A stretch of 63,277 nt of DNA, filler included, from Tortispora ganteri (Eukaryota), in the NCBI GenBank assembly GCA_003707115.1. It is 50 parts of 50 records of this genome, joined end to end, with 100 filler letters (N's around TTAATTAATTAA, not from the genome) between each part and the next. Parts side by side here need not be neighbours in the genome. Positions count along the whole stretch, not along the records: positions 59,959 to 61,002 come from PPNB01000233.1; 49 more parts are not named here. The stretch is one strand, 5' to 3'. The notes beneath the pieces are model-generated. The model was given only the letters and a program-made list of their open reading frames with translations. It made no database searches and was not told the DNA's origin. How positions within the stretch are numbered: position 1 is the first letter of the stretch; the number at the start of each line of letters is the position of its first letter. Below, piece by piece: positions 1-63,277 of this stretch. The position numbers were made by a program, and so were the translations under genes.

Positions 1-11094: not shown

Positions 11095-12531
11095 NNNNNN
11101 NNNNNNNNNNNNNNNNNNNNNNNNNNNNNNNNNNNNNNTTAATTAATTAANNNNNNNNNNNNNNNNNNNNNNNNNNNNNNNNNNNNNNNNNNNNTAAGAA
11201 TCTAGATGTAATATTGTTGTCATTTGGATCAAAATGCAAGTAGCTATTGATTCTGTAGTTGCAGTCGGAGCAATGCGAAATATAAAGATAGAGGAGTGGT
11301 TCAAATGTGTGTTTACATTCACTGGTGTGGGAGTATAGCAAAAAGGAAATAAAGTGTAAATTGCTATGGTAACAAGTAACATCTGGTGAGCATCTGATTT
11401 CAGGCACGGTTACGGTCTGTGCGACTCAAAATGAGATAAGTCATTTCATGTTATAGGAATTGTTCAGTGAGAGTCATAATTTTACAAGAATTTGTGGAGT
11501 GAATAAACTGAGCCGTTGCGTTGGAGAGATAGGATATGAGCTATAAGACGGGTCATAAGTCATCGATCGTTACTTGATTAGGCGAAGACAACCCTGGAAC
11601 GTCACCACCTCGATCATTGATACTTGGAAGTACATATCGATGAAGTACTAACAGCTGAATTAGCTTTAATGGTTCAAATCTGTGTGTTGCTTTGGAGCGT
11701 TTCGATTTAGATTGGTGTTGGTATACTACGGAGAAATCCGTGAAGACTCGGACGGAAAACAAAGTTTAACATGTAGGATGAGGTATGATTGGTTAAGAAT
11801 TGAGTTTTTGACAGTTTAAGAAGCTCAGAACCTAGAACTGCGGCCGAGCTCTTGGACTCGCGGACAGGGTTAAAAGTTTTAACGGAGGAACTGGTCGTGT
11901 GCGCTCGCGAACTTGTCTGTTTGTATGATTACAACATGGGCATAGAAAATCTAACTAGGTAAGAGAGAGATAGGAGGGTGACAAGTCAGTAATTGCGATA
12001 AGTGATAGATAATGATAATGTGATGTATATCAATAAAATGAACAAATAAAAAATCAGATACGAGTAATGGCTATATAAGCATCAGATAAAACTTTATTAT
12101 GCTGCCAAGTTAAGCCTTTTGTTAAAACAAGATTCATCATAATTCAGCCGTGTATTGTTCGTTTGAAGGAGATCGCATTATGTACACATTAAGACCAAGT
12201 AAAAATATGTAGTTTGAATCGCATAACCCAATGATAAAGAGAGTGCAAACTGATCGGTAAGTATATTGTATGTATTTTGGCGAGGCAACAGCGCGTAAGG
12301 CTTTGTAAAGGCGCCGATAGTGAGGACTTAATAACGATTAAAATTTTGCACGAGGTTAAAGTTTCGATCGGAGCGCTCAGTTTTGGATTTTGTATAAGGG
12401 ACCGGTACTAGGTGTATACAACTGGTTGAGANNNNNNNNNNNNNNNNNNNNNNNNNNNNNNNNNNNNNNNNNNNNTTAATTAATTAANNNNNNNNNNNNN
12501 NNNNNNNNNNNNNNNNNNNNNNNNNNNNNNN

Positions 12532-13750
12532 GTGAAAACCGTGAAAATCGTGAAAATCTTGAAAATCGCAAAAAACACTAAGGCTATAGCCTTGGTAAAT
12601 TTTCAGATTTCACGAAAATCTTGATTTTTTAGAAATTGCTCTTAAAGCCTCTAAAACGTCAGTAAATACTCAAATAACCGAACATTATGCTTAGAATACC
12701 TTCAGAGCCTCTTCTAGGCCTTTTACGCGGCTCATGATAGTTTGCCAATAAAACTGAGCAAATCGCAATACTCGTAAATGTCACCAAGACCACTACATCG
12801 ACTTTGAGAAACCCGCTATCTAGGGCAAACAAACTACATTGCTTTTTAGTCTTGAGGATAGGAAGATGCACTTCCCCGTGGGTCTTGTAGCTATTCCTGT
12901 ACTATTTGATCGTCGATGGTCTTGTCGGTTGGCTTCTGATGAATCTCTGAGATTCTGGCCGGTTGGACTATGATAGCACTGGCATGCATGTACACGCGAT
13001 CGATGACTTGACACCACAGGCTGTTGTCTCAAGAGCCCAATGGCTAATTTTATTATTCCTGGACGCTGTTAACCTTCGATTGAGCGCATCCTGTGTAAGT
13101 TGTTCGCGTGCGTTGCTCAATGTATACGGTCGTCGACAAGAGGTGGAGTAAGCCTAGTGAAGGAGAGCAAACAGCGCCCCCTATTGGCTATAAATATCAC
13201 GTGCAAACACCTATACCCTTGAATAAAGTTTTTTTGGACTGAAGAAAGATGTCGAGCCATGCATCCTATTGGCTATATATCAGGTGATATACCCTATACC
13301 CTGATTTAAAGTTGCGCAAAATCACTGAAAGGCCAAAATAACCCTGAACCCTTCCCGAGAAAACGGGAAACCCTAACCTGATTTTCGAGGCTTCTGATTG
13401 GCTGCCCGTAAACTTTAACCTTAATTGTGAATTAGGGCTTCTGATTGGTCAGTTTCAAACTTTAACCTTATTTTGTACCGTGGCTTCTGATTGGTCGATC
13501 TAAAAGCTTAACCTTCGATCTAAAACCTTAACCTTCGATCGGATCGATCGCCTCTGATTGGTCGATCTAAAACTTTAACCTTCGATCTAAAACCTTAACC
13601 TTCGATCGGATCGATCGCCTCTGATTGGTCGATCTAAAAGCTTAACTTTCGATCTAAAACTTTAACCTTCGATCGGATCGATCGCCTCTGATTGGTCGAT
13701 CTAAAAGCTTAACCTTCGATCTAAAACTTTAACCTTCGATCGGATCGATC
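12532..13750 (-). repeat. Long non-coding repeat family, second copy of the array/right flank
   Basis: Reverse-complement match to 5688-6968 with scattered SNPs. Confidence 0.9.
13179..13204 (+). promoter_or_regulatory. ATTGG(CCAAT)-TATAAA-ATCACGTG cluster in the repeat flank
   Basis: CCCTATTGGCTATAAATATCACGTG, conserved in the copies at ~6302-6326 and ~56200-56224. Function not shown. Confidence 0.4.
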
Positions 13751-13850
13751 NNNNNNNNNNNNNNNNNNNNNNNNNNNNNNNNNNNNNNNNNNNNTTAATT
13801 AATTAANNNNNNNNNNNNNNNNNNNNNNNNNNNNNNNNNNNNNNNNNNNN

Positions 13851-14900
13851 TCTTCTTCTTCTTCTCCCTCTCCTTCTCCTTCTTCCTCCTCTTCTTCCTC
13901 TTCCTCTTCCTCTTCCTCTTCTTCTCCTTCTCCGTCTCCCTCTCCTTCTTCCTCCTCTCATTCTTCTTCTTCTCCGTCTCCGTCTTCCTCTTCCTCTTCC
14001 TCTTCCTCTTCCTCTTCCTCTTCCTCTTCTTCCTCTTCTTCCTCTTCCTCTTCTTCCTCTTCCTCTTCTTCTTCTTCCTCTTCCTCTTCCTCTTCCTCTT
14101 CTTCCTCTTCCTCTTCTTCTTCCTCTTCTCCTTCTCCTTCTTCCTCCTCTTCTTCCTCTTCTTCCTCTTCCTCTTCCTCTCCTTCTCCTTCTCCTTCTTC
14201 CTCTTCTTCCTCTTCCTCTTCTTCTTCTTCTTCTTCTTCTTCTCCTTCTTCTTCCTCCTCTTCCTCCTCCTCTTCTGAATGTCCTACACAAGTGCCTGCT
14301 TCAGCTTGCTGCTCTGTTGATTACCCATCTGATGAAGCGTACCTTGCCGTGTATCCTACAATTGCTGAAGATTGGAATTCTGAATACATTGCAGCCGGCA
14401 TGTATAGACTGGAATCTCGAAGTCAGGAGGATGTTAGTATACATAACACAGAGTTTTGGATTCCCACTTTCGACATGCCGACGAATTGGGTTTTATACGA
14501 ACTTCTAGCATATATTCAACCGCATGAATCATTGGATGAATTCTTTTTCAGCACTAGATTTGGAAACTTTACCACGGAGCCCGGCGCAGTGCATATTTCT
14601 TTATATGTCTTTATAGGAGATTCAGCTATGATGTGCAACAATATCAGTGTGATAGGGGACGATACCATTGCCCTTAGAACGTCTCGTAACCTTCCAGCTG
14701 AACTTTTCGAGATAATCCACATAAATACCCCACTGCCCGTTAGCCTGCAGCAGAATTCATGGTATCCCCTTCGTTTTGTTTTTATTACTCAAGTCAGTGT
14801 AAACCATGTATATTGCATGAGTTATTTAGAATTCCCGAAGGGTGTATCCGTTAAAGGTATCGAAAGCATCGATTCGCTCTATCCTTTGGGTTCCAGTTGA
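13851..14900 (+). CDS. 3' part of adhesin gene type A, C-terminal domain variant 2
   Basis: Poly-Ser tract (SPSPSPSSSSHSSSSPSP) overlaps contig 51706-52810; ends PLGSS-TGA. Confidence 0.85.
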   Translation, partial: SSSSSPSPSPSSSSSSSSSSSSSSSPSPSPSPSSSSHSSSSPSPSSSSSSSSSSSSSSSSSSSSSSSSSSSSSSSSSSSSSSSSSSSSSSSSSPSPSSSSSSSSSSSSSSPSPSPSSSSSSSSSSSSSSSSPSSSSSSSSSSECPTQVPASACCSVDYPSDEAYLAVYPTIAEDWNSEYIAAGMYRLESRSQEDVSIHNTEFWIPTFDMPTNWVLYELLAYIQPHESLDEFFFSTRFGNFTTEPGAVHISLYVFIGDSAMMCNNISVIGDDTIALRTSRNLPAELFEIIHINTPLPVSLQQNSWYPLRFVFITQVSVNHVYCMSYLEFPKGVSVKGIESIDSLYPLGSS

Positions 14901-15169
14901 TCTGGAGTTACACAAATTTAGTCAATCTCTCCTCAACTTTAATGTACACTGATCACTCGCACATATGGCATCTTGACTCCAATAGGCTGGTTTTATGCCA
15001 TGTAACCCTGAAAGTACTTTGCTTACCTTGCTATATTTTGATAGATAACTCAATTCTATCTTTTTATGCNNNNNNNNNNNNNNNNNNNNNNNNNNNNNNN
15101 NNNNNNNNNNNNNTTAATTAATTAANNNNNNNNNNNNNNNNNNNNNNNNNNNNNNNNNNNNNNNNNNNN

Positions 15170-16387
15170 ACTTCGATGTGGCCAAACAGCACTGCTTCCT
15201 GGTACAATTCGACGACTTCTATGTGGCCAAACAGCACCGCTTCATGGATGAATTCTACGACTTCGATGTGGCCAAACAGCACTGCTTCATGGATCAACTC
15301 CACAACTTCGATGTGGCCAAACAGCACTGCTTCCTGGTACAATTCGACGACTTCGATGTGGCTAAACAGCACAGCTTCATGGATGAATTCTACGACTTCG
15401 ATGTGGCCAAACAGCACTGCTTCCTGGTACAATTCGACGACTTCTATGTGGCCTAATAGCACTGCTTCCTGGTACAACTCGACGACTTCGATGTGGCCTA
15501 ATAGCACCGCTTCATGGATGAATTCTACGACTTCGATGTGGCCAAACAGCACTGCTTCGTGGAATAGCTCAGTAACAAGTGCGTCTTCGATCAACTCGAC
15601 GACTTCTATGTGGCCAAATAGTACCTCGTCGTGGATGAATTCGACGAGTTCGATGTGGCCTAACAGCACTGCTTCGTGGAATAGCTCAGTAACAAGTGCG
15701 TCTTCGATCAACTCGACGACTTCTATGTGGCCAAATAGTACCTCGTCGTGGATGAATTCGACGAGTTCGATGTGGCCTAATAGCACCTCTTCGTGGATGA
15801 ATTTGACGAGTTCGATGTGGCCTAATAGCACTGCTTCGTGGAATAGCTCAGTAACAAGTGCGTCTTTGATCAACTCAACGACTTCTATGTGGCCAAATAG
15901 TACCTCTTCGTGGATGAATTCGACGAGTTCGATGTGGCCTAATAGCACATCTTCGTGGAATAGCTCAGTAACAAGTGCGTCTTTGATCAACTCGACGACT
16001 TCTATGTGGCCTAATAGCACCGCTTCGTGGAATAGCTCAGTAGCAAGTGCGTCTTTGATCAACTCGACGACTTCTATGTGGCCAAATAGCACCGCTTCGT
16101 GGAATAGCTCTGTAGCAAGTGCGTCTTCCATCAACTCGACAACTTCGATGTCGCCAAATAGCACTGCTTCGTGGAATAGTTCTATGACATCTGCATCTTT
16201 GATTAACTCAACGACTTCGATGTCGCCAAATAGCACTGCTTCGTTGAATAGTTCTATGATATCGGCATCTTTGATTAACTCAACGACTTCGATGTCGCCA
16301 AATAGCACTGCTTCGTTGAATAGTTCTATGATATCTGCATCTGTGATTAACTCAACGACTTCGATGTCGCCAAATAGCACTGCTTCG
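15170..16387 (+). CDS. Internal adhesin fragment, SMWPNSTASWxNSTT repeats
   Basis: 15/26-aa repeats with N-x-S/T sequons. The same repeat is joined to a family domain in 56469-57543. Confidence 0.8.
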
Positions 16388-16487
16388 NNNNNNNNNNNNN
16401 NNNNNNNNNNNNNNNNNNNNNNNNNNNNNNNTTAATTAATTAANNNNNNNNNNNNNNNNNNNNNNNNNNNNNNNNNNNNNNNNNNNN

Positions 16488-17702
16488 CCTCGTCTGGCTC
16501 TACCTCGTCTGTAGTGTCATCCTCTGGCTCTGCCTCGTCTGGATCAGCGTCGTCTGTAGTGTCTGCCTCGTCTGAATCAGCGTCGTCTAATTCAGCGTCA
16601 TCCTCTGGCTCTGCCTCGTCTGGCTCTACCTCGTCTGTAGTGTCATCCTCTGGCTCTGCCTCGTCTGGCTCAGTGTCGTCTGGCTCTGCCTCGTCTGGAT
16701 CAGCGTCGTCTAACTCAGCATCCTCTGGCTCTGTCTCCTCTAATTCAGCGTCATCCTCTGGCTCTGCCTCGTCTGGCTCTACCTCGTCTGTAGTGTCATC
16801 CTCTGGCTCTGCCTCGTCTGGCTCTACCTCGTCTGGATCGTTGTCTTCTGGCTCAGTTTCATCTGGATCGTTATCGTCTAACTCAGCGTCGTCTAACTCA
16901 GCGTCATCCTCTGGCTCAGCGTCGTCTAACTCAGCATCCTCTGGCTCTGTCTCCTCTGGTTCAGCTTCCTCTGGATCAGCTTCCTCTGGCTCTACCTCGT
17001 CTGTAGTGTCATCGTCTGGATCAGCGTCGTCTGGATCAGCATCGTCTGGATCGTTATCATCTGGCTCAGCGTCGTCTGGCTCAGCTTCCTCTGGCTCTGC
17101 CTCGTCTGGCTCAGTGTCGTCTGGCTCTGCCTCGTCTGGCTCTGCCTCGTCTGGCTCTGCCTCGTCTGGCTCTACCTCGTCTGTAGTGTCGTCGTCTGGC
17201 TCTGCCTCGTCTGGATCAGCGTCGTCTAACTCAGCGTCGTCTAATTCAGCGTCATCTGGATCAGCGTCATCCTCTGGCTCTGCCTCGTCTGGCTCTACCT
17301 CGTCTGTAGTGTCATCCTCTGGCTCTGCCTCGTCTGGCTCAGCGTCTTCTGGTTCAGCTTCCTCTGGCTCTGCCTCGTCTGGCTCTGCCTCGTCTGGATC
17401 AGCGTCGTCTAACTCAGCGTCGTCTAATTCAGCGTCGTCTAATTCAGCGTCGTCTGTAGTGTCATCCTCTGGCTCAGCTTCCTCTGGCTCTGCCTCGTCT
17501 GGCTCTACCTCGTCTGTAGTGTCATCCTCTGGCTCTGCCTCGTCTGGCTCTACCTCGTCTGTAGTGTCATCCTCTGGCTCTGCGTCATCTGGCTCTGCCT
17601 CGTCTGGATCTGCCTCATCTGGATCTGCCTCATCTGGCTCAGTGTCGTCTGGCTCTGCCTCGTCTGGATCAGCGTCGTCTAACTCAGCATCCTCTGGCTC
17701 TG
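16488..17702 (+). CDS. Internal adhesin fragment, GSASS repeats
   Basis: Open Ser/Gly/Ala frame across the contig. Confidence 0.75.
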
Positions 17703-17802
17703 NNNNNNNNNNNNNNNNNNNNNNNNNNNNNNNNNNNNNNNNNNNNTTAATTAATTAANNNNNNNNNNNNNNNNNNNNNNNNNNNNNNNNNNNNNNNNNN
17801 NN

Positions 17803-19074
17803 TCGGTGCACTGCTGGAGGCAGATGGAATTGCAGGAGATGATAATGTACTTGGAACAGAAGTCACGCTAGAACTTGAGGTGATACTCGATCCTGGTGCG
17901 GCAGAAGAGCTGGGAAGAGCGGAAGATTCCAAGCTAACGCTAGAATCAGAAACGGTAGATGACCCAGAGGCGATAGAGGATCCCGATGCAATGGAGCTAG
18001 GTGCAACCGATGACTCGGAGGCAACAGAGGATCCTGAGGCAACAGAACTGGGTGTAACAGAGGATCCTGAGGCAATGGAGCTAGGCGCAACTGATGACTC
18101 GGAGGCAACAGAGGATCCTGAGGCAACAGAACTGGGTGTAACAGAAGATCCTGAGGCAATGGAGCTAGGCGCAACTGATGACTCGGAGGCAACAGAGGAT
18201 CCTGAGGCAACAGAACTGGGTGCAACAGAAGATCCTGAGGCAATGGAGCTAGGTGCAACTGAAGATCCTGAGGCAACAGAGCTAGGTGCAACTGAAGATC
18301 CTGAGGCAACTGAGCTAGGTGAAACTGACGACTCGGAGGCAACAGAGGATCCTGAGGCAACTGAGCTATGTGCAACAGAGGATCCTGAGGCAACGGAGCT
18401 AGGTGAAACTGACGACTCGGAGGCAACAGAGGATCCTGAGGCAACGGAACTGGGTGCAACAGAGGATCCTGAGACAATCGAGCTAGGCGCAACTGACGAC
18501 TCGGAGACGATCGAGCTAGGCGCAACTGACGACTGGGAGACGATCGAGCTAGGAGCAACTGATGATCCCGAAAAAACACTGGATACAGATAGAATCGATA
18601 AGGTAGAAGTCAATGAAGGAATAGGGTTAACGGGCTCAGGTGATGCACTTGTAGAAGCAGACACAGATATGGATATTGTCTCGCCACTACTAGTAGTGAA
18701 CACAATAGTCACTGTCACGGAGACTCCGGCTTGACGTTTGAATCGAGCCGCCGATCCAAAGGCCGTAACAGGAATTACTATACGTATTGGGTAGAAGTGT
18801 CCAGCAGCAAAGTCGACGGGAAAACTAGCTTTGAAGTCATTTGAACTAGCCAGTGGGGCAGTGGCAGAAGAGCCAGAAGAGCCAATAAGGTCCATGTTAT
18901 CGCACCGCATAGCCAATTCGCCATCAAAGAGGTAGGCGTAAGTATCTGCAAGATTACTAGGATCCTGTGCTTGTACATCTACAAACGCGATGTCAGCTGA
19001 GGGTTCAAGGTAAAACAGGTACTCGACGTAGCCTTGTTCGGAAACTGATGCCGATATAGAGTTTGACGAGACCG
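17803..19074 (-). CDS. Internal fragment of adhesin type B (domain plus GSSVAPSS repeats)
   Basis: Near-identical to 8449-9741. Confidence 0.85.
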
Positions 19075-19174
19075 NNNNNNNNNNNNNNNNNNNNNNNNNN
19101 NNNNNNNNNNNNNNNNNNTTAATTAATTAANNNNNNNNNNNNNNNNNNNNNNNNNNNNNNNNNNNNNNNNNNNN

Positions 19175-19515
19175 GAAGACAATAATTGTGATCTTTAACG
19201 TATTGTAGATTCCGCAGGTTTAGCAGATTCTGCAGAAGTTTAGGCCCAGCCCGTTACAGAATCAGATCCAATCCATCGGAAAGCCGGGTAATTCGTAGTA
19301 CGCTCATAGTAGAAAAGATCATGAAGACAATAATTGTGATCTTTAACGTATTGTAGATTCCGCAGGTTTAGCAAATTCTGCAGAAGTTCAGGCCCAGCCC
19401 ATCAGAAAATCAGATCCAGTTCATCGGAAAGCCGGGTAATTCGTAGTATATACTAAAAGTAGGAAATATCATGAAGACAATAATAGCGATCTTTAACGTA
19501 TTGTAGATTTCGTAA
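19175..19515 (+). repeat. ~149-bp tandem repeat, ~2.3 copies
   Basis: GAAGACAATAAT...CTTTAACGTATTGTAGATT starts at 19175, 19323 and 19473. The motif CATCGGAAAGCCGGGTAAT also occurs at ~46955 and ~62313. Confidence 0.85.
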
Positions 19516-20487
19516 AGCATAAAGGTGTTTTATCGTAAGTGGCTGTACGAAGAATTTCAAACTTATATTAGATCCCCTTGCAATGTTTAGTCTCTTCCAA
19601 CCCAGTGATGCAACGTTGAAATACACTCCCGGTTTTTCCAATATATCAAGGCTGAGATAAACTAACAAAAAACAATCAGTTTCAGCTACCTTACTAAAAA
19701 ACGGCAAAATGCTTGCATACATATTAACAAACCTTCTCCCTCCATTGCAAACAGACGCGTGTATCAATTTCAAGAGGCAAATTCAGCTCATTTCCTTACA
19801 AATAATTTCCGTTCGCCGGGTAACTTGCAAGCTATATCTTTCTTGAGCAATAATTTCACACAGATTTATTGGAACGTTCGATATAAATCAAACTATTTGT
19901 TGTTGTCAAAAAGTAAATAAAGATTCGGACATTCGTTAACAATTGCATTTGACTCTACCCTAACCCGATGCACTTCCGTCAAATTTTCTGTTAACCCTGA
20001 ATCGGCTTCTATTGCTTTCGTGCATGTTTATTAAAGAAATAGTTTAATCTCTTTTAGTAAATTAATTACTTGATTTATATTTGATCTCTTCTGCTTATTT
20101 TTAGGTAAGTTTAAATGTCATCGCTTGATTGGTGGCGAGCATTAATTTGACCTGATATCTCGTCAAATAACTCCCATCCGTCAATTTCCCAACTCTGTTT
20201 GACTTAAGGCCTCTAGCATTCGTCAACTTAGAATAACTTTTATCTTTGAGTTAGGTCAATTTGAAAACAGTCAAATTTATACTTATTGCAATGAATCCGC
20301 TGTCGCGCGTTGTCGGGCGGGCGGGTCGTCGCGGGTCGTCGTGGTCCGCGGTTCGTGGTTCGTGGTTCGTGGTTTGTGGTTTGTGGTNNNNNNNNNNNNN
20401 NNNNNNNNNNNNNNNNNNNNNNNNNNNNNNNTTAATTAATTAANNNNNNNNNNNNNNNNNNNNNNNNNNNNNNNNNNNNNNNNNNNN

Positions 20488-21697
20488 TATTTGGCGAAAT
20501 CGAACTCGTTGAGTTGATCGAAGACGCACTTGTTACTGAGCTATTCCACGAAGCAGTGCTATTAGGCCACATCGAACTTGTCGAATTCATCCACGAAGAT
20601 GTGCTATTAGGCCACATCGAACTCGTCGAATTCATCCACGAAGAGGTACTATTTGGCCACACAGAAGTCGTCGAGTTGATCGAAGACGCACTTGTTACTG
20701 AGCTATTCCACAAAGAGGTGCTATTAGGCCACATCGAACTCGTAGCATTGATCCACGAAGACGTACTATTAGGCCACATAGAAGTCGTCGAGTTGATCGA
20801 AGATGTGCTATTAGGCCACATCGAACTCGTCGAGTTCATCAACGAAGAAGTACTATTATGCCACATCGAACTCGTAGCATTCATCCACGAAGACGTACTA
20901 TTAGGCCACATAGAAGTCGTTGAGTTGATTGAGGACGCACTTGTTAATGAACTATTCCACGAAGCCGTGCTATTAGGCCACATCGAACTCGTCGAATTCA
21001 TCCACGATGAGGTACTATTAGGCCACATCGAACTCGTCGAATTGATCGAAGACGCACTTGTTACTGAGCTATTCCACGAAGCGGTGCTATTAGGCCACAT
21101 CGAACTCGTCGAATTCATCCACGAAGAGGTACTATTAGGCCACATCGAACTCGTCGAATTCATCCACGAAGAGGTACTATTAGGCCACATAGATGTCGTA
21201 GAGTTAATCCACGAAGAGGTACTATTTGGCCACATAGAAGTCGTCGAATTCATCCACGAAGAGGTACTATTAGGCCACATCGAACTCGTCGAGTTGATCG
21301 AAGACGCACTTGTTACTGAGCTATTCCATGAAGAGGTGCTATTAGGCCACATCGAACTCGTAGAGTTAATCCATGAAGAGGTACTATTAGGCCACATCGA
21401 ACTCGTAGAGTTAATCCACGAAGAGGTACTATTTGGCCACATCGAACTCGTCGAATTCATCCACGAAGAGGTACTATTAGGCCACATAGATGTCGTAGAG
21501 TTAATCCACGAAGACGTACTATTAGGCCACATAGATGTCGTCGAGTTGATCGAAGACGCACTTGTTACTGAGCTATTCCACAAAGAGGTGCTATTAGGCC
21601 AGATCGAACTCGTCGAATTCATCCACGAAGAGGTACTATTAGGCCACATCGAACTCGTAGAGTTAATCCATGAAGAGGTACTATTAGGCCACATAGA
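20488..21697 (-). CDS. Internal adhesin fragment, MWPNSTSSW repeats
   Basis: Same repeat family as 15170-16387. Confidence 0.8.
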
Positions 21698-21797
21698 NNN
21701 NNNNNNNNNNNNNNNNNNNNNNNNNNNNNNNNNNNNNNNNNTTAATTAATTAANNNNNNNNNNNNNNNNNNNNNNNNNNNNNNNNNNNNNNNNNNNN

Positions 21798-22998
21798 TGA
21801 AGTGGTTTCCCCTTTCAGTAATGATGAAAGAGAGAAAATAAAGACAGAGGAAGGTCAAGAGGGTGTCTACCAATAAATAGGGGATATATGTAGAGTATAT
21901 ATGAGATAATGTGGATTAAAAAGAGATGGAGATGGAAGTGAATGATATACTCGGTGATAGCGGAGATTAGACGAGGTCACTTAAGATTGGATCAGGCTAG
22001 AAATAAGGATAAGATTCTGACAGATTCCCTGATCTAGTCTGGCACCTATAAAGGCATTCCACTATGTTGCTACCGATTCTAGTGCCGATTTATCTGAAAT
22101 ATTTGCGGCGATGTATATGTAGGAAACTACTAAGTCCAGAGCAAAATACCTGACCTTCGTTAGTTGTTAGCTATTTCAAGTCAAATACTGATTCGATGTA
22201 TGTATTATTTACACTGAATAGCATTGTTAAAGCAGTTGAGAGTGGTATTATGTTCATGGCTGGACCTGTCGTAGCCATAGTCGGCGATTGGCAGTGATGG
22301 TCGTAGTTCGTACAACACCAGGCTGTAACTGGACAGTGCGAGTACGGCGTTCTTCAAGATCATATTTGGCTCAGCTCTGCGCTGGTACTCATTTTAGATT
22401 GTTTTTGTTATTGAACAGTACCATCAGCTGGGCGCGTAGAGTACGTTTTGGACTTTACTGCACTCAGCGTAAAGGGTTCATTTTCAGGATATGATATCCA
22501 TTCGGGCGTTTAAATTTACACTTATAGACATATTTATTAATGCATGTTTGACTGAATGTGAATAAACAGGCATGAATTTGTCCATGTGAATTGCCAAAAC
22601 GATCGATACTAAAATACGGTGTCTGGAAATCCGACTGAACAAACGCTAGCTGAACTTAAAATTTAATTAAATGAGCGAGAGAAGATTAGTGCGATAACCG
22701 CAGCTGTATTGCAAACTGCAAACTACAAATTGCAGCATGGCAGCAATGATCGTGGACCAATAAATCATTGAAGCAGAGCCTGGCAGGTTGTATACTTTAT
22801 TGCTGAACGAGTGAACGGAATGCAGGGTGTATTATAAAATAGTCATTGAGCGGTACATGCCGAATATGATCACAGTCGGTCAAGCAGATAATAAGGTTCT
22901 TAAATTTTGCTTTCGGTAGATTCTAGAGCGCAACGAAGTTGGTGAACCTTGATATTGGCATATCGCACTATAAAAAGATTGAGGATTTCATTAACTGA
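21798..22998 (+). repeat. Intergenic spacer variant of the adhesin gene array
   Basis: ~21950-21972 and ~22535-22720 match the 3' flank of 61103-61702. ~22890-22998 matches ~45700-45808, upstream of the MVQTIY start. Confidence 0.7.
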
Positions 22999-23278
22999 NN
23001 NNNNNNNNNNNNNNNNNNNNNNNNNNNNNNNNNNNNNNNNNNTTAATTAATTAANNNNNNNNNNNNNNNNNNNNNNNNNNNNNNNNNNNNNNNNNNNNAG
23101 TTTGCAATACAGCTGCGGTTATCGCACTAGTCTCCTCTCGCTCATTTAATTAAATCTTAAGTTCACCTAGCATTTGTTCAGTAGGCTTTCCAGATACCGC
23201 ACTTTTAGTATCGATAGTTTTGGCAATTCACGTAGACAATGCCTGCTCATTTACATTCAGTCAAACATGCATCAATAG

Positions 23279-23429
23279 TAGGGGTGGCGGGGGTTTTTAT
23301 ATATATTGAATTACTATTTCGGGACGTCACGTGACTTGTGCTTATTTCCGTTTCGGGAAGTCACGTGCTTATGATTATTCCCAATTCGGACTGTCCCAAT
23401 CGGGAAATTATCTACACTCTATCTTATCC
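23279..23429 (+). mobile_element. Possible truncated hAT-like transposon end
   Basis: Starts TAGGGGTGGCGG where homology to the 21798-22998 spacer stops. Contains repeated TCGGGA and GTCACGTG motifs. Second copy at ~61813-61964 (reverse). Confidence 0.35.
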
Positions 23430-23472
23430 ATCTAATCTCCGCTATCGCCGAGATTAGTCTCCATTCCCCTTC

Positions 23473-23507
<35 letters not shown>

Positions 23508-23543
23508 CCCATCCCCACACTCCTTGAAACGATCAATTTATAA

Positions 23544-24299
23544 CTACAAATTTAAACTAGATAGCAAACTAATCTGAAAAGAGTGTCGGTATTCACTGTA
23601 GAGCACAAGTCGCAACGGCGTCCAGCCCACCGACAATCGCTCATAAATATACCAAATGGACCCTGAGTTCAATGGGTGCACGAGATTCCATCCACCACTT
23701 CCGATTGCCTCTATGTCCCCGCACCTCATCCCGCTTTCCCCAACAAAAATATACGCTAAGTAGTCAATCGACCCTAAGACATATTTTATCCCGTTCGGTC
23801 CCTGAACATATACCAGCACCTCCGTCACTGCATTGACATTATTGTAGTGGATATCTAGATAAGCCCCAACAATTTTCACGTCAACCTTGCTGGAATTCCC
23901 CACCCGGTACTTCCCATCGGCTACCTCCGTTCCATTGTACTGTCTAAGATCCACCGCCCACTCTCGCGCCAGCAGCGTTTGCGACGGTGCGCACAGGCAA
24001 GCGTTTGACACTACTCCACAGCTGCTGCTACTCGAGGCGCTAGAACTCCACTGAGCTGAGCTGGATACGCTCGAACTGACACTCGAACTGGGACTGGAAC
24101 TCAAACTAGAACTCAAACTAGAGCTCAAACTAGAACTAGAACTAGAACTAGAACTAGAACTAGAACTCAAACTAGAACTCAAACTAGAACTAGAACTCAA
24201 ACTAGAGCTCAAACTAGAACTCAAACTAGAACTCAAACTAGAACTCAAACTAGAACTCAAACTAGAACTCAAACTAGAACTGGAACTCAAACTAGAACT
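23544..24299 (-). CDS. 3' part of adhesin type C: SSSL stalk plus C-terminal domain variant 1
   Basis: DGKYR...EVLVY...IFVGESGMRCGDIEAIGSGG...WTPLRLV, TAG stop. Confidence 0.85.
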   Translation of the reverse strand, partial: SSSLSSSSSLSSSLSSSLSSSLSSSLSSSLSSSLSSSSSLSSSLSSSSSSSSSSSSSLSSSLSSSLSSSPSSSVSSSVSSSAQWSSSASSSSSCGVVSNACLCAPSQTLLAREWAVDLRQYNGTEVADGKYRVGNSSKVDVKIVGAYLDIHYNNVNAVTEVLVYVQGPNGIKYVLGSIDYLAYIFVGESGMRCGDIEAIGSGGWNLVHPLNSGSIWYIYERLSVGWTPLRLVLYSEYRHSFQISLLSSLNL

Positions 24300-24399
24300 N
24301 NNNNNNNNNNNNNNNNNNNNNNNNNNNNNNNNNNNNNNNNNNNTTAATTAATTAANNNNNNNNNNNNNNNNNNNNNNNNNNNNNNNNNNNNNNNNNNNN

Positions 24400-25563
24400 G
24401 AAAACACTAGAATCAGAAATGGCGCTTGATACATGAGCAAAACTCGATTCAGAAACAATATGACTAGTGCTGGAATTACCATATGAGCTCCAGCCAATAC
24501 TGGAACTTAGTGCATTACTTGAAGCAGTAGAAAGAACTGAGGCGGATGTAACACCAGAACTTGCAGTCACACTCGAAGATCCGGGGCCTACTGATGAGCC
24601 TGATACAACACTAGAGCCGGGTACAGCCGAAGATCCCGACGCAGCTGAAGATCCTGATACAACACTAGAGCTGGGTACAGCTGATGATCCTGACGCAGCC
24701 GAAAATCCTGATACAATACTGGAGCGGGGTGCAGCTGAAGATCCTGATACAACACTGGAGCTGGGTGCAGCTGAAGATCCTGACGCAGCCGAAGATCCTG
24801 ATACAACACTGGAGCTGGGTGCAGCTGAAGATCCTGACGCAACAGAAGATCCTGATACAACACTAGAACTGGGTGCAGCTGAGGATCCTGACGCAACAGA
24901 AGATCCTGATACAACACCAGAACTGGGTGCAGCTGAGGATCCTGACGCAGCTGAAGATCCTGATACAACACTAGAACTGGGTGCAGCTGAGGATCCTGAT
25001 ACAACACTAGAGCCGGTTACAGCCGAAGATCCTGATACAACACTAGAGCCGGGTGCAACCGAGGATCCTGACGCAGCCGAAGATCCTGGAGCAACTGAGG
25101 ATCCAGGCGCAGCACCTGAAGCAGAAGAGAGTTGACTAGTGCTAGAGTTTCCATATGAGCTCCAACCAATACTAGATTTCGGTGCACTGCTGGAGGCAGA
25201 TGGAATTGCAGGAGATGATAATGTACTTGGAACAGAAGTCACGCTAGAACTTGAGGTGATACTCGATCCTGGTGCGGCAGAAGAGCTGGGAAGAGCGGAA
25301 GATTCCAAGCTAACGCTAGAATCAGAAACGGTAGATGACCCAGAGGCGATAGAGGATCCCGATACAATGGAGCTAGGCGCAACTGATGACTCGGAGGCAA
25401 CAGAGGATCCTGATGCAACGGAGCTAGGTGCAACTGATGACTCGGAGGCAACAGAGCTAGATGCAACTGAAGATCCCGATGCAATGGAGCTAGATGCAAC
25501 TGAAGATCCTGATGCAACTGAGCTAGGTGCAACTGAAGATCCTGAGGCAACGGAGCTAGGTGA
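24400..25563 (-). CDS. Internal fragment of adhesin type B (GSSAAPSSSVVS repeats, two SSIGWSSYGNSST motifs)
   Basis: Overlaps the ends of 8449-9741 and 17803-19074; paralog of 50517-51605. Confidence 0.85.
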
Positions 25564-25663
25564 NNNNNNNNNNNNNNNNNNNNNNNNNNNNNNNNNNNNN
25601 NNNNNNNTTAATTAATTAANNNNNNNNNNNNNNNNNNNNNNNNNNNNNNNNNNNNNNNNNNNN

Positions 25664-26850
25664 GCTGCTGCTTTTTAGCGGTATCGAATAACTTGAACAG
25701 AAGCTGGATGAGGTATTGACCACAATCGGCGGAATAGGTGTAGTTGGACCTTTAGTAGGCCATGGGATTGGAGGAACCGGAACGGGAACAATTGGCGGAA
25801 TTGGAGGTATTGGCGGAACAATAGGCGGGATCGGAGGAACTGGAGGGAATGGACCCGGAGGATCCGGAGGAGGATCAGGGTCCGAAGAAGACGTAGTTGT
25901 AGTTGTAGTTGTAGTAGTTTTGGTTGTGGTCTTCGTTGATTTGGTTGTAGTTTCGGTGTTTTCCGTCGTAGTGTCGGTGTTTTCCGTCGTGGTTTCGGTG
26001 TTTTCTGTCGTGGGCGTTGACTCCCGATTCGTCGATTCATCTGCAGTAGATTCACGTGTAGTAGATTCACGTGTAGTAGATTCAGTGTTAGACGTTCCTT
26101 CAGTGGATTCAGCGTTAGAAGTTCTAGATACCTGACTTATTGACGGCGAGGTCATAGCTTCAGATGAAATTCCTTCAGAGGAAAATGTTTCAGAAGAAAC
26201 TACCTCAGAGGAAAATGTTTCAGAGGAAATTACCTCAGAGGAAACTACCTCAGAGGATAATGTTTCAGAAGAAACAGTTTCGCTAGCTTGACTGGAATGC
26301 AGGCTTTCTGAATGCGATTTGGAATCGGTAACACTAGAATGGGAAGCCTCAGATGCAGAGGAGGCCGAAGCGGCTGCTTCAGAAGAGGCTGATTCGGACA
26401 CTTTCGACGCTGAGGACACTGAATCAGAGGTCTCCGGCACGGTAAATGTTATCTCAGAAAACACTGAGCCAGGGATTGTTGACTCAGCGGATGATACTTC
26501 CGATGAAGCTAAGCCAGAGGCTGACTCATAGGATGACACGAAGAATGACACATAGGATGAGGCTGATCCAGAGGCTGACTCAGAGGATGATATAGAGCTA
26601 TTGGACCTCATAGATGTCGTCGAGTTAAATGAGGACGCACTGGTTTCAGAACTATTCCACGAAGCAGTGCTATTTGGCGACATCGAAGTAGTCGAGTTAA
26701 TCAAAGATGCAGATGTCATAGAACTATTCCACGAAGCAGTGCTATTTGGCCACATCGAACTCGCCGAGTTAATAAAAGATGCAGATGACATAGAACTATT
26801 CCACGAAGCAGTGCTATTTGGCCACATCGAAGTCGTCGAGTTAATCAAAG
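25664..26850 (-). CDS. Internal adhesin fragment: WPNST repeats, Ser/Glu-, Thr- and Pro-rich (PPIPP) linkers
   Basis: Continuous ORF ending SSFCSSY, probably the start of the next domain. Confidence 0.82.
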
Positions 26851-26950
26851 NNNNNNNNNNNNNNNNNNNNNNNNNNNNNNNNNNNNNNNNNNNNTTAATT
26901 AATTAANNNNNNNNNNNNNNNNNNNNNNNNNNNNNNNNNNNNNNNNNNNN

Positions 26951-28130
26951 CCTTGATATATCAAAGAGTCTTTTCGCCTGAATACGATGTTAAATCGCAA
27001 TTTAGCTGACATACAAGAACGTAGGTATACTCTTGATACGCCAGAATAGAGCCTAATCAAACTGGTTTTCGAAGATCTAGTGCTTGCTTTGAAACAGCTT
27101 AACGAACAACAATATGCTACAAGATAGTCACAGATGCAGTCAAGCAGTTTAGGTACCAAGCGAAGGACCAGAAACCGCACAAAGAGAAATTGAGACCATC
27201 GAAAGTAAAGTAAGACTACCAAAAGTAAAGTATGGAAGCCGAAGTGAAGGTATCTGAGGTTAAGGCAAGACAGCCAATACTAAGTCAGAGACAAAATAGC
27301 AGATAATGATCTAGCATATCGATAGATAGCGTGTTCCTCAATGTCGAAGCAGGTGGCTTTGGTGGTTTTTACGAGTACTGCGATTTGCTCAATTTTGTTG
27401 GCGAACTATCATGAGCCGCGTGAAAGGCCTAGAAGAGGCTCTGAAGGTATTGTAAGCAGACTGATCGGTTATACGAGTATTTATTGACGTTTTAGAGGCT
27501 TTAAGAGCAATCTCTAAAAAATCAAGATTTTCGTGAAATCTGAAAATTTACCAAGGCTATAGCCTTAGTGTTTTTTGCGATTTTCGAGATTTTCACGGTT
27601 TTCACGGTTTTCACAGTAAACTGTCACCAGCTGCAGAAACACTTCTTAAAGGTATTATATGCATAATGGAACGACATTTGAGTATTTTGGTGGCGTTTGG
27701 GCCGCTATAATGAGCACTTTTAGAAAAATCATGATTTTCGCGAAATCTGAAAATTTACCAAGGGTGTAGCCTTGGTGTTTTTTGCCGTTCCATCATTTGC
27801 ACAAGATTTTCGCGATTTTGCTAATTAGAAGCCACAAGCCGCGCCAAATGCAGTACTTATATGTTCTAAAACTGTGCTAGACATAGTGGAATGATAGTAG
27901 ATTATTCAGTGGAGCTTTAATGGTTATATACTGCCGTGGCAGGTTGAAGGAACATATATAGCATGCCCTACAATTCCCCTTACCAACATTGGTAGTTTTC
28001 GACAAGTTTGATATTCTTGTAATACTGTCCAAAACAGTCGTGAATACCGTCGAAAAGCAATCGAAGCTGTGATTATTAATGCTCCTACTATTTGAATGAA
28101 GCTTATTTTGTGATGTTGCATGTTAACGTG
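26951..28130 (+). repeat. Long non-coding repeat family, bridging segment with an internal ~60-bp duplication
   Basis: Near-identical to 52911-54002. 27323-27600 matches 6683-6968 and ~27970-28130 matches ~41168-41330. Confidence 0.88.
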
Positions 28131-28230
28131 NNNNNNNNNNNNNNNNNNNNNNNNNNNNNNNNNNNNNNNNNNNNTTAATTAATTAANNNNNNNNNNNNNN
28201 NNNNNNNNNNNNNNNNNNNNNNNNNNNNNN

Positions 28231-29400
28231 AACGATCCAGATGACGCTGAGCCAGACGAAGCTAAGCCAGAAGAGACTGAGCCAGATGACGCTGAGCCAG
28301 ACGATAACAATCCAGACGACAACGATCCAGATGACAACGATCCAGATGATAACGATCCAGACGATAACGATCCAGATGACGCAGAGCCAGATGACGCTGA
28401 GACAGACGACGCTGAGCCAGATGATAACGGTCCAGACGATGCCGATCCAGACGATAACGATCCAGATGACGCAGAGCCAGATGACGCTGAGACAGACGAT
28501 AACGATCCAGACGAGGCAGAGCCAGATGACGCTGAGCCAGACGATGCTGAGCCAGATGATAACGGTCCAGACGATGCCGATCCAGACGATAACGATCCAG
28601 ATGACGCAGAGCCAGATGACGCTGAGCCAGACGATAACGATCCAGACGAGGCAGAGCCAGATGACGCTGAGCCAGACGATGCTGAGCCAGATGACGCTGA
28701 GCCAGACGACAACGATCCAGATGACAACGATCCAGATGAGGCTGAGCCAGATGAGGCTGAGCCAGACGATAACGATCCAGACAATAACGATCCAGAAGAC
28801 AACGATCCAGATGAGGCAGAGCCAGATGATAACGATCCAGACGAGGCAGAGCCAGACGAGGCAGAGCCAGAGGAAGCTGAACCAGATGACGCTGAGCCAG
28901 ACGATAACGATCCAGATGACAACGATCCAGATGACAACGATCCAGATGACAACGATCCAGATGAAGCAGAGCCAGATGACGCTGAGACAGACGACGCTGA
29001 GCCAGATGACAACGATCCAGACGATGCCGATCCAGAAGATAACAAGCCAGACGACGCCAACGAGCCAGAAGGTACCGATCCAGACGCTGCCGATCCAGAC
29101 GATGCCGATCCAGACGAGGCAGAGCCAGATGACGCTGAGTTAAACGACGCTGAGCCAGATGACGCTGAGCCAGACGAGGCAGAGCCAGACAACGCTGAAT
29201 TAGACGACGCTGAGCCAGATAACACAGAGCCAGACGATGAGACTGCAGACGAGGCAAAACCAGACGACGCTGAGTTAGACGACGCTGAGCCAGAAGACGC
29301 TGAGCCAGACGATGACATTACAGACGAGGTAGAGCCAGATGATGCTGAGCCAGAGGATGTTGAGCCAGACGACGCTGAGTTAGACGACGCTGAGTTAGAC
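28231..29400 (-). CDS. Internal adhesin fragment, GSASS/GSLSS repeats
   Basis: Open Ser-rich frame; shares SGSAASGSVPSGSLAS with 38279-39418. Confidence 0.78.
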
Positions 29401-29500
29401 NNNNNNNNNNNNNNNNNNNNNNNNNNNNNNNNNNNNNNNNNNNNTTAATTAATTAANNNNNNNNNNNNNNNNNNNNNNNNNNNNNNNNNNNNNNNNNNNN

Positions 29501-30669
29501 TACGTCGATCTACAGCAATTCGAGTGTCTTGCCAACGTCGATCTACAGCAACTCAAGCGTCTTGCCAACGTCGATCTACAGCAACTCAACTGCCTTGCCT
29601 ACATCGATTTACAGCAATTCAAGCGCCTTGCCGATTTCAGTTTTTAGCAACTCAAGTGCCTTGCCTACGTCGATTTACAGCAACTCGAGCGCCTTGCCAA
29701 CGTCGATTTACAGCAATTCAAGCGCCCTGCCTACGTCGATCTACAGCAATTCGAGTGTCTTGCCAACGTCGATTTACAGCAACTCGAGTGCCTTGCCTAC
29801 GTCGATCTACAGCAATTCGAGTGTCTTGCCAACGTCGATTTACAGCAACTCGAGCGCCTTACCAACATCCGCTTACAGCAATTCAAGCGCCTTGCCTACG
29901 TCGATCTACAGCAATTCAAGCGTCTTGCCGACTTCAGTCTATAGCAACTCAAGCGCCTTGCCTACTTCAATCTATAGCAACTCAACTGCCTTGCCAACGT
30001 CGATCTACAGCAACTCAAGCGTCTTGCCAACGTCGATCTACAGCAACTCGAGTGCCTTACCTACATCGATTTACAGCAATTCAAGCGCCCTGCCGACTTC
30101 AGTCTATAGCAACTCAAGCGTCTTGCCTACGTCGATCTACAGCAATTCAAGTGCCTTGCCTACGTCGATCTACAGCAATTCGAGTGTCTTATCTACGTCG
30201 ATTTACAGCAATTCGAGTGCCTTGCCAACGTCAATCTACAGCAACTCGAGCGCCTTACCTACGTCGATTTACAGCAATTCAAGCGTCTTGCCAACGTCGA
30301 TCTACAGCAACTCAACTGCCTTGCCTACATCGATTTACAGCAATTCAAGCGCCTTGCCGACTTCAATCTATAGCAACTCAAGCGTCTTATCTACGTCGAT
30401 TTACAGCAATTCAAGTGCCTTGCCTACGTCGATCTACAGTAATTCAAGCGTCTTAGCTACGTCGATTTACAGCAATTCAAGTGCCTTGCCTACGTCGATT
30501 TACAGTAATTCAAGCGCCTTGCCAACGTCGATCTACAGCAACTCGAGTGCCTTGCCGACTTCAATCTATAGCAACTCAAGTGCCTTACCAACGTCGATTT
30601 ACAGCAACTCAAGCGTCTTGCCGACTTCAGTTTTTAGCAACTCAAGCGTCTTGCCTACGTCGATTTACA
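29501..30669 (+). CDS. Internal adhesin fragment, LPTSIYSNSS repeats
   Basis: Its 5' end overlaps ~2568-2762. Confidence 0.85.
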
Positions 30670-30769
30670 NNNNNNNNNNNNNNNNNNNNNNNNNNNNNNN
30701 NNNNNNNNNNNNNTTAATTAATTAANNNNNNNNNNNNNNNNNNNNNNNNNNNNNNNNNNNNNNNNNNNN

Positions 30770-31307
30770 CATGCTTGTTCGTGATATCCATGGCGAGAGA
30801 GTAGACGGCGTAGGCAGAGAGGAGCGTGCAGAGGCCGCCGTAGAGGGAGACAACAACAAGAAATTGAATAAAGTTTTTGTGATTCCGGAAACCAATGCAT
30901 ATAGCGTACCAAGGGCAATGATGGTCCATACGGAGGACGCAGGCTTTACAAGAGGAGCAGTGATGGGCACGATCAGGTTTCCAGCACTTACACTTGTTAC
31001 AGAATCGCATGCGACCGTCGTGCTTTGCAGTGACGGCATCCGATATAGGCGGTACATCCGTTGGAAGCGGTTCACGGCCTATATAGAAGCCTGGTACGTT
31101 GTACACAAACCCAGGGCCCCTAATCCAAGTTAAATTGTATGTAGTCATGCAATAGAGATAGAGGAATGTGACGAAGAAACATAATATGAAGGAATGATAG
31201 TAGTTCAAAGCAATGATATTAGCAACAAAAATCGACCATGTCAAAAGTGCAGAAACACCCAGCCTCGGAATAGCGCTTATAACGTCAGAACATCCGAAAG
31301 AGGGCAT
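30770..31307 (-). CDS. PFA3: DHHC palmitoyltransferase, Pfa3-like, 5' part
   Basis: Two N-terminal TM segments, then [33 protein letters not shown]. The DHHC family call is secure; the orthology is less so. Confidence 0.8.
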
Positions 31308-31412
31308 ATCATATGGTGAAACAAATGATTGAATAACTAGGTGTAGTTTAGGTAAAGTAAGGCTTTTTTTTAGAATATTTGCATAGCAACGAAATATTAA
31401 AGTAACCTAAAA

Positions 31413-31432
31413 ACGCGACATTGTATTACGCG
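31413..31432 (+). promoter_or_regulatory. Two MCB-like ACGCG cores upstream of POL3
   Basis: ACGCGA at 31413 and ACGCG at 31428 in the 143-bp divergent intergenic region; such sites are expected upstream of S-phase genes. Confidence 0.6.
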
Positions 31433-31450
31433 CTTAAAACTTAGACAACT

Positions 31451-31931
31451 ATGGTGCAGCAAGAAGGTCCACTTAGAGATACTACGAACTTGACAATGAG
31501 AGATGTAAAAAGACCTCGTAAGTCTGATATTGAAGTATCGACATTTGAGACTGATTTAAAGCAATTGGCGCGAGATATGGTTGATCATAAATCCGAATTC
31601 GCCTCTGATCAAATATGGTCACGTCCAAAATTGCCTCATATTGATCCAGCAACAACTGATTTAAATTTCCAGCAAATTGAAGTAGATGATTGCATAATTA
31701 ATGGATCTTCAGTTATTAGATTTTATGGTGTCACAGAAAATGGCAATTCTATCTTATGCAAGGTCACTGACTTCTACCATTACTTCTTTGTCCCCGCACC
31801 GCCCGCGTTCGAGGAATCAGATATCGTGAACCTCATTTTCAGCATCAATAATCACGTTGGAAAAGTGAATACCGGTGAAAACGCCTCTAGTACGATCGCT
31901 ATACACGATGTATACGTACACGATATACGAA
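31451..31931 (+). CDS. POL3: DNA polymerase delta catalytic subunit, N-terminal part
   Basis: QIWSRP...LNFQQIEVD...VIRFYGVTENGNSILCKVTDFYHYFFVPAP matches the Pol3/POLD1 N-terminus. Confidence 0.93.
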
Positions 31932-32031
31932 NNNNNNNNNNNNNNNNNNNNNNNNNNNNNNNNNNNNNNNNNNNNTTAATTAATTAANNNNNNNNNNNNN
32001 NNNNNNNNNNNNNNNNNNNNNNNNNNNNNNN

Positions 32032-33191
32032 TTGCAGGAGATGATAATGTACTTGGAACAGAAGTCACGCTAGAACTTGAGGTGATACTCGATCCTGGTG
32101 CGGCAGAAGAGCTGGGAAGAGCGGAAGATTCCAAGCTAACGCTAGAATCAGAAACGGTAGATGACCCAGAGGCGATAGAGGATCCCGATGCAATAGAGCT
32201 AGGTGCAACCGATGACTCGGAGGCAACAGAGGATCCTGAGGCAACAGAACTGGGTGTAACAGAGGATCCTGAGGCAATGGAGCTAGGCGCAACTGATGAC
32301 TCGGAGGCAACAGAGGATCCTGAGGCAACAGAACTGGGTGTAACAGAGGATCCTGAGGCAATGGAGCTAGGCGCAACTGATGACTCGGAGGCAACAGAGG
32401 ATCCTGAGGCAACAGAGCTAGGTGCAACAGAGGATCCTGATGCAACAGAGCTAGGTGCAACTGAAGATCCTGAGGCAACAGAGCTAGGTGCAACAGAGGA
32501 TCCTGATGCAACGGAGCTAGGTGCAACTGAAGATCCTGAGACAATCGAGCTAGGCGCAACAGAGGATCCTGAGACAATCGAGCTAGGCGCAACTGACGAC
32601 TGGGAGACGATCGAGCTAGGAGCAACTGATGATCCCGAAAAAACACTGGATACAGATAGAATCGATAAGGTAGAAGTCAATGAAGGAATAGGGTTAACGG
32701 GCTCAGGAGATGCACTTGTAGAAGCAGACACAGATATGGATATTGTCTCGCCGCTACTAGTAGTGAACACAATAGTCACTGTCACGGAAACTCCGGCTTG
32801 ACGTTTGAATCGAGCCGCCGATCCAAAGGCCGTAACAGGAATTACTATACGTATTGGGTAGAAGTGTCCAGCAGCAAAGTCGACGGGAAAACTAGCTTTG
32901 AAGTCATTTGAACTAGCCAGTGGGGCAGTGGCAGAAGAGCCAGAAGAGCCAGAAGAGCCAATAAGGTCCATGTTATCGCACCGCATAGCCAGTTCGCCAT
33001 CAAAGAGGTAGGCGTAAGTATCTGCAAGATTACTAGGATCCTGTGCTTGTACATCTACAAACGCGATGTCAGCTGAGGGTTCAAGGTAAAACAGGTACTC
33101 GACGTAGCCTTGTTCGGAAACTGATGCCGATATAGAGTTTGACGAGACAGTGGCGGCCACGTCGTCTCGCTGGTAGTTCCTGTAGTCACCG
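32032..33191 (-). CDS. Internal fragment of adhesin type B (GDYRNYQR...FYPIRIV domain plus repeats)
   Basis: Third copy; has an extra SGS relative to 8449-9741. Confidence 0.85.
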
Positions 33192-33291
33192 NNNNNNNNN
33201 NNNNNNNNNNNNNNNNNNNNNNNNNNNNNNNNNNNTTAATTAATTAANNNNNNNNNNNNNNNNNNNNNNNNNNNNNNNNNNNNNNNNNNNN

Positions 33292-34441
33292 AAGGTTTAG
33301 TCTATCCACAATAAGCACGCTAGAAATGTAATTAACCGCACACTAAAATTCGGGCGTTGGGGAATGAAATATTACCGACGACTCGGGAGCAGATAGAACA
33401 AAAGGTGTCAAGTTTTGTAGTGATGAAATAAAATTAGCAATTCCTTTTTCTGTAATGCAGTCGACGGCAGCATAGAGTCAATATGTCAAACCCGTAAATA
33501 AGCGTTATAACTGCAACGTCAAAGTCAATTAAAAATTAACTATCCACAAAGATTACGCGAACCAACTTCCAGGTGGGCATTTAAAGTGTTCCTAAAGTTA
33601 CCTTACGCAGTCATTTTAGGCTGGTAAAATAGAGTTCATAGAGTTTTAAGGTATATCTATAACTTTATCATATATAATCTGAATATTTGTTGGAAGACGG
33701 TTGCCAAGGGCATAAGTTTCCAAAACCATAAAGCCTAGTACTAGTTCATTTCACCTAACCTTCGCATAACAAACAGTCAAACCTATTATTCAAGGTAAAG
33801 CAAGATCATGCTTTTGTGCTCTTCCATATCATAAACAAATGACCTAAAAGGACATTTGAACACCTGAACAAAATGTCTGAAACACTTAGCATTGTGTTTC
33901 TGAAACATTTACTAACATTATAGATAGACGTCAATTTGTCCCTGATCAAAAAAAGACACAACTTCGACAAGAGAACCAGTTCTCAGCAGATTTAGACATC
34001 TGCCTTATACTTCATCTTACGCTATTAAATAACGTACGATACAGAGGGTTTTAGCCCAGATCTTACTACAGGTCAAGGTTTCCCTCTTTCTAATACTTCA
34101 CGTATCTACACGTAGTTTCTCTCATTGTGCTCAAAACCCTAAGCTACATTACCCTAACAGGTAGTTTTTCTAACAGTACTTCACACTTGTAAGAAAGGTA
34201 AAAGATAGTTGGCGGGACGCCACGATGCGCAAAACCCAACCACTGCAAGGTTTGCTGCTGTGAATGCATAAAAAGATAGAATTGAGTTATCTATCAAAAT
34301 ATAGCAAGGTAAGCAAAGTACTTTCAGGGTTACATGGCATAAAACCAGCCTATTGGAGTCAAGATGCCATATGTGCGAGTGATCAGTGTACATTAAAGTT
34401 GAGGAGAGATTGACTAAATTTGTGTAACTCCAGATCAACTG
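33292..34441 (-). repeat. Long spacer variant between a type A stop codon and the next type A promoter
   Basis: The right end is the PLGSS TGA plus its 3' flank. The left end matches 58051 onward, ~96 nt upstream of the MATFTE ATG. Confidence 0.8.
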
Positions 34442-34541
34442 NNNNNNNNNNNNNNNNNNNNNNNNNNNNNNNNNNNNNNNNNNNNTTAATTAATTAANNN
34501 NNNNNNNNNNNNNNNNNNNNNNNNNNNNNNNNNNNNNNNNN

Positions 34542-35387
34542 GATACTGGTGTACCAACTGATACTGGTGTACCAACTGATACTGGTGTACCAACTGATAC
34601 TGGTGTACCAACTGACACTGGTGTACCAACTGACACTGGTGTACCAACTGATACTGGTGTACCAACTGATACTGGTGTACCAACTGACACTGGTGTACCA
34701 ACTGATACTGGTGTACCAACTGACACTGGTGTACCAACTGACACGGGAGTACCAACTGACACTGGTGTACCAACTGATACTGGTGTACCAACTGACACGG
34801 GAGTACCAACAGACACCGTTACTGATGTTCCTTCATCTAGTGCCGTGCCTGACGGATTAACCTGTTCTACAACTCCACCGGGAGTCCTTCTCATTGTATG
34901 GACAGCGAGTTACACCGACACAGTAGGAAGCTGGACACAAGAACAGATTGCAAATGGTGAATACCGAACACTTGATAAAGTATTAATCCCTCCTCTGTCT
35001 CCAGAATCGTATGTTTACGAGGCACTAGCATATGTGAGAGCGTTATCCCCTTTCTCTGAGGCTACCCTGAGTATTATTACAGTTAGCAGTCTCAACACAG
35101 CACCACAAGGATATGTGTTCGTTGGTGAAGGGGCAGGCACATGCAGCAACCTAAACGAAATAGGAGATGGTGGATCAGTTACTGTCAGCAGCCCATCAGA
35201 TTGGTCTAGTTTACTTGGAACTTATACATGGGATCCAAATGTTATGATTCCGACAGATTATGTTCCTGTGCGCATAGTTCTAACGTACAGTCCAGATAAT
35301 ATTCTCGCAGGAGTGCTTTCCGGCCTGGATAGTCTCTCAATGGTCAGAAGTTCGTTGACGTTGAATCCAGTGCCAAAAGGCGGCTAG
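34542..35387 (+). CDS. 3' part of adhesin type D: TDTGVP hexapeptide repeats plus C-terminal domain
   Basis: The 18-nt repeat is in frame with NGEYR...EALAY...VFVGEGAGTC...IGDGG...YVPVRIV...NPVPKGG-TAG. Confidence 0.85.
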   Translation, partial: DTGVPTDTGVPTDTGVPTDTGVPTDTGVPTDTGVPTDTGVPTDTGVPTDTGVPTDTGVPTDTGVPTDTGVPTDTGVPTDTGVPTDTGVPTDTVTDVPSSSAVPDGLTCSTTPPGVLLIVWTASYTDTVGSWTQEQIANGEYRTLDKVLIPPLSPESYVYEALAYVRALSPFSEATLSIITVSSLNTAPQGYVFVGEGAGTCSNLNEIGDGGSVTVSSPSDWSSLLGTYTWDPNVMIPTDYVPVRIVLTYSPDNILAGVLSGLDSLSMVRSSLTLNPVPKGG

Positions 35388-35938
35388 TTTTATTGTTATC
35401 TAAAGTAATGGCTAACTGTGAAGTCAATCAACAATGAGGCGAAACCTTATTTCTCATTTGGCAATTTTGATTGACGTATTTATTCTGTTCTTTTTTTTTT
35501 TTTTTCAGTTGCCAATCACTTTTTTTCTTTCTTTTCTTTTTATTTTTCTTTCATAATTTTTTATTTTCTTTTCATAATCGTTAATGAGATTACTTCTTTT
35601 TAAAAATTATTGGTGTCAGTAGCTGCAGCCCTTGTAGACGGATGAAAATAGAGTTTGAGAATGCTGTTGTATATATATGCTAATTAGTGATNNNNNNNNN
35701 NNNNNNNNNNNNNNNNNNNNNNNNNNNNNNNNNNNTTAATTAATTAANNNNNNNNNNNNNNNNNNNNNNNNNNNNNNNNNNNNNNNNNNNNTATCTATCA
35801 GAGTATAGCAAGGTAAGCAAAGTACTTTCAGGGTTACATGGCATAAAACCAGCCTATTGGAGTCAAGATGCCATATGTGCGAGTGATCAGTGTACATTAA
35901 AGTTGAGGAGAGATTGACTAAATTTGTGTAACTCCAGA

Positions 35939-36936
35939 TCAACTGGAACCCAAAGGATAGAGCGAATCAATGCTTTCGGTACCTTTAACGTTGATAGTTG
36001 TCGAAAAATCCAGTCTAATAGAACTCTCTAGATCGGATGTAGTTGCTCTACTAAGATAAACAAAACGAAAGGGATACCAAAAACTCTCCAGGACAACATT
36101 TCGCAGTAACGGAGATGTAAATTCACGTGTTGACCCGGGCTGAACTTCGATTCCAGCCATGACCATAATAGCAGGTTGATTATCCCCTATTGCACTGATA
36201 TTAGTGCACTTCATAGCTGAATCTCCCAAAAAGCTAAACGTATTTATATGATACAAATTCACCATCGAGCCCTTATTATGAATTATAGACACAACGGAGG
36301 GACTATCCACCGATTGATCCGGACAAATATATGCTAGAAGTTCGTATAAAACCCACTTTATCTGTGCCTCAAAAGTGGGAAACCTAATTTCTGTGTTATA
36401 TATACTAACATTTTCCTGAATTCGAGATTCCAGTCTATACATGCCGGCTGCAATGTAATCTTGATCCCAATCTTCAGCAATTGTAGGATACACGGCAAGG
36501 TACGCTTCATCAGATGGGTAATCAACAGAGCAGCAAGCTGAAGCAGGCACTTGTGTAGGACATTCAGAAGAGGAGGAGGAAGAGGAGGAAGAAGAAGGAG
36601 AAGAAGAAGAAGAAGAAGAAGAGGAAGAGGAAGAAGAGGAAGAAGGAGAAGGAGAAGGAGGGGAAGAGGAAGAGGAAGAAGAGGAAGAAGAGGAGGAAGA
36701 AGGAGAAGGAGAAGAGGAAGAAGAAGAGGAAGAGGAAGAAGAGGAAGAGGAAGAGGAAGAAGAGGAAGAGGAAGAGGAAGAGGAAGAGGAAGAGGAAGAG
36801 GAAGAGGAAGAGGAAGAGGAAGAGGAAGAGGAAGAAGAGGAAGAGGAAGAGGAAGAGGAAGAAGAGGAAGAGGAAGAGGAAGAGGAAGAGGAAGAGGAAG
36901 AGGAAGAGGAAGAGGAAGAGGAAGAGGAAGAGGAAG
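35939..36936 (-). CDS. 3' part of adhesin gene type A, C-terminal domain variant 3
   Basis: Same N- and C-terminal borders and 3' flank as variants 1 and 2, with a more divergent core. Confidence 0.85.
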
Positions 36937-37036
36937 NNNNNNNNNNNNNNNNNNNNNNNNNNNNNNNNNNNNNNNNNNNNTTAATTAATTAANNNNNNNN
37001 NNNNNNNNNNNNNNNNNNNNNNNNNNNNNNNNNNNN

Positions 37037-38178
37037 CAAGTTGCTGTATATCGATGATGGTAAGACACTCGAGTTGCTGTAGATCGATGATGGCAACACA
37101 CTTGAGTTGCGGTAAATCGACGACGGAAACACACTTGAGTTGCTGTAAATCGACAATGGCAAAGCACTCGAGTTGCTGTACATCGATGTTGGTAAGACGC
37201 TTGAGTTGCTGAAAATCGATGTTGGCAAAGCACTCGAGTTGCTGTATATCGATGTTGTTAAGACGCTCGAGTTGCTGTAGATCGATGTTGGCAAAGCACT
37301 CAAGTTGCTATAAATCGATGTTGGTAAGACGCTTGAGTTGCTGAAAATCGATGTTGGTAAGACGCTTGAGTTACTGTAGATCGATGTTGTTAAGACACTC
37401 GAGTTGCTGAAAATCGATGTTGGTAAAGCACTCGAGTTACTGTAGATCGAAGATGGTAAGACGCTCGAGTTGCTGTAGATCGATGTTGGCAAAACACTCA
37501 ATGGCAAAGCACTCGAGTTGCTGTACATCGATGTTGGTAAGACGCTTGAGTTGCTGAAAATCGATGTTGATAACACACTAGAGTTGCTGTAGATCGATGA
37601 TGGCAAGGCGCTCGAGTTGCTAAACACCGATGAAGAAAACAGAATGCTTGAGACGTCAGACAAACTAACCGGTAAAGCACTTGAATTGCTGTAGACTGAA
37701 GTCGGTAAGATGCTCCAGTTGCTTAATACCGATGAAGCTGGCACAACACTTGAATTGCTTATGATCGTCGAAGACGCAAGAACGCTCGAGCTAGCAACTG
37801 AAGCACTTGGCAACATGCTTGAATTACCAAATGCAGAAGTTGACACGACAGCACTCGAGAAGCTTATGAAAGAGGTCGACACCACACTTGAGTTGCTGAT
37901 TATTGCAGAAGATGCCAAACCACTCGAGGGACTAGGTGACAAACTTTGACCGGCACTCGAGTTAGGCAACATCGAAGAAAGAGATACGGCACTTGATATT
38001 CCAGCACTTGACAAAGGCGTCAAACCACTAGAGCTGCCTATAGTTGATGAAGAAGATAGAACGCTTGACAAACCTATAATCGATGAAGAGGGAAAAACAC
38101 TAGAATCAGAAAAGGCGCTTGATCCATGAGCAAAACTCGATTCAGAAACAATATGACCAGTGCTGGAATTACCATATG
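37037..38178 (-). CDS. Internal fragment of adhesin type B, leading into LP(T/S)SIYSNSS repeats
   Basis: Paralog of the 50517-51605 / 1435-2762 junction and of 48099-49209. Confidence 0.85.
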
Positions 38179-38278
38179 NNNNNNNNNNNNNNNNNNNNNN
38201 NNNNNNNNNNNNNNNNNNNNNNTTAATTAATTAANNNNNNNNNNNNNNNNNNNNNNNNNNNNNNNNNNNNNNNNNNNN

Positions 38279-39418
38279 AGCGTCGTCTAATTCAGCGTTG
38301 TCTGGCTCTGCCTCGTCTGGCTTAGCTTCGTCTGGCTCAGCGTCATCTGGCTCAGCGTCGTTTAACTCAGCGTCATCTGGCTCTGCCTCGTCTGGATCGG
38401 CATCGTCTGGATCGGCAGCGTCTGGATCGGTACCTTCTGGCTCGTTAGCGTCGTCTGGCTCGTTATCTTCTGGATCGTTATTGTCTGGATCGTTATCGTC
38501 TGGCTCAGCCTCATCTGGCTCAGCCTCATCTGTCTCAGCTTCATCTGGCTCAGTGTCTTCTGGTTTTGCCTCGTCTGCAGTCTCATCGTCATCTGGATCG
38601 TTATTGTCTGGCTCCGCCTCGTCTGCAGTCTCATCGTCATCTGGATCGTTATTGTCTGGCTCCGCCTCGTCTGCAGTCTCATCGTCTGGCTCAGCATTGT
38701 CTGGCTCAGCGTCGTCTGTCTCAGCGTCATCTGGCTCTGTGTCGTCTCTCTCAGCGTCATCTGGCTCTGTCTCTTCTGGCTCAGCGTCGTCTGGCTCAGC
38801 GTCGTCTGGTTCGTTATCATCTGGATCGGCATCGTCTGGATCGGCATCGTCTGTAGTGTCTTCTGGTTTTGCCTCGTCTGCAGTCTCATCGTCATCTGGA
38901 TCGTTATTGTCTGGCTCCGCCTCGTCTGTAGTCTCATCGTCATCTGGATCGTTGTCGTCTGGATCGTTGTCGTCTGGATCGTTATTGTCTGGATCGTTAT
39001 CATCTGGCTCTGCCTCGTCTGGTTCGTTATCATCTGGATCGGCATCGTCTGGATCGGCATCGTCTGTAGTGTCTTCTGGTTTTGCCTCGTCTGCAGTCTC
39101 ATCGTCATCTGGATCGTTATTGTCTGGCTCCGCCTCGTCTGCAGTCTCATCGTCATCTGGATCGTTGTCGTCTGGATCGTTGTCGTCTGGATCGTTATTG
39201 TCTGGATCGTTATCATCTGGCTCTGCCTCGTCTGGATCGTTGTCATCTGGATCAGCCTCGTCTGGATCGTTGTCATCTGGATCGTTATCATCTGGATCGT
39301 TATCATCTGGATCGGCGTCATCTGGCTCAACTTCGTCTGGCTCAGCGTCATCTGGCTCAGCGTCATCTGGCTCAGCGTCATCTGGCTCAGCGTCATCTGG
39401 CTCAGCGTCATCTGGCTC
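38279..39418 (+). CDS. Internal adhesin fragment, GSASS/GSLSS repeats
   Basis: Open Ser-rich frame. Confidence 0.78.
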
Positions 39419-39518
39419 NNNNNNNNNNNNNNNNNNNNNNNNNNNNNNNNNNNNNNNNNNNNTTAATTAATTAANNNNNNNNNNNNNNNNNNNNNNNNNN
39501 NNNNNNNNNNNNNNNNNN

Positions 39519-40390
39519 GCAACAGGAATCACTATACGAATTGGGAACAAATATCCACCGTCAAAGTCCACCGGAAAACTTGCCTTGAACCCATTAGAAC
39601 TGTCCAGAGGGGCAGTCCCAGAAGTCCCAGAGGTACCAATAAGCTCCATGTTATCGCACCGCATGGCCAATTCACCCTCGTACACGTACGCATAAGTATC
39701 TGCAAAGTTACTAGCATTCTTTGCCTCTACATCTACAAACCCAACGTCGCCTGATGGTTCAACGTAAAACAAGTACTCAAAATAGCCCTGTTCCGATACT
39801 GATCCCGATATAGAGTTTGACGAAACTCTCGCGGTCACATTGTCTCGTTGGTAGTTCCTGTACTCACCGTTCTGGATATCGCTCGACAACAAGTCTACCG
39901 CACCCTCGAATATAGCGGCAAATACTTCGCCTGCCCTGTAGGCAGGTCTGGTTGAGCATGCGTCTGCAGGCACTGTCGTGTGGGCTGTCGTTGGAACAGT
40001 TACTGTAGCTGTAGTGGGTGGCGTAGCGGGGTGCGTGGGCGGACGCGGAGGTACTATAGTCTCCGTGATAATGACTGGAATCTCAATAGAAACGTGCACG
40101 TCAACCGACACCGACATGGACACGGACTCGTAGTATGACCAGACGTAGGTGCAGTCGTCTTTGACGAGCGGCGGACTAGGTACATATGTCACCGTAGCGG
40201 GTGTGCACTGGTTGCAGTACCAGCCTGATATAGTAGACACATGAGGCGCGCATTGGTCGTCGTAGACGGTCGCACGTGTAGCAGCAGACTCAGAAGTATA
40301 CAAACGTCCGTAGATAGTAGAAGTTTCAACAGGTGGGCTGCAAACGAGCGTGTTCGTTTCTACAATAGTACTGTATATTGTCTGCACCAT
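39519..40390 (-). CDS. 5' part of adhesin gene (MVQTIY...): Cys N-module, Pro/Thr linker, first family domain
   Basis: GWYCNQC module homologous to the MATFTE genes; domain NGEYRNYQR...LFPIRIV closely resembles the type B domain. Confidence 0.85.
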
Positions 40391-40758
40391 CGCGAGCAAC
40401 TGGCGTCAAAAATCTGCGCCTCGCCCTTATTATAAGTGCTACCATATACCCTAAAACTCCCATTAGCTTTTCCACTTGAAAAGTATTCTTATCTTGTTCG
40501 CCCTGGGATTTATGACATTCTGCTAGTCACCGGAGCCTATCATAACGGATAAGCTTAAAGTTGGCCTTGGTGGATTGCTGGGTAACGAAAGTTTAGAGTT
40601 CACCCTAACGACTTTTGGTGTCGAACTCGCGCTCTCGATTTGCTGCAAAAAAAAAAAANNNNNNNNNNNNNNNNNNNNNNNNNNNNNNNNNNNNNNNNNN
40701 NNTTAATTAATTAANNNNNNNNNNNNNNNNNNNNNNNNNNNNNNNNNNNNNNNNNNNN

Positions 40759-41890
40759 TGTGTTATAGATTGCATCAAAGCAGGTCATTTACTGCCGTGG
40801 CAGGTCGAGGGCACATATATAGCCTACCCTATAGCAATCATCTGTCTAGCTTCATCGATGGTAGAGTGCGTGTCGTGGATCTCGAGACCAAATGATATAT
40901 TCTGTACGTTAAAGGCCATTTTTGAGACAGCGAATGAGTCCAGCGTTCAGTTGCGCTCGCTTCCTGCAAGCATATCAGTACGAAAATATCTCGTTCTGTA
41001 AGTCCAGAAGATTTAAGAATATCCTCTAGCTGTTTAATGCGTGATAAAAGTAATTCTCCGTGTAAATCGCTCTATCCGAGATGCATTACGGTTTCTTACA
41101 GCACCTCACTGATTTCTATGACAGCCGTACCACAAAGTCGATGCCCAGGAGGTCTAGTCTGGTATTCATTCCCCTTGCCAACAACCATGGCACTTTTGGA
41201 TAAGTTTGATATTTTTGTAATACTGTCCAAAACAGTCGTGAATACCGTCGAAAAGCAATCGAAGCTGTGAATATTTATGTTCCTACTATTTGAATAAAGC
41301 TTATTTTGTGATGTTGCATGTTAACGTGCAATGAAGATGCAATTCTAATTTCTGCACTGCTTGCCGATCCTGAAGGCATACATCGTTGATTTTGTTGATT
41401 CGGTTCCAATGCCGGCGAAACGGCATTCACCAACGTGAACATAGTTTCAAACTACTAGTATCACTGATCGGTTTTATTTGGTGGCAATAAAATAACTTGA
41501 AACACATTATTATTTGTGTTTATAGCACTTTAAAGCTGCGCATCTTTTCGCATACTGAGCACCTAGCACTTTACGTTGAGAGCATGCAGTGAGACAAAGC
41601 AGAAGATATTATAGATCTTCAGGCTACGCCAAATGGAGTGTTGCGAATACTTTAGCCGAAGACAGTGATTTTATGCTACTACTACTGCATCTTCAGTGCG
41701 CAGTGAAACCATACAGTATTACAGAGATATATTGCTATAGTGGTTGACGATCTTTAGCGATTAAGGTTTTGAGCCGAGGCAATATATCCCGATTAGGCAA
41801 TATAAACCTTATATTAGCCAATCAATTAGCTGCACAGTTTATTCAAAAAATTAGAGTTTGAAACAATATTGGCCAATCAGAAGGCCTAAT
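40759..41890 (+). repeat. Long non-coding repeat family, left flank with a 334-bp extra segment
   Basis: Overlaps the start of 55287-56368 and the reverse complement of 9842-11094. Confidence 0.88.
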
Positions 41891-41990
41891 NNNNNNNNNN
41901 NNNNNNNNNNNNNNNNNNNNNNNNNNNNNNNNNNTTAATTAATTAANNNNNNNNNNNNNNNNNNNNNNNNNNNNNNNNNNNNNNNNNNNN

Positions 41991-43121
41991 TCACCGCCCA
42001 CCTTCTTGCCAGCAGCCTCTGTGAAGGTTTGGACGGGCAAGCATTGCACACCACTCCGCAGCTGCTGCTACTCGAGGCGCTAGAACTCCACTGAGCTGAG
42101 CTGGATACGCTTGAACTGACACTCGAACTGCGACTTGAACTTGAACTCAAACTAGAACTCAAACTAGAGCTCAAACTAGAACTAGAACTCATACTAGAAC
42201 TCAAACTAGAACTCAGACTAGAACTCAAACTAGAACTCAAACTAGAACTCAAACTAGAACTGGAACTCAAACTAGAACTCAAACTAGAACTGGAACTCAA
42301 ACTAGAACTCAAACTAGAACTGGAACTCAAACTAGAACTTAGACTAGAACTGGAACTCAAACTAGAACTAGAACTCAAACTAGAACTGGAACTCAAACTA
42401 GACCTAGAACTCAAACTAGGACTAGAACTTGAACTAAAATTCAAACTCGAACTGAAACTAGAACTAGAACTAGAACTCAAACTGGAGCTAGAACTAGAAC
42501 TAGAACTAGAACTAGAACTAGAACTCAAACTAGAACTCAAACTAGAACTCAAACTAGAACTCAAACTAGAATTCAAACTCAAACTCAAACTCAAACTCAG
42601 ACTAGAACTGGAACTCAAACTAGAACTAGAACTGGCGCTGGCACTCGAACTGACACTCGGATTCCTATCCTCGCCGGCTGACACCCCTAGCACCAAAGAT
42701 ACCCCTGCAAGTCCCACCACCACCTCACCATCTCGCTTGCGGCTCTCTGGTACAACAACAACACGTACAGGCGTCCACCCAGACACCGCCCTGTTCACCG
42801 TTTCCCCGTAAACCGTTCCACCACTACCGATCGTCCCGATATCCCCGCAACTCATCCCCATCTCCCCGACGAACACCTGCGCACGCCCGCCCCTGATCTC
42901 CGTGATCCTGCCGTCTCCCACGTAGAACATCACCTCCACCAGTCCTGCATCACCTTCCACAGCGATCCCATCGCCCGTTACTTCTGCATCCAGAACCACT
43001 TTCGCCCCGGATCTGTACTCCCCCGCCGCAATCGCCTCGAAGCTGCCGTCGAACACGTCATAGCCCGCCGCATACACGGCCTCATTATACGCCGGCCGCG
43101 AACCGCACACAGACAGAGCCC
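41991..43121 (-). CDS. Internal fragment of adhesin type C: domain (AGEYR...WTPVRV, RKR) plus SSSL stalk
   Basis: Its 3' end overlaps the start of 61103-61702 (CGVVCNACPSKPSQRLLARRWAV). Confidence 0.85.
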
Positions 43122-43221
43122 NNNNNNNNNNNNNNNNNNNNNNNNNNNNNNNNNNNNNNNNNNNNTTAATTAATTAANNNNNNNNNNNNNNNNNNNNNNN
43201 NNNNNNNNNNNNNNNNNNNNN

Positions 43222-44344
43222 ATAGACGAAGGCGTGGAAATCGAAGTGGCACCAGATGATGATAGAACATCACTTGAAGAGGTTGGCACTAGGGATGCCG
43301 ACGCCGAAGACGGCAGTGGCGAAGCCGGAATATCTCGTCCTGCAAACTCTATAGACTCAGCCGTAGTGCCCGTGAAATCCAAAAATGTTCCCCATTCAAC
43401 GGACAGATTGTCTTCGTCAAGAATAACAACAATTCGGAAAGCATACCAGTACTCTGAACTAAACGGTCCCATAATCAATTGAGAAAACGCCGTGCTCGGG
43501 TTATCAACATTTATTCCAGTATTATAGGCACTCTTGCCTCCAGTTCCAATAGTAGGCTCATCGAGACATTCAGCTGCAACAGGTCCAACTGCTACATACA
43601 TAGTCGCGTTAACAATAGGATCCACAATGTTGTTGAGCGTGAAAAGTGCATAATTAACATCTGTAGCAGGCTTAAAATAACCAACCACTTCAGATGGTCC
43701 AGTAGTAGTGCTCTGATATACCCAGCTCACAGATAAAGGTGTATAATCAATCGCTGTAGAATATACAGTGCGTTCATTAAATCTGTAAGACCCATCAATA
43801 ATCTCGCTTTCACTGTAATATTCGCTTGAAGTGTACATAGCAGCAAATACGCTATCAGTGGCAGCATTACTATCAATAACAGAGCAGCCTAAAGTATCGG
43901 AAACAGCTGATAACGAAGCACTGGCTGACGGAGATACTAAGTCAGAAGAAGAAGAAGAAATTTCAGATGGAGACGCACTAGCGGAAATAGAGCTAATCTC
44001 GGACGGCGATGCAGTAGCAGAAAGAGAGCTGATCTCGGAAGACGATGAACTAGCAGAAAGAGAGCTGATCTCGGAAGACGATGAACTAGCTGACGGTGAG
44101 ATACTGTCTGACAGAGACATAATATTAGAAGACAGAGAAGATATGATAGACGAAGGCGTGGAAATCGAAGTGGCACCAGATGATGATAGAACATCACTTG
44201 AAGAGGTTGGCACTAGGGATGCCGACGCCGAAGACGGCAGTGGCGAAGCCGGAATATCTCGTCCTGCAAACTCTATAGACTCAGCCGTAGTGCCCGTGAA
44301 ATCCAAAAATGTTCCCCATTCAACGGACAGATTGTCTTCGTCAA
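43222..44344 (-). CDS. Adhesin type E fragment, tandem domain+linker unit of 924 nt
   Basis: Sequence at 43222 recurs at 44146; domain DGSYR...EVVGY...AAECLDEPTIGTGG...WYAFRIV. Confidence 0.85.
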
Positions 44345-44444
44345 NNNNNNNNNNNNNNNNNNNNNNNNNNNNNNNNNNNNNNNNNNNNTTAATTAATTAA
44401 NNNNNNNNNNNNNNNNNNNNNNNNNNNNNNNNNNNNNNNNNNNN

Positions 44445-44879
44445 CTGGTACCGCATGCTACAGTTATAATATCTGAGACTTTGTTCTATATAAGAACTAA
44501 TGGCGTAAGCAATATCATAACGGTGAATAGCATATTAAGTAATCCTGGGTTACTTACGACGACGTTTTACCACGATAGTTACTTATACCTAGGTGGTTCA
44601 GCTATGTCGTGCAAAGATATGAGAGCGATAGGAGAAGGTGGTATAAATACCACGGCATTTATTAGTTACTCGATTAGTCCACTAATAGGTGGTTCCGGAA
44701 GTGCAGAACTTGAGATTAATGTGGAAACTAATTTATGGTATCCTTTGCGTTATGTATCAGTAGAGCAAGCTGACAGTAATATGGTTTCACTGCCTCGGTT
44801 TGTAACTCTGCTGGAATTTGATACCACTATTAGTGTTCAGGGGTCTTCTGATATTAAACCTGTACCCAAAAACTTCTAG
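44445..44879 (+). CDS. C-terminal family domain of another adhesin gene
   Basis: ETLFY...YLYLGGSAMSCKDMRAIGEGG...WYPLRYV...KPVPKNF-TAG. Confidence 0.82.
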   Translation: MVPHATVIISETLFYIRTNGVSNIITVNSILSNPGLLTTTFYHDSYLYLGGSAMSCKDMRAIGEGGINTTAFISYSISPLIGGSGSAELEINVETNLWYPLRYVSVEQADSNMVSLPRFVTLLEFDTTISVQGSSDIKPVPKNF

Positions 44880-44981
44880 TGATTGATACATCCCTTACGT
44901 CTATTATTTTGTGCACTTATTAACGAAAATTGCGATTCCGTGTATATTTGCTTTTTAAATACACAATAATATACCAAGTTT

Positions 44982-45566
44982 TTAAGCCCAAATAGACTTG
45001 TTTTTGATAATCACAGATTCCTTGTACTTGTTGACCAGTGTTCCAATCGTATACACTTTCTCGCCTTCTAATTGGAAAGTTGATTTTAGCTCATCAGCTG
45101 CTTCTGCAGGTACAATGCATACCATGCCGATGCCATTATTAAACGTAAGACACATATCATCCACAGGCACGTTACCGGTCTTTTGTAGCCAGTCGAACAC
45201 AGGGAGACGTGGTCAGCTTGTGGCATCTAATTCCGCGGCCAGATGGCTAGGCAAGGCTCTCGGAATGTTTTCCAAAAGCCCGCCTCCTGTAATATGTGAA
45301 AGTCCCAAAACCTTTCCTGTCTGGACAGCTTTGAGTACTGGTTTGACATATATGCGAGTAGGTGCTGACAGCACGTCTCCCAGCAGCTTTGTAGGGTCAA
45401 ACGGAGCCGCCGATGTGTAAGAGAGTCCTGATCTTTCCACAATTTTTCGCACTAATGAGAATCCATTAGAATGTACGCCATCCGATCCAAGACCTAGTAG
45501 AACGTCACCGGCTTTCATAGCGTCCAATCGCGGCAGAATCGCGTCTTTGGATACTGCACCAATAGC
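44982..45566 (-). pseudogene. ADE5,7: AIR synthetase (PurM) C-terminus of ADE5,7 with an in-frame TGA at 45213-45215
   Basis: GDVLLGLGSDGVHSNGFSLVRK...HITGGGLLENIPR...ATS*PRLPVFDWLQKTGNVP...TFNNGIGMV, all in one frame. Gene identity is secure; whether the stop is real is uncertain. Confidence 0.8.
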
Positions 45567-46629
45567 NNNNNNNNNNNNNNNNNNNNNNNNNNNNNNNNNN
45601 NNNNNNNNNNTTAATTAATTAANNNNNNNNNNNNNNNNNNNNNNNNNNNNNNNNNNNNNNNNNNNNTGACAAATACCATTGCAGTTGGTTTAACGGTAGA
45701 TAAGGTTTTTTATTTTTTATTTTCGGTAGATTCTAGCGCGCAACGAAATCTATGAACCTTGTTATTGGCGTATCCGACTAAAAAAAGGTTGAGGATTTAG
45801 TTAACTGGTTTATAGTCTTACTGTACGGTGCCAATATAAGACGCGGAACTATGCAGGATAGTATGTTTAGGACTAAAGAGGGGTACAATGGATTATGGAA
45901 AGCAGAATATAGCAAAGCAATATGACAGCGTTACCTGAAAAATTGATTGATTTCATTAATTTCACTAATGAACAATTATGTGAATGTGCGATTTGGAGCC
46001 ACTTGGAAATTTTACAGCAATACAGGACGTGGTTCTTAGAACTATTAACGACTTACTTTAATAGAAATAAGGTCTCAGATAAGAGCGAATTAGGCAGTAT
46101 TTTTCAAATTACTTAGTTACTAATCCTCAAGCAAGTCATTTCCAGGCTAATTGAATGATCTAAACCTTGAACGTGCATAAAATCATACATACTTATTGAT
46201 CAGAGCTCAGTTTGAAACTTTAATCAATTTATTGGAGAAAACTCTTTCTCACTTCTCAACAGCCCACATCAATAGGCACAATAGATCTGTTTTTCTCAAT
46301 ATTGAACCCATTTAAAGTGATAACACTGCAAGCTATTGGATAGTACATGCTGGTCTTGCTAGTTTTTTTTTTTGCAGCAAATCGAGAGCGCGAGTTCGAC
46401 ACCAAAAGTCGTTAGGGTGAACTCTAAACTTTCGTTACCCAGCAATCCACCAAGGCCAACTTTAAGCTTATCCGTTATGATAGGCTCCGGTGACTAGCAG
46501 AATGTCATAAATCCCAGGGCGAACAAGATAAGAATACTTTTCAAGTGGAAAAGCTAATGGGAGTTTTAGGGTATATGGTAGCACTTATAATAAGGGCGAG
46601 GCGCAGATTTTTGACGCCAGTTGCTCGCG

Positions 46630-46786
46630 ATGGTGCAGACAATATACAGTACTATTGTAGAAACGAACACGCTCATTTGCAGCCCACCTATTGAAACTTC
46701 CACTGTCTATGGGCGGTTGTACACTTCTGAGTCTGGTGCTACACGTGCGATCGTCTACGATGATCAATGCGCGCCTCATGTGTCTA
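46630..46786 (+). CDS. 5' end of a second MVQTIY adhesin copy
   Basis: Near-identical protein to the start of 39519-40390; ~270 nt upstream is identical. Confidence 0.82.
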
Positions 46787-46886
46787 NNNNNNNNNNNNNN
46801 NNNNNNNNNNNNNNNNNNNNNNNNNNNNNNTTAATTAATTAANNNNNNNNNNNNNNNNNNNNNNNNNNNNNNNNNNNNNNNNNNNN

Positions 46887-47998
46887 ACGAATTTTCTAAT
46901 CCCGACATTGTGTCTATTTTCTGCCCGTGTGCGTTATCTACATCTTGCGAAGAACATCGGAAAGCCGGGTAATGATATCGAATTATTACGCATCCCACAA
47001 AGATCACTAATTTTATAGTTGCTTACAAGACTTTATTCTCTGTGTTTCAGATGTATGCAGAGATTCATTTTGCATCTCATTTTAAATATGCAACTTTAAA
47101 ATCTACCGGTATGTTCGACTGCCGTTATGCTCAATTTCATAATAACCAGCAACCCTTTGCGTCCTATTACACGAGATTCGCATTTCTATCTAGCAAATCT
47201 ACGAAGAACTTATGGTAACTTCCTCTGTCATGTGCTCTATATAAGTGTACTCAAATAGTCAAATATGTGCATACCTCGGATAACTGCATACCAAAAAGCA
47301 ATTTATCTTTCTGGCATTTATGTAAATATTTGAAGAACAGTCAACTTCAGCATGCCATTCTCTATTAAGTAGACTACCATACACCGCATACTAAGTAGTC
47401 AAAAGTTTTACTATATATCTTTCGAACCTATATCATATCTTATAATTTATTTTAATGAACCAAAATCTACACTTGAACGTTTATTCATTCTTCTATATTT
47501 ACAATGTTAAGCAAATACCAGACAACTTTTATAGCAGTTACCAATGACATTAACCATTAAAGCTGAAAATTACGTTTATAGTACATATCCAATATATGTT
47601 CTCCATCCCACGCTGCATAAATAATCTTTTTGTACAAATAAATTCTGTCTGAGCGATTCTAATAACATAAGCGATCAGACTATTGCAAGGCGAATCAATG
47701 TACTCAAACCTTATATCTTGGACGTTACAACCGTCGTGCGGCTGTTAAGATTATCAATGGTGTCAAACCTTATTATAAACGAGCCTGTCAATCGCCCCCT
47801 CATATATACAACTCCCTCCCGCCGCCCCCAGCCACCTTCACATCCGTCGCGGCTCATGTACTACATGGTAAAGCCCGCCAAAACCAAGCAATCAACCAGT
47901 GAAATCCGTGATTGAGCGTTCTGATTGTACGGTTCCAGAGCGTTTAGTGCAATGGCCACAGAAGTTATCCGCTTCGTGCGTCCGGAACACTAAAAGCA
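46887..47998 (+). repeat. AT-rich non-coding repeat, copy 1
   Basis: Near-identical to 62245-63277. Confidence 0.85.
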
Positions 47999-48098
47999 NN
48001 NNNNNNNNNNNNNNNNNNNNNNNNNNNNNNNNNNNNNNNNNNTTAATTAATTAANNNNNNNNNNNNNNNNNNNNNNNNNNNNNNNNNNNNNNNNNNNN

Positions 48099-59958: not shown

Positions 59959-61002
59959 CTGCACTTAAGGACTTTGCTTTGCAAAGCTTCCTTGCCAGTG
60001 CTTAAAGTGACAGACGAGGCCGCAAACCTTGTCGACTCCGCCTCATCAGCGAAGAAGTTAATCCTGTGAAGGAGAAAGTTATCACCCTTAAAGCTAGCAG
60101 AATTTGTGTATGGCTTCTATGCCTTGTGAAATCTGCGATGATGCCATTAATTGTGAATTCAATTAATTTCCCAAATAACCGGAATGCACCACCGCGTTGG
60201 AAGAAACCAACCGTCACACTTGACTATCCCGCTCTGACTAGCGCATCAAGCACTTCGGTACCGCGTGCGCTCATCAGTGATCTATGACTTCGGTCATCTA
60301 AGACGATCAATCCCACCCAGAGCACTGGGTGATCGGGAGACCTTGAGTTGTTGCCTCCAGAACACCTGCCATTGCTAAGCAAGAAAGGAGTCGCAAGACT
60401 CCGCTTCGTTGCGGTTCGCATGAACTGGCGTTTTCCCAGAGTAGGTCAAGTGTGGTGTGTTGCGTTTTGGGACGGTTTCGGCCGTCCCGTGGTCTGCAAA
60501 TGATCCTTCGGGTGAAACTGCTTAATAAGACCGATCAGCGTCCTAACAAGGACGCGGGGTTTGCTTTCTCGTGAACAGGTTGGACCTTGCGAAAGGTAGG
60601 TATATTCTCACAATGACGCGTCATTGTTGTTTTGTGTCACTTTGTGTTTTTTTTATTCTCCGTCTTTTACCTCTGGTCGAGTATCTGCGCTGTGTCTTGC
60701 ATAACCAAGGCTAAAGTCCTGACTGACTTAAGCAGTGACGCCGGGCACGTTTCCGGCTGACCTGTGTATGGATTGGCACAGATGCTTGTTTGAACGTGCG
60801 GTAGAGTGTTCAACCCACTCGCCGCCAGACGCTACAGAGCGATAGTTGGGCAGGAGTTTCTCTTCTGCTTCAATGCCTCGAAAGACACTGGTGAACGCGT
60901 CGCTGCGCGTTTGCCAACCGCTAACGTTAGTCATAGCCTGCCGGTCTACAAGTAGGATCCGGATTCTGCGTTCTGATTGGCAGGTTCCAACTCGGGATAA
61001 AT
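59959..61002 (+). ncRNA. Unidentified large structured RNA (or structured transcribed spacer)
   Basis: Many hairpins capped by UUCG and GNRA loops on the + strand, long-range helices, no credible ORF. Confidence 0.55.
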
Positions 61003-61102
61003 NNNNNNNNNNNNNNNNNNNNNNNNNNNNNNNNNNNNNNNNNNNNTTAATTAATTAANNNNNNNNNNNNNNNNNNNNNNNNNNNNNNNNNNNNNNNNNN
61101 NN

Positions 61103-61702
61103 AGTTCTAGTTCTAGTTTGAGCTCTAGTTTGAGTTCTAGTTTGAGTTCAAGTTCAAGTCGCAGTTCGAGTGTCAGTTCAAGCGTATCCAGCTCAGCTCA
61201 GTGGAGTTCTAGCGCCTCGAGTAGCAGCAGCTGCGGAGTGGTGTGCAATGCTTGCCCGTCCAAACCTTCACAGAGGCTGCTGGCAAGAAGGTGGGCGGTG
61301 AATCTTACGGAGTATACTGAAACGGAGGTAGCCGATGGGAAGTACCGGGTGGGGAATTCCCATCGGGTTAACGTGATGATTGTTGGGGCTATTCTAGATT
61401 TCTACTACAATAATGTCAATGCAGTGACGGAGATGCTGGTATATGTTCAGGGACCGAACCAGATAATGTATATCGTTGGGCCCCCTTCCTACTTAGGGTA
61501 TATGTTTGTTGGGGAAAGCGGGATGAGGTGCGGGGACATAGAGGCAATCGGAAGTGGTGGATGGAATCTCGTGCACCCATTGAACTCAGGGTCCATTTGG
61601 TATATTGATCAGCAATTGTCGGAGGGGTGGACGCCGATGCGATTTGTGTTCTACAGTGGATCCCAGGGCTGGATTGACATTTATTTCAACTCTAATATCT
61701 AG
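61103..61702 (+). CDS. 3' part of adhesin type C, C-terminal domain variant 2
   Basis: Paralog of 23544-24299 with many amino-acid changes. Confidence 0.85.
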   Translation, partial: SSSSSLSSSLSSSLSSSSSRSSSVSSSVSSSAQWSSSASSSSSCGVVCNACPSKPSQRLLARRWAVNLTEYTETEVADGKYRVGNSHRVNVMIVGAILDFYYNNVNAVTEMLVYVQGPNQIMYIVGPPSYLGYMFVGESGMRCGDIEAIGSGGWNLVHPLNSGSIWYIDQQLSEGWTPMRFVFYSGSQGWIDIYFNSNI

Positions 61703-62244
61703 TTTATATTTGTAGTTATAAATTGATCGTTTCAAGGAGTGTGGGGACGGGAGTAGAGAGAGAGAGAATTGAAGGGGAATGGAGACTAATCTCGGCGATA
61801 GCGGAGATTAGACAAGTAAGATAGAGTTTAAGAAATTTCCCGATTGGGACAGTCCGAATTGGGAAAAAACATAAAGCACGTAACGTCCCGAAAGAAAAAT
61901 AAGCATAGATCACGTGACGTCCCGAAATGGAAATTCGATATATATAAAACCCCCGCCACCCCTACTATTGATGCATGTTTGACTGAATGTAAATGAGCAG
62001 GCATTGTCTACGTGAATTGCCAAAACTATCGATACTAAAAGTGCGGTATCTGGAAAGCCTACTGAACAAATGCTAGGTGAACTTAAGATTTAATTAAATG
62101 AGCGAGAGGAGACTAGTGCGATAACCGCAGCTGTATTGCAAACTNNNNNNNNNNNNNNNNNNNNNNNNNNNNNNNNNNNNNNNNNNNNTTAATTAATTAA
62201 NNNNNNNNNNNNNNNNNNNNNNNNNNNNNNNNNNNNNNNNNNNN

Positions 62245-63277
62245 ACGAATTTTCTAATCCCGACATTGTGTCTATTTTCTGCCCGTGTGCGTTATCTACA
62301 TCTTGCGAAGAACATCGGAAAGCCGGGTAATGATATCGAATTATTACGCATCCCACAAAGATCACTAATTTTATAGTTGCTTACAAGACTTTATTCTCTG
62401 TGTTTCAGATGTATGCAGAGATTCATTTTGCATCTCATTTTAATTATGCAACTTTAAAATCTACCGGTATGTTCGACTGCCGTTATGCTCAATTTCATAA
62501 TAACCAGCAACCCTTTGCGTCCTATTACACGAGATTCGCATTTCTATCTAGCAAATCTACGAATAACTTATGGTAACTTCCTCTGTCATGTGCTCTAGAT
62601 AAGTGTACTCAATAGTCAAATATGTGCATACCTCGGATAACTGCATACCAAAAAGCAATTTATCTTTCTGGCATTTATGTAAATATTTGAAGAACAGTCA
62701 ACTTCAGCATGCCATTCTCTATTAAGTAGACTACCATACACCGCATACTAAGTAGTCAAAAGTTTTACTATATATCTTTCGAACCTATATCATATTTTAT
62801 AATTTATTTTAATGAACCAAAATCTACACTTGAATGTTTATTCATTCTTCTATATTTACAATGTTAAGCAAATACCAGACAACTTTTATAGCAGTTACCA
62901 ATGACATTAACCATTAAAGCTGAAAATTACGTTTATAGTACATATCCAATATATGTTCTCCATCCCACGCTGCATAAATAATCTTTTTGTACAAATAATT
63001 CTGTCTGAGCGGTTCTAATAACATAACCGATCAGACTATTGCAAGGCGAATCCATGTACTCAAACCTTATATCCTGGACGTTACAACCGTCGTGCGGCTG
63101 TTAAGATTATCAATGGTGTCAAACCTTATTCTAAACGAGCCTGTCAATCGCCCCGTCATATATACAACTCCCTCCCGCCGCCCCCAGCCACCTTCACATC
63201 CGTCGCGGCTCATGTACTACATGGTAAAGCCCGCCAAAACCAAGCAATCAACCAGTGAAATCCGTGATTGAGCGTTC
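62245..63277 (+). repeat. AT-rich non-coding repeat, copy 2
   Basis: Near-identical to 46887-47998. Confidence 0.85.

What the first reader, a model, noticed from the sequence alone, without database searches (positions are those of the whole stretch)
59959..61002. Roughly 1 kb densely structured RNA of unknown class
Seen on the + strand: TCCT-GTGA-AGGA (60062-73), ATGAC-TTCG-GTCAT (60284-97), CACCCAG-AGCA-CTGGGTG (60314-31), GGAGTC-GCAA-GACTCC (60387-402), GGGACGGT-TTCG-GCCGTCCC (60469-88), CC-TTCG-GG (60505-12), GCGTCCT-AACA-AGGACGC (60538-55), ACCTT-GCGA-AAGGT (60584-97) and an 18-bp palindrome (60610-27). Long-range helices: CACACTTGAC/GTCAAGTGTG (60215-24/60445-54) and AGGACTTT/AAAGTCCT (59968-75/60713-20). 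A T8 run lies near 60647. Established: UUCG and GNRA loops mark functional RNA and indicate the strand. I could not match rRNA, snRNA, SRP, RNase P/MRP or group I/II cores. Candidates are an rDNA 5' ETS, telomerase RNA, an intron- or virus-derived RNA, or a new ncRNA.
Basis: partly seen in the sequence, partly recalled or inferred. Interest (0 to 1): 0.72.

Follow-up and report, generated by a model that had tools for sequence, protein, structure and literature searches.

The report
Probable doubled yeast rRNA leader
This folded, protein-free, multi-copy stretch from a Tortispora-type yeast is most likely the leader (5' external spacer) of the ribosomal RNA precursor, unusual because a folded unit of about 1.2 kb seems to occur twice in a row, but its link to the rRNA genes has not been shown.

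Summary
The listed hairpins are all present and the structure exceeds chance (fold z about -4; 6 UUCG/GNRA hairpins against 0.9 expected). The finding is one whole 1,044-nt contig from a Tortispora-like yeast, with no Rfam match and no gene.

It occurs in four related organisms (about 93% identical in the one near-complete relative) and has within-genome variants. Its depth is about 9 times single-copy, from one comparison.

New here: a diverged second copy of its core lies about 1.2 kb downstream at similar depth. The contig's 3' hairpin domain also recurs at the end of another window contig, right after an AT-rich spacer with a Reb1-type box. Inferred layout: spacer, unit 1, unit 2, at least 2.2 kb in all.

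Best reading (0.65): an rDNA 5' ETS lengthened by a whole-unit tandem duplication. Linkage to 18S, U3 pairing and transcription were not testable. Covariation was inconclusive. Main rival (0.22): a tandem pair of a new ~1.2-kb multi-copy ncRNA. A single-copy telomerase RNA and a standard rRNA intron are unlikely.

The parts
59959..61002 (+). Whole stand-alone contig; structured non-coding segment of a multi-copy repeat
   Evidence: covered in 30, 29, 30 and 30 of 30 bins in organisms A, B, C, D
59959..60890 (+). Inferred 3' ~930 nt of structured unit 1 (boundary approximate)
   Evidence: inference from the 1200-1227 offset and from where homology to 47845-47937 begins
60003..60644 (+). Predicted large domain closed by helix 60003-12/60635-44, with nested long-range helices 60063-79/60563-79 and 60215-25/60444-54
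   Evidence: pair probabilities 0.92-0.99; prediction only
60250..60261 (+).
   Evidence: table 3
60262..60313 (+). Core block 1, kept in the downstream paralogue (stem AUGAC/GUCAU kept, loop changed)
   Evidence: tables 5 and 7; extent upstream of 60292 judged by eye from a 30-nt loose end
60435..60487 (+). Core block 2 (3' arm of helix 60215/60454 and the UUCG hairpin 60469-88), kept in the paralogue at similar depth in organisms A, C, D
   Evidence: tables 4, 7, 8
60490..60533 (+). Helix 60490-95/60528-33; the paralogue keeps 5 of 6 pairs (one G-C to A-U, one G-C to G-U) with the loop cut from 32 to 6 nt
   Evidence: by-eye comparison of a loose end
60647..60654 (+). T8 run, polymorphic among copies (two more T in about a third of organism A depth)
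   Evidence: table 4
60898..61002 (+). Inferred 5' start of unit 2: two hairpins (60889-916, 60935-986)
   Evidence: z -3.70; homology to 47845-47937
47845..47998 (+). Paralogue of the unit-2 start (about 60 of 93 columns alike), inferred start of unit 1; about 135 nt predicted missing before 59959
   Evidence: nhmmer E 0.0073, only hit in 49 contigs; helices keep 10 of 12 and 5 of 7 pairs; adjacency not shown
46887..47790 (+). AT-rich spacer (GC 0.24-0.41) with a Reb1-type box at 46965-72; inferred intergenic spacer upstream of unit 1
   Evidence: motif label recalled
62245..63277 (+). Second variant (98.7% identical) of the spacer contig, box at 62323-30

Best explanation
[quoted passage not shown] RNA polymerase I would start near 47800-47845, at the end of the AT-rich spacer, and transcribe a leader of at least 2.2 kb made of two diverged ~1.2-kb folded units before reaching 18S. 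As in other fungi, the leader would fold as it is made, bind UTP-A, UTP-B and U3 snoRNA to build the 90S pre-ribosome, and be cut off and degraded. SHOWN: structure above chance, no gene, multi-copy depth, within-genome variants, conservation across four organisms, a same-depth paralogue downstream. INFERRED: order spacer-unit 1-unit 2, the start site, polymerase I, position before 18S, U3 binding.
For: Depth 8.4-9.2 times a 15.7-kb contig in organism B. Minor variants at 0.36, 0.37 and 0.10-0.15 of depth in A, C, D, while most listed species differences are carried by the full depth, as expected for a homogenised repeat. About 93% identity over 1004 nt in organism C, with 1-nt indels that rule out coding. 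No Rfam family, tRNA or Pfam domain. An AT-rich spacer in two variants with a Reb1-type box ends in the paralogous hairpin domain; yeast rDNA spacers carry Reb1 sites (PMC8701712, passages). Fungal 5' ETSs are poorly conserved in sequence but fold into several helices (PMC5456268). Plant 5' ETSs sometimes hold subrepeats (PMC8724763; bioRxiv 2023.02.20.529178). Nine rDNA copies is on record for a compact fungal genome (PMC7181583).
Against: No 18S sequence was seen: the letters after 61001 in organism C do not look like an 18S start (judged from recall), and no rRNA is in the window. At least 2.2 kb is three to four times the fungal leaders cited (587 nt in Chaetomium; about 700 nt in S. cerevisiae). 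The copy number rests on one contig in one run and is low for a yeast (20-30 in Komagataella). The spacer-to-contig join is inferred from paralogy only. With laxer alignment scoring 7 of 98 contig strands outscored that homology. Covariation: 7 pairs kept, 9 broken, 24 unpaired among the 40 of 84 differences shown, null P 0.21; two-sided changes between paralogues 3 against 2.0 in shuffles, 144 of 500 as high. Reb1-type boxes also occur outside rDNA. The paralogue was not among the rows shown for organism B.
Confidence: 0.65

Rival explanations
1. A tandem pair of genes for a new class of ~1.2-kb structured ncRNA in a ~9-copy cassette (subtelomeric, or in the rDNA spacer), transcribed from its own promoter (TATA-like run near 47804-47811). 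Each unit would act as a stable RNP scaffold with a conserved core (60262-60313, 60435-60533).
For: Two units with a shared 5' domain and shared core but different middles look like paralogous genes. High UUCG/GNRA density. Unit 1 is conserved along its whole length. The spacer's 19-nt box is shared with contigs that also carry telomere-like CCCTAA words. Length and copy number are atypical for a yeast ETS.
Against: No Sm site or box C motif by my recalled patterns; no terminator-like signal seen at the inferred unit boundary; homogenised, multi-copy, non-coding and conserved fits rDNA more simply.
Confidence: 0.22
2. Very long ITS, rRNA expansion segment or rDNA intron(s) with unusual peripheral domains.
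For: Multi-copy, homogenised and structured.
Against: No rRNA or group I/II match in 1044 nt at E up to 10; the paralogous start follows an AT-rich spacer, not rRNA.
Confidence: 0.06
3. Non-autonomous retro-element, virus-derived or viroid-like insert, plasmid or mitochondrial DNA.
For: About 9-fold depth could be an organelle or episome; a degenerate single-copy piece ends a 15.7-kb contig in organism B.
Against: No hammerhead core or terminal repeats, no coding frame under tables 1, 3, 4 or 12 with a Pfam hit, no true match in phage, plasmid or viral collections; GC 0.50 and fixed-ratio variants are unlike yeast mtDNA (general knowledge).
Confidence: 0.05
4. Telomerase RNA.
For: Size of about 1.2 kb and a U-rich tract at 60628-60670.
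Against: Multi-copy and duplicated; no CCCTAA/TTAGGG word and no Sm site by the patterns tried.
Confidence: 0.02

Closest known systems
Fungal pre-rRNA 5' ETS (S. cerevisiae about 700 nt; Chaetomium thermophilum 587 nt)
   Same: Non-coding, multi-helix, multi-copy, homogenised within a genome, conserved within a genus, apparently downstream of an AT-rich spacer with a Reb1-type box.
   Different: At least 2.2 kb, built of two diverged ~1.2-kb units; rich in UUCG/GNRA loops; about 9 copies; 18S link and U3 sites not shown.
Plant 5' ETS with subrepeats (Arabidopsis, Vicia, Solanum)
   Same: Repeats downstream of the transcription start lengthen the leader.
   Different: Here the repeat is a whole ~1.2-kb folded unit, far diverged outside short cores, in a yeast.
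Long yeast RNP-scaffold RNAs (telomerase RNA, U2, large H/ACA RNAs; recalled)
   Same: About 1 kb, conserved core with variable arms.
   Different: Those are single-copy; their cores were not found.

Membership tests
rDNA 5' ETS | Lies directly 5' of 18S on the same strand | not testable with these tools
   No genome held; flanks seen only as 30-nt loose ends; no homologue in the collections scanned
rDNA 5' ETS | Multi-copy and homogenised, with depth equal to 18S/25S | tested here: inconclusive
   Multi-copy (8.4-9.2 times) and homogenised are met; 18S depth was not measured
rDNA 5' ETS | Preceded by an intergenic spacer and polymerase I promoter | tested here: inconclusive
   AT-rich spacer with Reb1-type box linked by paralogy only
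rDNA 5' ETS | Two sites pairing with the U3 5' and 3' hinges (PMC3130255, PMC3239212) | not testable with these tools
   The organism's U3 is not in the window
rDNA 5' ETS | Non-coding, folds into several helices | tested here: met
Telomerase RNA | Single-copy gene | tested here: not met
Telomerase RNA | Template matching the telomere repeat; Sm site | tested here: inconclusive
   No TTAGGG-type word or Sm pattern; the species' repeat is not known here
Group I / group II intron | Catalytic core (P3-P7; domain V) and flanking exons | tested here: not met
   No Rfam match at E up to 10; no rRNA exon or coding frame in the contig
SRP, RNase P/MRP, snRNA, snoRNA, rRNA, tRNA | Match to family covariance model | tested here: not met
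Retrozyme / viroid-like RNA | Self-cleaving ribozyme, terminal repeats or rod fold | tested here: not met

The most novel reading that the evidence does not exclude
Tortispora-type yeasts carry a ~9-copy cassette with two diverged genes for a so far undescribed class of ~1.2-kb structured RNA (shared 5' hairpin domain, shared UUCG-capped core), independent of the rRNA precursor or released from it as stable RNAs.
Probability: 0.22. Interest if true: 0.8.

Novelty: new variant of a known kind. Interest (0 to 1): 0.4.

Why it matters
If it is the 5' ETS, it is an ordinary part of every eukaryotic rRNA gene, but with an odd build: a leader three to four times the fungal lengths cited here, made by doubling a whole folded unit. 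Comparing the two units would show which elements a 90S scaffold keeps, and would ask whether one or both units bind U3 and UTP-A. If it is not joined to 18S, it is a new multi-copy long ncRNA in an early-branching budding yeast, which would be a real surprise.

Tried and rejected
No genome is held for this window. Rfam: 0 matches at gathering score; 3 chance matches at E 1.4-9.4 for the contig; 0 at E up to 0.5 for the window. Phages: no match; plasmids: one 23-nt chance match. Pattern scans: viral 0, 0 and 4 loci, metagenome 1, prokaryote genomes 1; all 6 loci match only the pattern. No RNA holder listed. Komagataella as host was considered from genome size and dropped. Frames of 217 and 197 codons under table 4 have no Pfam hit and are cut by 1-nt indels in relatives. 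The covariation tests were not significant. The first protein search timed out; the Atlas gave only 'eukaryotic DHHC'; the PDB search gave 0. An 11-nt tetraloop receptor at 60283-60302 was considered by eye and rejected because it clashes with the conserved hairpin. A resemblance of the core and of the unit junction to yeast U3-binding and A1 sites was noticed from recall only, could not be checked in the papers read, and is not counted. Earlier-findings look-ups by sequence and place were empty.

Full report
WHAT THE WINDOW IS. The window is 50 contigs of 1.0-1.3 kb joined by N-linkers, mostly repeat families. The finding is one whole contig, 59959-61002, 1044 nt, GC 0.50. Residues 1-100 of a DHHC protein fragment at 30771-31307 are 90% identical to a Tortispora caseinolytica protein, the only hit among 31 candidates. 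The host is therefore taken to be a Tortispora-like budding yeast (Trigonopsidales). T. caseinolytica has a 9.2-Mb genome (PMC5499181, passages), which fits the 9.3-9.6 million letters of the four runs laid. That the contig belongs to this yeast is inferred from the shared assembly and from its presence in these runs.

OBSERVATION. The + strand folds at -342 kcal/mol, z -3.96, 0 of 20 shuffles; the - strand gives z -4.78, so energy does not fix the strand. Stable tetraloops favour +: 6 on +, 2 on -, against 0.92 in shuffles (maximum 5 of 2000) and 0-3 per strand in the other 49 contigs. Local windows are only mildly stable (1 of 12 below z -2). The ensemble prefers a domain closed by 60003-12/60635-44 with nested helices 60063-79/60563-79 and 60215-25/60444-54. 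No Rfam family, tRNA or gene was found.

DISTRIBUTION AND COPY NUMBER. Ten of 12 listed runs hold part of the sequence, 2 of them half or more. I laid 4 runs, one each of organisms A-D. They cover 30, 29, 30 and 30 of 30 bins. One contig of organism C spans 59998-61001 with 60 substitutions and 14 gaps, 92.6% identity. Depth per contig is fairly flat: about 2050-2640 in A, 500-550 in B, 80 in C, 590-890 in D. In B a 15.7-kb contig of depth 59.5 ends in a degenerate piece of the element, giving a ratio of 8.4-9.2; three B variants at one site stand at 4.1, 3.0 and 2.2 times that depth. Minor variants make up 0.36 (A), 0.37 (C) and 0.10-0.15 (D) of depth. This is a multi-copy, largely homogenised repeat. 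The number nine rests on one contig in one run, and the tool warns that depth is no copy number.

THE ELEMENT IS DOUBLED. In A, C and D a second sequence matches 60435-60487, and in C and D also 60292-60313 with the 121 nt between them replaced (tables 4, 5, 7, 8). Its depth is 0.71, 1.08 and 0.88 of the main copy. In D it has exactly the depth (709.4) of the 1243-nt contig that covers 60680-61001 and runs 923 nt further, so I place it on that contig, at an offset of 1227 nt; C gives about 1200 if its two contigs are neighbours. It was not among the rows shown for B (73 rows were hidden). By eye, its 30-nt flanks keep the stem of hairpin 60284-97 with a new loop, and 5 of 6 pairs of helix 60490-95/60528-33 with one two-sided change.

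Independently, the contig's 3' end (60898-60989) resembles 47845-47937 in contig 46887-47998. It is the only nhmmer hit among 49 contigs (E 0.0073), and scores 24 against a maximum of 20 in 166 shuffles searched over all contigs. With laxer scoring, 7 of 98 contig strands scored higher and 1 of 1000 shuffles reached it, so the match is real-looking but not strong. The shared hairpin keeps 10 of 12 and 5 of 7 pairs; the first hairpin keeps only 6 of 12. That contig is AT-rich for 900 nt (GC 0.24-0.41) and turns GC-rich just before the match. It exists in a second variant, 62245-63277, 98.7% identical. Both carry CCGGGTAA, which I recall as the Reb1 site; it occurs 6 times in the window against 0.66 expected, in 4 related contigs. 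The simplest layout is: AT-rich spacer, unit 1 (from about 47845, a predicted gap of about 135 nt, then 59959-60890), unit 2 (from about 60898 to at least 1000 nt beyond the contig). The spacer-to-contig join is an inference; no read link was available.

IS THE STRUCTURE UNDER SELECTION? Not shown. Of 84 differences, the tool displayed 40; 7 kept a predicted pair, 9 broke one and 24 fell in unpaired or uncertain places, against null means of 8.0 and 11.5 (P 0.21). One 'broken' site is kept as G-U in two of three organisms, and at least one has its partner in a stretch whose differences were not listed. Single cases agree with the structure: loop-only changes at 60322-23, a restored pair at 60251/60260, several new G-U pairs. 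Between paralogues, two-sided changes numbered 3 against 2.0 in shuffles.

HOW IT MOST LIKELY WORKS. A homogenised multi-copy, non-coding, folded region that follows an AT-rich spacer is what an rDNA 5' ETS looks like. In yeast the leader pairs with U3 at two sites and this is needed for the early cuts and for processome assembly (PMC3239212, abstract and first part of the introduction; PMC3130255, passages). It binds UTP-A and is poorly conserved in sequence but similarly folded across fungi, 587 nt in Chaetomium (PMC5456268, passages). Reb1 sites lie in the yeast spacer (PMC8701712, passages). Repeats inside 5' ETSs are known in plants (PMC8724763 and bioRxiv 2023.02.20.529178, passages). 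Nine rDNA copies is reported for a compact fungus (PMC7181583, passages). I give this 0.65. Against it: no 18S link, a length of at least 2.2 kb, low copy number, and a loop content reminiscent of stable RNAs. The main rival, a tandem pair of new ~1.2-kb ncRNA genes, gets 0.22.

NOVELTY. Nine paper searches (listings only) showed no description of Tortispora rDNA spacers or long ncRNAs; one search listed 34 of 39 papers naming the genus, none on this topic by title. The library lacks most subscription journals, and no supplements were read, so an annotated Tortispora rDNA unit may exist in GenBank or in print. I also read passages of PMC9605565, PMC5010909, PMC11646303 and bioRxiv 2021.06.11.448017; only the Komagataella copy number (20-30) was used. 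Two earlier scan findings ended as 5' ETS in an amoeba; they are analogies, not evidence.

VERDICT. A real structured element, probably a known kind (5' ETS) in a new form (whole-unit duplication), not filed as a member because the defining 18S link is untested. Interest 0.4; 0.8 if the link fails.

Noticed in passing
window 19175-20387 and 2863-4182: Two contigs sharing 90 nt; 148-bp repeats with a 19-nt box (Reb1-type core) also found in the spacer contigs, 14-bp microsatellites, and telomere-like CCCTAA words at 3997 and 4029 (CCTAACCCTAAC at 4024-4035). Could be more rDNA spacer or subtelomere. 3690-4182 does not fold better than shuffles (z -0.53), so not a telomerase RNA candidate on that test.
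   Followed up: partly
window 5688-6968, 9842-11094, 12532-13750, 26951-28130, 40759-41890, 52911-54002, 55287-56368: Family of seven related contigs; the one read (5688-6968) has tandem ~60-bp units each with a CCAAT box. Candidate centromeric or subtelomeric repeat.
   Followed up: no
run X3, contig 11: A 15.7-kb lower-depth contig ends in a degenerate piece homologous to 60296-60361: an array edge or a truncated dispersed copy.
   Followed up: partly
window 1-1334, 16488-17702, 28231-29400, 38279-39418, 58812-59858 and 23099-24299, 41991-43121, 61103-62144: Fragments of long repeat-rich reading frames (acidic 5-residue repeats; Ser-rich repeats followed by a non-repetitive domain); those scanned had no Pfam match. 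Probably cell-surface protein families.
   Followed up: no
window 29529-30668: Pfam CoV_NSP15_N hit (E 9e-12) with no stretch passing on its own: an artefact of a repeated 14-residue unit.
   Followed up: no
window 30771-31307 (-): DHHC palmitoyltransferase fragment on a short contig, used to identify the host genus.
   Followed up: yes
window 47804-47811: TATA-like run followed by a C-rich tract just before the inferred start of unit 1; on the other strand it reads as TATA followed by G residues.
   Followed up: no
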